In this document: piece after piece, positions 1 through 64,000 of the stretch
Layout of the letters: each line of letters opens with the position of its first letter
Numbering within the stretch: the stretch's first letter is position 1
Made by a program: the position numbers and the translations under genes
From: a virus
Virus record (IMG/VR): IMGVR_UViG_3300036668_000173
Location: 1-64,000 of that record
Direction: 5' to 3' (one strand)
DNA length: 64,000 bases
The notes under the pieces: model-generated
Database searches by the model: none
What the model was told of the DNA's origin: nothing
Seen by the model: the letters and a program-made list of their open reading frames with translations, nothing else

Positions 1-424
1 CTCCTACATTGGTCACACCAAATATTGGTACTCCATCGGCAGGTGTAGTCAGTAATTTGACTGGTACTGCATCTATTAACATTAACGGAACAGTTGGCGC
101 TTCAACAGCAAGCACTGGTGCATTTACGACGCTAAACAGTTCATCGACTACAATTTTAAACGGTACTACAATACCTGCGTCGTCTACATTAGTAAAAACT
201 GCTGATAAAATTAGTGTTCTATCTTCTACAACTTCTGCAGAATTAGCTGGAGTCATTAGTGATGAAACTGGTACAGGTTCTTTAGTATTTGCCACATCTC
301 CTACATTGGTCACACCAAATATTGGTACTCCATCGGCAGGTGTAGTCAGTAATTTGACTGGTACTGCATCTATTAACATTAACGGAACAGTTGGCGCTTC
401 AACAGCAAGCACTGGTGCATTTAC
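1..424 (+). repeat. Direct repeat inside tail fibre: 1-127 identical to 298-424 (297-bp / 99-aa period)
   Basis: Direct comparison of ctcctacattggtcacacc...ggtgcatttac at both positions. Confidence 0.9.
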
Positions 425-2306
425 TACGCTGTCGGCATCAGGAACTTCTACGCTAGCTGCCGTGAACTCAGGGGCACTAGCAGTAACCGGAGCTATCACT
501 TCCACAACCGACGCAACCCTGTCAGGCGTGCGCGTGGGCAAAGGTGCTGGGGCTATAGATACAAATACCGCATTGGGTTCGGGTGCTCTGGACTCCAACA
601 CCACAGGCGGCGGAAACACAGCCAGCGGGCAGGGCGCACTCCGCAATAACACCACGGGCAACAGCAACACAGCCAGCGGGTTTCAAGCACTTGCCAACAC
701 CACGGGCAGCCAAAACACAGCAATTGGTGTTAACTCAGGCCAAGCAATAACCACAGGATCAAAGAACTCAATACTAGGTTCGTTCGATGGTAACAGTAAT
801 GGTCTTGACATTCGTACCAGCAACAATAACATTATTCTTTCTGATGGTGATGGTGTCCTAAGACTATATGTCAATGGTTCTGGTAATACTGGTATTGGTA
901 CGACAACACCTGGATCCAAATTAGCCGTAAATGGTTCAATAACAGAATCACCTAATGGTGTCGATTATTATAATGTAGTGACTCAGCGAGACATCGGCAC
1001 AGACCCAAACCAGATACCACTGAATCAGTTTTTAGGCACGATGGCTTATCAGGATTCTAACAACGTAGTAGTGGGCAACTTAACGGTTACAGGGCAGTTA
1101 AATGTGCGCCAAGAGTTATTGACAGGTTCTTTTACTTGGAATTCATTAACATCTACGCCCGATTCAATTTATGGTCGTTCGCAGGTTGTTACAGGAATCC
1201 ACGACATGATGCGTGGCTGTGTGCTTAACGCTGATGGTTCGGTTAATTATTACTTGAACCCAACAAATTGGGCACAACAAGCTAACGGTACAGCTTCTGT
1301 TTTGACGGGTGCAGACGGTAACGTGATGGTAGAGATACCTAAGTTTTATTACCGTATTGTGCAAGCAGGAACAGAAACCACTTGGAAAATCTCTGCTGTA
1401 CAACAGTCGGGTTATGTGACTCACCCTGCATTTATTAAAGACAATGTAGAGGTAGACTTTAGATACATGGGTGCGTATGACGCTTGTGTTTTTGACACTT
1501 CAGCATCGGCTTACATTTCAGGCACTAACTTAGATAACAACAATGGTAACGTTGACACGGCCGCAGACAAGCTCTCAAGTGTAAAAGGCATTTATCCTAT
1601 GGTTGGGTTAACTAGAAATGAGTTTAGGCTGTTAGCTTCGGTTAATGGCACTGGTTGGAGACAACTTGATTATGATTTATGGTCTGCTGTGCAGTTAGTT
1701 TACATCATTGAATACCAATCATTCTTCTCACAAAACATTTTAGGCGCAGGCAATACCAACGGTTCATATTTAGCACCAAGTGCGGTTCAGGCTAATAGCC
1801 CACATACCATAGCAGGTGCAGGTGATTCGATTGCCAACGGCTCTACTAATACCACTTCAGGTGCAGGCGTAAGTGCAAAGCCTGGCATATCGTTTATGAA
1901 ATATCGTGGTATTGAAAACTTTTACGGTAATGGTTGGAATTGGGCTGACGGTATCAATGTCAACGTCACAGTTACGGGTAATGTTCACATCACTAATGAT
2001 GCGGCTTTCTTTGCCGATAATACGGCAACAGGCATGGAGTTAGTAACTAGTAGCTTTCCAACGGCATCAGGTTACATTCGAGATATGTCAACAACCGTTG
2101 ACCCTTACTTTTTAAGTTCGACCAATTCAGGTGGCGGCTCTACTACTTACATAACAGATTATCATTTTGCATTGGCGTCAAGCAATCGGGGTGTGTTTGT
2201 GGGCGGGGCGGCTGATTATGGCGCGGGTGCGGGTGCGTTCTGCTTGTTTTCGTATTATGCTTCTTCTTTTACTAATCGTACTATTAGTGGTCGGCTCGCA
2301 TATTAA
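1..2306 (+). CDS. Tail fibre / receptor-binding protein, 5'-truncated; Gly/Ser/Thr-rich shaft, YadA-like NTAxGxxAL repeats, C-terminal Mtd-like C-type lectin domain
   Basis: Frame is open from the window edge. Repeats NTALGSGALDSNTTG/NTASGQGALRNNTTG; GNTGIGTTTP motif; C-terminal YRGIENFYGNGWNWADG...GG...G...G.F...SGRLAY is typical of CLec-fold phage tips. Confidence 0.8.
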   Translation, partial: PTLVTPNIGTPSAGVVSNLTGTASININGTVGASTASTGAFTTLNSSSTTILNGTTIPASSTLVKTADKISVLSSTTSAELAGVISDETGTGSLVFATSPTLVTPNIGTPSAGVVSNLTGTASININGTVGASTASTGAFTTLSASGTSTLAAVNSGALAVTGAITSTTDATLSGVRVGKGAGAIDTNTALGSGALDSNTTGGGNTASGQGALRNNTTGNSNTASGFQALANTTGSQNTAIGVNSGQAITTGSKNSILGSFDGNSNGLDIRTSNNNIILSDGDGVLRLYVNGSGNTGIGTTTPGSKLAVNGSITESPNGVDYYNVVTQRDIGTDPNQIPLNQFLGTMAYQDSNNVVVGNLTVTGQLNVRQELLTGSFTWNSLTSTPDSIYGRSQVVTGIHDMMRGCVLNADGSVNYYLNPTNWAQQANGTASVLTGADGNVMVEIPKFYYRIVQAGTETTWKISAVQQSGYVTHPAFIKDNVEVDFRYMGAYDACVFDTSASAYISGTNLDNNNGNVDTAADKLSSVKGIYPMVGLTRNEFRLLASVNGTGWRQLDYDLWSAVQLVYIIEYQSFFSQNILGAGNTNGSYLAPSAVQANSPHTIAGAGDSIANGSTNTTSGAGVSAKPGISFMKYRGIENFYGNGWNWADGINVNVTVTGNVHITNDAAFFADNTATGMELVTSSFPTASGYIRDMSTTVDPYFLSSTNSGGGSTTYITDYHFALASSNRGVFVGGAADYGAGAGAFCLFSYYASSFTNRTISGRLAY

Positions 2307-2320
2307 CAAAGGATTAAACA

Positions 2321-4651
2321 ATGTCTATTAAAAACAATTTTCCAAACACACGCCCAACGCTTCTAGTTGACTTTAGAAACTCAGAAACAGTAGACCCGCG
2401 TATCGTAACCGCACGAGCCTCTACAGCGACATTTACAGACAAGTTCGGTGTTATCCAGACAGCGTTAAGCAACGTGCCTAGAATTACTTACGATGCAGTG
2501 ACAGGCGAGTGTGAAGGGTTGATGCGAGAAGCGCAGAGGACTAATCAACTGACGTATAGTCAAGATTTTAGTAATGCGGCTTGGACTAAAACAAATTTAA
2601 CTGTTGAAAGCAATGTTATTCTTGCTCCCGATGGAACACTTACTGCGGATAAGTTAATTGCAGGCGCTACAACAACGGCACATTGTGTTGAAAGACTCAT
2701 TGGTTATGCACTTAACACCTACACGGAGTCTGTTTACGCACAAGCTGGAGAAAATAGATTTATACAACTTGGTATAGCCTTCTATGCTCAAAACGCGTCT
2801 GATTGGTCTAATTTTGATTTAATAAACGGTACTGTTCAATCATTTGGTTCAGCAATAGGTAAAATCACAAACATAGGTAACGGCTGGTTTAGATGCGAAA
2901 CGATAAAAAATACGAATGCTGGCGCAGGACAAACATATATAATTATAGCCACATCGCTAAGTAGCTCGTTTGCCCCAAGTTATTTAGGCGATGGAGTATC
3001 AGGCCTTTACATCTGGGGATCACAAACTGAATTAGGTGCATACGCATCATCTTACATTCCAACAGTGGCATCACAAGTTACCCGCGCGGTAGACGCTTTT
3101 ACTCTCTCAGGCTCAAACTTTACCCAATGGTATAACCAATCGGGTCAAGGCACACTTGTAGCAGACGTAGACACACCCCAAGCGGGCATCATTGTCACAG
3201 CGGGTACTGCTAACCTACGCGCTCCTGTTATCGCTGACCGTTCTTACGGCTTACCTTTTTACCCAACGGCTACCACTTCACTAACTTTAGGTGTCGGTAC
3301 ACATAAAAAACTAAGCTACTACCCTGCCGATGTTGAGTACAGAAACCTGATCACACTTGTTGATGCGCCGTCTAATGCTTTCGTGATGACCGTGTTTATC
3401 TCAGCTAATGGTGGCACATTCCAATGGCCTAACCGTGCGGGTACAAGAGATGGTGTAATTAATTGGGGTGATGGTACTAGTGAAACTAGTGTTGGTAATT
3501 TGACTGCTAAGACTTATGCGCTTGCGGGCTATTACGATATCAGTGTAACGGGTACATACACAGCACCATTCTTTAATAATGTAGGGGATAGACTCAAGTG
3601 CGTGGATGTTAGGCAATGGGGTTCAGTGACGGGCATGACTACTTGGAATGCATCGTTTATGGGTTGTAATAATTTAGTTGGGACAGCTACTGACGCACCT
3701 GTTTTAATTGGCGCTTTATCCAGTATGTTTGAAGGTTGTAAAGTATTTAACGGTGCTATTGGTAACTGGAACACAAGTGCAGTTACTGCTATGAATAGTA
3801 TGTTCCGCGATGCAACAGTATTTAACCAAAACATCGGCGCTTGGAATACGAGTGCAGTTACTAATATGGCTAGTATGTTCCAAAGCGCAACAGCGTTTAA
3901 CCAAGACATCGGTTCGTGGAACACAAGTGCGGTTACTAATATGTCACAAATGTTCTATAGTGCATCAGCATTTAACCAAAACATTGGTTCTTGGAACACA
4001 GGTGCAGTTACTAATATGGTTGCTATGTTCTACAACATACCAGCATTTAACCAAGACATAGGTTCTTGGAACACAGGTGCAGTTACTAATATGGCTAGTA
4101 TGTTCCAAAGTGCGCCAGCATTTAACCAAAACATAGGCGCATGGAACACAGGCGCAGTTACTAATATGTTTCAAATGTTCTACGCCGCAACAGCATTTAA
4201 CCAAGACATTGGTTCTTGGAACACAGGTGCAGTTACTACTATGGCTAATATGTTCTTTAGTGCATCAGCATTTAACAACGGTGGTAGCGCAAGCATAAAT
4301 AACTGGAACACAAGTGCAGTTACTACTATGTCACAAATGTTCTATAGTGCATCGGCATTTAACCAAAACATTGGTTCTTGGAACACAGGTGCAGTTACTA
4401 ATATGGTTGCTATGTTCTACAACATACCAGCATTTAACCAAGACATAGGTTCTTGGAACACAGGTGCAGTTACTAATATGGCTAGTATGTTCCAAAGTGC
4501 GCCAGCATTTAACCAAGACTTATCTGTTTGGGTTACGGGTCTAACAGCACAGCCAACCAACTTCTCTTTGAGCGCAAACGCTACATTCGCTAACAATGCT
4601 AACGGGCTGAAGCCATACCTGTCGGGTGGCGTAACTCAAATCAACACATAA
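2321..4651 (+). CDS. Virion/tail-associated protein: N-terminal spike/lectin-like domain, PKD-like segment, C-terminal DUF285 (BspA-like) 25-aa repeat array
   Basis: About 11 repeats of [23 protein letters not shown]; INWGDG PKD-like motif; good RBS (aaagga). Confidence 0.8.
3700..4530 (+). repeat. 75-bp tandem coding repeats (DUF285); block 3941-4129 duplicated at 4328-4516 with one mismatch
   Basis: Repeated tttaaccaa(a/g)acat(a/t/c)ggttcttggaacacaggtgcagttactaatatg units. Confidence 0.9.
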
Positions 4652-4661
4652 GGAAAACAAA

Positions 4662-4979
4662 ATGTCTGATTTTTACCTAAAATTTGTTGACGAAGAGCAA
4701 GCGCAAGAAGTTCTCTACACTAAAGTAGTAGACGAGTGGAGCGAGCCTGAAGACCCTGACGTTGAGCCTATCCCTTTGCGGTGGCATTATGTGCCGAACT
4801 ATGTAAACATTGACACGATTGGAGTTATTTACGAGCCACAGCCTGACACAGAGCCACCACCAGAGCCTGTAGCCTATGATGGTTGGTTTGTAAATGTGCG
4901 GGTAGTTAGCGAAGACCCAGAGCCTCTGTTACCGTTTAGTATCGACCCACAGCCGTATCCCATAAGAATTTGGGCTTAA
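4662..4979 (+). CDS. Hypothetical acidic, Pro-rich tail-fibre-associated protein (possible chaperone)
   Basis: ORF with RBS aagga directly after the fibre genes; IDTIGVIY...GWFVNVR motif. Confidence 0.6.
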   Translation: MSDFYLKFVDEEQAQEVLYTKVVDEWSEPEDPDVEPIPLRWHYVPNYVNIDTIGVIYEPQPDTEPPPEPVAYDGWFVNVRVVSEDPEPLLPFSIDPQPYPIRIWA

Positions 4980-4992
4980 CAAGGATTGATTC

Positions 4993-5105
4993 ATGTCGCA
5001 AGAAGTTTACAACATAGTTTTGGGCCTTGCGTGCAAGGGCAAATTAACTCAATTATTACACCTCCCGTTACACCACAAGACACGCCCTTACCTTGGGTCA
5101 GTTAA
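4993..5105 (+). pseudogene. Chimeric deletion remnant: MSQEVYNIVLGLA joined out of frame to a CVQGQINSIITPPVTPQDTPLPWVS* C-terminus
   Basis: ATG at 4993 with RBS; the alternative frame ends in a P-rich PLPW terminus of the kind common in small phage tail-associated proteins. Confidence 0.4.
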
Positions 5106-5135
5106 ATAAATAAAGCCTATCAAAGGAACAAAAGA

Positions 5136-5354
5136 ATGAACATCTCACTCACCGAAGCTCAAGAACTTATCCTCACCACAAAAGCCACTCGAGATGGCAC
5201 TACCATTGATGAAATGATTGCTGTGAAAATTGGGCAGTATGTAACCGACAGTTCCAGAGATAATGAGTATGCATTAGCGAACCCAGTGGTAGAGGCCGAA
5301 GATGTACTCGCGCTGGTGGATCCAGTAGTAAATCCCGAAAATGTATTCCAATGA
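5136..5354 (+). CDS. Hypothetical protein
   Basis: ORF with aaagga RBS; overlaps next gene ATGA-style. Confidence 0.55.
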   Translation: MNISLTEAQELILTTKATRDGTTIDEMIAVKIGQYVTDSSRDNEYALANPVVEAEDVLALVDPVVNPENVFQ

Positions 5355-5584
5355 CACTCTCAATCGACAAACAAGCACACTTCTTTAGCGGTCTAGCCTT
5401 ATGCCTAGCTGTAGCTCTATTCTTTGGTGCATACGCTGGATTAGCTGTGGCTGTACTAGCGGGTCTTGGCAAAGAGGTATACGACAACTATGGGCGTGGT
5501 GCACCTGACATTTACGATGCTGTAGCAACGGCAGTTGGCGGTGCGCTTGGCTTTGTACTAATAATGATTGCGGAGGCTCTATGA
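5351..5584 (+). CDS. Small membrane protein (DKQAHF...KEVYD family)
   Basis: Three hydrophobic segments; DKxxH / KExxD / D pattern common in phage membrane proteins. Confidence 0.6.
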   Translation: MTLSIDKQAHFFSGLALCLAVALFFGAYAGLAVAVLAGLGKEVYDNYGRGAPDIYDAVATAVGGALGFVLIMIAEAL

Positions 5585-5962
5585 GCATTAAAGACAATTT
5601 TCCAAATTCGCGTCCTACGCTTCTAGTTGATTTTCGTAACAGAGAAACAGTAGACCCGCGTATCGTAACCGCACGAGCCTCTACAGCGACCTATACAGAC
5701 AAGTTCGGTGTGATGCAAACAGCGTTAAGCAACGTGCCACGGATTACTTACGATGCGGTAGCATTATGTGCCTGATTATGTGAACATTGATACAATTGGA
5801 GTTATTTACGAAGAGCAAGAAATTGTAGACCCTGAGAACCCACCTGAGCCTATTGTAAAAGATGGGTGGCACGTCAATGTTCATGTAGTCGGTTCAGAAG
5901 ACGTCACGGCACTTGAACCCTATTCAATATTGCCAGAAAATCCCCGCAGAGTCTGGGGATAA
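5581..5962 (+). pseudogene. Collapsed paralog of the 2321-4979 cassette: N-terminus of the 2321 gene fused out of frame to the C-terminal half of a 4662-like gene
   Basis: 5581-5759 is colinear with 2321-2499; from ~5760 it matches 4783 onward (gcattatgtgcc...attggagttatttacga). Confidence 0.8.
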
Positions 5963-5996
5963 ATATTACTACTATAAACTATAAAGGAATAACAGC

Positions 5997-6224
5997 ATGA
6001 ACGATACAACTATACTCATCACCCCAGGACAGGTTCAACGTCATTATGATGCCGCCATGGACTCGGTCAATCTAATCAATGCTGGTCAACCCGTGGGCAT
6101 GACTGATGAAGACTGGGCAGATACAGTCAAGCGTAATGTGGATCATTTAGAGGTCATGTTAGCAAAAGACTTTTGGACAGAAGATCAAGATTTAACTCCA
6201 CTTGAAGGGGCAGTAGAACAATAA
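5997..6224 (+). CDS. Hypothetical protein
   Basis: RBS aaagga; TAATG coupling to the next gene. Confidence 0.65.
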   Translation: MNDTTILITPGQVQRHYDAAMDSVNLINAGQPVGMTDEDWADTVKRNVDHLEVMLAKDFWTEDQDLTPLEGAVEQ

Positions 6225-6433
6225 TGAAATTAGATACACGTTGGTCAGAAATCCTAAAGCGAGCATGGTCAATACGATTCATTGTGATCGCAGGTATTCT
6301 TACTGCCGCAGAGGTAGTATTGCCAATGTTCGAGAATGACATACCAAGAAATGTATTTGCCTTCCTTTCGCTAGGAGCAGTGGCAGGTGCATTTATTTCT
6401 AGACTCGTGGCTCAACAGGATCTACCCGAATAA
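6224..6433 (+). CDS. Putative holin
   Basis: 69 aa, two TM segments, KRAWSIRF motif, immediately upstream of the endolysin. Confidence 0.7.
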   Translation: MKLDTRWSEILKRAWSIRFIVIAGILTAAEVVLPMFENDIPRNVFAFLSLGAVAGAFISRLVAQQDLPE

Positions 6434-6912
6434 TGATAAAACCACAAAATAAGACTCGCGCAGGAATTGCAACTCTGGTACTGAGTGCATCGGCTCTGGT
6501 CGGTTTGGCAGTACACGAAGGATATCAGGAAAGGGCATACATACCAGTCCCAGGGGATGTACCAACAATCGGATTTGGTACCACTCAAGGTGTCAAGCTC
6601 GGTGATCGTACAAACCCTATCATTGCCCTACAAAGAAAACTAGATGACATCAAAAACTTTGAAGGTGCTCTAAAACAATGTGTCACGGTTCCACTTCATC
6701 AATATGAGTATGATGCATTTATTTCACTATCATATAATATTGGCTCCTCGGCATTTTGTCGTTCTACCTTAGTTCGTAAACTAAATGCAGGTGACTATGA
6801 CGGTGCCTGTAAAGAAATTCTACGATGGGATAAGTTCAAGGGTGCACCACTTCGTGGTCTGACGATTCGTCGTGAAGCCGAATATCAACAATGTATCGGG
6901 AAGAAGCAATAA
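6433..6912 (+). CDS. Endolysin, GH24 lysozyme with N-terminal SAR-like segment
   Basis: HEG...Y...GDVPTIGFGTT (E-D-T triad), YNIG, GLTIRREAE; Ala/Gly-rich hydrophobic N-terminus. Confidence 0.9.
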   Translation: MIKPQNKTRAGIATLVLSASALVGLAVHEGYQERAYIPVPGDVPTIGFGTTQGVKLGDRTNPIIALQRKLDDIKNFEGALKQCVTVPLHQYEYDAFISLSYNIGSSAFCRSTLVRKLNAGDYDGACKEILRWDKFKGAPLRGLTIRREAEYQQCIGKKQ

Positions 6913-7160
6913 TGTTTATCATAGAAAATATACAAAAATGGATGTTATGGGTACTAGGTGCGATTACGACAATCGTATCGGTCTATGTCATTGGTCGATC
7001 ACAAGGAAGTTCAAATGAAAAACAACGTCAAACAGAAATTGATATCAAGCAGTCAAAGAAAATTGAAGACGTCGCGGATCGTGCTAGGAAGTCTGCTGAT
7101 AATTCTGTCGCCTCTCCTGTTGAGCGGTTGCGGAAGCACAAAAGGCTCCGAGACTTATAG
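6912..7160 (+). CDS. i-spanin (Rz-like)
   Basis: ATG coupled to the endolysin stop; N-terminal TM followed by a charged helical periplasmic region. Confidence 0.7.
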   Translation: MFIIENIQKWMLWVLGAITTIVSVYVIGRSQGSSNEKQRQTEIDIKQSKKIEDVADRARKSADNSVASPVERLRKHKRLRDL

Positions 7161-7296
7161 AACCGTATGTCGTGAACTCGAAAGAGATTTACCCACATAC
7201 TCGGTCAAGGATACGCCAGAGACCCTAGAGTCTGGTGCTAAATTTATAGATGTTTTCTATGCAGTATGTGGAGAACAATTGGTAAACAAAGATTAA
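7015..7296 (+). CDS. o-spanin (Rz1-like) lipoprotein overlapping the i-spanin
   Basis: Signal peptide with lipobox LLLSG-C; +1 frame overlap; start at 7015 (or TTG 7063). Confidence 0.75.
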   Translation: MKNNVKQKLISSSQRKLKTSRIVLGSLLIILSPLLLSGCGSTKGSETYRTVCRELERDLPTYSVKDTPETLESGAKFIDVFYAVCGEQLVNKD

Positions 7297-7320
7297 TCAA
7301 AATACAGGTAACACAACACC

Positions 7321-8067
7321 ATGGCAATTCCAACCTCACGGGCAACACTTGTCGATTACTGTCTTCGTAATCTTGGTGAACCTGTACTCGAAGTAAACGT
7401 ATCCGAAGAGCAGATTGATGATCGTGTAGACGAGGCTCTTCAATTCTTTCAACAATACCATTCGGATGCAGTGTATCCAGTATTTCATAAGCATCAGGTC
7501 ACGCAAGAGGACATGGACAGACAGTATATCGATGTGCCTGATTCGATTACTGCAGTACTCAGAATGTTTTCAATTGCCGAACACGGTGTGTCCTCGGGCA
7601 TGTTCTCGGCAAAGTATCAACTATTCTTGAATGATATATTTGATCTACGTTTTGCAGGATCTATATCAAACTATGTACAGACGATGACATATCTAAATAC
7701 GCTTGATATGATATTCAATGGCGAGCCTCAGATTAGATATAACCATCACATGAATCGATTATATGTCGATACCGATTGGGGTACGTCTATTCTGGTTGGT
7801 GACTGGATTATTGTCGAGGCATATCGAATCGTTGACCCGAATCAGTTTAGTAAGATATACAATGACTTGTTTCTGAAACGGTATGTGACTGCGCTGATCA
7901 AGAGGAATTGGGGTCAGAATTTAAGTAAATTTAGTGGAATGCAATTGCCTGGCGGTGTTACTATTAATGCTCGAGAAATTATAGATGAGGCGAATGCCGA
8001 AATAATAAAAGTCGAAGAAGAAATGCAATTGAAGTATGAGGATCCACCACTTTTTTACGTGGGTTAA
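7321..8067 (+). CDS. gp13: Neck protein gp13
   Basis: LRNLGEPVLEVNV, WGQNLSKFSGMQLPGGVT motifs; synteny. Confidence 0.9.
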   Translation: MAIPTSRATLVDYCLRNLGEPVLEVNVSEEQIDDRVDEALQFFQQYHSDAVYPVFHKHQVTQEDMDRQYIDVPDSITAVLRMFSIAEHGVSSGMFSAKYQLFLNDIFDLRFAGSISNYVQTMTYLNTLDMIFNGEPQIRYNHHMNRLYVDTDWGTSILVGDWIIVEAYRIVDPNQFSKIYNDLFLKRYVTALIKRNWGQNLSKFSGMQLPGGVTINAREIIDEANAEIIKVEEEMQLKYEDPPLFYVG

Positions 8068-8073
8068 AATATA

Positions 8074-9003
8074 ATGCCAACAAATGTTTTCTTTTCTCCA
8101 AATGTACGAACTGAACAAAATCTTTACGAAGACTTGATCATCGAGTCTCTGAAGTTGTATGGTCAGGACGTGTATTATATACCACGCGAAACAATCACGC
8201 CCGATGAGATTCTGAACGAAGAATACTCTAAGTATGCACGAGCCTACATGGTAGAGATGTATATTTCTAATGTAGATGGTTTTGGTGGCGAAGGAGATCT
8301 ATACACTAAGTTCGGACTCGAGATCCGTGATCAGGCGTCCTTCATTGTTTCGCGTCGTCAGTTCTCTCGCTTAGTAAGCATTGATGATAATGCCATTCGA
8401 GAAGAGCGACCTCGAGAAGGTGACTTGATATACTTACCCTTGTCAAAGGGATTGTTTGAAATTAAATTCGTCGAACACGAATCGCCTTTCTATCAGTTGT
8501 CTAAGTTACCTACCTATGAAATGCAATGTGAACTGTATGAGTACTCGGCAGAGAAATTCGACACAGGGATTGGCGCATTAGACTACTATGAGACCGCGTA
8601 TGGGCCTCAGTCAGTCATACAAATAAGGGGTGGGACTTCTGGATTCTCTATAGGTGAAAAGGTTCAACAATTATTATTTGATGATGTCGAAGTCTCAGGA
8701 GAAGTTTCCGACTTTACGCCTACGACTCCATTCGATTCAGTACCTAGAGTGGCAGACATTACCATAACCAATATCATAGCATCCGATGGATCCCTTAGAT
8801 CATTTGAAAAAGATGGTCTACTTCTACGTATAGATTCTATTAATGATTCTGATTGGGTCATCTCAAATGTATATGACATAAACGATGAGGGTAAATTTAT
8901 TCCTCAGGAACCTCTGGCTCAGAACTCTGCATTCGAAAATCGTGGGGATGACATAATCGATTTCAGTGAAAATAATCCGTTTGGTGATTCAAGCGCCCCC
9001 TAA
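8074..9003 (+). CDS. gp14: Neck protein gp14
   Basis: GQDVYYIPR, KFGLEIRD, RPREGDLIY, FSENNPFG. Confidence 0.9.
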   Translation: MPTNVFFSPNVRTEQNLYEDLIIESLKLYGQDVYYIPRETITPDEILNEEYSKYARAYMVEMYISNVDGFGGEGDLYTKFGLEIRDQASFIVSRRQFSRLVSIDDNAIREERPREGDLIYLPLSKGLFEIKFVEHESPFYQLSKLPTYEMQCELYEYSAEKFDTGIGALDYYETAYGPQSVIQIRGGTSGFSIGEKVQQLLFDDVEVSGEVSDFTPTTPFDSVPRVADITITNIIASDGSLRSFEKDGLLLRIDSINDSDWVISNVYDINDEGKFIPQEPLAQNSAFENRGDDIIDFSENNPFGDSSAP

Positions 9004-9014
9004 AGGAAATTAAC

Positions 9015-10013
9015 ATGTTTGGAAATTATTTTTATCATGAACACATTAAGAGAACCGTCGCAGTGTTCGGGACGCTATTCAATAACTTGAAGGTAGTGAA
9101 ACGTGACTCGACAGGAAAGATAATTTCTACGATTAAGGTTCCGTTATCATATGGACCAAGACAGAAGTTTCTTGCCCGTATTGCAGACGAAGCAAACCTT
9201 AACGATCCTAAGCTGGCAATTAGACTTCCGAGAATGTCTTTTGAAATTGTGTCTTTGACATATGACACGGGTACGAAGCTACAGAAAGGACTTACCTCTA
9301 AAACTCCTTCCCCTTCTTCTAATCCACTTCAACGCCAATCGATACTTTATCCTACTACCTATAAAATTGCAATACAGTTGAACATCATGTCAAAGACTCA
9401 AGATGATGCCCTTCAATTAATAGAGCAGATTATACCACACTTTCAACCAGATTATACGGTGACCGTAAAGGAAGTTGATAATAATTTTCTAGGAGATATT
9501 CCATTTGTGATACAGGCTATCACTATGACAGACGACTACGAGGGAGACTTTAATTCTAGAAGGGCAATTATCTATACCCTTGAATTCGAAACCCGTGTTC
9601 GGTTTTATGGGCCCCTCTCTTCACGAAATGTAATCAAGACCTCTGAAGTGACTCTATCAAACCCAGACATGCAAAGGGAAGGGGTTCCTTATTCTAATCT
9701 AGAATTTACGGTAACGCCAAAGAATGCGACCAAAGACGAAGAGTATGAAATTGTCGGAAACTATAACATTTTTGATTCGTCCGACGAAGTCAAATTAAAG
9801 TACTCCAATCGGGTGGGTGGATCCTTTGTGGTCGGTGATTACCTACGTGGTCTCACCTCGATGAGTTCAGGAAAAATAACAGAGGTCACTAATAAATATA
9901 TTGTAGTAGCATTTCCTGACTCTGCATATGATATTGGTGAGACTATATCAAACACCGATGACGAAGTGAGTGCCAAAATAGATTCAATCGAACCCCTATA
10001 TAGAACTTATTAA
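9015..10013 (+). CDS. gp15: Tail sheath stabiliser gp15
   Basis: FGTLFNN, VPLSYGPRQKF, LPRMSFE, EQIIPHFQP. Confidence 0.9.
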   Translation: MFGNYFYHEHIKRTVAVFGTLFNNLKVVKRDSTGKIISTIKVPLSYGPRQKFLARIADEANLNDPKLAIRLPRMSFEIVSLTYDTGTKLQKGLTSKTPSPSSNPLQRQSILYPTTYKIAIQLNIMSKTQDDALQLIEQIIPHFQPDYTVTVKEVDNNFLGDIPFVIQAITMTDDYEGDFNSRRAIIYTLEFETRVRFYGPLSSRNVIKTSEVTLSNPDMQREGVPYSNLEFTVTPKNATKDEEYEIVGNYNIFDSSDEVKLKYSNRVGGSFVVGDYLRGLTSMSSGKITEVTNKYIVVAFPDSAYDIGETISNTDDEVSAKIDSIEPLYRTY

Positions 10014-10026
10014 GAGTGAAAATAAT

Positions 10027-10452
10027 ATGAATGACGATGACGATGACGAAAAGTATTCTACCGAGGATCAGACTAATGATGACTTTGTTTTTTCGCGGGA
10101 CAAGTATTATAAATTAGCCGAAAGTGGTCAAGAGGCAATTGATTTGATGTTGAATCTTGCCCGTGAATCCGAGGCACCCAGAGCCTTTGAGGTTCTTGCG
10201 ACACTGATAAAAAGTAATGCCGAAATTGTAGATAGGCTAATGGATCTACAAAAAAAGAAAAAGGATATTCTAAAAAAAGAAACCACTAGCATAGCCACGG
10301 TTCCTAAAATAGAGAACGCTCCTTCGGGCAGTGGTGGCATAACCAATAACAATTTGTTTGTAGGTTCTACTCAAGAACTATCTAAGATGATAGAAGAAAG
10401 GAAAGAGGCTTTAAGAAACAAACAAAATACAATAGAAGAAGATGAAGACTGA
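10027..10452 (+). CDS. gp16: Terminase small subunit gp16
   Basis: PRAFEV, NNNLFVGSTQEL; precedes gp17. Confidence 0.9.
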   Translation: MNDDDDDEKYSTEDQTNDDFVFSRDKYYKLAESGQEAIDLMLNLARESEAPRAFEVLATLIKSNAEIVDRLMDLQKKKKDILKKETTSIATVPKIENAPSGSGGITNNNLFVGSTQELSKMIEERKEALRNKQNTIEEDED

Positions 10453-12469
10453 ATTAAATAATTACTTTGGTAATGCAAACTTAAAGGGAGCCAATGTAAC
10501 AATTGATTGGACTCCTGAGATGGTGTCCGAATGGATAAAATGTAAAAACGATCCTATGTATTTTGGTAGAAACTATATCAAAATTATTAGTGTCGACGGT
10601 GGCTTAGTTACAATTGATCCGTATGACTATCAGGAAGAGATCGTTCGTAAATTTGAAAAGTCCAGAAAACTTGTTGTCGTAGCATCTAGGCAGTGTGGCA
10701 AAACGACTACTGCGACTCTTATTGTCCTTCATTATATACTTTTCAATTCATACAAGCGCGTAGCTCTGTTAGCAAATAAACGTGATTCGGCAATGGACAT
10801 TTTAGATCGAATTCAAATTGCATTCGAAGGCTTACCCTATTGGTTACAACAAGGTGTGGTGAGTTGGAATAAACAATCTGTGGAGTTGGAGAACGGATCT
10901 CGAGTCATCGCGGCGGCAACATCATCAAGTGCAATTCGAGGAAAAAGTATAAACCTTTTATATCTCGACGAAACCGCATTTATCGATAATTGGAACGAGT
11001 TCTCTGCTTCGGTTCTGCCTACTATTTCTTCGGGCAAGACCACAAAACTGTTGTACACTTCTACCCCTAACGGATTAAATCACTTCTATAAAACCGTGAT
11101 GGGAGCAAAAGATAAATCTAACGGGTTTGAGTTAGTCGAGGTGCCTTGGTATAAAGTTCCTGGGAGGGACGAGGCATGGAAAAAAACCACTATGGGCGAC
11201 ATCGATAACGACGCTCAGAAATTTGAACAAGAATATTCTTGTGTAACGGGTGATACAATTGTAACTGTTAAAGATAAATCGACTGGTGAAATTAAAAATA
11301 TAACTATTGAAGAGTTGTATGTTAATAATTATGAAATTTTAACACATGAAGGATTTAAACCGTTTGATGGAATTAAACGGAGTCTATCTAATTCTCTAGT
11401 GTTTATCGAAACAACATCAGGGAAAAAATTAAAATGCACAAGTGACCATTTAATTTGCATTGGCAACGAATACGTTACGGCTGATAGTTTAGCTGTTAGC
11501 GACACCATACTCACTAAAGATGGTGTAGAAAGTATAAAAATTAAAAAATGTGTCAATGAAAAACAATATGTATATGATGTACTAGAAGTTAAAGATACTA
11601 ATTCGTATTATACCAATGACATAATAAGTCACAACTGTGAGTTTCAAGGCTCTTCGGGTACCCTTATCTCTGGATCAAAACTAAAAGAACTCGTGCCCCT
11701 TGATCCTATTGTATCTAAAGATAGCATGTCGATGTATGTGAAATACGAAAAAGAACATCAGTATGTGTGTATCTGTGACGTGTCACGTGGAAAGGGTCTC
11801 GACTACTCGGCATTTTCTATCATAGACATTACCCAAATGCCATACAAGCAAGTTCTCACGTTCAAAGATAATATGATAACCCCTACCGAGTATGCAGAAA
11901 CTATTTTTCGTACTTGCAAATTGTATGGTGAATGTGTTGTGTTAGTAGAGATCAACGATATTGGTCAACAAGTATCAGACACTTTACACGACACATATGA
12001 ATACGAAAATATTCTATATACCGAAAGCGCAGGTCGATCAGGAAAACGTATATCAAGTGGGTTTGGGAAAGGCGCAGACTCTGGCATAAGAACAACCAAA
12101 ACGGTTAAGGCGGTTGGTTGTAACATGTTGAAGTTAATGATCGAACAAAATCAATTGATCGTAAACGACATACAAACAATCGAAGAGTTATCCAGATTTT
12201 CACGTAAAGGACTTTCTTTCGAAGCCGAGTCGGGTTGCAATGATGACCTTGTTATGACACTAGTATTATTTGGGTGGTTGTCGGATCAACAATACTTTAA
12301 AGACCTAACCAATATCAACACCTTGGCGAACCTTCGAGAAAAGTCCGAGGATGATTTGATGAGCGAGTTAACTCCGTTTGGTGTTTTGGATGATGGGCTT
12401 AAAGAAGAAGTGATATATGAGGGTCGTGAAATGTGGACGGTGGTACCTTCTTCGGGTGAATTGTACTGA
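10442..12469 (+). CDS. gp17: Terminase large subunit gp17, containing an intein
   Basis: SRQCGKTT Walker A, LYLDE Walker B, STPNG, DVSRG/DYS, NDDLVM. Confidence 0.95.
   Translation: MKTELNNYFGNANLKGANVTIDWTPEMVSEWIKCKNDPMYFGRNYIKIISVDGGLVTIDPYDYQEEIVRKFEKSRKLVVVASRQCGKTTTATLIVLHYILFNSYKRVALLANKRDSAMDILDRIQIAFEGLPYWLQQGVVSWNKQSVELENGSRVIAAATSSSAIRGKSINLLYLDETAFIDNWNEFSASVLPTISSGKTTKLLYTSTPNGLNHFYKTVMGAKDKSNGFELVEVPWYKVPGRDEAWKKTTMGDIDNDAQKFEQEYSCVTGDTIVTVKDKSTGEIKNITIEELYVNNYEILTHEGFKPFDGIKRSLSNSLVFIETTSGKKLKCTSDHLICIGNEYVTADSLAVSDTILTKDGVESIKIKKCVNEKQYVYDVLEVKDTNSYYTNDIISHNCEFQGSSGTLISGSKLKELVPLDPIVSKDSMSMYVKYEKEHQYVCICDVSRGKGLDYSAFSIIDITQMPYKQVLTFKDNMITPTEYAETIFRTCKLYGECVVLVEINDIGQQVSDTLHDTYEYENILYTESAGRSGKRISSGFGKGADSGIRTTKTVKAVGCNMLKLMIEQNQLIVNDIQTIEELSRFSRKGLSFEAESGCNDDLVMTLVLFGWLSDQQYFKDLTNINTLANLREKSEDDLMSELTPFGVLDDGLKEEVIYEGREMWTVVPSSGELY
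11240..11635 (+). mobile_element. Mini-intein (132 aa, no homing endonuclease) in gp17
   Basis: EQEYS|CVTGDT ... CTSDH (block B) ... VYDVLEV...NDIISHN|CEF: Cys1, His-Asn end, Cys+1. Confidence 0.92.
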
Positions 12470-12483
12470 TAAATTCCGATATT

Positions 12484-12491
12484 TATAAATA
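12484..12491 (+). promoter_or_regulatory. T4-type late promoter TATAAATA upstream of gp18
   Basis: Exact consensus in the intergenic gap; gp55 is encoded in this window. Confidence 0.8.
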
Positions 12492-12569
12492 TAAGCATGA
12501 GAATCAAAGAATGATTCATGTCCGTATTATGGAATTTAATCTTATTACACTTTGACTAAGGAAAAGAAC

Positions 12570-14297
12570 ATGTCAGGATTTCAAGTATCCCCAGGTGTCG
12601 AGGTTAACGAAAGAGATTTAACCAACGTAGTTCCCGCAGTTTCGAGTTCTATTGGTGGCATCTCAGGCGCATTCGCTTGGGGCCCCGTCGAAGAGATCGT
12701 TAATGTAGGATCAGAAAAAGAATTGGTTGCTCGTTTCGGAAAACCCACAGACACTACCTATAAGTATTTCATGCCAGCCGCGCAATTCTTATTGTACACC
12801 AACGCGCTCAAGGTAGTCAGAACCAATAACGCAGGGCTTAAGAACGCGGCGGCGGGTGGAGAAGGAATTTTAGTTAAAAATTCAGACACCTACCCAAACA
12901 CCACATTCGCTCAAGATAGCTACGGTGAAGGGTTTGAGTTTGTTGCAAAATACCCAGGCGCATTAGGCAATAGCCTCAAGGTTATCGTTTGTACAAATGA
13001 AGCCGCATTCGATTCAACCACATTCGCCCCCTTTAAAGGTCTGTTTGACTTTGCCCCAGATATGTCAACCTATGCGAAAGAACGTGGTTTGGTTTTAAAT
13101 GGTACAAAAGACAATGGCGACGAAATGCATATTGTTGTCTTGGATTCGGACGGATCTTGGACTGGAAGTGTAAACACTGTTCTAGAAACTTTTCAAGGTG
13201 TATCACAAGCCTCAGACGCACGTCGTGACGATGGCGCCTCGAACTACTATGTCGACATATTGAATCGCGAATCTAAGTATGTTTGGTTCGGTCTTCATGA
13301 CGACGAGTTAGAGCTTGCAGGAGAACCTGTATCAGACGCTCCAAGTGGTTACCTCACGATTGATACTATCACAACCTATCAGTTTGGTGGTGGTTCGAGT
13401 GGAACATCAGAAACGCCTACGATTGGTGAGCTTGCAGATGCATATGATTTGTTTGGTGATGCCGAAACCACAGACGTAAACTTTTTAATTGGTGCTGAGG
13501 TTTCAGGAGCTGACGCAGTCGCACACGCAGTAACTTTAATTGCCATCGCTGAATCACGCAAGGATGTCCTTGCATTTGTTTCACCACATATCTCGGCAAC
13601 CGTAAACAACGTAGACGCAAGAGCTAATGTTATCGATTGGGCTAATCCTATCACATCAAGTTCGTATGGTGTATTCGATTCGACCGCTCTGTACGTGTAC
13701 GACAAATATAACGACAAGTATCGTTGGATTGTTGCATCGGGTGGTACTGCTGGTCTTTGTGCCTATACGGATTCGATCGCAGATCCATGGGTGTCACCTT
13801 CTGGCTTTAATCGTGGTCAGTATCGTGGCGTCACAAAGATTGCATTCAATCCAAAGAAAGCAGACCGTGATGAGTTGTACAAGGCTAGGGTCAATCCTAT
13901 TGTAGCATTCCCAGGGGAGGGCATTGTTCTCTACGGTGACAAGACTGCATTGAAAAAGCCTTCGGCATTCGATCGCATCAACGTTCGTAGATTGTTTATT
14001 ACTCTCGAGAAACGTGTTGCCGTTGCCGCTAAGTTTCAGTTGTTTGAATTTAACGATGAGTTCTCTCGCGCTCAATTTAAAAACTTAGTAGAACCTTTCT
14101 TACGTGATGTACAAGGGCGTAGAGGCGTTACCGATTTTGCAGTTATTTGTGATGAAACCAATAACACTGGTGAAGTCATCGACACTAACCGATTTGTTGC
14201 CGATATTTACGTTAAACCAACCCGATCAATTAATTTCATTACTCTAAACTTCATCGCTACGCGAAGTGGTATTGAGTTTTCTGAAATTGTAGGTTAA
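12570..14297 (+). CDS. gp18: Tail sheath gp18
   Basis: SPGVEVNERD, WGPVEE, SAFDRINVRRLF, FEFNDEF; ATG at 12570 follows aagga RBS. Confidence 0.95.
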   Translation: MSGFQVSPGVEVNERDLTNVVPAVSSSIGGISGAFAWGPVEEIVNVGSEKELVARFGKPTDTTYKYFMPAAQFLLYTNALKVVRTNNAGLKNAAAGGEGILVKNSDTYPNTTFAQDSYGEGFEFVAKYPGALGNSLKVIVCTNEAAFDSTTFAPFKGLFDFAPDMSTYAKERGLVLNGTKDNGDEMHIVVLDSDGSWTGSVNTVLETFQGVSQASDARRDDGASNYYVDILNRESKYVWFGLHDDELELAGEPVSDAPSGYLTIDTITTYQFGGGSSGTSETPTIGELADAYDLFGDAETTDVNFLIGAEVSGADAVAHAVTLIAIAESRKDVLAFVSPHISATVNNVDARANVIDWANPITSSSYGVFDSTALYVYDKYNDKYRWIVASGGTAGLCAYTDSIADPWVSPSGFNRGQYRGVTKIAFNPKKADRDELYKARVNPIVAFPGEGIVLYGDKTALKKPSAFDRINVRRLFITLEKRVAVAAKFQLFEFNDEFSRAQFKNLVEPFLRDVQGRRGVTDFAVICDETNNTGEVIDTNRFVADIYVKPTRSINFITLNFIATRSGIEFSEIVG

Positions 14298-14312
14298 TAA
14301 GGAGATATAGAA

Positions 14313-14855
14313 ATGGCGATTTTAGGCGTAGATGACTTTAAAGCAAAACTAACGGGTGGTGGTGCTCGTTCCAACTTATTCAAAGTGACGGTTGGCTTTC
14401 CTAGCTATGCGGCAGGTAATACAGAGTTAACCTCATTCATGTGTAAGTCGGCTCAGTTACCAGCCTCTACTGTTGCACCAATCGTGATCCCTTTCCGTGG
14501 ACGTCAAGTCTACGTGGCAGGTGATCGTACCTTTGAACCTGCAACAATAACCGTTATAAATGACACAAACTTCGCGGTGCGTAATGCATTTGAACGTTGG
14601 TCAAATGGTATCAACCGAAACCGTGCTAATACTGGTTTTACTAACCCTGCAGACTATATGCAAGAAGTGACCATCGAACAGCTTGATAAATCTGGTGTGG
14701 TTATTAAATCATATTTTTTAAGTGGTTGTTTTCCTACCGAAATAAGCGCGATAGAAGTGTCATATGACAACGAAAACGCGATCGAAGAGTTTACGGTTAC
14801 CATGCAAATCCAATACTGGACTTCAGGTACAACCCCTGACACTTTGAATAGATAG
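14313..14855 (+). CDS. gp19: Tail tube gp19
   Basis: GGARSNLF, FRGRQVYVAGDRTF, IEEFTVT. Confidence 0.95.
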   Translation: MAILGVDDFKAKLTGGGARSNLFKVTVGFPSYAAGNTELTSFMCKSAQLPASTVAPIVIPFRGRQVYVAGDRTFEPATITVINDTNFAVRNAFERWSNGINRNRANTGFTNPADYMQEVTIEQLDKSGVVIKSYFLSGCFPTEISAIEVSYDNENAIEEFTVTMQIQYWTSGTTPDTLNR

Positions 14856-14866
14856 ATAGTATAAAC

Positions 14867-14895
14867 ACGTGTGAGGTAAATAAAGCCTCACACGT
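14867..14895 (+). terminator. 10-bp hairpin between gp19 and gp20
   Basis: acgtgtgagg / cctcacacgt perfect stem; no clear U-tract, so it may be a processing or stability hairpin. Confidence 0.5.
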
Positions 14896-14918
14896 AACTA
14901 TCTTAGGAGCTATATTTA

Positions 14919-16484
14919 ATGATTGAAAATAATAATAACGGTGAAAATGGTAATGGTGCATTTTCTTTTTTTGGTTTTGAAATTAAAAGAAAATCAGACG
15001 AAAAAGAAAACTCTAAAAAACTATCTTTCGTTGTTCCTACATCAGAGGATGGTGAAGGTTACTTAGTTAATGCGGGTGGACATTTTGGCTCTTACATCGA
15101 TATGGAGGGTGCGGCTTCGAGAACGGAGCGCGACCTAATTTTAAAATATCGAGACATCGCACAACAACCCGAATGTGATTCGGCTATTGAAGATATTGTA
15201 AATGAGTCTATTGTATCAGACGAAGAATCATATCCTCTGTCTTTAATTCTTGACGACCTTAAACAACCCGAACGCATTAAAGAAATGATGCGAGACGAGT
15301 TTGAGTATATCATGGAGTTGCTAAACTTTAATTGGTTTGGTCATGACATATACCGACGTTGGTACATCGATGGTCGTTTGCATTACCACAAAATTATTGA
15401 CGAGAAGAATCCCAAAAGAGGACTTCTTGAATTACGAGCAATCGACTCGACAAAAATAAGAAAAGTAAGAGAAGTAAGGGAAGAGAGAGATCCAAAGACT
15501 GGGATTAAATTAATCAAGTCCATAAACGAATACTATGTCTACCAATCAGATGTAATGTCAAAAGGCAACCAAGGAATTAAGATTGCCAAAGATTCTATTT
15601 GTTATGTGACTAGTGGTGTACTCGATCCATCAAGAAAAAGAGTACTCTCATACCTACACAAGGCGTTAAAGACCGTAAATCAATTACGCATGATGGAAGA
15701 CTCTTTGGTCATCTATCGTATGGCTCGTGCTCCAGAAAGACGAGTGTTCTATATTGACGTAGGAAATTTACCAAAGACCAAGGCAGAAGAGTACCTTCGA
15801 AATGTCATGGCAAAGTATCGTAACAAAATGGTCTACGATGCTAGTACTGGTGAAATGAAAGATGATCGTAAACACATGTCAATGCTCGAAGACTTCTGGT
15901 TACCACGAAGAGAAGGTGGTCGAGGTACAGAAATTACTACCCTAGGTGGTGGTGATAACCTAGGTCAAATTGAAGACATCGTATATTTTCAAAAGAAATT
16001 ATATCGATCAATGAACGTGCCACCTAATCGTTTAGAACAAGAGGCCCAATTCAGTCTTGGTCGTTCGTCAGAGATAAGTCGTGAAGAATTAAAGTTTCAT
16101 AAATTCATTGCTCGTCTTCGTAAAAAGTTCTCGACTCTTTTCATGGATCTACTAAGGACTCAATTAGTTCTTAAGGGTATTTTCACTGATGAAGAATGGG
16201 AAGACATCCGACAAAATGTTTCTATTGACTATCTAGAAGACAACCACTTCACAGAATTAAAAGAAGCCGAGATTTTTAGGGATCGTGTCGCCACGCTACG
16301 TGAAGTTGATGAATATGTGGGCAAGTACTTTTCGATTGAATGGATACGCCACAACGTACTTCATCAAACCGAAGAGGACGTCAAAATTATAGACAAGGCA
16401 ATGGAAGCCGAAAAGAAGGCGGGTATGTATGGGTTTGAGGATGAAGACCCTGAGCAACAACAACAACAGGCGCCTCAAAAATAG
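14919..16484 (+). CDS. gp20: Portal protein gp20
   Basis: RAPERRVFYIDVGNLP, EDFWLPRREGGRGTEI. Confidence 0.97.
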   Translation: MIENNNNGENGNGAFSFFGFEIKRKSDEKENSKKLSFVVPTSEDGEGYLVNAGGHFGSYIDMEGAASRTERDLILKYRDIAQQPECDSAIEDIVNESIVSDEESYPLSLILDDLKQPERIKEMMRDEFEYIMELLNFNWFGHDIYRRWYIDGRLHYHKIIDEKNPKRGLLELRAIDSTKIRKVREVREERDPKTGIKLIKSINEYYVYQSDVMSKGNQGIKIAKDSICYVTSGVLDPSRKRVLSYLHKALKTVNQLRMMEDSLVIYRMARAPERRVFYIDVGNLPKTKAEEYLRNVMAKYRNKMVYDASTGEMKDDRKHMSMLEDFWLPRREGGRGTEITTLGGGDNLGQIEDIVYFQKKLYRSMNVPPNRLEQEAQFSLGRSSEISREELKFHKFIARLRKKFSTLFMDLLRTQLVLKGIFTDEEWEDIRQNVSIDYLEDNHFTELKEAEIFRDRVATLREVDEYVGKYFSIEWIRHNVLHQTEEDVKIIDKAMEAEKKAGMYGFEDEDPEQQQQQAPQK

Positions 16485-16512
16485 TAATCAAGTGATATGA
16501 AATCACATTTTT

Positions 16513-16520
16513 TATAAATA
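16513..16520 (+). promoter_or_regulatory. Late promoter TATAAATA
   Basis: Exact consensus upstream of the prohead core genes. Confidence 0.8.
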
Positions 16521-16536
16521 TATTAAAGGAACATTT

Positions 16537-16782
16537 ATGTCAACAATTAACGATATTATTGTATCACTCGCTCATGACGAATTAGTAGACGCAAACTCTG
16601 CCTTTCAGTCAATCATGAAAGATAAGACTTCACAATTTTTAGATGATGCAAAAATAGATATTGCCAATAGCGCTTTGTATGGCGAAGACTCTGACGAAGA
16701 TGATGACGAGTACGAAGATGATTATGAAGGTGAGTACGAAGACGACGAAGAAGACGACGAAGAAGACGAAACCGATGATTAA
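16537..16782 (+). CDS. Prohead core protein, gp67-like, with acidic tail
   Basis: Position after portal; D/E-rich C-terminus. Confidence 0.65.
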   Translation: MSTINDIIVSLAHDELVDANSAFQSIMKDKTSQFLDDAKIDIANSALYGEDSDEDDDEYEDDYEGEYEDDEEDDEEDETDD

Positions 16783-16993
16783 ATTTAACGAATTTAGAAA
16801 AACGTTAAGTGAAGCTAAATCTGATTCGGATAAGAGTTCATTTAGGGTAGGGAAGTATAAAGCACTTATCAAAAAAGAAAATAATAAATTTGTTGCCTAT
16901 ATTGACGGTGATCGCTTTGAAGCCTTTAAGACTGAAGCCGAAGCCAAAAAAGGTTTAACAGATTTTGTGGACATGTTAGGTAAAACAAAATGA
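16775..16993 (+). CDS. Small prohead/internal protein (gp68 position), N-terminus MIKFNEFRKTLSE
   Basis: ATG at 16775 overlaps the previous stop; the upstream extension in the ORF track is a shifted reading of the acidic repeat. Confidence 0.65.
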   Translation: MIKFNEFRKTLSEAKSDSDKSSFRVGKYKALIKKENNKFVAYIDGDRFEAFKTEAEAKKGLTDFVDMLGKTK

Positions 16994-17262
16994 CAAGAAA
17001 ATATAGACCTATATCTCAAGAAGTACCATCGCCAACTACTTTGGCTAATGCTACTACCGTTTCGGATGCCAATGTTGTTCGTGTCATAAACACTGCCCCT
17101 ACTACTACATACCTAATGACCTTACTAGATGCGTCTAATTCGGTGGTTGGTACGATGACTTTGGGTGGTGGTGAAATCGCCTTGTTAGATAAGCCAAAAA
17201 CATATAAGGTGTTTTGCGCGAACGCCTCAGTAAAGTTAACCTCAGTGAGTTACCCAGCATGA
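16990..17262 (+). CDS. Hypothetical head-module protein
   Basis: ATGA coupling on both sides. Confidence 0.65.
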   Translation: MTRKYRPISQEVPSPTTLANATTVSDANVVRVINTAPTTTYLMTLLDASNSVVGTMTLGGGEIALLDKPKTYKVFCANASVKLTSVSYPA

Positions 17263-17912
17263 AATTAATCACAGAAAACATCGAAGAAGTAAGGTATGTC
17301 ATTCAAGAAGACAAGGCTACTGGAAAAAAGAAAAGCATAATCGAAGGCGTGTTTATGCAAGCCGAACAGAAAAACCGTAATAATAGGATCTACTCTAAGC
17401 CTATTCTAGAAAACGCAGTTAAACGATACAGTACCGAACAGGTTGCCAAGAATCGCGCGGTAGGCGAACTCAATCACCCAGACACCCCAACAATCAACCT
17501 TGATAAAGTCTCTCACCGAATCACAGAATTGAGATGGGAAGGAAACGATGTAATGGGTAAGGCAATCATCCTCGATACTCCTATGGGAAGAATCGCCAGA
17601 GGACTCATGGAAGGCGGAGTTCAATTAGGTGTTTCTAGTAGAGGCATGGGCTCTATCGAGCAACGTGGTGGAATCTCTTATGTTAAGCCTGATTTTATGT
17701 TGGCAACAGTTGACATTGTTCAAGATCCGTCTTGTGTCGATGCAATGGTTGACGGAATATTAGAAGGCGTTGAATGGGGTCGTGATGAAAGTGGAAACTA
17801 CTATCGCATTCAAGAATATAAAGAGACCGTAAAAAAATCTTATCGTAATAGTATATCAGAAGAAGAAAGAACCAATATCCAGATTAAGGCATTTAAAAAA
17901 TTATTTAGTTAA
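17259..17912 (+). CDS. gp21: Prohead protease gp21
   Basis: MKLITE, KNRNNRIY, GELNHP, GVSSRGMGS, DIVQDPS. Confidence 0.95.
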   Translation: MKLITENIEEVRYVIQEDKATGKKKSIIEGVFMQAEQKNRNNRIYSKPILENAVKRYSTEQVAKNRAVGELNHPDTPTINLDKVSHRITELRWEGNDVMGKAIILDTPMGRIARGLMEGGVQLGVSSRGMGSIEQRGGISYVKPDFMLATVDIVQDPSCVDAMVDGILEGVEWGRDESGNYYRIQEYKETVKKSYRNSISEEERTNIQIKAFKKLFS

Positions 17913-17924
17913 AAACTCGTTTTT

Positions 17925-17932
17925 TATAAATA
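17925..17932 (+). promoter_or_regulatory. Late promoter TATAAATA upstream of gp22
   Basis: Exact consensus. Confidence 0.8.
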
Positions 17933-18074
17933 ATAGGAATGCAAGAATTGTGTATTAATTTACACATCAATATTTTATGGGATGCTTGATCTCAATGATC
18001 GAGTCTTTGATTTGTATGAGACAGAAATTTCATTTCCTCTCGAAACTTTAACACATAATAGGGAGTAGTAATTC

Positions 18075-19049
18075 ATGGATCAAAAACATGAGGATCTCCA
18101 AGATGATCTCGAAGAGGAAATCTATGAGGATTCAACAGAAGAGTTAGATGAGGATAGCATGGAAGAGGGTCACGATCCTCAGAATGCACCACATCAATCA
18201 GTAAAATCAGTGGAAGCCGCAAGTGGTAAAACAAAGCGTCAACCACTTCGCAGAGGTGACAAACAAAATTCATATCCTATGCATAAAGTTGGAACCAAAG
18301 CAAAAGAAGCAATCATGGCTAAAGAAGGTATCGAAGGTGTGTTTGGTGAAGACCTTACAGCCCTAGTCGAATCTGAAGCAACATTGTCTGAAGGTTTTAA
18401 AGAGAAAGCCGAGATCATTTTCGAAGCCGCTCTTACCTCAAAGCTCAATGAACATGTCGAACGCTTAGAAGACCAATACCAAATGCAACTCGAAGAAGAA
18501 GTCGAGACATTTCAAGGACAATTAGTCGAAAAGGTTAATACCTATTTGGATTATGTTGTTGCTACATGGGCAGAAGAGAATAGGTTAGCAATTGAAAACG
18601 GTCTTCGTACCGAAATTGCCGAGTCGTTCATGAATTCACTCCATAGCGTTTTCACAGAGCACTACATTCAAGTACCCGAAGAGAAAGTTGACCTTGTTGA
18701 CGGTTTAGCCGACAAAGTCGAAGAACTCGAAGAAAGCTTGAATCGTGTGGTTCAACAAAACATTGAATTGACTGAGTCAGTTAAGGACTATGAGCGTAAT
18801 TTAGTTATCGCCGAAGCGACAAAAGATTTATCTGAGTCACAAGCCGAAAAATTAAAATCACTCTCAGAAGACGTAGCGTTTGAGACTTTAGAAAAATTCG
18901 AAGACAAAGTCAGTACTATCAAAGAATCTTACTTCAAAAAGAGTAAGGTTAGAGTACGTAGTGGTGAAGATCAACTCATTGATGAATCTGCCGATGTGGT
19001 GGAACTCAGTCCAATGATGGAACGTTACCTCAACGCACTTAAAAAATAA
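18075..19049 (+). CDS. gp22: Prohead core scaffold gp22
   Basis: LSEGFKEKAEIIFEAA, YLDYVV, AIENGLRTEIAESF; lies between gp21 and gp23. Confidence 0.9.
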   Translation: MDQKHEDLQDDLEEEIYEDSTEELDEDSMEEGHDPQNAPHQSVKSVEAASGKTKRQPLRRGDKQNSYPMHKVGTKAKEAIMAKEGIEGVFGEDLTALVESEATLSEGFKEKAEIIFEAALTSKLNEHVERLEDQYQMQLEEEVETFQGQLVEKVNTYLDYVVATWAEENRLAIENGLRTEIAESFMNSLHSVFTEHYIQVPEEKVDLVDGLADKVEELEESLNRVVQQNIELTESVKDYERNLVIAEATKDLSESQAEKLKSLSEDVAFETLEKFEDKVSTIKESYFKKSKVRVRSGEDQLIDESADVVELSPMMERYLNALKK

Positions 19050-19069
19050 TTCCTAGGAGAATAATAAAA

Positions 19070-20437
19070 ATGTTTAATGCAGAAAATTTAATCGAAAAAT
19101 GGTCGCCCGTTCTGAATGCAGAAGAAGCACCAGCAATCGGTAATAAGTACAAGAAGGCTGTTATTGCCAAGATTCTTGAGAACACAGAAGCCGCTCTTGC
19201 GGAAGAACGTGGTCAACAGATGTATTTGTCAGAAGCCGCTCCAACCAACTCAACTGGTGGCGCTATCAGTAATTGGGATCCAATCTTAATTTCTTTGGTT
19301 CGTCGTGCAATGCCTAACTTGATGGCATACGACGTTGCATCAGTTCAGCCTATGTCGGGCCCAACTGGTTTAATCTTTGCAATGAAGTCACGTTACAAAG
19401 ACAACGCCAACCGCTTAAACTCTACCGAAGCATTGTACGGTGAAGCTAAGACAGACTTTAGCTCAAGCTCATTCAACGGTACCTCACAGAACCGTAAAAG
19501 CGGTACTCATGGTGGTAACTCTTCGTCATTGCCAGGAACCGACGACGTTCCTTCAGGTGGTGATGATATTGATGACTTGTTTGGTTTTGGTGGTGGTATG
19601 TCAACCGCCGAATCAGAAGCCTTAGGCGACGCATCAAATAACGAGTTCGCTGAAATGTCATTCACGATCGAACGCGCAACTGTTACCGCTCGTTCACGTG
19701 CTTTGAAGTCAGAGTACACGATGGAAATGGCTCAAGACTTAAAGGCAGTTCATGGTCTCGAGGCAGAATCAGAGTTGGCTAACATCATGACAGCCGAACT
19801 CTTATTCGAAATCAACCGCGAATTGATCCGTACAATTAACTCACGAGCCAAACTTGGTTCACAACAAACTGATTTAGCTACCCCAGGCATTTTTGACTTA
19901 GACGTCGATGCCGATGGTCGTTGGTCAGGTGAGAAGTACAAAGGTCTCTTGGTTCAGTTGTCACGCGAAGCTAACGTAATTGCTCGTGAAACACGTCGTG
20001 GTAAGGGTAACTTCATTATCTGTTCTTCAGACGTTGCTACAGCACTTCAGGCAACTGGCTTGTTGGACTACGCTCCTGCATTAGCCGCTAACGCCAACTT
20101 GACTGTTGACGACACTGCAAACACCTTTGCTGGTGTATTACGTGGTGGTATGAAGGTTTATGTTGATCCATATGCAACTGTTAACTATGTTACTGTTGGT
20201 TACCGTGGTGCGACCGCCTATGATGCAGGTATGTTCTACTGCCCATACGTGCCTCTCACAATGGTTCGTGCAGTTGGTGAGAATACTTTCCAACCAAAAA
20301 TTGGTTTCAAAACTCGCTACGGCATGGTTGCGAACCCATTTGTTGGTGCTACTCCTGGTAACGATATTGGTGCAATTCGTGGCAACCAATACTACCGTAT
20401 TTTCAAAGTAGAAAACATCTTGGGCGAAGGCGTATAA
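19070..20437 (+). CDS. gp23: Major capsid protein gp23
   Basis: VQPMSGPTGLIFAM, ARSRALKSEY, FYCPYVPL, FQPKIGFKTRYG. Confidence 0.98.
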   Translation: MFNAENLIEKWSPVLNAEEAPAIGNKYKKAVIAKILENTEAALAEERGQQMYLSEAAPTNSTGGAISNWDPILISLVRRAMPNLMAYDVASVQPMSGPTGLIFAMKSRYKDNANRLNSTEALYGEAKTDFSSSSFNGTSQNRKSGTHGGNSSSLPGTDDVPSGGDDIDDLFGFGGGMSTAESEALGDASNNEFAEMSFTIERATVTARSRALKSEYTMEMAQDLKAVHGLEAESELANIMTAELLFEINRELIRTINSRAKLGSQQTDLATPGIFDLDVDADGRWSGEKYKGLLVQLSREANVIARETRRGKGNFIICSSDVATALQATGLLDYAPALAANANLTVDDTANTFAGVLRGGMKVYVDPYATVNYVTVGYRGATAYDAGMFYCPYVPLTMVRAVGENTFQPKIGFKTRYGMVANPFVGATPGNDIGAIRGNQYYRIFKVENILGEGV

Positions 20438-20475
20438 GCCAACGTCACAGATATAATCTGTAACATGTACTAAAT

Positions 20476-20501
20476 AAAGGGAGACTTCGGTCTCCCTTTT
20501 T
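20476..20501 (+). terminator. Rho-independent terminator after gp23
   Basis: aaagggagac-ttcg-gtctccctttt: C(UUCG)G tetraloop and U-tract. Confidence 0.9.
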
Positions 20502-20530
20502 GTATAGGTGAAAATGGAATAATGAGAAAT

Positions 20531-20791
20531 TTAATAAATTGATCGACCTAATAACTTATTAATATTTAAACCATAGTCTTCGGCTCTAGAACCTGCCGCA
20601 CTTTCTGCTACGACTATTAAAATTTCCCAATAGGCTTCGTCGTACCGTGTTAATTTATACTCATCATGAACTGCTTGAGCATTTTCCAGATCAACACCCT
20701 CATCAGATAAATACATACTAGGACTAGTTGTTAGCTCAAGCGCTTCGAGCTCTTTCATAAAATTGTAGTATTTGACTTTATTTACCAACAT
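20531..20791 (-). CDS. Hypothetical early protein
   Basis: Minus-strand ORF with aaagga RBS downstream of a sigma70-like promoter. Confidence 0.6.
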   Translation of the reverse strand: MLVNKVKYYNFMKELEALELTTSPSMYLSDEGVDLENAQAVHDEYKLTRYDEAYWEILIVVAESAAGSRAEDYGLNINKLLGRSIY

Positions 20792-20820
20792 TTTGTTTCC
20801 TTTGGATTTTTTTTATTTAC

Positions 20821-20837
20821 TATACAGTGATTATACC
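20821..20837 (-). promoter_or_regulatory. Early (sigma70-like) promoter -10 region GGTATAATCACTGTATA
   Basis: Reverse complement of tatacagtgattatacc; near-identical copy at 21601-21617. Confidence 0.6.
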
Positions 20838-20855
20838 ACAAATCCCTAGGCTTTG

Positions 20856-21011
20856 TTATTTATATACTTCTTCTTCGTCTTCTGAAAAGTATTCGTATAA
20901 AGACTCTGTTGCCACATCAAGTAAATGCTTACGTAATTCGTCGACTTGAGCTTGAGTACAACCTGATCACTTAAACATCTCTAATTCCGAAAAGCTGAAT
21001 TTAATTTCCAT
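20856..21011 (-). pseudogene. 51-codon ORF with one in-frame TGA (MEIKFSFSELEMFK*SGCTQAQ...EEVYK)
   Basis: Strong RBS (ggagcagga); TGA at codon 15 (20967-20969); frame continues to TAA at 20856. Confidence 0.5.
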
Positions 21012-21037
21012 TTCCTGCTCCTAGTGTGTTAGTGTTA

Positions 21038-21250
21038 TTAAATTTGTGATAGTTGAATGTCAAAAGAGTGACGCTTCATTTTAATGTCATACAAATGAAC
21101 ACTGGTTACAATACCAACAGATTTTCCCATTTGATCCAAAGCAAAAAACAATGCTGTGTTTTGTAGCAAAGAATCACCACTGCATTGTTTTTTCAATGCG
21201 GCGCGAGTTGTATAAAAAGTAATTCCGTTTACAATGGCACGAATTTTCAT
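21038..21250 (-). CDS. Hypothetical early protein
   Basis: RBS agga; same minus-strand operon. Confidence 0.6.
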   Translation of the reverse strand: MKIRAIVNGITFYTTRAALKKQCSGDSLLQNTALFFALDQMGKSVGIVTSVHLYDIKMKRHSFDIQLSQI

Positions 21251-21266
21251 TTTTTATCCTAGTATG

Positions 21267-21572
21267 TTAGTGTACGTTTAATACGGTCTCATTTATTTTT
21301 CTTGCGTGATCTTCGAACTCTACTATTGCCAAAATAGCTCTATATACTTCTTTATCAGAAGCCTTGGATCCTAAATCAAAGACCTTAGCCATAATTGGAA
21401 CATCTAAGTTCACTTTTCTACCAACATCGGTATATCCATTAACAGTATCCGAAGCGTCGTACATAACGCTACATGCATCACGATAAAGAGGAAAGTGATT
21501 ATATTTTAATGCCCATGCCGCGAACACTGCTGAACCGTTATAAACAATTTTCCAATCATTCAATGTATTCAT
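21267..21572 (-). CDS. Hypothetical early protein
   Basis: RBS aaggga; directly downstream of the promoter at 21601-21617. Confidence 0.6.
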   Translation of the reverse strand: MNTLNDWKIVYNGSAVFAAWALKYNHFPLYRDACSVMYDASDTVNGYTDVGRKVNLDVPIMAKVFDLGSKASDKEVYRAILAIVEFEDHARKINETVLNVH

Positions 21573-21600
21573 CTCATTTCCCTTCGTGCTTGTTGTTCGG

Positions 21601-21617
21601 TATACAGTAATTGTACC
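21601..21617 (-). promoter_or_regulatory. Early promoter -10 region GGTACAATTACTGTATA
   Basis: Paralog of the 20821-20837 motif; divergent from the late promoter at 21661. Confidence 0.6.
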
Positions 21618-21660
21618 CTAGTTTTACAAAAAAGTGAAGGGGTTTGATGTTTATTTTTTG

Positions 21661-21668
21661 TATAAATA
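21661..21668 (+). promoter_or_regulatory. Late promoter TATAAATA upstream of gp3
   Basis: Exact consensus. Confidence 0.75.
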
Positions 21669-21697
21669 ACAAATAATACTTTCGACGGAATTCTGTA

Positions 21698-22207
21698 ATG
21701 ATATATAAAAATAGTGTGGACTTCAATAAACCCGACCCTCTAAAGCCGAACGCATCCTTTGCGCTCCCTGCTAACTTCAGACTGATCATAGATGGGCAGA
21801 AATACCAGAATGCCATGTTCTCGGTACAAAGGGTGGCTTTGCCCACTATCTCTGCCCAACCCGCCCCCAACAACCTACCTCAAAGGAACATTGGGTTTAC
21901 GCCAGATAAACTGACCTATGAGGATTTAGAGATATCATTTTTAATCGACGAAAATTTTACGAACTATCGAGAGATACACGATTGGATCTATGGACTTGTT
22001 AACGAAAACGACGAGCCAGCCATACCAAAATATAGGGACATAACTCTAGTAGGTCTGAGTTCACACAACAACCCAATCGTAGAATTTAAATTTGTCAATA
22101 CCTTTCCTATATCTTTGTCGTCACTTCAGTTCGACTCGACCTCCTCGGACGCTGAATACCTAATCGGTAATGTGACCTTTCACTACTCTTATTTCAGGAT
22201 AACATAA
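21698..22207 (+). CDS. gp3: Tail completion / tube terminator gp3-like
   Basis: Tube-fold motifs (FLIDENFTNYREIHDW, FPISLS); gp23-gp3-uvsY-uvsW synteny. Confidence 0.75.
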   Translation: MIYKNSVDFNKPDPLKPNASFALPANFRLIIDGQKYQNAMFSVQRVALPTISAQPAPNNLPQRNIGFTPDKLTYEDLEISFLIDENFTNYREIHDWIYGLVNENDEPAIPKYRDITLVGLSSHNNPIVEFKFVNTFPISLSSLQFDSTSSDAEYLIGNVTFHYSYFRIT

Positions 22208-22650
22208 TGGATCGCATGTTTTTAGTACAATCACTCAGTAGTATTTTAGCTACGACATACACCTTTCAACTAAAGGCACATAAGTATCATTGGAATGTCG
22301 AAGGATCTGATTTTCTGGTGTACCATAAATTTTTTGGCAAAATTTACACAGAGGCTCATGATGCAACGGATTTGATTGCCGAGAGTATACGAACGCTCGA
22401 TGCGTTGGCTCCAGGCTCCCTTGATGAGTTCAACACCCTATCGGCAATTAGTTGTGACACCGAACCAACCGTTTCTTCGAGTACAATGCTAAATAACCTT
22501 GAAGAAGACAATTTGACAATTATCGAATTGTTAAAGGTCGGTATCATGAAATCACAAGAATTACATTATGAAGATGTCGCAGATCTACTGATAACCCGAC
22601 TAGCCGTACACGAAAAACATAAGTGGATGTTTAGATCCATGAGAAGTTAA
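22207..22650 (+). CDS. dps: Dps-family ferritin-like DNA protection protein
   Basis: KAHKYHWNVEG..F...HKFF...Y.E.....DLIAESIR ferroxidase signature; HEKHKWMF end. Confidence 0.85.
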   Translation: MDRMFLVQSLSSILATTYTFQLKAHKYHWNVEGSDFLVYHKFFGKIYTEAHDATDLIAESIRTLDALAPGSLDEFNTLSAISCDTEPTVSSSTMLNNLEEDNLTIIELLKVGIMKSQELHYEDVADLLITRLAVHEKHKWMFRSMRS

Positions 22651-22672
22651 TTATTTGAGAAGGAATTAAATT

Positions 22673-23119
22673 ATGATAAAACTTGATGATGTGTTAGAGA
22701 TGTGGAAAAAGGACTCAGTGATTGACGATATAAACATAGACAAGTCTTCTATCGAGTCAGCCAAGCTTCACTCTAAGTACCTTGAAATTTTGACTATATA
22801 TAAGTTACATGTAAAGAAAAAGGAAATGGAGTTCAAGGTTCTCTTGAAAGATAAATGGCTTTGGTACAACAACAAAATGACCAAAGCCGAGATCGATGAA
22901 CGTGGTTGGGACTACGACCCTACATCAGGGTTGAAGTTATTGAAAGGAGACATGGAATATTTTTACAATTCTGATCCCCACATTCAACGCGCTCAATCTC
23001 ATATTGATTACTTAAAGACTACCGTAGACGCCGTTTCCGAAATTTTAGAAAACATAAAGTGGCGCCACCAAAATATTAAAAATATAATTTCGTGGAGACA
23101 GTTTACCTCTGGGATGTAG
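22673..23119 (+). CDS. uvsY: Recombination mediator UvsY
   Basis: WKKDS.ID, KLHSKYL, IKNIISWRQF; precedes uvsW. Confidence 0.85.
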   Translation: MIKLDDVLEMWKKDSVIDDINIDKSSIESAKLHSKYLEILTIYKLHVKKKEMEFKVLLKDKWLWYNNKMTKAEIDERGWDYDPTSGLKLLKGDMEYFYNSDPHIQRAQSHIDYLKTTVDAVSEILENIKWRHQNIKNIISWRQFTSGM

Positions 23120-23125
23120 AGACTT

Positions 23126-24634
23126 GTGGACATTATAAAAGTACGTAAAAAGAATCATGCATATTTGCATGTAGAGTCGTCACCTTCGGTCATGAACGAG
23201 TTGACCGACTTTTTTACGTTCTATGTCCCGGGGTATAAATTCACACCCAACTATAAGAACAAAATCTGGGATGGAAAAATATATCTCTATAACTCTAGAA
23301 GTCGTGAACTTTACACTGGTCTTTTTAAGTACCTCGAAGAGTTTGCTTACGCCAAGGGTAGAGACTACAAAATAGAGCTTGAGCACGACTCATATTATGG
23401 TTACCCAAATTCTTGTGAAACCGAAATTGATATGGACTTTATTAATGGTCTTATCATTACATCAAACGGTGAAAAGATAGTTCCTAGAGACTATCAGTTA
23501 CAAGCCGTACAGCACGGTTTAATGAACCGCCAAGGGGTTCTTGTTTCACCTACAGGTTCGGGTAAGTCTCTCATCATTTACCTATTGATTCGTCATTACC
23601 TAAAGACTCACAATAAAAAGATTTTGATTGTCGTACCCTCTACCTCTTTGGTTCAACAGATGTATGGAGACTTTAAAGATTATTCATCATTGGATGAGTC
23701 TTTTGATGCCGACGAATCGTGTCACCTGATTTACGCTGGAAAAGAAAAACATAAAATAGATAAAAATATTGTCATCACTACATGGCAATCAATCTACCAG
23801 ATGCAACCAAAATGGTTTTTACAGTTTGGTGCAGTGTTTGGGGACGAGTGCCACCTTTTCAAAGCTAAGTCACTAATCACTATTTTGACTAATCTAAAAG
23901 ATGCCTCATATCGATTTGGTACTACGGGTACGCTTTCTGGGGCGCTCACACATCAATTGGTTCTTGAAGGAATCTTTGGCCCTGCTCACTATGTCACGAC
24001 AACAAAAAATTTGATGGATTCAGGAGATCTTGCAAGCCTAAAAATTAATATTTTGTTACTCAAGTATGAACCAAAACATTGCATAGATATGAAGAAGGCA
24101 AAATATCAATCAGAGATCAATTTCATCGTACAACACGAGCCCCGTAATAGGTTCATAACAAACCTTGCCCTAGACCTAGATGGGAATACATTAGTACTAT
24201 TTCAGTATGTCGAAAAACAGGGTAAGCCCTTGTTTAAACTTATATCGGAAAAGGCACATGAAAGAAGAAAAGTGTTTTATGTATCAGGCGAGACCCCTGT
24301 GGATGATAGAGAGGCGGTTAGGGGTATTGTTGAACAGGAGAAGAATTCTATTATCGTTGCATCATCGGGTGTGTTCTCGGCAGGTGTAAACATTAGGAAT
24401 GTACACAACATTATTTTTGCATCACCTTCAAAATCTCAAATCAAAGTTCTTCAATCTATTGGGCGTGGACTTCGAAAGTCAGACAACGGAAAAGAAACAG
24501 TACTATATGATATAGCCGACGACCTACACCACTTATCCTACAAGAACCACACACTGAAACACTCTGGAGAAAGAATCAAAATATACTCTCGAGAAAAGTT
24601 TATATATAAGATATATGAGATAGAACTTAAATAG
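23126..24634 (+). CDS. uvsW: UvsW SF2 helicase
   Basis: PTGSGKS, DECH, GTTGT, QSIGRGLR. Confidence 0.95.
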   Translation: MDIIKVRKKNHAYLHVESSPSVMNELTDFFTFYVPGYKFTPNYKNKIWDGKIYLYNSRSRELYTGLFKYLEEFAYAKGRDYKIELEHDSYYGYPNSCETEIDMDFINGLIITSNGEKIVPRDYQLQAVQHGLMNRQGVLVSPTGSGKSLIIYLLIRHYLKTHNKKILIVVPSTSLVQQMYGDFKDYSSLDESFDADESCHLIYAGKEKHKIDKNIVITTWQSIYQMQPKWFLQFGAVFGDECHLFKAKSLITILTNLKDASYRFGTTGTLSGALTHQLVLEGIFGPAHYVTTTKNLMDSGDLASLKINILLLKYEPKHCIDMKKAKYQSEINFIVQHEPRNRFITNLALDLDGNTLVLFQYVEKQGKPLFKLISEKAHERRKVFYVSGETPVDDREAVRGIVEQEKNSIIVASSGVFSAGVNIRNVHNIIFASPSKSQIKVLQSIGRGLRKSDNGKETVLYDIADDLHHLSYKNHTLKHSGERIKIYSREKFIYKIYEIELK

Positions 24635-24643
24635 GATATAAAA

Positions 24644-25045
24644 ATGGATGAATTAGATGATGTAGACATTAGACAATTTAAATTGTCTTCTGGAGATGAA
24701 ATTGTTGGAATGGTAAAAGCAGATGACCCAACATCAGTTACGGTCATGCAACCCTTAAAGTTAAACTCTTCAAATGATGAAGATTTTACTTCGTATTCTT
24801 TTGTAGAATGGATACCCCTTAGCAAAGAACCTATCTGTGCTATTTCAAAGCTACACATCATAACTTTTGTAGAGTGCAACAACTTTATAAAAGAAAAGTA
24901 TGTACGTATGTTCACTGATGAAAATGGTCGCACTTCTGTAGAAGACTTTATTGATCTTGATGCTAAGTGCAGTGACTCTGACTTTGATGATGAATATGAC
25001 TTTGACTCTATCGAACCACCCACTAGCAAAGCTAAGTTACATTAA
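24644..25045 (+). CDS. Conserved T4-like hypothetical protein (Sm-like KLSSGDEI fold)
   Basis: FKLSSGDEIVG motif; located between uvsW and gp55. Confidence 0.65.
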   Translation: MDELDDVDIRQFKLSSGDEIVGMVKADDPTSVTVMQPLKLNSSNDEDFTSYSFVEWIPLSKEPICAISKLHIITFVECNNFIKEKYVRMFTDENGRTSVEDFIDLDAKCSDSDFDDEYDFDSIEPPTSKAKLH

Positions 25046-25155
25046 CTTGTGTCCTATACTCTACCCCCGGCCACCGTAGATAGAGTTTATAGTAAAAATG
25101 AGGAGTTGTCAATACTTATTTTAAATTTATTTGATATTTTAAAATTATCATATTT

Positions 25156-25165
25156 GTGTTATAAT
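25156..25165 (+). promoter_or_regulatory. Extended -10 promoter (GTGnTATAAT) upstream of gp55; similar elements at 28597-28606, 43536-43545 and 44991-45000
   Basis: Recurrent GTG(G/T)TATAAT at gene boundaries of the replication genes. Confidence 0.55.
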
Positions 25166-25197
25166 TATGCAACATTTGAGGGGAAGAAAAATTTTAT

Positions 25198-25815
25198 ATG
25201 TCACACGAAGAAAAAACAAAAACAGAGTTAACTAAGGCAAAGGATAGCCCAAATTACGTCAACAATAAAGAGTTTGTTAGCGCAGTGGTGGAATATGTCG
25301 CCAAAGTCAATCAGGCAAAGAAAGACGAAAAGCCTATACCAATCGTTCCAGATTACCTAGCAATATGCTTTTTAAAGATCTCTGAGGGGCTATCCCACAA
25401 GCATAACTTCATCAGGTATACCTATAGAGAAGAAATGGTAATGGATGGTGTAGAGACGTGTCTGAAGGGTATTACGATGTACGACATCAATGCTAAGACT
25501 CGAACAGGTTCGCCTAATGCCTTTGGCTATTTTACCCAGATTTGCTTCTGGTCGTTCCTTCGAAGAATCGCAAAAGAGAAGAAGCAACAAGACATCAAAA
25601 TGAAGTTCATGTCCGAGTGTTTTATCGAAGACTTAGTTCAATTTGACGATCTGGACGATTTTGACTACAATGCCAACAAACCATTTTTAGATCACCTCTT
25701 AGAGCGCATTAATCAAGTAAAAAATCATGACACTCAAATTAAAGAGTTTGGTAAAAAAATAAAAAAGAGTAAAAAGGAGATACCTCTTTCGATCCTTCAA
25801 TTGTTTATGGAATAA
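25198..25815 (+). CDS. gp55: Late sigma factor gp55
   Basis: YVNNKEF, NFIRYTYREEMVMDG, NAFGYFTQI, RRIAKEKKQ. Confidence 0.95.
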   Translation: MSHEEKTKTELTKAKDSPNYVNNKEFVSAVVEYVAKVNQAKKDEKPIPIVPDYLAICFLKISEGLSHKHNFIRYTYREEMVMDGVETCLKGITMYDINAKTRTGSPNAFGYFTQICFWSFLRRIAKEKKQQDIKMKFMSECFIEDLVQFDDLDDFDYNANKPFLDHLLERINQVKNHDTQIKEFGKKIKKSKKEIPLSILQLFME

Positions 25816-25822
25816 TTATATT

Positions 25823-26890
25823 ATGAAAATAGCGATTCTCAACGACACCCATTGTGGTGTTCGTAAGTCTGCAGATACGTTTATTAAATATCAGGAAAGG
25901 TTCTACACCGAGATCTTTTTTCCTTATTTAAAAAAATACAGGATCAAACATATCTTGCATCTTGGTGATTACTATGACGATAGAAAGTCTTTAAACATCA
26001 AAGCGACCCGAGAGAATCGCAAACATTTTCTGGACGTGTTGATAAAAGACAAAATCAAGATGGATGTCATTTTGGGTAATCATGACGTTTTTTACAAGAA
26101 CACTAACGCAGTGAATTCTATTACTGAACTATTAAACTTTTATCCTGATAACATTAGAATCATTGAAGAGCCTACGGTAGTGGAATATGAATCTCTAAAG
26201 ATGGCTCTTATACCGTGGATAAACAATCAAAACTATCATGAGACTCTAAAATTCATTGACTCGTGTGGCACAGATTGGATGGCAGGACATTTTGAGTTTA
26301 GTGGCTTTGAAATGTCAAAGGGAAACATGAACCATCATGGTATGGAAGTGACCCCGTCATTTTCTAGATTTGAGTCCATTCTTTCTGGGCACTTTCATAC
26401 TAAGTCTTCGAAGGGGAACATTCACTACCTCGGTGCTCAAATGGAATTTACTCAGATCGATTGTAATGATCAAAAATACTTTCACATCTTAGACACCGAG
26501 ACCCGAGAGTTGGAGGCTATAAAAAATCCTTTGACCATATTTCAAACCATCATGTATGATGATACAAAGATGAACTACTTAAAAGAGTTTTACGTTTCTA
26601 CGGTAAAGCAAAAGTTTGTCAGATTGATTGTAGTCAATAAAACTGATCAATCTAAGCTAGACGCTTTTGTGACAAAACTTCAAGAGTCAGAGCTATACGA
26701 ATTGAAGATCGACGAAACCTTTAATGAGTTCCGTGGGGAGAACGTGAGTGATGAAAATATTATAATTGAAGATACGGGTACTCTATTAGACACCTATGTC
26801 GATTCGGTAGAAACTGATCTTGATAAAGAGAAAATTAAAACTGTGATGCGAGAATTGTATGCACAAGCCTGTAATGAGGAATTGACGTGA
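25823..26890 (+). CDS. gp47: Recombination endonuclease gp47 (Mre11/SbcD-like)
   Basis: DTHCG, LGDYYD, GNHD, SGHFH. Confidence 0.95.
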   Translation: MKIAILNDTHCGVRKSADTFIKYQERFYTEIFFPYLKKYRIKHILHLGDYYDDRKSLNIKATRENRKHFLDVLIKDKIKMDVILGNHDVFYKNTNAVNSITELLNFYPDNIRIIEEPTVVEYESLKMALIPWINNQNYHETLKFIDSCGTDWMAGHFEFSGFEMSKGNMNHHGMEVTPSFSRFESILSGHFHTKSSKGNIHYLGAQMEFTQIDCNDQKYFHILDTETRELEAIKNPLTIFQTIMYDDTKMNYLKEFYVSTVKQKFVRLIVVNKTDQSKLDAFVTKLQESELYELKIDETFNEFRGENVSDENIIIEDTGTLLDTYVDSVETDLDKEKIKTVMRELYAQACNEELT

Positions 26891-28605
26891 TCATATTTAA
26901 GAAAATATCATGGATGAACTTTCTGTCTACAGGAAACAATCCTACAGAGATACAACTAGATCGTTCACCTACCACACTGATCGTAGGAAAAAATGGTACT
27001 GGTAAATCTACACTATTAGACGCCCTCTCATTTGTTTTGTTTGGTAAGGCACACCGAAACGTCAATAAGAATCAATTGATTAACTCAATCAATGGTAAGG
27101 GTGCGCTCGTCACAATAGATTTTACGATTGGCAACCAAGACTTTAAAATTGTCCGTGGAATTAAGCCAAACATTTTTGAGATCTACAGAAACGATAGTTT
27201 AGTCGATCAGACTTCACAATCTAGAGACTACCAGAAACACCTAGAGCAAAATATTCTTAAATTAAATCACAAGTCCTTTCATCAGATCGTGGTCTTAGGC
27301 TCCTCTTCGTTTGTTCCCTTTATGCAGTTGCCCTTGGCGTCGAGACGTGAAATCATTGAAGACCTTTTGGACATTCAAATATTTTCTAAGATGAATGCAA
27401 TCCTTAAAGAAAAAATGAGCATAGTGAAATCAGAGATTGTTGACATCAACCATACAATCTCTTTGGTAAAAGAGAAAATTGATATGCAGAAAAAGTATAT
27501 CACCGACATAACACAAATGACTTCTGATCAGGTAGAGGTCAAGAAGAAAAAGATAACTGAGATCTCAGAAGAAATCGAAGAATTAAATATAGACATTAAA
27601 ACCTACAAGGAATCTTTGAGTGGTGAGGACTCGTCCTTATCAGAAAAGGTTAAGGATCTTGTTGGAACTAAAATTAAGTTGATTGGGTATGAAGGACAGT
27701 TTAAGCAACAGATCAATAAGTTAGTAGCCGACACTAAATTCTATGAGACTAACGATAACTGTCCTACGTGCACTCAAGCAATTTCATTGGAGATTAAATC
27801 TGAGCAGTTGGAGAGCGCAAAATCAAATGCAAAAGAGTTGGCTTCGGCAATTGAAAAGAGTAAAGAAAAGACCATTAAGTTAGACGAACAAATCGCACGA
27901 TTAAATGAACAACTAGATATTTCAAAAAAGACACGCTCTGAGATATCTTTTACTCAGTCTACTATCACTAGACTTCAAAAACAGATTACAGATCTAAACA
28001 CTGAAATCACTGAAATGACTGGCTCGACAAATGATTTGAGTAAGGCACGAAGCGACTACGACGATCTTATAGAAGAGAGTGGCGTTTTGGTTGACAGAAA
28101 GTCTTCGGTGACCGATACGAAAAGCTATTATGAATTGTCTCAAGAAATGTTAAAGGATACAGGGATCAAAACTAAGATCATTAAGGAGTATATTCCTGTC
28201 ATGAATCAGTTGATAAATAGTTACTTGGGTATCCTTGACTTTTTTGTTTCGTTCAATCTTGACGAGAACTTTAATGAAGTGATCAGATCTAGGCATCGTG
28301 ACGACTTCAATTATGCTTCGTTCTCTGAAGGTGAAAAGCAAAGAATTAATTTGGCTTTGTTGTTCACATGGCGACAGGTGGCACGAATGAAAAATTCAAC
28401 GTCAACTAATTTGCTTTTGTTAGACGAAGTATTTGATGCTTCGATTGACGAGGCTGGCGTCGAGAATCTTATGAAAATTTTAGACACTTTGGACTCTGAC
28501 ACAAACGTCTTTGTTATCTCACACAAGGGTGAAATATTAGACGATAAGTTTAGATCAAAGATAGAATTTGTGAAGCACCACAACTTTTCTGAAATGGTGG
28601 TATAA
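26887..28605 (+). CDS. gp46: Recombination ATPase gp46 (Rad50/SbcC-like)
   Basis: GKNGTGKS, CPTC zinc hook, FSEGEK, LLDEVFD. Confidence 0.95.
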   Translation: MIIFKKISWMNFLSTGNNPTEIQLDRSPTTLIVGKNGTGKSTLLDALSFVLFGKAHRNVNKNQLINSINGKGALVTIDFTIGNQDFKIVRGIKPNIFEIYRNDSLVDQTSQSRDYQKHLEQNILKLNHKSFHQIVVLGSSSFVPFMQLPLASRREIIEDLLDIQIFSKMNAILKEKMSIVKSEIVDINHTISLVKEKIDMQKKYITDITQMTSDQVEVKKKKITEISEEIEELNIDIKTYKESLSGEDSSLSEKVKDLVGTKIKLIGYEGQFKQQINKLVADTKFYETNDNCPTCTQAISLEIKSEQLESAKSNAKELASAIEKSKEKTIKLDEQIARLNEQLDISKKTRSEISFTQSTITRLQKQITDLNTEITEMTGSTNDLSKARSDYDDLIEESGVLVDRKSSVTDTKSYYELSQEMLKDTGIKTKIIKEYIPVMNQLINSYLGILDFFVSFNLDENFNEVIRSRHRDDFNYASFSEGEKQRINLALLFTWRQVARMKNSTSTNLLLLDEVFDASIDEAGVENLMKILDTLDSDTNVFVISHKGEILDDKFRSKIEFVKHHNFSEMVV

Positions 28606-28631
28606 TTTTCAGAATTAAAAGGCGTACATAA

Positions 28632-30704
28632 ATGAAATCAAAATCTTTACTGGCTAAACTCCTATCCAAAGAAAATATAATTGTTCATCAAGGAAACTAT
28701 GAAACCGCATTCTTTGATCTAGAACAAAGAATTCTAGGCTTGCCCCTATGGGAAGAGTTTACGAGCGACACGACAGATCTTCTTATTGGTCATGAGGTGG
28801 GTCACGCCCTTCATACACCAATAGAAGGTCTTCATTCTTTCTTAGACGCAGAAAACAAGATCCCTAAGTCCTTTATGAATATCATCGAAGATATTCGAAT
28901 CGAGAAGCTCATACAACGAGATTACATAGGATTGGTTCCGTGCTTTAAGCGTGGGTACAAGGCTCTACACGAAAGAGACTTTTTTAAGATTGCCGATAAA
29001 GACGTACAAAAAATGTCTTTTATGAATCGTCTAAATCTTAAATCTAAATTAAGGGATGATATAGTAGTAGAGTTTTCTGAAGAAGAGCAACCTTACTTAA
29101 AAATGGCAATGGCAGTAGAAACGTGGGACGACGTGGTACGCGCATGCGAAGGTATTTATAATTACCTTAAGTCAAAGCAAGATGAAAATGAACGTCCAGA
29201 ATCACCTAAAACTAAAGGTGAAGAATTAGACTCTAAACCATTTAATGATACCCAAGAGTCTACTAGTGGAGAATATACGCTAGGCAATGATCAGTGCGAC
29301 GACCTAGAATCAGACGGTTCATCTGGAACGGAGCTAGAAGAAGAGATAGGCTCAGACGACGAACTAGAAGACGAGATGGATACCTCAACAGACGAAAACT
29401 TTCGAGAAAGTGAAAGGGAGATGTCTGTCAAATCGCCCAATGATAATATTCCATTAGTGATTCATTCGCCCACAGATAAACAAGTTGATGAAATCATAGT
29501 TCGAAACGAAGCCGTAATTGCACAACGAAATTCTATTTTAAAAGAGTTGATTGAAAATAAAGAGTTCTCAGAGTACAGAACCTTTTTAGACGAAACTAAT
29601 AAGATTGTTAAGGTTATGGTTCGAGAATTTGAAATGCGAAAATGTGCATACCAACACTCGAGAGCAAAGACTTCTAAAAGTGGTACATTAAATTTAAAGA
29701 AACTTCATGAGTATAAATTTTCAGAAGACATCTTTAATTCTATTACCACATTAGCCAACGTCAAGAGTCATGGCATGATAATGTTGATGGATCGTTCGTA
29801 TTCTATGCATGAAATTTTGCACGAAGTGGCAAGACAAACTATAACCTTGGCCATGTTTTGTAGAAAGGCGAATATCCCATTCGAGGTGTATACTTTTGCG
29901 TCTTTTGGTCGTTCGGCTATTCCAGAGCCGACCATTATTCCTTATCACCTTGATGTAAAAAATGTAGGAATAGTCGAAGTATTGTCGTCAAGATTTAACA
30001 AAAAAGAATTTGAGCTCGCCTGTAAAAGTCTTTTTCTTGTTACTAATGGCAATACAAAATTTGAAAAGTCAGATTTAGATTCTATGGGAGGTACTCCGTT
30101 AAACGAAGCGTTGTTGGCAGTTCCAAAAATTATTAAAGATTTTAAGAAAAAGTATAACACCCAAAAGTTGTCGTTCACTTTGCTAAGTGACGGAGAAGGA
30201 TCTACATTTAATTATTATGACAACCAAAAGGAATCGAAACATTTAGCGTCTGGCTTTTATAAAAATGACACGTATTTAAATTTTGATTCTGGAAATAAGC
30301 TAATTAAAATTGATCCATCTAATAACTATAGTCAGTTCAAGTATCAAATTGTCAAAATAATTAAGGATATGGGAGTCAATACCATATGTTATTATTTGTC
30401 ACAAGATTCAGTGGATTACTCGTCAAAGATAGGAGAGATAAACGATTCTTATGCTAGTAAAATATTCGATGACGCCAAAAAAATGATGGAATCTCAAAAA
30501 TTTGTATCATATGAAAATCTTAAGGGGTTTAATAAATTTTTTATACTTAAGTCGAGCATGAATATATTAGATACAAATGTTGGCGATTTTGATGTGTTGA
30601 AGGGATATTCGACTAAGGGGATCAGCAACGCATTTAAAAAATATTCATCTAAGGTCAAATTGAATCGTCTTTTTGCTGTACAATACGTGAAAACAATTTC
30701 TTAA
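28632..30704 (+). CDS. HEXXH metallopeptidase-like + VWA (CobT-like) protein
   Basis: HEVGH, NIIEDIRIE, acidic linker, MIDAS DRSYS, GGTPL, LSDGEG. Confidence 0.8.
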   Translation: MKSKSLLAKLLSKENIIVHQGNYETAFFDLEQRILGLPLWEEFTSDTTDLLIGHEVGHALHTPIEGLHSFLDAENKIPKSFMNIIEDIRIEKLIQRDYIGLVPCFKRGYKALHERDFFKIADKDVQKMSFMNRLNLKSKLRDDIVVEFSEEEQPYLKMAMAVETWDDVVRACEGIYNYLKSKQDENERPESPKTKGEELDSKPFNDTQESTSGEYTLGNDQCDDLESDGSSGTELEEEIGSDDELEDEMDTSTDENFRESEREMSVKSPNDNIPLVIHSPTDKQVDEIIVRNEAVIAQRNSILKELIENKEFSEYRTFLDETNKIVKVMVREFEMRKCAYQHSRAKTSKSGTLNLKKLHEYKFSEDIFNSITTLANVKSHGMIMLMDRSYSMHEILHEVARQTITLAMFCRKANIPFEVYTFASFGRSAIPEPTIIPYHLDVKNVGIVEVLSSRFNKKEFELACKSLFLVTNGNTKFEKSDLDSMGGTPLNEALLAVPKIIKDFKKKYNTQKLSFTLLSDGEGSTFNYYDNQKESKHLASGFYKNDTYLNFDSGNKLIKIDPSNNYSQFKYQIVKIIKDMGVNTICYYLSQDSVDYSSKIGEINDSYASKIFDDAKKMMESQKFVSYENLKGFNKFFILKSSMNILDTNVGDFDVLKGYSTKGISNAFKKYSSKVKLNRLFAVQYVKTIS

Positions 30705-30724
30705 TTTTTAGAGTAAACTACATC

Positions 30725-31633
30725 ATGAATTTAAATGAAGCTATCGCCACACCATATGTACCGATCAAAGATCCTTGTTTTATAAAATGGGGTCATTGTT
30801 TAGACGTCGAAAAAATTATCAAGTCCACATTGTTTTATCCGACCTTCATTACAGGACATTCGGGCAATGGTAAGACCATAATGGTCGAACAAAGTTGTGC
30901 TAACCTAGGTCGAGAATATATACGTATACAGGTCAGTCCAGAAACCGATGAAGACGATTTGATTGGTGGCTTTAGATTGATTGACGGTAATACCGTTTTC
31001 GTAAAGGGTCCAGTTGTCAATGCAATGGAGTTGGGCGCAATACTTTTGATTGATGAAATCGATCGTGGGTCAAATAAAATAATGTGCCTTCAAGGAATAC
31101 TCGAAGGTAAGGGTGTTCTGATAAAAAAGACGGGAGAGTTGGTACATCCAAAAAAAGGGTTTAACATTATTGCCACGGCTAACACAAAAGGTCAGGGTTC
31201 TGATGATGGTAAGTTCATATCGGCAATCATCATGGACGAAGCATTCTTAGAACGCTTTGTGATAACATTTGAGCAACCATATCCTTCTATGGCAATAGAG
31301 AAGAAAATTCTATTAACTCATATGGAAAAATATGGGGTGAAGGACGTTGCATTTTCGGAATCCCTAACACATTGGGCAGATACCATAAGAAAGACATTTG
31401 CAGACGGTGGAGTTGACGACATTATTACGACTAGACGCCTTTGCCATATCATACAAACCTATTCTCTTTTCGATGACCGCAATAAGGCAATTAAGCTGTG
31501 CGTGAATCGATTCGAAAGTGACGTAAAAGATGCATTCTTAGATCTTTATAAAAAGATAGATGACTCCATCAAACCTACCCAAACCAATAACACTATAGGA
31601 GATGAAATAGATGCGCTTTTATCAGGAAGCTAA
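30725..31633 (+). CDS. cobS: MoxR/CobS-like AAA+ ATPase
   Basis: GHSGNGKT, LLIDEID, TANTKG, AFLERF, ITTRRL. Confidence 0.85.
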   Translation: MNLNEAIATPYVPIKDPCFIKWGHCLDVEKIIKSTLFYPTFITGHSGNGKTIMVEQSCANLGREYIRIQVSPETDEDDLIGGFRLIDGNTVFVKGPVVNAMELGAILLIDEIDRGSNKIMCLQGILEGKGVLIKKTGELVHPKKGFNIIATANTKGQGSDDGKFISAIIMDEAFLERFVITFEQPYPSMAIEKKILLTHMEKYGVKDVAFSESLTHWADTIRKTFADGGVDDIITTRRLCHIIQTYSLFDDRNKAIKLCVNRFESDVKDAFLDLYKKIDDSIKPTQTNNTIGDEIDALLSGS

Positions 31634-31958
31634 AGAGCAACCTACTGAAGAGGTGCTTGGTGTAAAGCATGACCAAGATAAGCCAGACTACACCCTTGTT
31701 CCTTACAAGGCTTTAGATGAAGTCGTAAAGGTATTGACCTATGGATCAAAGAAGTATTCAAGAGATAACTGGAGGCATGTCGACCCTAAACGATATGAAG
31801 CCGCGATGATGCGACATTTTTCAAAGTACATGCAAGGAGAGCCTATAGACCCTGAGACTGGATACCATCATATTGCACACATGGCATGTTCGGTATTATT
31901 TTTATTAGAAAATGAATTGAAAAAAGATGCACAAGAACCAAAAAGTGGTGTATACTAG
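31611..31958 (+). CDS. DUF5664 dATP/dGTP diphosphohydrolase-like protein
   Basis: GVKHDQDKP, YGSKKY..DNW, AMMRH, DPETG.HH.AH. Confidence 0.8.
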   Translation: MRFYQEAKEQPTEEVLGVKHDQDKPDYTLVPYKALDEVVKVLTYGSKKYSRDNWRHVDPKRYEAAMMRHFSKYMQGEPIDPETGYHHIAHMACSVLFLLENELKKDAQEPKSGVY

Positions 31959-31993
31959 TACACTTTATTTAAAAATGTGAAGGATATAATATT

Positions 31994-32674
31994 ATGAAGC
32001 TTTCCCCAAAAACAGTAAACCTATTAAAAAACTTTGCTTCGATCCAACCTAACATGTTATTTGTTAAGGGTAACAGCCAACAGACGATGGCAGAGCTTGG
32101 CAACATCGTGTGTGAAGCCGAGATTGAAGAAGACTTTTCTCAAGAATTTGGCATTTCGGATTTATCAGAATTCCTGTCGGTGTTCGGTATGTTTCAGTCG
32201 CCCGAGTTGTCGTTTGATGATTCCATGACTTCTGTAAATTTTAAGGAAGGAAATCGATCAGTAAAATATTTTGTGTCTGATCCTAGTATCATTACTTCAC
32301 CCAAAAAGAAGGTAAAAATTCCAGACGTGGCACTGAGCTTCACCCTCACGGCAGAAGACTTATTGACTTTAAGGAAAGCGTCCTCTGCACTAAAAGTGGA
32401 GCACATGGTAATCACTAAAGCGACCGATAGCACAATTTCGGTAAAAATGACAGACATCGATGACGTCACATCAAATGCTTTTAATCTTGAGCTTTCAAGT
32501 GATAAAATGCCCGAAGAAGATTTTAAATTTATATATAGAATCTCTAACCTTAAAGTACTTTCGGGTGACTATGTAGTAGAAATCTCATCTAAGAGAGTAA
32601 CAAAATTAACAGATAGCACACAAAACCTTGTGTACTTTATTTCATTAGAAATTGAATCAACCTACGGAGAGTAA
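31994..32674 (+). CDS. gp45: Sliding clamp gp45
   Basis: MKLS..T..LLKNFASI, FGISDLSEFL, NLK...GDY.V. Confidence 0.9.
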   Translation: MKLSPKTVNLLKNFASIQPNMLFVKGNSQQTMAELGNIVCEAEIEEDFSQEFGISDLSEFLSVFGMFQSPELSFDDSMTSVNFKEGNRSVKYFVSDPSIITSPKKKVKIPDVALSFTLTAEDLLTLRKASSALKVEHMVITKATDSTISVKMTDIDDVTSNAFNLELSSDKMPEEDFKFIYRISNLKVLSGDYVVEISSKRVTKLTDSTQNLVYFISLEIESTYGE

Positions 32675-32678
32675 AACT

Positions 32679-32915
32679 ATGACAAACGAAACAACCCCAA
32701 ACCCACAATTAAACATCAACGATATTCAGGCAACCGTACAAGTCATTGACGTAGTCACCAAGCGTGGTGCCTTTGAAGGTGCAGAATTAGAAGCCGTAGG
32801 TAGCCTTCGTAATCGCTTTGCGACATTTTTAAATGCCAATGCACCTGAAAAGCAAGAGCAAATTCCAGAGTCTGCTGGAGACACTGCACAACTCTTAAAT
32901 GAATCAAAGGACTAA
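32679..32915 (+). CDS. Conserved hypothetical protein
   Basis: IDVVTKRGAF motif; RBS ggaga. Confidence 0.6.
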   Translation: MTNETTPNPQLNINDIQATVQVIDVVTKRGAFEGAELEAVGSLRNRFATFLNANAPEKQEQIPESAGDTAQLLNESKD

Positions 32916-32922
32916 TTAGATC

Positions 32923-33093
32923 ATGCAACTTCTTAAAAGAGTTATGCAAAAAAACGAAAAAGACGGAAGTTTTGAATTGCTTGTGGCTCTTGCGATTAAC
33001 TCTGCAGAGTTGCAGAATCAGCTATCGACCGATAAAGATGCCTTTTATAATATCGGAAAAGAATTTGTTAATGTTATCACGGAGATAAAGTAA
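32923..33093 (+). CDS. Hypothetical 56-aa protein (below ORF-track cutoff)
   Basis: MQLLKRVMQK...VITEIK; fills the gap and is TAATG-coupled to the next gene. Confidence 0.5.
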   Translation: MQLLKRVMQKNEKDGSFELLVALAINSAELQNQLSTDKDAFYNIGKEFVNVITEIK

Positions 33094-33356
33094 TGTCTAT
33101 AAATGTTGTTGTGCCCTCTTCGCCAGAAGATCGTGCTAGAATTCAATCAGCACTAAGTGAAATTTCTAATGCAATGACTCGCATTGAGTCAGAGCGAGCC
33201 TACATCAAAGAGTCCTTAGAAATGTTAGAAGAAAGTTTCGAGCTACCTAAAAAATATATGCGAAAGGTCGCGCTCGTGTATCATAAGCAAAATCTTAATG
33301 AAGTTCGAAATGAGTTTTCTGATGTAGAAGACATTTACAATGCAGTAACATCTTAA
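33093..33356 (+). CDS. dsbA: Double-stranded DNA binding protein (T4 DsbA-like)
   Basis: EISNAMTRIESER..IKE, K...LVYHKQN pattern. Confidence 0.7.
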   Translation: MSINVVVPSSPEDRARIQSALSEISNAMTRIESERAYIKESLEMLEESFELPKKYMRKVALVYHKQNLNEVRNEFSDVEDIYNAVTS

Positions 33357-33370
33357 AGGAGTATTACCTC

Positions 33371-33574
33371 ATGGACAGTTTAGTTAAAAACAGTTTAATT
33401 ATTATTTTTGCCCTAGGATTTTTAGTCTTTGCGCCAATCCTAACGATCATGTCATTAAATCAGCTATTTGATCTTGGTATCACAATTACCTTCTGGTCAT
33501 GGGCTTCTGTGGTTTGGTTAAACATGACAGTTCTTGGTGGATTGTCTGCTTCAATAAAACACTTAAAAAAGTAG
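33371..33574 (+). CDS. Small membrane protein
   Basis: Two hydrophobic helices; aaggag RBS. Confidence 0.6.
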   Translation: MDSLVKNSLIIIFALGFLVFAPILTIMSLNQLFDLGITITFWSWASVVWLNMTVLGGLSASIKHLKK

Positions 33575-33629
33575 TACAATAGTAAAATTATTTAATTGAA
33601 AACTTTATATCATGGGGGGTATCTAATAT

Positions 33630-34571
33630 ATGTCTAATGAATTTTTATGGGTAGAAAAGTACAGACCTCAAACAGTTTCTGAGTGTATTTTACCTAAGTC
33701 AATAAAATCTACTTTTTCTTCTATTCTTAAAAGTGGTGAGATACCCAACATGTTATTTACGGGTACTGCAGGAGTGGGTAAGACTACGATTGCTAGAGCC
33801 CTTTGTAATGAGCTTGGTCTTGATTACATCATAATCAATGGTTCCGAAGAGGGCAACATTGATACGCTTCGAGGCAAGATAAAACATTTTGCGTCTACCA
33901 TATCTCTATCGGGTAGTGGGTACAAGGTTGTCATTCTGGATGAAGCCGACTATCTAAATGCAAACTCTTTTCAACCCGCGCTTCGTGGATTCATAGAAGA
34001 GTACTCAAAGAACTGTAGGTTCATCCTTACCTGTAATTTTAAGAATCGTATCATTGAGCCATTGCATTCTCGTTGTTCTACCCACGAATTTAATATTCCA
34101 AATTCAGAAAAGCCTAAGTTAGCTTCAGAGTTTTTCAAGAGGTTAACAGGTATTTTAGAAAAGGAATCAGTACAGTTTGAACCAAGAGCTTTGGCAACAC
34201 TGATCGAACGATTCTTTCCTGATTGGCGTCGGGTTCTTAATGAGTGCCAACGGTATTCAATCAGTGGGTCGATTGATGCAGGAATTCTTGTAAACTTATC
34301 TGACACGAATGTTGATGTCCTAATGACTTCGTTAAAGGATAAAGACTTTAAGACAATGCGAAAATGGGTAGTCGACAATATCGATACAGACCCACAAATC
34401 ATTTTTAGAAAAGTATATGATACGATGACCGATTTTGTTGCACCTGCTTCGGTTCCTCAGATGGTTTTAATCATTGCAGACTATCAATACAAAAATGCAT
34501 TCGTTGCCGATCGAGAAATTAATACGGTCGCCTTTATGACAGAGTTGATGGCTAACATGGAGTGGAAATGA
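33630..34571 (+). CDS. gp44: Clamp loader large subunit gp44
   Basis: LWVEKYRP, GTAGVGKT, ILDEAD, PLHSRC, FPDWR. Confidence 0.95.
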   Translation: MSNEFLWVEKYRPQTVSECILPKSIKSTFSSILKSGEIPNMLFTGTAGVGKTTIARALCNELGLDYIIINGSEEGNIDTLRGKIKHFASTISLSGSGYKVVILDEADYLNANSFQPALRGFIEEYSKNCRFILTCNFKNRIIEPLHSRCSTHEFNIPNSEKPKLASEFFKRLTGILEKESVQFEPRALATLIERFFPDWRRVLNECQRYSISGSIDAGILVNLSDTNVDVLMTSLKDKDFKTMRKWVVDNIDTDPQIIFRKVYDTMTDFVAPASVPQMVLIIADYQYKNAFVADREINTVAFMTELMANMEWK

Positions 34572-35155
34572 AAACTAACCCTATAATTTTTGATTTTGAG
34601 ACTCTAGGGACTGATGTCAATAAATGTGTAGTATTGTGTATGGGCATTCTTCAGTTTGACGACACACGGCTTAATTCTAATAACCCTTACACCTACGAAG
34701 AGTTATTGAATCTTGGTGTTCTAATTAAGTTTGACGTCTCTTTACAAGTCAATAAGTACGGAAGAAAAATAGATCCTCAAAGTGTCGATTGGTGGTCAGA
34801 ACAATCTAAAGAGTCAAGGAAGATTCTTACCCCAACAAAGTCTGATGTGTCAATTGATACATTACATGGCATTCTCTGTGCTTACGATCAACCAAGGAAG
34901 ATATATACTAGAGGTAGTAATTTTGATCCCCTTATTTTAGATTCTTTGATGCTCGACACCAAAAAAAGTAATCCGTTTGATTGGTGGAATTTTAGAGATA
35001 CTCGTTCTCTAATTGAAGGTTTGTCGTATGGATCTGGTTTGAAACATAATTATATACCCGAAGAATTGGAAGGTAAAATTGTGGCACATAACCCAATACA
35101 CGATATCGCATTAGATGTCATAAGGATTCAACAACTAGCAAGACTTATGTTATAA
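34568..35155 (+). CDS. dexA: DEDDh 3'-5' exonuclease, DexA-like
   Basis: DFETLG, RGSNFD, RDTRS, HNPIHD. Confidence 0.8.
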   Translation: MKTNPIIFDFETLGTDVNKCVVLCMGILQFDDTRLNSNNPYTYEELLNLGVLIKFDVSLQVNKYGRKIDPQSVDWWSEQSKESRKILTPTKSDVSIDTLHGILCAYDQPRKIYTRGSNFDPLILDSLMLDTKKSNPFDWWNFRDTRSLIEGLSYGSGLKHNYIPEELEGKIVAHNPIHDIALDVIRIQQLARLML

Positions 35156-35156
35156 T

Positions 35157-35450
35157 ATGCTAATTACTTCAATTAGACGTACCACAAACTGGATCAAATA
35201 TGATTTTAGCTCTCATCCTATTCGTTTTCTCATTGAGTTGTGCGCTTGGGGCATATCAATTGCTTGTAGCATTACGATGGCAGTCACCGTCCCGAACCCG
35301 CCATTACTTATTTTATATCCTATCTGGATTATTGGTTGTTCAATGTATCTCTGGTCTGCTCATACTCGCAAATCTTTTGGAATGTTCGCGAACTACATGT
35401 TACTTGTCATTATAGATTCGGTTGGTTTAATTAGAATGGTGGTCTTATGA
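35157..35450 (+). CDS. Membrane protein
   Basis: Three hydrophobic segments. Confidence 0.6.
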   Translation: MLITSIRRTTNWIKYDFSSHPIRFLIELCAWGISIACSITMAVTVPNPPLLILYPIWIIGCSMYLWSAHTRKSFGMFANYMLLVIIDSVGLIRMVVL

Positions 35451-35827
35451 ATCCTTATGAATATGTTAAATCTATCAATCAAACAAAAGAAAACATTATG
35501 GTCGATGACGAGTCCGAGAAAGGCTACAATTCGTATATTGTAAATCGAAGCCTGTCATATTTTAATGACACTGTTATGTTTGCCAATGAAATGAATGTAA
35601 ATCATCAATTAGACAATCGACTAAAGTATGAGTTTCTATTAGGGACTATTCGTAAGAAGGCTAGGTTCTCTAAATGGATAAAGCCCGACACCGAAGAGTC
35701 TCTAAACATAATCAAAGAGTGTTACGGATATAGTAACGAAAAGGCTCTTCAAGTGTTAAATTTATTGTCTGTCGAACAAATAGGACAGATCAAAAGACGA
35801 CTATCGAAGGGTGGTCGGACTCCTTAA
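35447..35827 (+). CDS. gp62: Clamp loader small subunit gp62
   Basis: NRSLSYF.D, ANEMN, RFSKW, YGYSNEKA. Confidence 0.9.
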   Translation: MNPYEYVKSINQTKENIMVDDESEKGYNSYIVNRSLSYFNDTVMFANEMNVNHQLDNRLKYEFLLGTIRKKARFSKWIKPDTEESLNIIKECYGYSNEKALQVLNLLSVEQIGQIKRRLSKGGRTP

Positions 35828-35907
35828 AGTTTTTAGATGTTGATCAGTTTACCCTCTACTGACCAACTGTTAAATGTGTAAGAGGGAATTCATGGAGTTA
35901 TAATATA

Positions 35908-36093
35908 ATGTCTCATAAAGAAAAAATCGCAAAGTACTTAACAAAAAAAGAACAGACTATTCGTCAACTTAGTAGCTTGTTGAGTATCAAAGAAAATGCG
36001 GTTCGTTCGCGTGTAGCCGAGCTTCGACAAGACGGCATGAGTATCGAAACAATCACTACGAAGAGTGGCAAGACTGCATACAAGATGTCGTAA
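35908..36093 (+). CDS. Small winged-HTH DNA-binding protein
   Basis: TIRQLSSLLSIKENAVRSRVAELRQDG HTH pattern. Confidence 0.7.
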   Translation: MSHKEKIAKYLTKKEQTIRQLSSLLSIKENAVRSRVAELRQDGMSIETITTKSGKTAYKMS

Positions 36094-36112
36094 TACAAAT
36101 CTTTGATGTCCT

Positions 36113-36168
36113 ATAACAAAGATAGTGCGTGAGTATAAATACTTTCATACTATCTTTGTTATTTTTTT
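36113..36168 (+). terminator. 14-bp hairpin plus T7 tract with late promoter TATAAATA (36134-36141) in its loop
   Basis: ataacaaagatagt (36113-36126) / actatctttgttat (36149-36162). Confidence 0.75.
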
Positions 36169-36180
36169 AAGTGAGGTTAT

Positions 36181-37791
36181 ATGAATTGTCCAGAATGCCA
36201 GAGTGAAAATGTTCACGGAAATGGTTTCAGAAATACCACGCAGGGTAGAACAAAACGATACCGATGTATGGGTTGTGGTAAAGGTTTTTCGCTACCTTCA
36301 GATCTTACAGGAGATAATGAAGATCTTGGTGCCTATGATGAGACCTATGTTCGAGAAAAAGAATGGTTAGAAGAAAAGATTAAGAACCATCGTAAATTCG
36401 TCATAACTTCGGCTCAGTCGAACACCGACACGAACGAGAAATTTTTAAAGTCTTTGCTTACTTTTTGCAAGCATAACAAGGCACAACTTTTAGTCATTCC
36501 GATTAAGTATAGAAATCCAACATCAGCAGAAGACGAAAGTAATTATACATGGAGCACTTCGCTTCAGGACTACATGATCGAAAACAATTTTAAATTGCAT
36601 CCAAATCTTAAGGTCTTAGGCGCATTGAAAATAAATGCAACTGCAGAAAATCCTATGACGGGTCTAGATCCCATTTCAAAGGGAGACTCTGTAATCATTG
36701 GGCATAACCAATTACAAATGAAAACGCTTGCGGTGCAACAAAGCGACTTCCCTGTCATCATGTCTTCGACAGGAACCGTGTCCGAAAAAGATTATTCAAT
36801 TTCTAAAATGGGTTACAAGGCTCAGTTCAACCATTCATTTTCGGCTGTACTTGTCGAGCTACCACCACTAAATGCAAAAGATGATAATGACGTGTTTCAT
36901 ATTAGGCATTTAAATTTTGATGGTCGTGGGTTCTTTGACTTGTCGTATTACTATTTGCCTACTAAGGCAACCAAAGACGTCTCTAGTGTAGAAGCAATTG
37001 TTACGGGCGACGAACATGCATTGTTTACAGATCCAGTAGTTAAGTCGGTGACCTATATGTCACAGGACTCAATTGTAAAAACTTTGAAGCCTAAATTTAT
37101 TGTTCGTCATGATGTGCTTGATTGTTATACGGTAAGCCACCACCACAGACATTCGGTGTTTACTCAGTATGCAAAATATAAATGTGGTATGAATAAGATC
37201 GAAGACGAGTTGAATTTAACCATTCAGTACATAAAGGAAACAAGTCCAATATTGGCAACAAATTTAATTGTTCCTTCTAATCACAATGATCACTTGACGA
37301 GGTGGTTAAACGAGACGGATCCAAAGTATGAGCCATGGAATGCTGTGTTATACCACAAACTCATGTACCGTATGTTGGAACATACTAATATCGATTCGTC
37401 GGGTACGGTTCATCCAAATCCGTTTGAGCTTTATTGTGGACACAGTTTTAAAAATTCGGGGAATAAGGTAGAGTTTTTGAGTCGAAACACTTCATACAAA
37501 ATCAAAGAAATTGAAATTGGTTTACATGGTGATAAGGGCCAGAATGGGTCGCGTGGGTCTAGAAAACAGTTGTCTACGTTACCATCAAAGACGATTATAG
37601 GACACTCTCACAGCCCTGGGATCGAAAAAGGTTGCTACCAAGTAGGTACGTCCTCCTACCTTAAATTAGAGTACACGTCTGGGCCCTCCTCTTGGCTTCA
37701 CACACATTGTCTGATCTACTCGAACGGTAAGAGACAACTTATCAATATTATTCGAGGAAAGTGGCGAGGGGATTCTAAGATTCACAAGTGA
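36181..37791 (+). CDS. Calcineurin-like metallophosphoesterase/nuclease resembling the T5 A1 family, with N-terminal CxxC-CxxC zinc ribbon
   Basis: KFVITSAQ, GDEH, HDVLD, SNHNDH, HGD, GHSH motifs; CPEC...CMGC. Confidence 0.7.
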   Translation: MNCPECQSENVHGNGFRNTTQGRTKRYRCMGCGKGFSLPSDLTGDNEDLGAYDETYVREKEWLEEKIKNHRKFVITSAQSNTDTNEKFLKSLLTFCKHNKAQLLVIPIKYRNPTSAEDESNYTWSTSLQDYMIENNFKLHPNLKVLGALKINATAENPMTGLDPISKGDSVIIGHNQLQMKTLAVQQSDFPVIMSSTGTVSEKDYSISKMGYKAQFNHSFSAVLVELPPLNAKDDNDVFHIRHLNFDGRGFFDLSYYYLPTKATKDVSSVEAIVTGDEHALFTDPVVKSVTYMSQDSIVKTLKPKFIVRHDVLDCYTVSHHHRHSVFTQYAKYKCGMNKIEDELNLTIQYIKETSPILATNLIVPSNHNDHLTRWLNETDPKYEPWNAVLYHKLMYRMLEHTNIDSSGTVHPNPFELYCGHSFKNSGNKVEFLSRNTSYKIKEIEIGLHGDKGQNGSRGSRKQLSTLPSKTIIGHSHSPGIEKGCYQVGTSSYLKLEYTSGPSSWLHTHCLIYSNGKRQLINIIRGKWRGDSKIHK

Positions 37792-37809
37792 CCTCTAAAA
37801 TCATTCTTT

Positions 37810-37817
37810 TATAAATA
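37810..37817 (+). promoter_or_regulatory. Late promoter TATAAATA upstream of regA
   Basis: Exact consensus. Confidence 0.65.
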
Positions 37818-37856
37818 ACATATATTATTGTTATTGCATCATAAAGGAATATTAAA

Positions 37857-38285
37857 ATGAGTGAATTTGTAAATCAATCAGAGCCCGTTGTATGGGATCC
37901 CTCTATGATGTTAGAGGTGATCCTAAACGAACCCGATGACTTTTTAAAAGTCCGAGAAACCTTAACACGGATTGGGGTCGCATCAAGAAAAGATAATACT
38001 CTATTTCAGTCGTGTCATATACTACACAAGCAAGGTCGATACTTTATCGTACACTTCAAGGAAATGTTTTTACTTGATGGTAAACCTTCTAATTTAGTAA
38101 AAAATGATCTTCAGAGGCGAGACACCATTATAACGTTACTATCCGACTGGGGTTTGATAACTGTTTTAGAAAATGGTCGAGATCTAGATTGTGCCCCACT
38201 AAGACAAATCAAAGTACTTTCGTTTAAAGAAAAGGAAAACTGGTTGTTGTCCCCAAAATATAATATTGGGAATTCGGATCGATAG
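37857..38285 (+). CDS. regA: Translational repressor RegA
   Basis: DDFLKVRETLTRIG, LFQSCHILHKQGRYFIVHFKE, KYNIG. Confidence 0.97.
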   Translation: MSEFVNQSEPVVWDPSMMLEVILNEPDDFLKVRETLTRIGVASRKDNTLFQSCHILHKQGRYFIVHFKEMFLLDGKPSNLVKNDLQRRDTIITLLSDWGLITVLENGRDLDCAPLRQIKVLSFKEKENWLLSPKYNIGNSDR

Positions 38286-38291
38286 AATACA

Positions 38292-39146
38292 ATGACTCAT
38301 ATTCGTGGGATGTTGGGTCTTGGTGATAGCATATACCAAAGAGCCTTTATAAAAAAGATGGATCATGAAGTATATCTCGAAACACCATGGCCACAACTCT
38401 ATGAAGACCTATCTAATGTAAAATTTGTTTTACCCTCTAGAAGCCTAAGAACCCAAGATAAAAATGTAACGTCTTACTGGGTCGAATGGGAAGTTCCTCC
38501 AGAGATATGTAACACGATACGAGTCAATTATAGAGATATCAGTAAATCAGAAAAAAGTATAATTCAGGCAATGTCTGAATGTTTCGATGTAGGAGTGCCA
38601 GAATCTTTTGACCTACCCGACTTCACAGACGAATGTTCATGGGTTAAGACTCTAGGAGATTTTGCCTTAGTGCGACCAGTGACCGAAAGGAAAGAGTGGT
38701 ACAACACGTCACGAAATCCTAGACCCGAGTACGTAGAGCAGTCTGTTAACGCTCTAAGAGAAATGGGTGTGACCATTGTTTCTGTTGCAGATCTAAAGGA
38801 TTCTGAAGAGTGGTTGGTAGGAAAAGATATAAACGCAGATTTTAAGTTTCATGCTGGACAACTGACCGTAAAGGAAATGATGGCTTTGACACAATCAGCA
38901 TCCTATGTTATAGGTGGTGTTGGTTGGATAGTCCCAGCTTCGTTGGCATACAAAAGTAATGCATGGATTATTTTGGGTGGACAAGGTGGACTTAACTCCC
39001 CACAGAAGTTGGTAGATAAATTTTTGACTCCAGCCTTAAATTTTGTTGAGCCAGATAAATACTGTTTATGCTCTGGCATGACACACAATTGTAAAAAGGA
39101 AATTAGTAATTATGAGCAAAAATTTACCAACTGGCTACGAAGATGA
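38292..39146 (+). CDS. GT-B glycosyltransferase (GT9/heptosyltransferase-like)
   Basis: N-terminal GLGD motif; C-terminal GQLTVKE...IGGVG; terminal CxC..C. Confidence 0.65.
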   Translation: MTHIRGMLGLGDSIYQRAFIKKMDHEVYLETPWPQLYEDLSNVKFVLPSRSLRTQDKNVTSYWVEWEVPPEICNTIRVNYRDISKSEKSIIQAMSECFDVGVPESFDLPDFTDECSWVKTLGDFALVRPVTERKEWYNTSRNPRPEYVEQSVNALREMGVTIVSVADLKDSEEWLVGKDINADFKFHAGQLTVKEMMALTQSASYVIGGVGWIVPASLAYKSNAWIILGGQGGLNSPQKLVDKFLTPALNFVEPDKYCLCSGMTHNCKKEISNYEQKFTNWLRR

Positions 39147-39726
39147 ATTTATCTGGTACCCTGACCTACAGATGGGATATCACCCAAGAGATCCGATTGA
39201 CTATGATGGCGATTATTGGGACAAGTACCTTAAGTACGACAAATCAGATATGGGAGTCGAGCTTACACGAGCACGTTTAGATTTAGTTAAGCGACACAGT
39301 AAAAGTGCCGATATAATTGACATTGGTATCGGTGGTGGTTTATTTGTTAGTGAAATGAATTGCTATGGGTTTGACGTAAACGAACGCGCTAATCAATGGT
39401 TGCATTCCAATAATAGATTTAAAAATCCGTACCAAGACCGAGCACATTCTATCACCTGTTGGGATTCGATTGAGCATGTTCCCGACCCTACCACACTATT
39501 GAAAAATGTTGACAAGTGGTTCTTTGCCTCTATACCAATTTTTCAATCACCAGAGACAGTTAAAGATTCTAAACACTACCGACCTGGGGAACACATATGG
39601 TACTTCACCCATGAAGGTTTCATTGCATGGGCAGGTCGTCATGGCTTTGAACTAGTCGAATGGAATGATCAAGAAACTTTACTGGGTCGCGAAGATATTC
39701 GCTCATACGCATTCAAGAGAGTATAA
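39112..39726 (+). CDS. Class I SAM-dependent methyltransferase
   Basis: IIDIGIGGG, GFDVN, WDSIEHVPDP, EHIWYFT. Confidence 0.8.
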   Translation: MSKNLPTGYEDEFIWYPDLQMGYHPRDPIDYDGDYWDKYLKYDKSDMGVELTRARLDLVKRHSKSADIIDIGIGGGLFVSEMNCYGFDVNERANQWLHSNNRFKNPYQDRAHSITCWDSIEHVPDPTTLLKNVDKWFFASIPIFQSPETVKDSKHYRPGEHIWYFTHEGFIAWAGRHGFELVEWNDQETLLGREDIRSYAFKRV

Positions 39727-39734
39727 ATAAAAGT

Positions 39735-39947
39735 ATGTTATCATTCAAAGAATACGAAGAAATATTACAAGAGGCTTCATATGCTGGAAATATCGGCATC
39801 ATGGAGTTGGTAAAATTTTATAAACAGGCAGACCCTAAGACTATTGCTAAGGTTAAAGATCTCATCGCATCAAAGAAGAACAAAGAGGCGTGGGACATAA
39901 TCCAAAAAGTGACTGGGGTAACTCTTCACAAGTCTGCTTTTGCATAG
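39735..39947 (+). CDS. Late small protein with capsid-targeting-like N-terminus (MLSFKEYEEILQE)
   Basis: Late promoter TATAAATA at 39722-39729 immediately upstream. Confidence 0.7.
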   Translation: MLSFKEYEEILQEASYAGNIGIMELVKFYKQADPKTIAKVKDLIASKKNKEAWDIIQKVTGVTLHKSAFA

Positions 39948-40079
39948 GTTTCTACTACCTTAGGAACGTAAAGCCGACACTACGATAAGGTGTCCCTGTA
40001 TTCGGTAAGCAGGAAACCCGATATGCCTAATGGATATCGATTATTTTAAATTAAAACTCGCTTAATAGGAGCATTCACA
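39947..40079 (+). ncRNA. Candidate structured cis-regulatory leader of hsp20, ending in a ROSE-like thermometer hairpin
   Basis: Several complementary segments; UCGCU opposite SD AGGAG (ctcgcttaataggag). Confidence 0.55.
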
Positions 40080-40595
40080 ATGCAAAACACTTTTAACAAC
40101 TCAGTAAAAGACTTCGAGAAATTCTTCATTGGTTATGATGGCTATGCCCATCACTTGACAAAACTTCATCAAGACTTAACCAAGAACGCACCAAACTATC
40201 CCCCATACAATATCAAAAAGATTGGCGAAAACACTTATACCATTGAACTAGCCGTTGCAGGTTTTAACAAGCAACAACTAGAAATTCATATCGATGGCGA
40301 TAAACTTTCGGTCAAGGGAAATATTGACAAGTCCGAATCTTCTGGTACTATGTTATATGAAGGTATCGCGAACCGAGCGTTCACTCGGGCATTTGCCTTA
40401 AATGATAATGTCGTTGTAAAAAACGCAGGGTTGTTTAATGGTATGTTAAAAATCATGCTTGAACAAATTATTCCAGAAAAGAATAAGTCATATAAAATTG
40501 ACATTCAAGATGACGAGCCTCAATCTGTTTCTGAGTTTGCTTCGGGTAACATTCATCGTACAGGTGAACAGGTATTCGGTCCAGGCTCTAATTAA
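40080..40595 (+). CDS. hsp20: Small heat shock protein (IbpA/Hsp20)
   Basis: NYPPYNI, IELAVAGF, GIANRAFTRAF, NGMLKI. Confidence 0.95.
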   Translation: MQNTFNNSVKDFEKFFIGYDGYAHHLTKLHQDLTKNAPNYPPYNIKKIGENTYTIELAVAGFNKQQLEIHIDGDKLSVKGNIDKSESSGTMLYEGIANRAFTRAFALNDNVVVKNAGLFNGMLKIMLEQIIPEKNKSYKIDIQDDEPQSVSEFASGNIHRTGEQVFGPGSN

Positions 40596-40662
40596 TATAC
40601 CGTATTGAAATGAATGGCGGGTCGCATTGGCTCGCCATGTTACACTTATAGGATTATAAATC

Positions 40663-40956
40663 ATGAGCAATATTAAATTACTACGACTTAACTCGGGCGA
40701 AGAACTGATTGCCTCGATCACAGAAAATGAAAGCGGCGACTACCTTGCAAAAGATATCACGGTGCTGATCCCAACACAATCAAATACTCTAGGGCTTGCC
40801 CCATTCATGCCTTACTCGATCATTCCAGAAGTTGGCATCACATTCAAAGAAAAGGACATCATGTTCTTTACCAAGCCAATCGATGACCTTTTGACAAAAT
40901 ATAATGAAATGTTTAAAAAGATTGTTACGCCACCCGAGAAAAGGATAATCCTTTAA
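40663..40956 (+). CDS. Conserved T4-like Sm-like hypothetical protein
   Basis: IKLLRLNSGEELIA, APFMPYS; hsp20-X-gp43 synteny. Confidence 0.7.
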   Translation: MSNIKLLRLNSGEELIASITENESGDYLAKDITVLIPTQSNTLGLAPFMPYSIIPEVGITFKEKDIMFFTKPIDDLLTKYNEMFKKIVTPPEKRIIL

Positions 40957-40974
40957 GGTTGTTTTTGTGGTAAA

Positions 40975-43536
40975 ATGATTGACAATTTTTATGATGGGGA
41001 GTTAGACTTGAAAGAATTTTACACGAGCGTTAATAGATTTGGTAATAGTATTTTGTATCGGGGTTACGATTCTAGTGGTCTACCTGTTACACGAAAGGAT
41101 AAATTTTCACCAACACTATACCTTCGTTCAGATGTCGAAACTCCCCATCGAACTTTAGAAGGGCACTTTGTCAAGCCTAAGAAATTTGAGACCATGAAGG
41201 ACGCTAAAAACTTCATAGAGACTTATGGCGAAGTTGATAACATTACGGTGTACGGAAATACAAACTACATCACCCAATACATACACTCAAAATTTCCAGA
41301 CGATATCGGGCACTTCGACCGAAGTCTTGTGAATGTGGGTACGTTAGATTTAGAAATGTACTCGGGTGAAGGGTTTCCATATCCTGACCAAGCCAAACAT
41401 CCTATATTGTCTATGGGGTTGAAGTTGAGTAAAACCGATACCTACTATGTGTGGGGTATGCAAGATTATGATGTGTCTGATCCAGAGATTGCTCAATGTA
41501 ATATAGTCTACACAAAATGCGAAGACGAAGTGAAAATGTTATTGAACTTCCTCGACTTCTGGAATTCACCAGAAAATACTCCAGATATTCTTACTGGCTG
41601 GCACACAAAACTATTTGATATCACATACCTAGTTAATAGGGTGTTTGGACTTCTTGGCGAAGACGCAGTAAAGAAGTTGTCGCCATTCGGTATTGTGAGC
41701 GAGCGCAAGGTCAAGACACAACACGGAACTTCTGAAGCCTACGAATTGTATGGAATACAACAACTAGACTACATGGAATTGTTTCAGAAGTTTGGCGTTC
41801 TTGAGTACGGCCCACAAGAGAACTTTAAGCTTGATAACATATCCAACGTGGTTCTGGGAGCAAACAAGTTATCATTTGATGAAGTGTCATCCCTTCACGA
41901 ACTGTATGAAAGTAATTTTCAGAAATTTATAACCTATATGATACGAGACGTAGAGCTTGTCGATCGTATGGAAAAACAATTAGGATATATTACGTTAGCA
42001 ATGACAATGGGGTTTCGTGGTGGCGTAAACTTTGTTGACGTGTTTGGCACGACTGCAATCTGGGAATCTATTATTTTTAGAAACCTTGCAAGCAAAAATA
42101 TCGTTACTCCACCAAGCAATAATAATGTAAAGGTACCATATGCAGGAGGATACGTAAAGGATCCTAAGGTCGGTCTGCATCGGTGGGTTGTTTCTTTTGA
42201 CTTGAACTCACTATATCCAAATATTATTGCCCAGTGGAACATTTCACCCGAAACAATAAGTGACTCTCTAGGGGGCGGATCCTTTGGGGTAGAGGCTTGC
42301 TTAAATGGCATGATGGAAGAACAAGACCCTAATTTTGCCATAGCCATTAATGGAGTCAGATTCTCTAGAGACAAGCAGGGATTCATGCCCGAGATCATTG
42401 TAAATTATTATAATGACCGAGTTAGCATTCGTGGCAAAATGATAACCCTAAAGAAAGAGTTAGAGTTAGTAGAATCAACTGATACACAAAAGAGGTCTCA
42501 GTTAGATCAAGAGATTAAGAGTCTGAACACCCAACAGTTGTCCATCAAGTTGTTATTGAACTCTCTTTATGGTGCATGTGGAACCCCATACTTTAAATAC
42601 TTTGATCTCAGAATTGCCGAGGCGATTACTCTTACTGGTCAATTGGTCATTCAATGGACTGAAAAAGAAATCAATAAGGCTATCAATAAAATTCTTGAGA
42701 CTAATAATATAGACTATGTGGTTGCCATGGACACGGACTCGATATACCTTAACATGGGCCCGATCGTAGACAAATTTAACCCACAAAACCCAGTAGACTT
42801 TTTAGACAAGATTTGTGGAACTACCTTTCAGAAAATTCTCGACAATACCTACAAGGACATTTTTAAAAAGTTTAATTGCTTTGATTCGAGAATGAAAATG
42901 AAGCGGGAGTCCATAGCCGATACAGGAATCTGGACAGCAAAGAAGAGATACATTTTAAATGTGTTGGACAACGAAGGCGTTCGGTACGCAGAGCCACAAT
43001 TAAAGATTATGGGCATCGAGGCAATCAAGTCTTCGACTCCTGCAGAATGTAGAAGGGCTCTAAAAGAACTATTCAAGGTCATCATTCAGGGCTCAGAGTT
43101 GAATAGTCAAAAATTCATACAAAACTTCAAGACAGAATTTATGGCATTGAGTCCCGAAGAGGTTTCTTTTCCAAGAGGCGTGAACGAACTAAAAAAGTAT
43201 AAGGACAAGACTACCATATTTAAGAAGGGAACTCCGATCAACTCGAGAGGGTCTCTGTTATACAATCATCACATCAAGAAAAACTCTTTGGATAAAAAGT
43301 ACAATGAAATTCAGGTCGGAGAAAAGATAAAATTTTGTTATCTTAAAACTCCTAACCCTATAAAGCAAAACGTCATTGCCTACCCTGATTTTTTACCACC
43401 CGAACTAAATTTGCATAAGTACGTAGACTATGAAACACAATTTCAAAAGACTTTTGTTAAACCCATACAACCAATATTTGATGCCATTGGTTGGAAGGTT
43501 AAGAGGACAGTATCTCTAGAGGATTTTTTCGAGTAG
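40975..43536 (+). CDS. gp43: Family B DNA polymerase gp43 (start may be TTG 41008)
   Basis: DLE exo I, SFDLNSLYP, KLLLNSLYG, DTDS, KKRY. Confidence 0.97.
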   Translation: MIDNFYDGELDLKEFYTSVNRFGNSILYRGYDSSGLPVTRKDKFSPTLYLRSDVETPHRTLEGHFVKPKKFETMKDAKNFIETYGEVDNITVYGNTNYITQYIHSKFPDDIGHFDRSLVNVGTLDLEMYSGEGFPYPDQAKHPILSMGLKLSKTDTYYVWGMQDYDVSDPEIAQCNIVYTKCEDEVKMLLNFLDFWNSPENTPDILTGWHTKLFDITYLVNRVFGLLGEDAVKKLSPFGIVSERKVKTQHGTSEAYELYGIQQLDYMELFQKFGVLEYGPQENFKLDNISNVVLGANKLSFDEVSSLHELYESNFQKFITYMIRDVELVDRMEKQLGYITLAMTMGFRGGVNFVDVFGTTAIWESIIFRNLASKNIVTPPSNNNVKVPYAGGYVKDPKVGLHRWVVSFDLNSLYPNIIAQWNISPETISDSLGGGSFGVEACLNGMMEEQDPNFAIAINGVRFSRDKQGFMPEIIVNYYNDRVSIRGKMITLKKELELVESTDTQKRSQLDQEIKSLNTQQLSIKLLLNSLYGACGTPYFKYFDLRIAEAITLTGQLVIQWTEKEINKAINKILETNNIDYVVAMDTDSIYLNMGPIVDKFNPQNPVDFLDKICGTTFQKILDNTYKDIFKKFNCFDSRMKMKRESIADTGIWTAKKRYILNVLDNEGVRYAEPQLKIMGIEAIKSSTPAECRRALKELFKVIIQGSELNSQKFIQNFKTEFMALSPEEVSFPRGVNELKKYKDKTTIFKKGTPINSRGSLLYNHHIKKNSLDKKYNEIQVGEKIKFCYLKTPNPIKQNVIAYPDFLPPELNLHKYVDYETQFQKTFVKPIQPIFDAIGWKVKRTVSLEDFFE

Positions 43537-43580
43537 TGTTATAATAGTTTAAATTTAAATTTTGATAGGCACTCTACATT

Positions 43581-44537
43581 ATGATTCAATTGACAATATT
43601 TAAAAATCTTTATGATAACAAAACAGAAAAGGGAATGACTCTAAAGTCTTTTGATGATTTTGAGAACCTATTAATTTCTTTGTCTTCAGAAAAAAAGAAA
43701 AGCAAAAAGGATTCTAACCTAATCTCACCAGCCTGTTATCTCGAAGGCACAGACAAAAGGCGTAATGACAACGTAACCTATTGGGGTGGTTGGGGCGCTA
43801 TGGACGTAGACGACCATGATTTTGACCCAAACAATTTAGAAGAACAACTAAAGGATCGATATGGTAAATATCGTTATGTTGTTTATTCTACGGCATCCAG
43901 CACACTTGAAAAACCAAAGTTTAGGCTAATATTTGCTTTGACCGAAAATGTTTTAGTAAATGACATTAAACCATTTTGGTATGCCCTCAATCAAAAGATT
44001 GAAAAGATTGGTGACGAGCAGACAAAGGACTTGTCTCGAATGTATTACATACCCGCGCAATATGAGGGGGCAAACAATTTCATTTTTAGTAATCAAGGGG
44101 ACTACCTAGACCCAAAAACTTTAATAAAAGAATTCCCTTATCCATTTGATGTCGTAGATCCAAAGAAAGGTTTTGTCGACCGACTACCCGAATCTATAAA
44201 AGAACGAGTGTACGAGTACAAGAAGAACACCCTGACAAAAAAGGATGATGTTGTATGGAGCAGTTATAGAAACTGTCCTTTTGTCAATCAGAAACTTATT
44301 GAGAATTATAGGAATATATCTGGCGTGGATAATTCTGGTCGATACGCTATGATCTATAAAATTATTGTTTCGATTGCATTGAGTGCCATAAAAAATCAAT
44401 ATGCCATAGACTCTTATCAGATTATTGACCTTATCCGAGAGCTTGATGCCGAGACAGGGAATAGGTATAAGAAAAGAAAATTAGAGGTTGAAGTGGATCG
44501 TGCCCTAGAGTATGCCTACAAGAATATAGGAAATTGA
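43581..44537 (+). CDS. Putative AEP/primase-polymerase-like protein
   Basis: RRNDNV, MDVDD, YSTASS...PKFRL, DLSRMYY motifs. Confidence 0.6.
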   Translation: MIQLTIFKNLYDNKTEKGMTLKSFDDFENLLISLSSEKKKSKKDSNLISPACYLEGTDKRRNDNVTYWGGWGAMDVDDHDFDPNNLEEQLKDRYGKYRYVVYSTASSTLEKPKFRLIFALTENVLVNDIKPFWYALNQKIEKIGDEQTKDLSRMYYIPAQYEGANNFIFSNQGDYLDPKTLIKEFPYPFDVVDPKKGFVDRLPESIKERVYEYKKNTLTKKDDVVWSSYRNCPFVNQKLIENYRNISGVDNSGRYAMIYKIIVSIALSAIKNQYAIDSYQIIDLIRELDAETGNRYKKRKLEVEVDRALEYAYKNIGN

Positions 44538-44540
44538 ACA

Positions 44541-44999
44541 ATGGGAAAATTTACAGATCAAAAATGGATCGATCGTTACCTAGGGTTAGCCCGAGAAGTG
44601 TCTACGTGGTCAAAGGATCCGTCGCGTAAGATTGGTGCAGTCGCGGTGTCGGCTACAGGCCAGGTGTTGTCTACTGGTTACAATGGGTTCCCTAAGGGCA
44701 TCATAGATTTAAAAGAAAGGTACGATGATAGACCAACTAAGTATAGGTATGTTGTTCATGCCGAAATGAATTGTATCTATAATGCAACCTATAACGGAAC
44801 GTCTCTTTATGGTTCTTCTATGTTTGTGTGGGGTCTTCCAATTTGCTCAGAGTGTGCAAAGGGATTGATACAAGTAGGCATTAAAAACCTCTATTGGAAA
44901 AGTGGTGAAGAAAGTGTACCAGTTTCGTGGGTAGAGTCTTTTGAATTCACAAAAGAACTTTTAGACGAAGCAGGTATTTTTATAGATCAAGTGGTATAA
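44541..44999 (+). CDS. cd: dCMP deaminase
   Basis: SKDPS, GYNG, HAEMN, PICSEC. Confidence 0.92.
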   Translation: MGKFTDQKWIDRYLGLAREVSTWSKDPSRKIGAVAVSATGQVLSTGYNGFPKGIIDLKERYDDRPTKYRYVVHAEMNCIYNATYNGTSLYGSSMFVWGLPICSECAKGLIQVGIKNLYWKSGEESVPVSWVESFEFTKELLDEAGIFIDQVV

Positions 45000-45032
45000 T
45001 GTACCACCTCAATTATTATGGAGAAACAAATT

Positions 45033-46136
45033 ATGTCGTTGATGGATAAACTTAAAAAGAACTCTACTATCAAAGACGCTTCGATTTTGTCGACGTCTAA
45101 GTTTTTTACAAAAAAGGATATGATAAGCACATCAATTCCTGCCCTGAACGTTGCGCTTTCGGGTAGGCTTGATGGTGGCTACGTCCCTGGGGTTACCCTC
45201 TTCTGTGGGCCCTCAAAACATTTCAAATCCATGTTCTCGCTCATAATGGCAAAGTCCTACATGGACAAATACCCAGACTCGGTTATGCTTTTTTATGACT
45301 GTGAGTTCGGAACCCCTTTAGCCTATTTTGAATCTTTGCAGATCGATACATCAAGGATTATTCACGTTCCTATTATGAACATGGAAGAATTCAAATTTGA
45401 TGTCATCAAGCAGTTAGAGAACATTGCTCGCGGTGACAAGGTGGTCATTGTTGTAGACTCACTTGGTAATATGTCTAGCAAAAAAGAAATGGACGATGCG
45501 ATTGACGGAAAATCTGTTATTGACATGTCACGAGCCAAGCAGATGAAATCAATTTTCCGTATGATTACTCCATACTTAACACGGTTAGACATTCCTTTGA
45601 TTGCAGTAAATCACATTTATATGGAACAGGGTTTATATCCAAAGGCAATCATTTCGGGTGGCACAGGAATTTATTTAAGCTCAGACAATATTTTTATTCT
45701 GGGTCGACAACAGGAAAAGGAAGGAACCGAAGTCGCGGGGTATAACTTTATCATCAATGTAGAAAAATCAAGACACGTTCGTGAAAAGTCTAAGATTCCA
45801 ATTACGGTCATGTTCGAAGGTGGTCTTTCACGTTGGTCTGGTCTCATTGAAATGGCTCTAGAATCTGGTCATGTTATCAAGCCATCCAATGGTTGGTACT
45901 CAAAGGTCAACGTCGAAACAGGAGAAGTAGAAGAGAAGAAGTACCGATTAAAAGATACAGACACAAAAGATTTTTGGATGTCTATTCTTATGACAAAGTC
46001 TTTTCAAGAGTGGGTCAAAACGAACTATCAGATATCTGGTGCTCAGATGATGAAAGATGACGACATCGATAAACACCTAGCAGAAATTGAGGACGATGAG
46101 GATGAAGATATTTTAAGAGAGGAAACAGAGGCATGA
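45033..46136 (+). CDS. uvsX: RecA-like recombinase UvsX
   Basis: GPSKHFKS, YDCEFG, DSLGN, DMSRAK, GGTG. Confidence 0.95.
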   Translation: MSLMDKLKKNSTIKDASILSTSKFFTKKDMISTSIPALNVALSGRLDGGYVPGVTLFCGPSKHFKSMFSLIMAKSYMDKYPDSVMLFYDCEFGTPLAYFESLQIDTSRIIHVPIMNMEEFKFDVIKQLENIARGDKVVIVVDSLGNMSSKKEMDDAIDGKSVIDMSRAKQMKSIFRMITPYLTRLDIPLIAVNHIYMEQGLYPKAIISGGTGIYLSSDNIFILGRQQEKEGTEVAGYNFIINVEKSRHVREKSKIPITVMFEGGLSRWSGLIEMALESGHVIKPSNGWYSKVNVETGEVEEKKYRLKDTDTKDFWMSILMTKSFQEWVKTNYQISGAQMMKDDDIDKHLAEIEDDEDEDILREETEA

Positions 46137-46501
46137 TCACCAACGCAGACTATATTTTTGTTGAACGAAATCCTGATGAGACGAGCTATGTTAAGTTAAC
46201 AGGTGAGTCCCCATGGAATGGTACTGTTTTTCAGTACGGTAAATTAGCTTTGCACGAAAACATTGAAGCAGATTTTATGGAATTGAGTTTCACGTATAAT
46301 GTTATAGAATCACCTCTTCGAAAAGAAATGTTAGAAGAAGACGTTAACTTTAAAAATTATATCGGTGAAGTTCTAGGGCATATTATCGATGATGCAGTAA
46401 ACACAGGAGAGTATCAGATTGGAACACGAGACAACAAATCAACAAGCCCAACACGCGACACAACTTCAGGAGCTAATCTTAAAGAATCTGATAACGAATG
46501 A
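46133..46501 (+). CDS. Hypothetical protein (gp40 position)
   Basis: Lies between uvsX and gp41; YG.L...LSF.Y motif. Confidence 0.6.
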   Translation: MITNADYIFVERNPDETSYVKLTGESPWNGTVFQYGKLALHENIEADFMELSFTYNVIESPLRKEMLEEDVNFKNYIGEVLGHIIDDAVNTGEYQIGTRDNKSTSPTRDTTSGANLKESDNE

Positions 46502-47813
46502 AACCTTCACCCGAAGAGTTATTCCGTTTTTGAATCGTGAATACTTTGATTCGTCATACGGAGAAGTATTTAAAGAGGTTGTTAAGTTTGTAGACAAGTA
46601 CAATAAACTACCTACACCCGAATCATTAACAGTAGAGCTTTCGGAGTCTGCTTCAAATGAAGTAATGAGTTTGGTTAAATTAATATCTCAGCCACAAGAG
46701 GTTGCCTGTGATACCGAATGGTTGATTGACTCCACAGAAAAGTGGTGTCAAGACAAGGCGATTTATTTAGCCATCATGGAATCTATCTCTATCATTGATG
46801 GAACACACAAGACTTTAGCCAAGACCGCTTTACCAGATCTTCTGAGCAATGCTCTTGGCGTTTCCTTTGATTCAAATATCGGACATGACTACATTAAGGA
46901 CTCGAGCGCTCGGTATGACTACTATCACCGAACCGAGTCGAGAGTTCCATTTGATCTAGATTACTTCAATAAAATTACAAAGGGTGGTTTGCCTAACAAG
47001 ACATTGAATATTATATTAGCGTCGACAGGCGTAGGTAAGAGTTTGTTCATGACCCATACATCTGCTTCGGCTCTTATGGATGGTCGAAACGTTTTGTACC
47101 TTACCATGGAAATGTCCGAAGAGAAAATTGCCGAACGCATTGACGCAAACCTTATGAACGTGCCACTAGATTCGTTAGAGGGCATGACACGTGACACCTT
47201 CAAAACCAAGATTGATAAAATTGCTCAGAGAAATATCGGTAAGCTAATCATCAAAGAGTACCCTACAGGATCTGCTCATGTAGGACACTTTCGGGCATTG
47301 CTCAATGAACTCAAGATGAAGAAAAAGTTTGTGCCCCATATAATCATGATCGACTATTTAAATATTTGCTCGTCTTCAAGGATGAAGGGCATGGGTGGTG
47401 CCATTAATTCATATGCATACATCAAATCAATCTCAGAAGAAATACGAGGGCTTGCAGTAGAGTTTGATGTCCCTATCCTTACCGCGACCCAATCCAATCG
47501 AGACGGTTTGTCTAATACTGATGTCGATCTGAGCAATACCAGCGATAGTTTTGGAACCCCTATGTCAGCAGATTTAATGTTTGCTCTCATTTCAACCGAA
47601 GAGCTAGAAGGTATGGGTCAAATCATGGTCAAGCAATTAAAGAATCGATACAATGACCTATCAAAGCATAAGCGTTTCGTGATCGGTGTGGATCGTGCCA
47701 AGATGAAACTGTATGACGTAGAGACTTCTGCTCAAACTCTTGTACAAGATACACCGAGTTATGATAACTCCCCGAAGTCCTCAAACGATAAATTTTCAGG
47801 ATTCAAAGTATGA
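46419..47813 (+). CDS. gp41: Replicative helicase gp41
   Basis: ASTGVGKS, TMEMSEE, IKEYPT, IDYLNI, TATQSNR, KQLKNRY. Confidence 0.95.
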   Translation: MEHETTNQQAQHATQLQELILKNLITNETFTRRVIPFLNREYFDSSYGEVFKEVVKFVDKYNKLPTPESLTVELSESASNEVMSLVKLISQPQEVACDTEWLIDSTEKWCQDKAIYLAIMESISIIDGTHKTLAKTALPDLLSNALGVSFDSNIGHDYIKDSSARYDYYHRTESRVPFDLDYFNKITKGGLPNKTLNIILASTGVGKSLFMTHTSASALMDGRNVLYLTMEMSEEKIAERIDANLMNVPLDSLEGMTRDTFKTKIDKIAQRNIGKLIIKEYPTGSAHVGHFRALLNELKMKKKFVPHIIMIDYLNICSSSRMKGMGGAINSYAYIKSISEEIRGLAVEFDVPILTATQSNRDGLSNTDVDLSNTSDSFGTPMSADLMFALISTEELEGMGQIMVKQLKNRYNDLSKHKRFVIGVDRAKMKLYDVETSAQTLVQDTPSYDNSPKSSNDKFSGFKV

Positions 47814-48196
47814 ACAAGACCTATACTCGAACTATAAGTAAGGATGGTAGCATCTCTTTGCCTAAAAAGGTAGTCAAGCTATTAAGAGTAAAACCTAATG
47901 ATCAAATTAAGTTTGTGGATAACATGGATGGTAGTCTTATGCTTATGAGTGATTTTTTGATGGAAGATGGATATGTAGAAATATCTAAATTGGAAAGTGG
48001 GGACATGAAAAGATATGCAAGACTCTATATTTGCAAATCAAAAGATCACTATATTGTAGATATGTACGAAAATAGTAGGCTAACATATTCTAGAAAGATT
48101 TCTGGTACGCACACTCAAAACTATGTAGAAGACTGTGCTGAAAATTGGATTTTAAAATGTGGAGAATTTAAAAATGAAAGTAATGATACAAAATAA
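47810..48196 (+). CDS. Hypothetical protein with AbrB/MazE-like N-terminal domain
   Basis: ISKDGSISLPKKVVKLL.V..ND.IKF swapped-hairpin pattern. Confidence 0.55.
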   Translation: MNKTYTRTISKDGSISLPKKVVKLLRVKPNDQIKFVDNMDGSLMLMSDFLMEDGYVEISKLESGDMKRYARLYICKSKDHYIVDMYENSRLTYSRKISGTHTQNYVEDCAENWILKCGEFKNESNDTK

Positions 48197-48353
48197 TTCA
48201 GGATACAGTTTAAGCGTGTCTAAAGAAAAGACTAAAGTCGATATGTTTGAAATTGTTTTTCATCGAACCGTGTTGGGAGAAGACCCAAGAACCAATACTT
48301 TTTATTTTACCGAAAATCAATTGAAAACCCTTTCCGAGGTACTGATGAAATGA
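48174..48353 (+). CDS. Hypothetical protein
   Basis: ATG after ggag RBS; coupled to thyX. Confidence 0.5.
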   Translation: MKVMIQNNSGYSLSVSKEKTKVDMFEIVFHRTVLGEDPRTNTFYFTENQLKTLSEVLMK

Positions 48354-49021
48354 AAGTAAAACTTGTATCGTACTCACAACCAACAGAAGATTTTATCGGC
48401 GATGGGCTAACCAACTTACAAGACTTAGTTGCATATTGTGCAAGGGTGTCTAATCCCTCTAATCAACTGAACAAGGACACCAATGAAAAATTGATCAAGT
48501 ATCTTATTAAGAATAAGCATTGGAGCCCACTCGAGATGGTTTCTGTTTGCATGGAAGTCGAAACAACTCGAGATATTGCCAGACAGTTTTTGCGGCATAG
48601 ATCCTTCTCTTTTCAGGAATTTAGCCAAAGATATGCAGATCCTACCAAAGACTTGGATTTTGTGATTCGAGAAGTTCGATTACAGGATACTACGAATAGA
48701 CAAAACTCTATTGGTATAGATCTTCAAACTGACGACGGTAGAAGGCTTTCATGGATGTTCGAGGCTCAACAACTAAAGGTTATTGAAGCCGCGAAAACTG
48801 CCTACGCTTGGGCGATCGAAAACGGCATTGCCAAGGAACAGGCTCGAGCAGTTTTACCAGAAGGCTTGACCGTTTCGCGCATGTACGTGAATGGTACCCT
48901 TAGGTCTTGGATCCACTACTGTGAGCTTAGGTCTGCTAATGGTACACAGTTAGAACACATCGAGATCGCCAAGGCATGTAGTGAGGTCATCGCCAAGGTG
49001 TTTCCCCTGATCAACGAATAA
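48350..49021 (+). CDS. thyX: Flavin-dependent thymidylate synthase
   Basis: HWSPLE, RHRSFSFQEFSQRY signature, EQARAVLP. Confidence 0.95.
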   Translation: MKVKLVSYSQPTEDFIGDGLTNLQDLVAYCARVSNPSNQLNKDTNEKLIKYLIKNKHWSPLEMVSVCMEVETTRDIARQFLRHRSFSFQEFSQRYADPTKDLDFVIREVRLQDTTNRQNSIGIDLQTDDGRRLSWMFEAQQLKVIEAAKTAYAWAIENGIAKEQARAVLPEGLTVSRMYVNGTLRSWIHYCELRSANGTQLEHIEIAKACSEVIAKVFPLINE

Positions 49022-49040
49022 GGACAAACGCCCGTTGTTC

Positions 49041-49084
49041 ATCTACACACAAGGTATAAAAAATAGTATACCTTGTGTGTAGAT
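49041..49084. repeat. Perfect 18-bp inverted repeat with 8-nt loop
   Basis: atctacacacaaggtata (49041-49058) / tataccttgtgtgtagat (49067-49084). Confidence 0.9.
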
Positions 49085-49116
49085 TCGTGTACAATTAACG
49101 TATAGATAACCAAACA

Positions 49117-49124
49117 TATAAATA
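49117..49124 (+). promoter_or_regulatory. Late promoter TATAAATA
   Basis: Exact consensus 5 nt upstream of the 49130 ATG. Confidence 0.75.
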
Positions 49125-49129
49125 TACAC

Positions 49130-50143
49130 ATGAAAACCTTTAAATCCTTCCTAGCCGAGCAAGTCAAAATTTCTACCAGAGAACAGGTAGAATCAATCAT
49201 TGCTTCGTATAAAAACGCCAGCGAGATATTGAATCCTGACTATCAGAATTTAGCTCAGAGAGCAAATAACATATTGTCAAGATATTCGGAATTGGCTAAA
49301 AAACCTGTATGGGATTATTTCAGAGATCTACGTCAATATGACGAGGTCACTGATTTAGACTATGGATGGGGTATTGGTTTATCTTTAAATGGTTTGTCGA
49401 CCTTCGAGAAAAAATTAGATAAAATTAAAAAGACGAAATACCCAGCCGAAGTAAGTGGCGTTGTAAAAAAAATTGTTTCTGTTGCCGATAATATCTTGAG
49501 CGATTGGAAACAAATCTCTATTGACATGAAAGCCTTAAAGCTCAAAGTCGTAAAGGTTACTGTAAAGCGTCAACAAGAAAAAGAAGTCAAGACAGAAATA
49601 CTTAAAGGTAAGTTTCGTGATTCTTCTTCCTTGATAAAAGTACTCGAGAGTCATTTAGAAGAGTATAAGGAAAGGGCTAGAACAGAGTCTACGAAATTTG
49701 TTAAATCTAAGCTCGATGCGCTGGCCGCAAAAAATTGGGATTTAAGTGTCGTGGCACCTCGACCAAATAGTAATAATTCGAGAGAAGAATATATGAGAGC
49801 AATTGCTCGTAGATCTATCTATGAGTTATTGACTGATTCAAAAGATAAAACGCCACGATCCACATCAGATGTTCGTGTAGTTCGCGAATTGGGTGTTGCT
49901 AAATATATCAAAGATAGCGTAGACGGAGCCGAGCAAAGCTATCGGGAGTTTATGCAAAAGATGATCGAGAAAATTGGCAAGCCAGTTGTAACTGCGAAGT
50001 TTTTGGGTAACATCTGGACAGGTTCAGTTCTTGATGTCGTAACAAACGATGGCGAAAGTCAGCGCTGGAACACTAAGATGATCATTAACTTTTCAAAGTA
50101 TCAGAAGATGTTTAATCAGTTTCCTACAACCAGAAAAAAATAA
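49130..50143 (+). CDS. Putative capsid-internal (ejected) protein, N-terminus MKTFKSFLAE
   Basis: Very close to the T4 IPIII capsid-targeting sequence MKTYQEFIAE; late promoter. Confidence 0.65.
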   Translation: MKTFKSFLAEQVKISTREQVESIIASYKNASEILNPDYQNLAQRANNILSRYSELAKKPVWDYFRDLRQYDEVTDLDYGWGIGLSLNGLSTFEKKLDKIKKTKYPAEVSGVVKKIVSVADNILSDWKQISIDMKALKLKVVKVTVKRQQEKEVKTEILKGKFRDSSSLIKVLESHLEEYKERARTESTKFVKSKLDALAAKNWDLSVVAPRPNSNNSREEYMRAIARRSIYELLTDSKDKTPRSTSDVRVVRELGVAKYIKDSVDGAEQSYREFMQKMIEKIGKPVVTAKFLGNIWTGSVLDVVTNDGESQRWNTKMIINFSKYQKMFNQFPTTRKK

Positions 50144-50161
50144 TAAAATAAGGGTTTTAAC

Positions 50162-50893
50162 ATGTTAGATATAATTTCGTTTTCTTCTTTTGTGGCATTG
50201 CAGGAGGGTGTAGTAAACCCTGCAATGCTTGGCGATAAAGATATACAAAAATTAGATAAAATGTTAAAGAACCCTAGGGCAAGTGAAATAGAAAAAAGAG
50301 ACTCCTTGGCTAGTATACATGCCAAATATTTGCCCCTGATTACAAGTGTGATGAATAAGTTCCAATCTCAGGTCAAACGAGAAATGGGAAACCTACCAAA
50401 GGTAAAGTTTTTAGCAGGAACCAAGCCCTTCGAGTCTCTTATATCTAAAGTGATTTCCCGAGGAAAGAAAATATCAGAGATAAACGACCTAGTTCGTGGG
50501 GCAGTTCTATTTGACACCAAGGAACAAGCAGACGCCTTTGTTAAGAATTTCACTAGGAGAAACTCCTCTAATGTGGTAGAATATGAAGTGAAGGATAAGG
50601 GTTCAGACACTACGTATGGTTATTTTGGTTCTCACCATATAGGGCTCAATATTGATGGTATAATTGTTGAGCTACAAGTGATGACCCGAAAGCTTTGGAA
50701 TTACAAAGGCTCGGCACACGTTATTTACAACAATACCCGAGAAAAAAAGGGAGGCCCTAATAAGTTTGACATTTCTCAGTCTAAGAAAATCTTTGCTTTA
50801 GGGAATCGTCCCGGCTATGTAAAAGATGATTGGGATTTAAGTGAGCTAGAAGTTATTCTGGAAACTAACGATGAAGCACCGTTTCGATATTGA
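50162..50893 (+). CDS. RelA/SpoT-family synthetase domain protein (small alarmone synthetase-like) with CTS-like N-terminus
   Basis: KPFESLISK, INDLVRG, YGYFGSHH, VELQVMT, HVIY correspond to the SYNTH motifs. Confidence 0.75.
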   Translation: MLDIISFSSFVALQEGVVNPAMLGDKDIQKLDKMLKNPRASEIEKRDSLASIHAKYLPLITSVMNKFQSQVKREMGNLPKVKFLAGTKPFESLISKVISRGKKISEINDLVRGAVLFDTKEQADAFVKNFTRRNSSNVVEYEVKDKGSDTTYGYFGSHHIGLNIDGIIVELQVMTRKLWNYKGSAHVIYNNTREKKGGPNKFDISQSKKIFALGNRPGYVKDDWDLSELEVILETNDEAPFRY

Positions 50894-51254
50894 TAAATTA
50901 AGTTATGTTGCCGAATTTGTCGGTGATCATGAGTTCATATTTTATGTAGATGTGGTTGAGTCAAAAATAAACCCCTATGTTATGTCTAAGGAGTGTTTAA
51001 GTTTTGGAGATGTGTCTCCCTTAAAGATTTTTAGTAAGATTGACTCTAAGGATGTCTTTAAGATTAAAAGTCACTTGGCTAAATTTATAGATAGCGTCTT
51101 AAGTCGATATGATCCTTATTACTTCTTCTATCGAGCAAACGAGGATCATAAGCGCTCGGTGTACTACAAATTCGGTCTTTACATTGCAAAAAAATACGGC
51201 TATAATATGTATGTAGATGACGTATTGGGTAAATTTAGTTTTTATAAGAGTTAA
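50871..51254 (+). CDS. Hypothetical protein
   Basis: Overlaps the 3' end of the SAS gene; aromatic-rich. Confidence 0.55.
   Translation: MKHRFDIDKLSYVAEFVGDHEFIFYVDVVESKINPYVMSKECLSFGDVSPLKIFSKIDSKDVFKIKSHLAKFIDSVLSRYDPYYFFYRANEDHKRSVYYKFGLYIAKKYGYNMYVDDVLGKFSFYKS
51178..51206 (+). promoter_or_regulatory. Sigma70/early-type promoter TTTACA-17-TATAAT
   Basis: tttaca 51178-51183, tataat 51201-51206, 17-bp spacer. Confidence 0.6.
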
Positions 51255-51256
51255 AT

Positions 51257-51700
51257 ATGAATGTTCATGTGACTGGTGGGAACAAACTTCAAAAAGAAAT
51301 TGCTCGTCAATTATGCGAATTCTTCAAGGCTAAGTACCTCAGTAAGTTCAAAACAATACGGATAGACATTTCTATTGAAAAAAATCTAGCCGAAGATTGT
51401 GGCTGTGATGGAGCTTGTACGCCCATTGGTGGAAATCGTGGTCGAGAGTTTGAAATAGAAATTGATCGTGATTTGTCTTTGATTCAGTTTATGAAAACAT
51501 TAACGCATGAGCTTACTCATGTTCGTCAATATGTGACAGGCGATATGGTAGAGGTCAAAGGTAAAGAGCCGAAGACGTTATGGAAAGGAAAGGACTACTC
51601 TAAGGTTTCGTATTCAAAGCAACCATGGGAGCGTCAGGCGTTTCGACTTCAAGAAAGTTTGTACCTAGAATTTTTAGCGAGTACTCCGTCAATCAAATAA
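51257..51700 (+). CDS. HEXXH zinc metallopeptidase-like protein
   Basis: TLTHELTHVRQY, PWERQA. Confidence 0.75.
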   Translation: MNVHVTGGNKLQKEIARQLCEFFKAKYLSKFKTIRIDISIEKNLAEDCGCDGACTPIGGNRGREFEIEIDRDLSLIQFMKTLTHELTHVRQYVTGDMVEVKGKEPKTLWKGKDYSKVSYSKQPWERQAFRLQESLYLEFLASTPSIK

Positions 51701-51763
51701 AATTTCACTAAGAGACTAAGGTCAAAAGTGATAACTTTGTTTTTATAAGGAATAATTTTTGTT

Positions 51764-52243
51764 ATGAATATACCCCACCTTGAGAACGTCGCCAAAGAAA
51801 TAGCGAAGTCTCGTCATTCTGGAATGGTTGACTTGTTAGGCGTAGACTATTTCTCTGGTCATCTAACATCAGTTGCCAATGGCGTTTTAGGTGACTCAAT
51901 TCTTGTGGCAATCGCATATCTTCACGATGTAATAGAAGACACTGATATTTCACCCGCCAACCTCTCTAATGTATTAATAGCCTCATCCGATAATATGTAT
52001 GACGCATCTATCGTCAAGGATGTTGTCGATGCTGTCGTGGCTATGTCTAAGGTTTCAGGTGAGACCTATAACGAATACTTAGCGCGTGTCGCCTCTAATC
52101 CTTTATCAGTAAAAGTTAAGATAGCAGATATTATGAATAACATGGACGAATCACGTGGAATTATTTCTGATCACAAATTCGTTAGCAGAAGAGTTAAGTA
52201 CTCGGACGCATTAGTCTATCTACGTGGAATCGACTCGCAATAG
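51764..52243 (+). CDS. HD-domain hydrolase (SpoT/Mesh1 small alarmone hydrolase-like)
   Basis: H.G..D..G..Y...H...VA, AYLHDVIEDT, VKIADIMNN. Confidence 0.8.
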   Translation: MNIPHLENVAKEIAKSRHSGMVDLLGVDYFSGHLTSVANGVLGDSILVAIAYLHDVIEDTDISPANLSNVLIASSDNMYDASIVKDVVDAVVAMSKVSGETYNEYLARVASNPLSVKVKIADIMNNMDESRGIISDHKFVSRRVKYSDALVYLRGIDSQ

Positions 52244-52252
52244 GATTTAAAT

Positions 52253-52822
52253 ATGTTATTAAAACTGAGAATTTTATATAATTTATCTTTCATGTTGGTC
52301 TTGTTTGTGTTTTTATCGGTGGCAACTTACTCTATGATAAGACCAACTCCTCCTCAGGTTTTCAATGTTTCTAGTATTCAAACCTTTGATGCCCTTCCCT
52401 TGGTCACTGAAGTTATATACTATAAAAGGGATCCAATAAAAATCACAAAAAAAGACCTTGATTGCCTCGAAAAGAACATATACTACGAGGCAGGTGTAGA
52501 GAATAGAAATGGTAAGATCGCAGTTGCTCAGGTGACCTATAATCGCCTAAAGTCTGGGAAATGGGGGGACACCTTTTGTAAGGTGATATATGCGCCACAT
52601 CAATTTTCTTGGACTAAACAGCGTAAAAAGGAAAAGCCCAAAGGTGCGTTATGGGAAGAAAGTAAATCAGTCGCGAAAGAGTTCGTGAACGGAATCCGTA
52701 TACAATCCCTTAAAAACTCCATACACTATCATGCCACATGGATAGATGAGCCTCACTGGGCAGATGAAGAAAGAATAGTTAAGACCATTGGTCAACACGT
52801 CTTTTACAGTCAAATACGTTAG
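52253..52822 (+). CDS. Cell wall hydrolase (SleB/Hydrolase_2) with N-terminal TM anchor
   Basis: CL..NIYYEAG.E, AVAQVT.NR, QFSW, IGQHVFY. Confidence 0.88.
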   Translation: MLLKLRILYNLSFMLVLFVFLSVATYSMIRPTPPQVFNVSSIQTFDALPLVTEVIYYKRDPIKITKKDLDCLEKNIYYEAGVENRNGKIAVAQVTYNRLKSGKWGDTFCKVIYAPHQFSWTKQRKKEKPKGALWEESKSVAKEFVNGIRIQSLKNSIHYHATWIDEPHWADEERIVKTIGQHVFYSQIR

Positions 52823-52860
52823 TACTAGTCGAAATAAATACTACTCAAAAGTTTATTTTA

Positions 52861-52868
52861 TATAAATA
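52861..52868 (+). promoter_or_regulatory. Late promoter TATAAATA
   Basis: Exact consensus heading the 52949-55508 operon. Confidence 0.75.
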
Positions 52869-52948
52869 TAAGTAATTGAATATAAACTTGTAACAGGCCG
52901 AGGCATATAAATTTTCGCCTCACTCCTAATGGGAAAGTATAAACTAGT

Positions 52949-53332
52949 ATGAAAACATTTAAAGAATTTTCGTTGGACGAACAACTATCAACCCAATCAA
53001 GGTTGAAGAAAAAGCAGTCGTTACGAAGAAATAAAGCTAAAATAAAACTAGGAAAACTAAGAGCATCAAGGAAGCTTGCATCTCAGGACGTGATCGCAAA
53101 ACGCGCCAGACGTGCCGCGAGAGCCTTTATGTTCAAGAGACTAGTAAAAGGTAAAACAAAAAACGAGTTGCCTTACTCATCACGTCAGACATATGAGAAA
53201 ATCATAGATCGTCGCAAGGGCGCCGTAGATAAATTAGCAAAACGCCTTATCCCTAAAATTAGAAAAGCCGAGATGCAACGTAAGTTAAATCGTCGTCAGG
53301 CTCAAAGTGGGAGCGTCGCCAAAAATGATTAA
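52949..53332 (+). CDS. Highly basic putative prohead core/internal protein (gp68-like), N-terminus MKTFKEFSLDE
   Basis: CTS-like start followed by an R/K-rich body. Confidence 0.65.
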   Translation: MKTFKEFSLDEQLSTQSRLKKKQSLRRNKAKIKLGKLRASRKLASQDVIAKRARRAARAFMFKRLVKGKTKNELPYSSRQTYEKIIDRRKGAVDKLAKRLIPKIRKAEMQRKLNRRQAQSGSVAKND

Positions 53333-54524
53333 ATCCTTTTCGGACTACCTACAAGAATCATCACGTGAAATTACGATCGTGCGTGGCGCATTTAATCCAC
53401 CCATAGAAGATCATGAAAAACTTTTCGAAGCCGCCTCTAAGCTATCGGGTGGTGGAAAGTATCGCATACATGCAACAAAACTATCAGGAACCCCTAAGGC
53501 TCCTTTGGTGTATGAAAATAAAATAAAGTACATGAGGAAAATGTTCCCACGACATGCCAGAGCTATCGTGTTAGATTCGCATACCTCGGTTCAATCCATT
53601 CTGTCTGATTTGTATAGTGAAGGTTATACGAAAGTTAACATTGTCACAGAGTCAAAAGATTCTAGGTCATACGAAGCGATGATCTCTAATTCAAATAGAA
53701 AAGAGACAAGACACGGGTTCTATAGTTTTTTACCTTCGGACATTCAGATCGTTTCTGTTCAGATGAACGAATCAAAAATTAAAAATATAACCGAATCTGT
53801 TGAGACCGAAAGCTTTCAAGATTTCTGTTCACTTCTACCTTCAACATTCAAAGAATCAAAAGACCTATACAATGACGTTCGTGTAGGCATGGGACTTTTA
53901 CCCATGAAAGATTTTAGAACTCACCTACGACTAGAAACTGTTTCGGATGTACGCGAATCGTATATCATGGGAAATTTATTTAATATCGGTGATGAAGTGG
54001 TGATCAAAGAGTCTAATAAAATCGGTAAGGTTGCGCTCTTAGGATCAAATTATGTTTTGATCGAAATGTCAGACGGTTCTAAGGTTCGTAAGTGGTTGGA
54101 GTCCATAGAACGAGTCGGAGAGTATGACGAATACGAAGAGATCAACGAGGCTTGGTTTAAAGATCTTTTAGATAAAGTGTCTAAGGTCACCAACCGTGGT
54201 GGGTATCGAGAAGCATCAAAAATTCTAAAGATGGTTGTTGACAAAAAGAAAAAAGATGGAACTTTAAAACATCCGACTGGTTATTATGCAATGAGAATTG
54301 CAAAACAGTTCAAGGGTAACATAAACCCACAAGAATTGTTAAAGATGATCAGCGAAGAAGAAGAGCGTCCTGTGGGAACTACAGGAGTATTGAAAACTGC
54401 AGACTACAAAATTTCACCTACTACGGGTCGAAAGGTTCGCGCACACACCATCAATTTGAATAGAAAAGTAATTAAACCATCGACGAAGATAGAATCATTT
54501 TCTTCGTTCAACACAAAACAATAA
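53325..54524 (+). CDS. Cytidylyltransferase/NMNAT-like (HxGH-fold, degenerate) multidomain protein, N-terminus MIKSFSDYLQE
   Basis: GAFNPPIEDHEKL, KYMRKMFP, RESYI.G..F..GD.V. Confidence 0.65.
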   Translation: MIKSFSDYLQESSREITIVRGAFNPPIEDHEKLFEAASKLSGGGKYRIHATKLSGTPKAPLVYENKIKYMRKMFPRHARAIVLDSHTSVQSILSDLYSEGYTKVNIVTESKDSRSYEAMISNSNRKETRHGFYSFLPSDIQIVSVQMNESKIKNITESVETESFQDFCSLLPSTFKESKDLYNDVRVGMGLLPMKDFRTHLRLETVSDVRESYIMGNLFNIGDEVVIKESNKIGKVALLGSNYVLIEMSDGSKVRKWLESIERVGEYDEYEEINEAWFKDLLDKVSKVTNRGGYREASKILKMVVDKKKKDGTLKHPTGYYAMRIAKQFKGNINPQELLKMISEEEERPVGTTGVLKTADYKISPTTGRKVRAHTINLNRKVIKPSTKIESFSSFNTKQ

Positions 54525-54542
54525 AAATAAGGAAGTTAAGTA

Positions 54543-55508
54543 ATGGACTTTTTCAAACTTAGAAACGAAGAACTCGGAAAGCATAACGAGGTCGGTACTC
54601 CAGAGGTGGTGGCAAAATTTAAGCGTGGTACCCCAGGGCAACTCTCTTCTCCCCCTGCTCGTCAACCCGCGCGTCGTGGTGACAAGCTCAATACAAAAAT
54701 GGGTAACTATACTAAAATTACACAAAAAGAAATTGGCGTAAAGAATAGTTTCTCTGAAGAGAAGAAGGATCCTTGTTGGAAAGGCTACAAGGCAATTGGC
54801 ATGAAGAAGAAGGGTGGTAAGTCTGTTCCTAACTGTGTTCCTGTCAAAGAGTATGTCGACGCAGATCTGAGTGAATCTATCATTCAAGAAATGCAGGGTG
54901 CCAACATGGATACTCGACAAGTTCATTCGCATTTAAAAAAGGGTGGCTGGTCTCTTACTCGAACTAGTGGTGGACATGACGTTTTTACACACCCAGATTC
55001 TGAGAATCATATTTCGGTGCCCCGTCACAAGCAACTAAAGGCTCCTTTGATTTTAGGAATTTTAAAGACAGCAAAAACCGCCAAACCGTCTAAGCCCACC
55101 AAACCCATTGAAGAGGCTAAAAAGGCGCCTAGTTATAATTTATACCATAAAGATTTTTCGGGCGCCATGCAACATGCATATGATCATGCAAAAACAAAGT
55201 ACGGCATAACAATTCATCCAGATGAGATTGATAACAAAGTTGCCATAGGCCCAAAAAAACCATCAAGTGGAAAAACAAATTCATATAGATTAAAGGGCGA
55301 CAAGGGGACTATACAAGTTCAGGTGGCAAACCTCGATAATAAAAGATATGAACTAAACATGTACAAAGAATCATTGGACAAGAAAGCGAATGTCGGAGAT
55401 TATGTTTCGGACTTCAAAAAATCAGATGCTCCACAGTTCAAGGGAAAGACTAAGAAAGAACGTCAGAAAATGGCAGTCGCGGCATTTTACTCTTCTAAGA
55501 AAGGGTAA
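54543..55508 (+). CDS. Modular putative internal polyprotein containing a HicA-like RNase domain (54906-55073)
   Basis: Modules DPCWKGY...VPNCVP; MDTRQV..HLKKGGW...RTSGGHDVFTHP....ISVPRH; Y.LYH...YELNMY; DF.KSDAPQFKGK. Confidence 0.65.
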   Translation: MDFFKLRNEELGKHNEVGTPEVVAKFKRGTPGQLSSPPARQPARRGDKLNTKMGNYTKITQKEIGVKNSFSEEKKDPCWKGYKAIGMKKKGGKSVPNCVPVKEYVDADLSESIIQEMQGANMDTRQVHSHLKKGGWSLTRTSGGHDVFTHPDSENHISVPRHKQLKAPLILGILKTAKTAKPSKPTKPIEEAKKAPSYNLYHKDFSGAMQHAYDHAKTKYGITIHPDEIDNKVAIGPKKPSSGKTNSYRLKGDKGTIQVQVANLDNKRYELNMYKESLDKKANVGDYVSDFKKSDAPQFKGKTKKERQKMAVAAFYSSKKG

Positions 55509-55572
55509 TACCATATTATGGCTCAGTATAATAAATATATACAGAATATATTCAACAATAAGGAATGCAATA

Positions 55573-55941
55573 ATGCCGTCAATATCAAATACCACAACTA
55601 GAACACAGTTGCAGGACTTGGAAAGAAAAATGGATCAACATATGACTCAAGCAAAAAACTCTGAGGGACGTATGCATCGTATTGAGGATAAGTTGGATCA
55701 GTTAGCCGAGGCGGTTATTTCTATTGCGCGAGCAGAAGAGAAAATTGCAATCCTAATGCAAGATACTAAAGATATAAAATTTTCATTGGCAGATACATCA
55801 CACAGGATACAACAAGTCGAGTTAGCCGCTCGTTCTAATGAATCAGATCTAAAGATACTAAACAAGTTCTTCTGGCTAATAGCAACAACATCAATAACAC
55901 TGGCTGGGACTGCGATCCTCATGGCCGTAGAAATTTTTTAA
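55573..55941 (+). CDS. Coiled-coil protein with C-terminal TM helix
   Basis: RIEDKLDQLAEAVISIARAEEKI heptads; hydrophobic C-terminus; ATG 55573 after aagga. Confidence 0.65.
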   Translation: MPSISNTTTRTQLQDLERKMDQHMTQAKNSEGRMHRIEDKLDQLAEAVISIARAEEKIAILMQDTKDIKFSLADTSHRIQQVELAARSNESDLKILNKFFWLIATTSITLAGTAILMAVEIF

Positions 55942-55956
55942 AGGAATAAATTCAAA

Positions 55957-57780
55957 ATGATGCAAGACGAAAAAACAAAAACCATAGCCGAAGCATACAA
56001 AACCATGAAGGAAGCCATCGAGATTGTTGCTCCTACTAAGTCTAAGGCTTCTTCGACCATGAAGAAAGACGACGGTGATGAAGACGACTATCGCGACGGT
56101 GACGAAGACTGCGAAGGCAACACCAAAGACCTAAAAGTAAAACAAAAGGGTAAAAAAGTTGTCAATGAGTTGTCAAAAAAGACTCTTGGTAATTATTCAA
56201 AAAGTGCTACATATGATTTAGTATCAAGATCAATTGCTCTTGGAAGTGCCTCTAGAGGTGACTCAGAAAAAGAGAAAGCCGATGCAAAACGTTTTGCAAA
56301 TAAAATCCCTAAACGATATAAAGGTATCAACAAGGTAACTGATCGTCTAACCAAAGAAGCATTTGATAAAGTTAAACCTGAAATGAAAACGAAAGATTTA
56401 GGGTATGTAAATATAGGTGGTGCTAGAGTCAAAGACACTCCAGAAGATAGATTAAAACATCATCAAAAAACGTTTCCGAATGCCAAAACATTACCTAAAG
56501 CTAATGAAGAATTAACAGGCGGTCAGAAAAAGATCGACAAGAACAAGAATGGCAAACTTGACGCTCAGGATTTTAAGATGCTTCGTAAAGAAGATACTGT
56601 AAACGAATTGTCAAAAAAGACTCTTGGATCTTACATTAAGAAGGCATCAGACTCTTCTGCCTATGATGCAAACATGCAAGGATACAAGTCAGGGCTGAAT
56701 CATTCAAAATTTAACAATTCAGAAGTTGGTAAGGTCGAGAAGAAACGCTCTAGTGGTATTTCAAAAGCAATTGGTCGTTTAACCCAAGAAGATACCGAAC
56801 AGTTAGACGAGTTATCTAAAGACACTTTGAAGTCGTATATTAAAAAAGGCACTAGGTCTGCAAATAGCCTCAGCAAGAGAGCAGACAAGTCATACGACAA
56901 ATCGCGTTACGCCTTTGCTCCTTCGTCTATTGACAAGCATGCAGAGAATTCGGCAAAATATGATGCAGATTCCAACAAGCGAAGAGTCGGGGTAGATAAA
57001 GCAAAGGGTCGTTTAACCCAAGAAGATACCGAGCAGTTAGATGAGTTGTCGAAAAAGACTCTTGTATCTTTTATTAAAGCTCGTGATAATGATTCAACTA
57101 AAATTAACGATTATGATAAAAGAAACAAAAGAAACAAAGGTGTTCAGACAGCTATAAATAAGTATTTGCAAAAAGATAAAAACAAAGCGATGATGACCAA
57201 AGAAGATACCGAGCAGTACGATCACGTAGAAGAGTCTTTGTCTGGGCCACAGGATCGTGAATGGATAGAAAAGATGGAAAGACACGAACGTCTACACGCC
57301 TATCACAAGCGTATGGGCAACCACGACGAAGCCGCGAAACACAAAGCGGAAGTCACTAAGCTCGAACGACACAAGGAAGAGTCTAATATGAAAGAATGGA
57401 CAAATGAATATCAATGGAATTGGGATGCAATCTCAGAAGCTTCTGAGAACGAAATTGACGATTTGATTGAGCAAATGAATGACGAAGAGTACGAGTCTTT
57501 TGTTGCAGAGTTTGATGAGTTGCAAGAAGGTAATAATATGTATCAGGCGTCGACTAATAGTAGACAACCTATGGACGCGAATGGTCGAGAGAAATTAAAG
57601 CCACGCGCTCAGGCAGATGCCGCGTTCTATGACGAGCACGAAAGAAATAAGACCGTGGTAGATTACCCAGGCAAGGTGAAGCCTACAAACAAGGTTCAAA
57701 GACAAGCAAAAGTTCGTGGTGGTGAAAACCGTAATCCCGAGCCCATGAAAACTTTGTCGGACTTCCGAAAGGGCGTATAA
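55957..57780 (+). CDS. Modular putative internal polyprotein with four ELSKxTL repeat modules
   Basis: Modules start VNE/LDE-LSKKTL and end KR..G..KA..RL; DKNKNGKLDAQDF EF-hand-like unit. Confidence 0.7.
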   Translation: MMQDEKTKTIAEAYKTMKEAIEIVAPTKSKASSTMKKDDGDEDDYRDGDEDCEGNTKDLKVKQKGKKVVNELSKKTLGNYSKSATYDLVSRSIALGSASRGDSEKEKADAKRFANKIPKRYKGINKVTDRLTKEAFDKVKPEMKTKDLGYVNIGGARVKDTPEDRLKHHQKTFPNAKTLPKANEELTGGQKKIDKNKNGKLDAQDFKMLRKEDTVNELSKKTLGSYIKKASDSSAYDANMQGYKSGLNHSKFNNSEVGKVEKKRSSGISKAIGRLTQEDTEQLDELSKDTLKSYIKKGTRSANSLSKRADKSYDKSRYAFAPSSIDKHAENSAKYDADSNKRRVGVDKAKGRLTQEDTEQLDELSKKTLVSFIKARDNDSTKINDYDKRNKRNKGVQTAINKYLQKDKNKAMMTKEDTEQYDHVEESLSGPQDREWIEKMERHERLHAYHKRMGNHDEAAKHKAEVTKLERHKEESNMKEWTNEYQWNWDAISEASENEIDDLIEQMNDEEYESFVAEFDELQEGNNMYQASTNSRQPMDANGREKLKPRAQADAAFYDEHERNKTVVDYPGKVKPTNKVQRQAKVRGGENRNPEPMKTLSDFRKGV

Positions 57781-57804
57781 GACAGTAATCTGATTGTGTA
57801 GATC

Positions 57805-57870
57805 TTAATCCTCTACCTTGGTCGTAATAAATAAAGCTATAACGACTAATACTTTAAGGTAGAGGATTAA
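57805..57870 (+). promoter_or_regulatory. RBS-sequestering 15-bp hairpin with late-promoter-like AATAAATA in the loop
   Basis: ttaatcctctacctt (57805-57819) / aaggtagaggattaa (57856-57870); ATG at 57874. Confidence 0.75.
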
Positions 57871-57873
57871 TTT

Positions 57874-58242
57874 ATGCATTTGTTTGATGAATTGAATGAA
57901 GAGAATTTTTTATTGTTCGCTTCTAAAAACTATAAGAACCCACAGTGTACAAACATACAAGAATTTTATGATGACGTGTATCGATTTAAGTACATCAAAA
58001 AACTATTAAGACGATACGAAAAGAACGGTGATCTACAAGAAAGGCTAATTCTAAATCATATGTTAATTTTGTATAACGTCTTTGATATAGAAAGCGCCAA
58101 CAAGATGATGTTCTATAAGATCAACTCTGAACACTGGCCAGCTCTAAAAACGTTTTTAATTTATTTGAACTTTATCAAAGAGAACGAATATGTTGAAATT
58201 CCTCTCGAAAACCAAGTTGTTGATGCCCTAAGGAAATTGTAA
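57874..58242 (+). CDS. Conserved T4-like hypothetical protein
   Basis: Y.NPQC, EF.DD..RFKYIK.L, ERLILNH, NVF. Confidence 0.75.
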   Translation: MHLFDELNEENFLLFASKNYKNPQCTNIQEFYDDVYRFKYIKKLLRRYEKNGDLQERLILNHMLILYNVFDIESANKMMFYKINSEHWPALKTFLIYLNFIKENEYVEIPLENQVVDALRKL

Positions 58243-58823
58243 TGGGAATTCTCACCCAAGCCGCAGACACCTACTACGCCTACAGATTTTTACGCCTTCT
58301 CACCACGCCATGGAAAGAGACGGATGCATTCGAGCAAGGGGTCATAGATGATAATGGTAAGCTATTGATCAAGCCATCTAAGTTTACGACAAAGGAACAA
58401 AAAAATTCGTACACCTACTTTAATCGATTGGTGTTTAACATTAAGAGGTTATTGGAAAAAGCGCCTGGGTCTAATAAACTAGGCTCCTACATCGCCGCCC
58501 TATACCTGATCAGAGAAGAACTTGGCTTATCAGATTCTCACGTCCAAAGTATAGCCAAAAAAATGAACCTAGAACTTTCTGAAAACCTTACAGAATCATG
58601 GTACGTTTCCAAAGACTCCCGTCTTGAGGTAGGAACCTATACACTAACCACGGACATCGCCTCTTCACTAACAGGTGATATCGTAGGGACTTCGGGTAGT
58701 CGAGTAGTCGTCAAAGAATCAGTTCTACCAATCGACTACATTTTAGATCGTCCGATATACCCTGTCACGCACGGAATAACAAAACAAATTTTATACATAA
58801 CACCTACGGATTTAATGAGATGA
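58242..58823 (+). CDS. Conserved T4-like hypothetical (virion) protein
   Basis: YRFLRLLTTPW, G.ID..G, RLVFNIKR, AALYLI.E. Confidence 0.75.
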   Translation: MGILTQAADTYYAYRFLRLLTTPWKETDAFEQGVIDDNGKLLIKPSKFTTKEQKNSYTYFNRLVFNIKRLLEKAPGSNKLGSYIAALYLIREELGLSDSHVQSIAKKMNLELSENLTESWYVSKDSRLEVGTYTLTTDIASSLTGDIVGTSGSRVVVKESVLPIDYILDRPIYPVTHGITKQILYITPTDLMR

Positions 58824-58993
58824 AAATAAAAAGCTACAAAGAATTTCAAAAAGAAGAAGCGCCTGTAAATTCAACGGGTGGAGCAATCGACATGAATCCT
58901 ACAGGGAAAAAGTCTAGACTCTTTAACAAAATGGATCGTCGGTCAAGGTGGGATGTTAAGAATTTGTATAATCGAGCCCGAGGGTTAAAGTGA
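58820..58993 (+). CDS. 57-aa CTS-bearing small protein (MKIKSYKEFQKEEAPVNSTGGAI...), missing from the ORF track
   Basis: Coupled to both neighbours (ATGA upstream, TGATG downstream); translated by hand. Confidence 0.7.
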   Translation: MKIKSYKEFQKEEAPVNSTGGAIDMNPTGKKSRLFNKMDRRSRWDVKNLYNRARGLK

Positions 58994-59847
58994 TGCGCGT
59001 GTTGACCGTCCCAGGCATTGGGGATATTCATTGGGTTATGCTCAAGATGCAATCGTGGATCGAAAAAAATTGTCCAAACGAAAAACCCGAAATATGGATA
59101 TGGAACTTCGACGGTCGACCAAGATCCGAAGAATTCGTTAGGCGCATACCCTTTGTTAAATTTGGTGGCTATTTAAATGAATCCGTAGAAATAGATAAAA
59201 GAAAACTCCATCAATCCTATCACAAGGGAAGTTGGTCAGAAGCCTTTAACTTTCACGGATTCGACTGTTACCTTTGTGTAAACGGTGAACTACGTGTTGG
59301 GCAAAAGATGGATAACATTTTGTCTAAGTATAAAACAAATTGGGACTATCCCATAAATCTTAAGGGCATACCTAGTAGTAAAATAAAAGAACCCTACATC
59401 ATATTTTATTTTTCGGATCACGGTATGTTCAGAAAATGGGTCGAGCACATGCCTGTAGAGACCATACAACATTTTCTATCGACCATAAAGGGGTACAGAC
59501 TCATCCTAACAGGATCAGAATGGGACTTTCCCTTTAACGAAAAAATAAAGGGCGACAACATAGAGAATATGTGTGGAGAGACTTCCCTTGATGATCTGTT
59601 GTCCCTGATTGTACATGCAAATGCATTTGTTGGTTGGTGTGGGGGAAACACGATCATATCACCACACCTAGGAACACCTACACTAATGTTGTGGTCAAAT
59701 CACTTTAACCACAAAAGGTTTCAGACTAATTGGGTCAAGCCAGAAAATATTGGTACGCTGTACAGACTTATGAACGTCGAAGATATAACCGAAAAAAGAT
59801 TCACTCAAAATTTAAACAAGTTATTAGAAGTTAAGGCTAAGAAGTAA
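58993..59847 (+). CDS. GT9/heptosyltransferase-like glycosyltransferase
   Basis: PGIGDIHW, NMCGETSLDDL..LI..A..FVG, LGTPTL.LW. Confidence 0.75.
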   Translation: MRVLTVPGIGDIHWVMLKMQSWIEKNCPNEKPEIWIWNFDGRPRSEEFVRRIPFVKFGGYLNESVEIDKRKLHQSYHKGSWSEAFNFHGFDCYLCVNGELRVGQKMDNILSKYKTNWDYPINLKGIPSSKIKEPYIIFYFSDHGMFRKWVEHMPVETIQHFLSTIKGYRLILTGSEWDFPFNEKIKGDNIENMCGETSLDDLLSLIVHANAFVGWCGGNTIISPHLGTPTLMLWSNHFNHKRFQTNWVKPENIGTLYRLMNVEDITEKRFTQNLNKLLEVKAKK

Positions 59848-59932
59848 AAATACTGGATGCTATATAAGTTATAATACGAGATTAGCGTAAACGATTTTTG
59901 TCATTTTAAAAGAAATAATTGGAGAGTGAATT

Positions 59933-62233
59933 TTGAACATCAATATTACCAAGCGAGACGGTCGTCTAGAACCTTTCAATCTAGACAAAATTCATAAGGT
60001 GTTAGAGTGGGCGACCGAAGGGATTGCCAACGTTTCGATTTCGGAGATCGAACTAAAGGCTAACATCCAGTTGTTTGATAGCATTCCTGCATATGACATT
60101 CATGAGTTGTTGATCAAATCTTCTGCAGAGTTAATCTCAGAACACACGCCGAACTACCAGTACGTAGCCTCGAGACTAGTCAACTACAAACTCCGAAAAG
60201 AGGTATACGGAAAATACGAACCCGACACATTACTAGACGTTGTTCGCGCAAACGTCAAGCGTGGCGTATATGATTCAGCCATCGTTAATAAGTTTAGTAT
60301 GACCGAATGGATTGCCCTAAATGGCATGATCAAACACGAACGTGACGATACCTTTACATATGTTGGTATGGAACAACTTCGTGGGAAATATTTGGTTCAG
60401 GATCGCTTGACCAAGACCCCATATGAAACGCCTCAAATTTTGTATGCCATGGTTGCTACGACTCTCTTTGCAGATTATCCAGTTGACACTAGGATGAAGT
60501 GGATTAAAGATTACTATGATGCCATTTCACAATTCTATATCTCTTTACCTACACCTGTTATGGCTGGAGTTCGGACACCTACTAGACAATTCTCTTCGTG
60601 TGTGTTAATTGAGTCGGGAGATTCTCTAGACTCTATCAATTCTACTTCAACGTCAATTGTTCGATATGTATCAAAGAAGGCTGGTATCGGAATTGGTGTC
60701 GGTGCCATCCGAGCCTTGGGTTCACGCATTGGAGACGGGTCAGTTGTTCATACTGGTTTGGTTCCATTCTTAAAACATTTCCAATCTGCGGTGTCGAGTT
60801 GTTCACAGGGTGGCGTGAGAAATGGCGCCGCGACAATCTATATACCAATTTGGCACCTCGAGTTTGAAGACTTAGTTGTATTAAAAAACAACAAGGGAAC
60901 CGAAGAGAATCGAGTTCGCCAAATGGACTATGCATTCCAATTTAACAAATTGATGTATGAACGTTTGTTGACGGGTGGAGACATCACACTATTTTCACCT
61001 AGTGATGTTCCTAATCTATTTGAGTCGTTTTATTCTGATCAGAATAAATTTAGACACTTGTATGAAAAATACGAAAATGATCCGAGCATACGAAAAAAGA
61101 CTATGAGCGCCATCGATGTGTTTAGTAAATTTTTAACCGAAAGAAAAGAGACGGGTCGAATCTACTTAATGAATGTCGATCACGCAAATGATCATGGTGC
61201 ATTTATTCCTGAACTTGCGCCTATTAGACAATCTAATTTGTGTACCGAAATTAATCTTCCCACCAAGCCATTGAATTCTGCAGACGATCCTGATGGTGAA
61301 ATTGCCTTGTGTACCCTTTCGGCTATCAATTGGGGTTTGATCAATCAGCCAACAGATTTTGAAAAATACTGTACTCTATCAGTTCGAGCCCTTGATGCGT
61401 TGTTAGATTACCAAGATTATCCAGTACTTGCGGCTAAGACCTCGACAATGAACCGAAGACCACTAGGGATTGGGATTATTAATCTAGCCTATTTCTTAGC
61501 CAAGCGCGGGTTGAAGTACGACAAAAATTCTTTAGAAACCATTAATAGTTTTGCCGAAGCATGGTCGTACTATTTAATCAAAGCCTCTGCAGACCTAGCA
61601 GAAGAGTTTGGAGCAATACCTCTAAATGGAGAAACCAAATACGGTTCAGGAATTTTACCCATTGATACATACAAAAAGGATGTGGACGGATTAATTCCCC
61701 ATGTAGAAAATATGCCATGGCAATCTCTAAGGGATCAATTGAAGAGAACAGGTATTAGAAATTCGACGCTAATGGCGCTTATGCCGGCCGAGACTTCTGC
61801 CCAATTGTCGAACTCTACAAATGGCATAGAACCACCTAGGGCTCTGGTTTCGTATAAGCAATCTAAGGATGGTGTCATGCCTCAGGTTGTCCCGGGGTAT
61901 CATCATTTGAAAAATAAATACGACTTGTTATGGGATCAAAAAACACCCGAAGGGTATTTACAAATTTGTGCAGTATTACAAAAGTACATTGATCAAGGAA
62001 TTTCAGTCAACACCTCATACAACCCAGAGCATTTCGAAGACTCAAAAATTCCTATGTCTCAGTTGATCAAAGATGTTGTCACCTTCTATAAATATGGTGG
62101 GAAGCAATTGTACTATTCTAATACTCATGACGAGTCTGGAGAAATTAAGATTTATGGAAATAAACTCGATAAAGTAATATACGACGAAATAGGAAACAGT
62201 GGTGAAAATGATTGTGACAGTTGCAAAATTTAA
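59933..62233 (+). CDS. nrdA: Ribonucleotide reductase class Ia alpha subunit with ATP cone
   Basis: KRDG ATP cone, QFSSC, SQGGVRNG, SNLCTE, PAETS, C-terminal CDSC. Confidence 0.97.
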   Translation: MNINITKRDGRLEPFNLDKIHKVLEWATEGIANVSISEIELKANIQLFDSIPAYDIHELLIKSSAELISEHTPNYQYVASRLVNYKLRKEVYGKYEPDTLLDVVRANVKRGVYDSAIVNKFSMTEWIALNGMIKHERDDTFTYVGMEQLRGKYLVQDRLTKTPYETPQILYAMVATTLFADYPVDTRMKWIKDYYDAISQFYISLPTPVMAGVRTPTRQFSSCVLIESGDSLDSINSTSTSIVRYVSKKAGIGIGVGAIRALGSRIGDGSVVHTGLVPFLKHFQSAVSSCSQGGVRNGAATIYIPIWHLEFEDLVVLKNNKGTEENRVRQMDYAFQFNKLMYERLLTGGDITLFSPSDVPNLFESFYSDQNKFRHLYEKYENDPSIRKKTMSAIDVFSKFLTERKETGRIYLMNVDHANDHGAFIPELAPIRQSNLCTEINLPTKPLNSADDPDGEIALCTLSAINWGLINQPTDFEKYCTLSVRALDALLDYQDYPVLAAKTSTMNRRPLGIGIINLAYFLAKRGLKYDKNSLETINSFAEAWSYYLIKASADLAEEFGAIPLNGETKYGSGILPIDTYKKDVDGLIPHVENMPWQSLRDQLKRTGIRNSTLMALMPAETSAQLSNSTNGIEPPRALVSYKQSKDGVMPQVVPGYHHLKNKYDLLWDQKTPEGYLQICAVLQKYIDQGISVNTSYNPEHFEDSKIPMSQLIKDVVTFYKYGGKQLYYSNTHDESGEIKIYGNKLDKVIYDEIGNSGENDCDSCKI

Positions 62234-62245
62234 GGGTTAAGAATA

Positions 62246-63373
62246 ATGTCTAGTTCAGTTTTTAAAAAGAAGAAAAAGAGTCATCTTGAATCGAAAATGT
62301 TTTTCGATGGCTCTGTCGACGTTGCTCGATATGATGTAGTCAAGTATCCGATATTTGACAAACTTACCGACAAGTCTTTGGGTTTCTTTTGGAGACCCGA
62401 AGAGGTTGATATCACAAAAGACAAATCTGATTTTCATCGGATGACTCCACATGAACAACACATTTTTACTTCTAATTTAAAGAGACAAATTCTGTTGGAT
62501 TCGGTTCAGGGAAGAGGGCCCACCGAAGCCCTACTTCCTGTTATATCAATTCCCGAATTAGAACCTTTGATCACGACATGGGCATTTATGGAAACGATAC
62601 ACTCGCGTTCCTATACTCATATCATACGAAATCTTTATGCAGATCCTTCGGTTGTCTTTGATAATATGTTAGACGTCAAGGAGATTTTAGATTGTGCTAA
62701 GGACATTTCAAAATACTATGACGACTTTATTTCTTACTCAAAATGGTATGATTTGCTTGGAGTCGGAACGCATACGGTCAACGGTGATACGGTGACAGTG
62801 TCGATGAAGGAGTTGAAGAAAAAGCTTTGGTTGATGATGAATTCTATAAATGTGTTAGAAGGCGTTAGGTTCTATATCTCTTTTGCGTGTTCATGGGCAT
62901 ATGCCGAACTAAAGAAAATGGAAGGCAACGCTAAAATTATTAAATTTATTGCTCGTGATGAAAATATTCACCTTGCAACAAGTCAAACTATACTCAAGAC
63001 TTTGCCCAAGGATGATGCAGATTACGAGAAAATACGAATCGAGTGTGAGCCTGAAGTACTAGAGATGTTTGTTAACGCAGTCGAGCAAGAAAAGCAATGG
63101 GCAGAATACCTATTCAAAGACGGTTCGATGATTGGTTTAAATAAGAAATTATTGTCTGACTATATAGAATGGATTGCAACAAAACGAATGAAGTCTTTAG
63201 GCATCACGTCGCCTTATGTTGTTTCACAATCAAACCCTTTACCATGGACTGATAAATGGATTGGTGGTGGATCGGTTCAGGTGGCACCCCAAGAAACACA
63301 AATTTCTTCTTATGTTTTGGGTGGCGTGAAACAAGACGTTTCTTCTGACACAATGAAAGGACTATCCCTATGA
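62246..63373 (+). CDS. nrdB: Ribonucleotide reductase class Ia beta subunit
   Basis: FFWRPEE, DSVQGR, ETIHSRSY, LEGVRF, RDENIH, APQE. Confidence 0.97.
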   Translation: MSSSVFKKKKKSHLESKMFFDGSVDVARYDVVKYPIFDKLTDKSLGFFWRPEEVDITKDKSDFHRMTPHEQHIFTSNLKRQILLDSVQGRGPTEALLPVISIPELEPLITTWAFMETIHSRSYTHIIRNLYADPSVVFDNMLDVKEILDCAKDISKYYDDFISYSKWYDLLGVGTHTVNGDTVTVSMKELKKKLWLMMNSINVLEGVRFYISFACSWAYAELKKMEGNAKIIKFIARDENIHLATSQTILKTLPKDDADYEKIRIECEPEVLEMFVNAVEQEKQWAEYLFKDGSMIGLNKKLLSDYIEWIATKRMKSLGITSPYVVSQSNPLPWTDKWIGGGSVQVAPQETQISSYVLGGVKQDVSSDTMKGLSL

Positions 63374-63648
63374 GCGTTACGGTTTATACGTTAGACAATT
63401 GTGGCTACTGCAAAGTCGCCAAAGAGTTATTAAAATTTAAAGATGTAGTGTATACCGAAGTACATGTACCACAAGATTTTTCGACAAGAGATTTTATGAC
63501 TAAATTTCCTAAAATCAAAACCTTTCCCTTAATTATAGAAAATGAGGGAGAGGTTATTATCGGAGGATTTACGGATTTACAAGAGTGGTTACTTAAAAAA
63601 GAAAAAACAAAAACTTTAACCGATGAAATAAAAGGACTAACCCTATGA
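63370..63648 (+). CDS. Glutaredoxin
   Basis: CGYC, TFP, IGGF. Confidence 0.9.
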   Translation: MSVTVYTLDNCGYCKVAKELLKFKDVVYTEVHVPQDFSTRDFMTKFPKIKTFPLIIENEGEVIIGGFTDLQEWLLKKEKTKTLTDEIKGLTL

Positions 63649-63815
63649 TAGAATGTTTTGCATGTGGTACGAACTTTGAAATTAAATTCGAAGACGAAGA
63701 CACAAAATTAAATTATTGCCCCCACTGTGGTGAAGAGTCGGTTGACGAGATCATCATAGAAGATATTCAGGACATCGACGAATATTTTTATGAGGACGAA
63801 GACATTGATAAATAA
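63645..63815 (+). CDS. Small zinc-ribbon protein (CFAC...CPHCG) with acidic tail
   Basis: Translated by hand; ATGA coupling to the glutaredoxin. Confidence 0.7.
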   Translation: MIECFACGTNFEIKFEDEDTKLNYCPHCGEESVDEIIIEDIQDIDEYFYEDEDIDK

Positions 63816-63847
63816 TTCCATGAAGATCAATATGGAGTTATTTGGAA

Positions 63848-64000
63848 ATGTGGCTATACGAAAATAAAGAATACAACCCTACCGAGCTAGACCCCAAAGT
63901 AGTGTATGGGTTTGTGTACTTGATTGAGAACACACAAACCCATAAAAAATACATAGGTAAGAAGTTCCTATTTTCTTCTAAGACAAAACAGGTCAAGGGA
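63848..64000 (+). CDS. GIY-YIG endonuclease (EndoII/DenA-like), 3'-truncated
   Basis: MWLY...YGFVYLIEN.....KYIGKK. Confidence 0.75.
   Translation, partial: MWLYENKEYNPTELDPKVVYGFVYLIENTQTHKKYIGKKFLFSSKTKQVKG

Follow-up and report, generated by a model that had tools for sequence, protein, structure and literature searches.

Gene content and candidate promoters of the synthetase locus

The window, which comprises the whole 64,000 nucleotide stretch analyzed (positions 1 to 64,000 of IMG/VR virus record IMGVR_UViG_3300036668_000173), encodes a small RelA/SpoT-fold synthetase of 243 amino acids on its plus strand at 50162-50893. The protein consists of a leader (aa 1-15; 50162-50206) that ends in L-Q-E15, a catalytic core at approximately aa 40-215, and an acidic tail (aa 216-243; 50807-50890). 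The genes that follow lie on the same strand. The 3' end of the synthetase gene is overlapped by 23 nt by the start of a gene encoding a 127 amino acid protein (50871-51254), referred to here as the partner, and the third gene downstream (51764-52243) encodes a 159 amino acid HD pyrophosphohydrolase of the Aph1 type. Between these two is a gene (51257-51700) for a 147 amino acid protein with an HExxH motif (HELTH), which matched phrog_10499 (8e-29) and, weakly, the DUF6782 metallopeptidase family (E 0.023); it had no tblastn match in other synthetase loci and falls outside the conserved module. The final gene of the block (52253-52822) encodes a SleB-type cell-wall hydrolase whose N-terminus is hydrophobic (Pfam Hydrolase_2, 9e-24; endolysin PHROGs).

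The putative late block is opened, also on the plus strand, by a gene (49130-50143) encoding a 337 amino acid protein that bears a canonical leader of the capsid-targeting type (MKTFKSF-LAE). It belongs to phrog_4687, a family of unknown function, and gave 0 tblastn matches in the 20 other synthetase loci; this part of the neighborhood is not conserved. Between thyX and the block lies an 18 bp perfect hairpin (49041-49084, plus strand) with a predicted RNA folding energy of -33.3 kcal/mol (z -5.65), a stability equaled by none of 200 shuffled sequences. The hairpin lacks a U-tract and went unflagged in a terminator scan; it is possible that it serves as a terminator or processing site at an operon boundary.

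The initial annotation of this DNA placed the synthetase on a late transcript beginning at 49117. A T4-type late-promoter-like motif, TATAAATA, occupies 49117-49124 on the plus strand, with 5 nt separating it from the start codon at 49130, and the next copy lies at 52861, beyond the end of the block. The window contains 14 copies against an expectation of 5.6 +/- 2.3, a count reached in one of 100 shuffles, and a gp55-type late sigma factor is encoded at 25198-25815 (phrog_234, 1.4e-49). The motif was borne out, while the late timing of the synthetase would follow from one promoter motif located 1 kb upstream of the gene; in just three of the 20 other loci did TATAAATA occur in the 200 nt before the synthetase gene. 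The early promoter proposed for the HD gene fared worse. The TTTACA-17-TATAAT sigma-70-like match (51178-51206, plus strand, 11 of 12 positions) lies inside the partner gene, upstream of the gene at 51257, and the HD gene starts 558 nt away. Promoter-like sites numbered 27 in a 10 kb region compared with 27.3 in shuffles, and matches of at least 11 of 12 positions numbered 2 per strand in the 87 kb contig, with 1.45 expected. Because the match is at chance level and misplaced, early timing of the hydrolase is unsupported.

Fold, distribution and catalytic residues of the synthetase

The initial annotation called the protein a stand-alone SYNTH-domain enzyme and proposed its classification by HMM. 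Residues 87-191 matched RelA_SpoT (PF04607) with 26.0 bits (E 1.2e-5), just below the Pfam gathering cut-off of 27, which some relatives pass (P0057, 29.5; P0129, 30.3; P0145, 34.2; P0103, 29.4). The single-domain RelA/SpoT fold was confirmed by an AF2 model (pLDDT 92.1, pTM 0.83), which gave 54 Foldseek matches at E<=1e-3, with a probability of 1.00 for CapRel, RelQ, RelP, Rel and Tas1. The best Foldseek match was CapRel (7ztb; E 4.5e-7, TMq 0.58-0.62), which also had the longest coverage in the structure comparison (aa 20-218). VIA Z scores were 15.3 for RelQ (5ded; rmsd 3.4, 171 residues aligned), 14.5 for CapRel and 13.4 for Tas1, with a spread of less than 2 units among RelQ, RelP, CapRel and Tas1. 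In the sequence-profile search the closest proteins of known structure were (p)ppGpp synthetases (Rel, 3.9e-6); Tas1 reached just 0.045 and CapRel was absent from the matches at E<=1. The family profile also aligned with the MuF toxin domain of Streptococcus phage IPP32 (hhalign probability 89.7, E 1.9e-6). Just residues 52-195 matched the toxin end of phrog_7625, and a MuF (SPP1 gp7/Mu gpF) domain match was not found anywhere in the 243 residues.

The synthetase belongs to phrog_37685 (4e-45) and was present in just 11 phage records. Relatives in GenBank carry the names RelA/SpoT or GTP pyrophosphokinase. A search of cellular genomes (one genome per species, 185,579 species) yielded two loci, both on MAG contigs. 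The subfamily is almost confined to T4-like phages.

Conservation of residues was assessed in two alignments, one of 24 close relatives and one of 120 sequences. Invariant among the close relatives were D109, R112, G153, Y154, H159, E170, Q172, H186 and Y189, while K88, K96, K144, G156, H159, E170 and Y189 were invariant in the larger set, in which the other residues of the first list, including D109 and Y154, were kept in at least 90% of the sequences. The catalytic Asp of Syn2 (D109), the Glu of Syn4 (E170) and the G-loop Tyr (Y154) are therefore all present. The suspected substitution of the Syn1 Arg proved correct, since Thr87 occupies that position, which varies across the family, and the departure from the canonical motifs extends further: Syn2 reads D-L-V-R-G-A in place of DxxGxR, and Syn4 reads E-L-Q-V-M-T in place of EIQIRT, with a nearly invariant Met. 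The signature described for Apk enzymes is RYT in syn2, GxN in syn3 and YH in syn4, in a paper whose relevant sections also state that specificity is not determined by the syn motifs alone (PMC12226406). Compared with this signature by hhalign, syn2 (R-G-A) shares just the Arg, which occupies the Apk2 position; the syn3 triplet S157-H-H159 is of the RSH-like, guanosine-associated SxH form and not GxN; and syn4 (V-M) is of neither type.

The partner gene and the HD hydrolase

The gene at 50871-51254 is the tightest partner of the synthetase. A profile search placed it next to the synthetase in 16 of the 20 other loci, in varying orientation, or in 13 of 17 loci after three near-duplicate pairs were merged. 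Its AF2 model was confident (pLDDT 90) and had no clear known fold, the best VIA Z of 7.0 being at background level. A weak link to DUF6934 was found, whereas a resemblance to Tis1 or to other known inhibitors could not be detected. The partner is a candidate immunity protein of the binding type, and is more likely than the HD protein to be the primary neutralizer. The initial annotation had named this gene, although it underweighted it by listing it just as an alternative rescuer in a proposed test.

An HD hydrolase is encoded at 51764-52243, as had been noted; the assignment to a Mesh1/SAH-like type has to be changed to an Aph1-like one. The protein belongs to phrog_990 (2e-32), matched the solved structure of Aph1 (PDB 7smg, "(p)ppApp hydrolase") with an E value of 3.4e-12, and is 40% identical to Aph1 of phage IPP32. 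Its HD catalytic residues (H33, H54-D55, E58-D59, D122 and N126) are all present and were kept in 13 of 13 aligned sequences. Six residues are described as conserved in Aph1-like but not (p)ppGpp hydrolases, namely D24, R96, D116, R119, K133 and Y134, and in the sections on Aph1 itself the signature accompanies no detectable ppGpp hydrolysis (PMC10083569). All six are found in the window protein, as D23, R108, D128, R131, K145 and Y146 (HMMER alignment to 7smg; MAFFT). Since the hydrolase carries the Aph1 signature, a product with an adenosine 3'-pyrophosphate is indicated.

The co-occurrence of the two genes, which the initial annotation had suggested checking, was found: of the 17 IMG/VR records that encode the synthetase, nine also had the HD gene, as did six of the nine records that were at least 90% complete; it was not detectable in the other three complete genomes. 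The baseline was 452 of 50,697 phage records (about 1%), most of them without this synthetase. In at least seven relatives, the hydrolase and the synthetase form one polypeptide, one of these fusions having an N-terminal leader, and the fused hydrolases also carry the Aph1 signature. The HD gene directly adjoins the synthetase in loci L003, L016, L018/L026, L019 and L027; in phages phiM12 and phiN3 some 50 kb separate the synthetase from the HD gene, which is at the genome end. A functional link between the two is supported by these sequence comparisons, given the enrichment of the HD gene in synthetase-bearing genomes and its fusion to the synthetase in some relatives.

A capsid-targeting leader and a possible injected module

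The synthetase family carries ahead of its catalytic domain a leader of the form M-K-T/S-F-x-E/Q-F/Y-L/I-x-E, which ends in an [LI]-x-E protease site. The capsid-targeting tag proposed for the window protein holds at the level of this family: a loose form of the pattern was present in 79 of 167 synthetase relatives, compared with 2.7 (maximum 7) in 200 shuffles, and a strict form in 47 of 167, compared with 0.34 (maximum 2), while Glu15 was kept in at least 90% of the 120 aligned sequences. The leader of the window synthetase itself (MLDIISFSSFVALQE) is a degenerate copy, yet it ends in L-Q-E15. Homologues in phiM12 and Paraglaciecola phage GD1 have the same N-terminal start, and the T4 record shows MKTYQEFIAEA in IPII and IPIII and MKTFKEF in IPI. 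The leader recurs on unrelated proteins of phage GD1 and of this contig, where the pattern was found in seven of 126 plus strand ORFs; it is lacking from both the partner and the HD protein. The acidic C-terminal tail with candidate protease sites was likewise present, as a family trait, and is enriched in [LI]xE sites (L-x-E/I-x-E). A gp21-type head maturation protease is encoded at 17214-17912 on the plus strand (phrog_207, 1.2e-76), beside genes for the portal, a gp67-like core protein, the gp22 scaffold and the major head protein (head-gene families phrog_207, phrog_237, phrog_1064, phrog_138 and phrog_213), and would be expected to cut the synthetase leader. In T4 the leader alone suffices for encapsidation of foreign proteins, according to the portion of PMC3012670 that deals with it. 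Since the family bears a leader of the T4 type, head loading and co-injection would be the most economical reading, and with two likely antidote genes nearby the enzyme probably enters the next host by injection along with the phage DNA.

The reading that we prefer, at a probability of roughly 55%, is by analogy: the locus would be a T4-like-phage counterpart of the MuF-Apk2/IapK/Aph1 module of a toxin and two immunity proteins, with a synthetase that is delivered by its capsid leader and makes (p)ppApp. We infer its product, packaging and timing as follows. The synthetase would be made late in infection, carried by its leader into the scaffolding core, trimmed after Glu15 by the gp21-type protease, kept in the head, and released along with the DNA when the phage infects its next host. 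Using ATP as donor, it would pyrophosphorylate an adenosine nucleotide at the 3'-OH, yielding (p)ppApp and draining ATP; tRNA A76 or GDP/GTP would be less likely as acceptors. Two proteins that stay unpackaged would keep it harmless in the producing cell, the 127 amino acid protein probably by binding it as an inhibitor and the HD hydrolase by degrading its product. Several observations sit poorly with this reading. The HD-synthetase fusions misfit a simple model of packaged toxin and left-behind antidote, an ATP-draining enzyme would harm the phage too at entry unless its action were brief or weak, the window leader is degenerate, Syn3 and Syn4 are not Apk2-like, and the profile is nearest to Rel. 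To these come the score just below the Pfam cut-off, the partner that resembles no known inhibitor, the three complete genomes in which the HD gene was not detected, and the scarcity of TATAAATA ahead of the synthetase in the other loci. A more specific version, which we hold only tentatively, would have the enzyme packaged as a zymogen and the prohead protease remove both the leader and an autoinhibitory acidic tail rich in [LI]xE, so that an armed enzyme is ejected and the host suffers a burst of (p)ppApp and loss of ATP before phage gene expression, while a new immunity family (127 amino acids, distantly DUF6934) and Aph1 protect the producer; the phages would be virulent ones of aquatic and soil bacteria.

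The MuF-Apk2, IapK (Tis1-like) and Aph1 proteins come from temperate phages of Bacteroides caccae, Streptococcus pneumoniae, Mannheimia and Pasteurella, and neither this analogue nor the Aph1 signature was recognized in the initial annotation. In both systems a phage RSH-fold synthetase is joined to a head-delivery device, here a predicted one, and the relationship is seen also in the hydrolase, the profile alignment to the Apk2 toxin domain and the Syn2 Arg described above. In Apk2 loci a binding immunity gene is described as invariably coming after the toxin gene, with aph as a variable further member (sections of PMC10083569 and PMC12226406), and here too a small, candidate non-enzymatic neutralizer is nearly always present and an Aph1-type hydrolase variably so. 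The systems differ in that delivery here would be by a cleavable T4-type leader of about 15 residues instead of a MuF domain, in that the hosts of the module are large T4-like myoviruses and not temperate siphoviruses, in the Syn3 and Syn4 signatures, in a partner that is unrelated (127 amino acids compared with 69 in IPP32), and in the one extra unrelated gene between the partner and HD genes. The internal proteins IPI, IPII and IPIII and Alt of T4 share the leader type and the same head-assembly genes, and the predicted removal of the leader at [LI]-x-E by the prohead protease is also common to them. These T4 proteins take effect in the newly infected host ahead of phage gene expression, as the synthetase would, the IPs being small DNA-associated anti-restriction proteins and Alt an ADP-ribosyltransferase. 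We know of no T4 internal protein that is an RSH enzyme, nor of a described need of the T4 IPs for immunity proteins in the producing cell.

Other products would fit some of these data. An injected tRNA 3'-CCA pyrophosphokinase of the CapRel/FaRel2/PhRel2 type could stall host translation at entry, with the HD protein removing the tRNA 3' pyrophosphate. CapRel is the best Foldseek match and has the longest coverage, such an enzyme too would modify an adenosine 3'-OH, which would suit an Aph1-type hydrolase, the core of the family has a basic composition (17.8% K+R compared with 13.7% D+E), and in phiM12 and phiN3 the gene is flanked by those for a CCA-adding tRNA nucleotidyltransferase and a PTH2 peptidyl-tRNA hydrolase. 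We nevertheless consider this unlikely, given that the structural scores of four enzyme types lie within 2 units, that the sequence profile misses CapRel at E<=1, that PADLOC defence-system models matched none of the five proteins of 49130-52243 (0 families at E<=0.01), and that the synthetase gene in the window has no neighboring tRNA genes or tRNA enzymes. CapRel, a fused toxSAS-antitoxin and tRNA pyrophosphokinase, serves in host anti-phage defence and is activated by a phage capsid protein; it resembles the synthetase in being a single polypeptide whose synthetase core is followed by a C-terminal extension, although in CapRel this is a folded pseudo-ZFD of about 100 amino acids and not a 28 amino acid acidic tail. 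It is very unlikely that the enzyme makes (p)ppGpp in a host shut-off resembling the stringent response. The SxH form of Syn3 (as given in part of PMC12226406), the proximity of Rel and RelQ-type enzymes in the profile search and the GenBank names would favor it, but the linked hydrolases, separate or fused, bear the signature that accompanies no detectable ppGpp hydrolysis in the Aph1 sections of PMC10083569, the Syn2 Arg is in the Apk2 position, the canonical Syn4 Arg is missing, and the syn motifs by themselves do not fix specificity (PMC12226406, same sections).

Two further alternatives concern the role of the genes. The synthetase might remain unpackaged, the three genes forming an intracellular toxin-antitoxin, superinfection-exclusion or metabolic module in which the N-terminal motif is otherwise used. 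The degenerate window leader is compatible with this, and the FaRel operon (ATfaRel SAH - FaRel - AT2faRel), in which a (pp)pApp-making small synthetase is neutralized by an SAH and a small binding protein, is described as a plain toxin-antitoxin system (PMC7229694, in part). FaRel is a chromosomal or prophage module that lacks a delivery signal, its SAH is of the PbcSpo subfamily, and a sequence link between that operon and the partner was not found. The motif here is at the extreme N-terminus, is family-wide, has a conserved Glu as its last residue, matches the leaders of the T4 IPs, recurs on unrelated proteins and is absent from both putative antidotes, and the family is almost missing from cellular genomes (two loci among 185,579 species), all of which make an unpackaged module quite unlikely. 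The HD hydrolase might instead be mainly an anti-defence protein against host toxSAS or alarmone immunity, its nearness to the synthetase being secondary. Stand-alone phage SAHs neutralized all toxSAS tested in PMC7229694, HD relatives are far more widespread (452 phage records) than the synthetase (11), and the phiM12 and phiN3 copies are distant from it. This too seems unlikely in view of the enrichment of the HD gene (six of nine complete records compared with about 1%), the fusions in at least seven relatives and the direct adjacency in other loci.

The Apk2 work leaves open, in the sections of PMC10083569 concerned, whether phage-borne (p)ppApp synthetases travel in virions and are injected. 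Here what would be the same kind of enzyme is found attached to the T4 capsid-targeting leader, the one signal for delivery by phages that is well understood in its mechanism. Should the injected (p)ppApp module be real, nucleotide-alarmone chemistry would join the injected phage effectors such as the anti-restriction IPs and the ADP-ribosyltransferase Alt, a new family of immunity proteins would be defined, and the locus would provide a natural case of an enzyme cargo that needs silence in the producer cell; the version with an autoinhibitory tail would give lytic phages their first demonstrated case of an alarmone synthetase delivered by the virion. The synthetase is also present in the cultured phages phiM12/phiN3, Paraglaciecola GD1 and Desulfovibrio phage 7757, so its presence in virions is directly testable.

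The synthetase and its T4-type leader

The 243 amino acid product of the ORF at 50162-50893 scored 26.0 bits against the Pfam RelA_SpoT domain (E value 1.2e-5; cut-off 27) and matched phrog_37685 at 4e-45. Its AlphaFold2 model, built from 120 relatives, had a mean pLDDT of 92.1, being disordered until about residue 20 and ordered thereafter. Foldseek retrieved 54 PDB chains at E<=1e-3, and the matches listed were RelA/SpoT-type synthetases throughout, with CapRel first (4.5e-7). VIA-align Z scores were 15.3 to RelQ, 14.5 to both RelP and CapRel, and 13.4 to both Tas1 and an exported Streptomyces synthetase. Because of the confidence of the model and these two sets of structural matches, the predicted RelA/SpoT synthetase fold is regarded as certain, although the matches do not single out one subclass. 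PADLOC gave no matches for five proteins, the only NCBIfam match was a weak one of the HD protein to spoT_relA (24 bits, cut-off 499), and neither helped in classification.

Among the conserved residues of the catalytic site, D109 (the Syn2 Asp), E170 (the Syn4 Glu), Y154 (the G-loop Tyr), K88, K96, R100, H159 and Y189 are invariant in 24 close relatives. In the alignment of 120 sequences K88, K96, H159, E170 and Y189 are again invariant, and at least 90% of the sequences have D109, Y154 and R100. Syn2 reads D-L-V-R-G-A and Syn4 reads E-L-Q-V-M-T. The initial annotation had remarked that the Syn1 Arg appeared substituted, and Thr87 indeed occupies that position, which is variable among the relatives.

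A full HMMER search for the synthetase family gave 250 representative clusters at E<=1e-3, 195 of them at <=1e-10. Among 167 relatives with sequences available, the pattern of a T4-type N-terminal capsid-targeting peptide (the leader) was found at the start of 79 in a loose form and of 47 in a strict one (M-x1-3-F/Y-x-x-F/Y-hydrophobic-x-E/D), compared with 2.7 (maximum 7) and 0.34 (maximum 2), respectively, in 200 trials with residues 2-30 shuffled. The consensus by position is F-K-E-F-L-x-E. In the T4 record, IPII and IPIII start with MKTYQEFIAEA and IPI with MKTFKEF, and the synthetase homologues of phage phiM12 and Paraglaciecola phage GD1 have N-termini of this type. According to passages of PMC3012670, the T4 leader alone is enough for the encapsidation of foreign proteins. 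The leader of the window synthetase (MLDIISFSSFVALQE-G) is degenerate, and its Glu15 aligns to a Glu retained in at least 90% of the 120 sequences. This predicted family-wide leader is the strongest result of the analysis. The 127 amino acid product of the adjoining ORF at 50871-51254 (the partner) and the HD protein both lack a leader.

The loose pattern was present in 7 of the 126 plus-strand ORFs of the contig, five of which are candidate cargo, including 50162, while those at 4662 and 84349 are not cargo candidates. Unrelated ORFs with the leader start at 49130, 52949, 53325, 39735, 58820 and 16775 in the window and at 68318 on the contig beyond it. N-termini in this set are MKTFKSFLAE, MKTFKEFSLDE, MLSFKEYEEILQE, MKIKSYKEFQKEE, MLSFSDYLMTEE and MIKSFSDYLQE, the last being the start of a cytidyltransferase-like protein (phrog_395). 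Since unrelated ORFs share a T4-type leader, these sequences suggest a set of capsid-loaded cargo proteins. In phage GD1, leader-bearing genes for an 'RNA phosphodiesterase' and a 'nuclease' adjoin the synthetase.

The acidic C-terminal tail of the synthetase had been proposed to keep the enzyme inactive until head maturation. The tail contains 27% D+E compared with 14% in the core, and of 86 short tails 60 contain [LI]xE, where shuffling gave 40.1+-3.7 (maximum 49 in 300). This composition allows the zymogen idea, and equally a conserved acidic helix.

Head genes, promoters and the gene block

The viral contig is 87,312 bp long, its first 64 kb being the window, and is 48% complete by CheckV. 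The only DNA run with the whole stretch is labeled as a salt-lake metagenome, which may be the source; the sequencing-run search returned three DNA rows and no RNA run. At the nucleotide level, 49000-53000 matched none of 50,697 phage records; the contig is without a close sequenced relative there. The window encodes a T4-type head module consisting of a portal (phrog_213), a gp67-like core protein, a head maturation protease (17214-17912; phrog_207, 1.2e-76), a scaffold and a major head protein, and a late sigma factor of the gp55 type (phrog_234) at 25198-25815. Counterparts in Methylophilales phage Melnitz, pelagiphage HTVC008M and Sinorhizobium phage phiN3 share 58-60% identity with the major capsid protein. 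In this protein L-S-E stands immediately ahead of a conserved stretch, which fits a protease that would cut at [LI]-x-E.

The T4-type late-promoter-like motif TATAAATA lies at 49117-49124. It occurs 14 times in the window, compared with 5.6+-2.3 expected, a count reached in 1 of 100 shuffles; 11 of the copies are on the plus strand, and 9 of these 11 are immediately upstream of genes. Only 3 of the 20 other synthetase loci have an exact copy in the 200 nt ahead of the gene, and a late promoter directly at the gene was therefore dropped as a family trait. The genes from 49130 to 52822 overlap or are separated by gaps of at most 63 nt, and one late transcript over this block is plausible from the sequence. 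Between thyX and the block, a perfect 18-bp hairpin (49041-49084; dG -33 kcal/mol, z -5.65) that has no U-tract may serve in termination, processing or regulation. At 39722-39737 and 49117-49132 the motif ends exactly 5 nt ahead of the ATG of a leader-bearing ORF, with no Shine-Dalgarno sequence. T4 late transcription starts about 6 nt past the motif, and with such a start the mRNAs at these two sites would be leaderless.

Early expression of the HD hydrolase had been proposed from TTTACA-17-TATAAT at 51178-51206. The site is real and matches at 11 of 12 positions, but as a promoter it is no commoner than chance: the 10-kb region contains 27 sigma-70-like sites compared with 27.3 in shuffles, and matches of at least 11/12 number two on each strand of the whole contig against 1.45 expected. 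Moreover, it lies inside the partner ORF and ahead of the gene at 51257, not the HD gene, which leaves early hydrolase expression unsupported. The contig's only perfect 12/12 TTGACA-17-TATAAT, located in an intergenic gap beyond the window (G000, the whole contig, 86540-86568), is a better early-promoter candidate.

The ORF at 51257-51700, between the partner and HD genes and found in none of the other 20 loci, encodes 147 amino acids with HELTH (HExxH), belongs to phrog_10499 and weakly matches the DUF6782 metallopeptidase. The last gene of the block (52253-52822) encodes a SleB-type cell-wall hydrolase whose strongly hydrophobic N-terminus is possibly that of a signal-anchor endolysin. The ORF at 47810-48196 (128 amino acids), between a DnaB-like helicase and thyX, has an N-terminal MazE/AbrB-type (SpoVT) domain (Pfam 26.2 bits, cut-off 24.7), with no toxin partner evident.

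The HD hydrolase and the partner protein

The third gene downstream, at 51764-52243, encodes an HD hydrolase of 159 amino acids (phrog_990 at 2e-32), as first annotated. Its best solved relative is 7smg, a '(p)ppApp hydrolase' (E value 3.4e-12), with Rel hydrolase domains behind at about 1e-6. With whole records searched, HD was found in 9 of 17 IMG/VR records with the synthetase, and in 6 of the 9 that are at least 90% complete, the background rate being 452 of 50,697 phage records. By tblastn, 5 of 20 loci have HD no more than 10 kb from the synthetase, as do both MAG loci; HD is also present in the phiM12 and GD1 genomes. In phiM12 and phiN3 (records W01 and G005) it is at the extreme genome end, on the opposite strand.

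In at least seven metagenomic relatives (P0044, P0050, P0057, P0066, P0129, P0145 and P0148) Pfam and alignment placed an N-terminal HD and a C-terminal synthetase on one polypeptide, the domain order of long Rel enzymes; Pfam covered 10 of 34 relatives above 300 amino acids in length. P0129 has a leader at its N-terminus, and a leader-like motif lies in the linker of four or five others. Section 9 of PMC10083569 describes six residues that set Aph1-type (p)ppApp hydrolases apart from (p)ppGpp hydrolases. All six are present in the window HD protein (D23, R108, D128, R131, K145, Y146), in GD1 gp94 and in four fused HD domains.

Aph1 belongs to a temperate-phage module with a MuF-linked (p)ppApp synthetase (Apk2) and a binding immunity protein (IapK). 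The genes of Streptococcus phage IPP32 run from portal through MuF protein and a 69 amino acid ORF to HD protein, which is the apk2-iapK-aph1 arrangement given in sections 3 and 17 of PMC12226406 and in passages of PMC10083569. The window HD protein is 40% identical to the IPP32 Aph1, and the synthetase family profile aligns to amino acids 379-497 of the IPP32 MuF protein (hhalign probability 89.7, E value 1.9e-6). The Syn2 Arg is at the Apk2 position (R-Y-T in Apk2, R-G-A in the synthetase), Syn3 (S-H-H) has the RSH form, and Syn4 (V-M) has neither form, so that substrate assignment from these motifs gave a mixed picture. Since PMC12226406 (section 16) reports unchanged specificity after swaps of these motifs, the motifs were not used to call the product.

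A partner profile, made from seven clear homologues, identified a partner directly adjoining the synthetase in 16 of the 20 other loci (E 1e-56 to 4e-11), or 13 of 17 once three near-duplicate pairs were merged. It is missing from L003, L018, L021 and L020, where the contig stops at the synthetase. Its placement varies: downstream on the same strand, convergent (L012, L013, L015, L016) or, in L017, upstream. The window copy has its ATG 23 nt within the synthetase gene. Passages of PMC10083569 state that a tis1-like gene always follows Apk2 genes while aph is variable, and a nearly constant partner with a variable HD repeats that pattern. The partner model (pLDDT 90) found nothing in the PDB with Foldseek at E<=1e-3, and Tis1 was not among the structural matches listed by Foldseek or VIA-wide. 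The best VIA-wide Z score of 7.0, to C-terminal halves of GNAT acetyltransferases, is at the background level of the tool, and neither a GNAT relationship nor a new fold is claimed. Weak pointers to DUF6934 came from the ESM Atlas and from 3 of 15 family members (best E value 0.004). Word-index searches for homologues returned 3 and 8 proteins, too few for a distribution map. The partner appears to be a new protein family and, from its linkage and the published analogue only, is a putative binding inhibitor.

Proposed function and distribution

Our proposal builds on the computed fold, conserved catalytic residues, family-wide leader, T4-type head machinery, partner linkage, HD enrichment and fusions, and Aph1 signature. 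The synthetase would be made late, packaged in the head, cleaved after Glu15 and ejected from the head, with adenosine as its probable acceptor; the partner would inhibit it and the HD protein would hydrolyze its product. Three points weigh against a simple toxin and immunity picture: the fused HD-synthetase forms conflict with it, three complete genomes have no detectable HD, and an ATP-draining enzyme would be costly to the phage itself. Alternatively, the synthetase may act on tRNA, as the first place of CapRel in the Foldseek list and the tRNA enzymes near the gene in phiM12 and phiN3 would favor. In those phages (L002 and L004) a CCA-adding tRNA nucleotidyltransferase flanks the synthetase and partner on one side and a PTH2 peptidyl-tRNA hydrolase on the other.

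The locus would join the logic of Apk2/IapK/Aph1, the T4 internal-protein delivery route and an apparently new partner family; passages of PMC10083569 ask if Apk2-type toxins travel in virions. Literature searches, DUF6934 included, brought up no account of an alarmone synthetase targeted to the capsid, although one may exist. The synthetase goes unmentioned in passages of the phiM12/phiM9 paper (PMC4621102) and of the Antarctic phage paper (PMC9239159). The datasets of PMC7229694 list 13 phage SASs, and there the phiM12 protein may already have an RSH subfamily.

The synthetase is present in 11 phage records, including Desulfovibrio/Nitratidesulfovibrio phage 7757, four Sinorhizobium phages, Variovorax V45v66 and Paraglaciecola GD1. 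A scan of 185,579 prokaryote species, one genome per species, with a single peptide pattern yielded two loci, both on MAG contigs in which an HD gene adjoins the synthetase.
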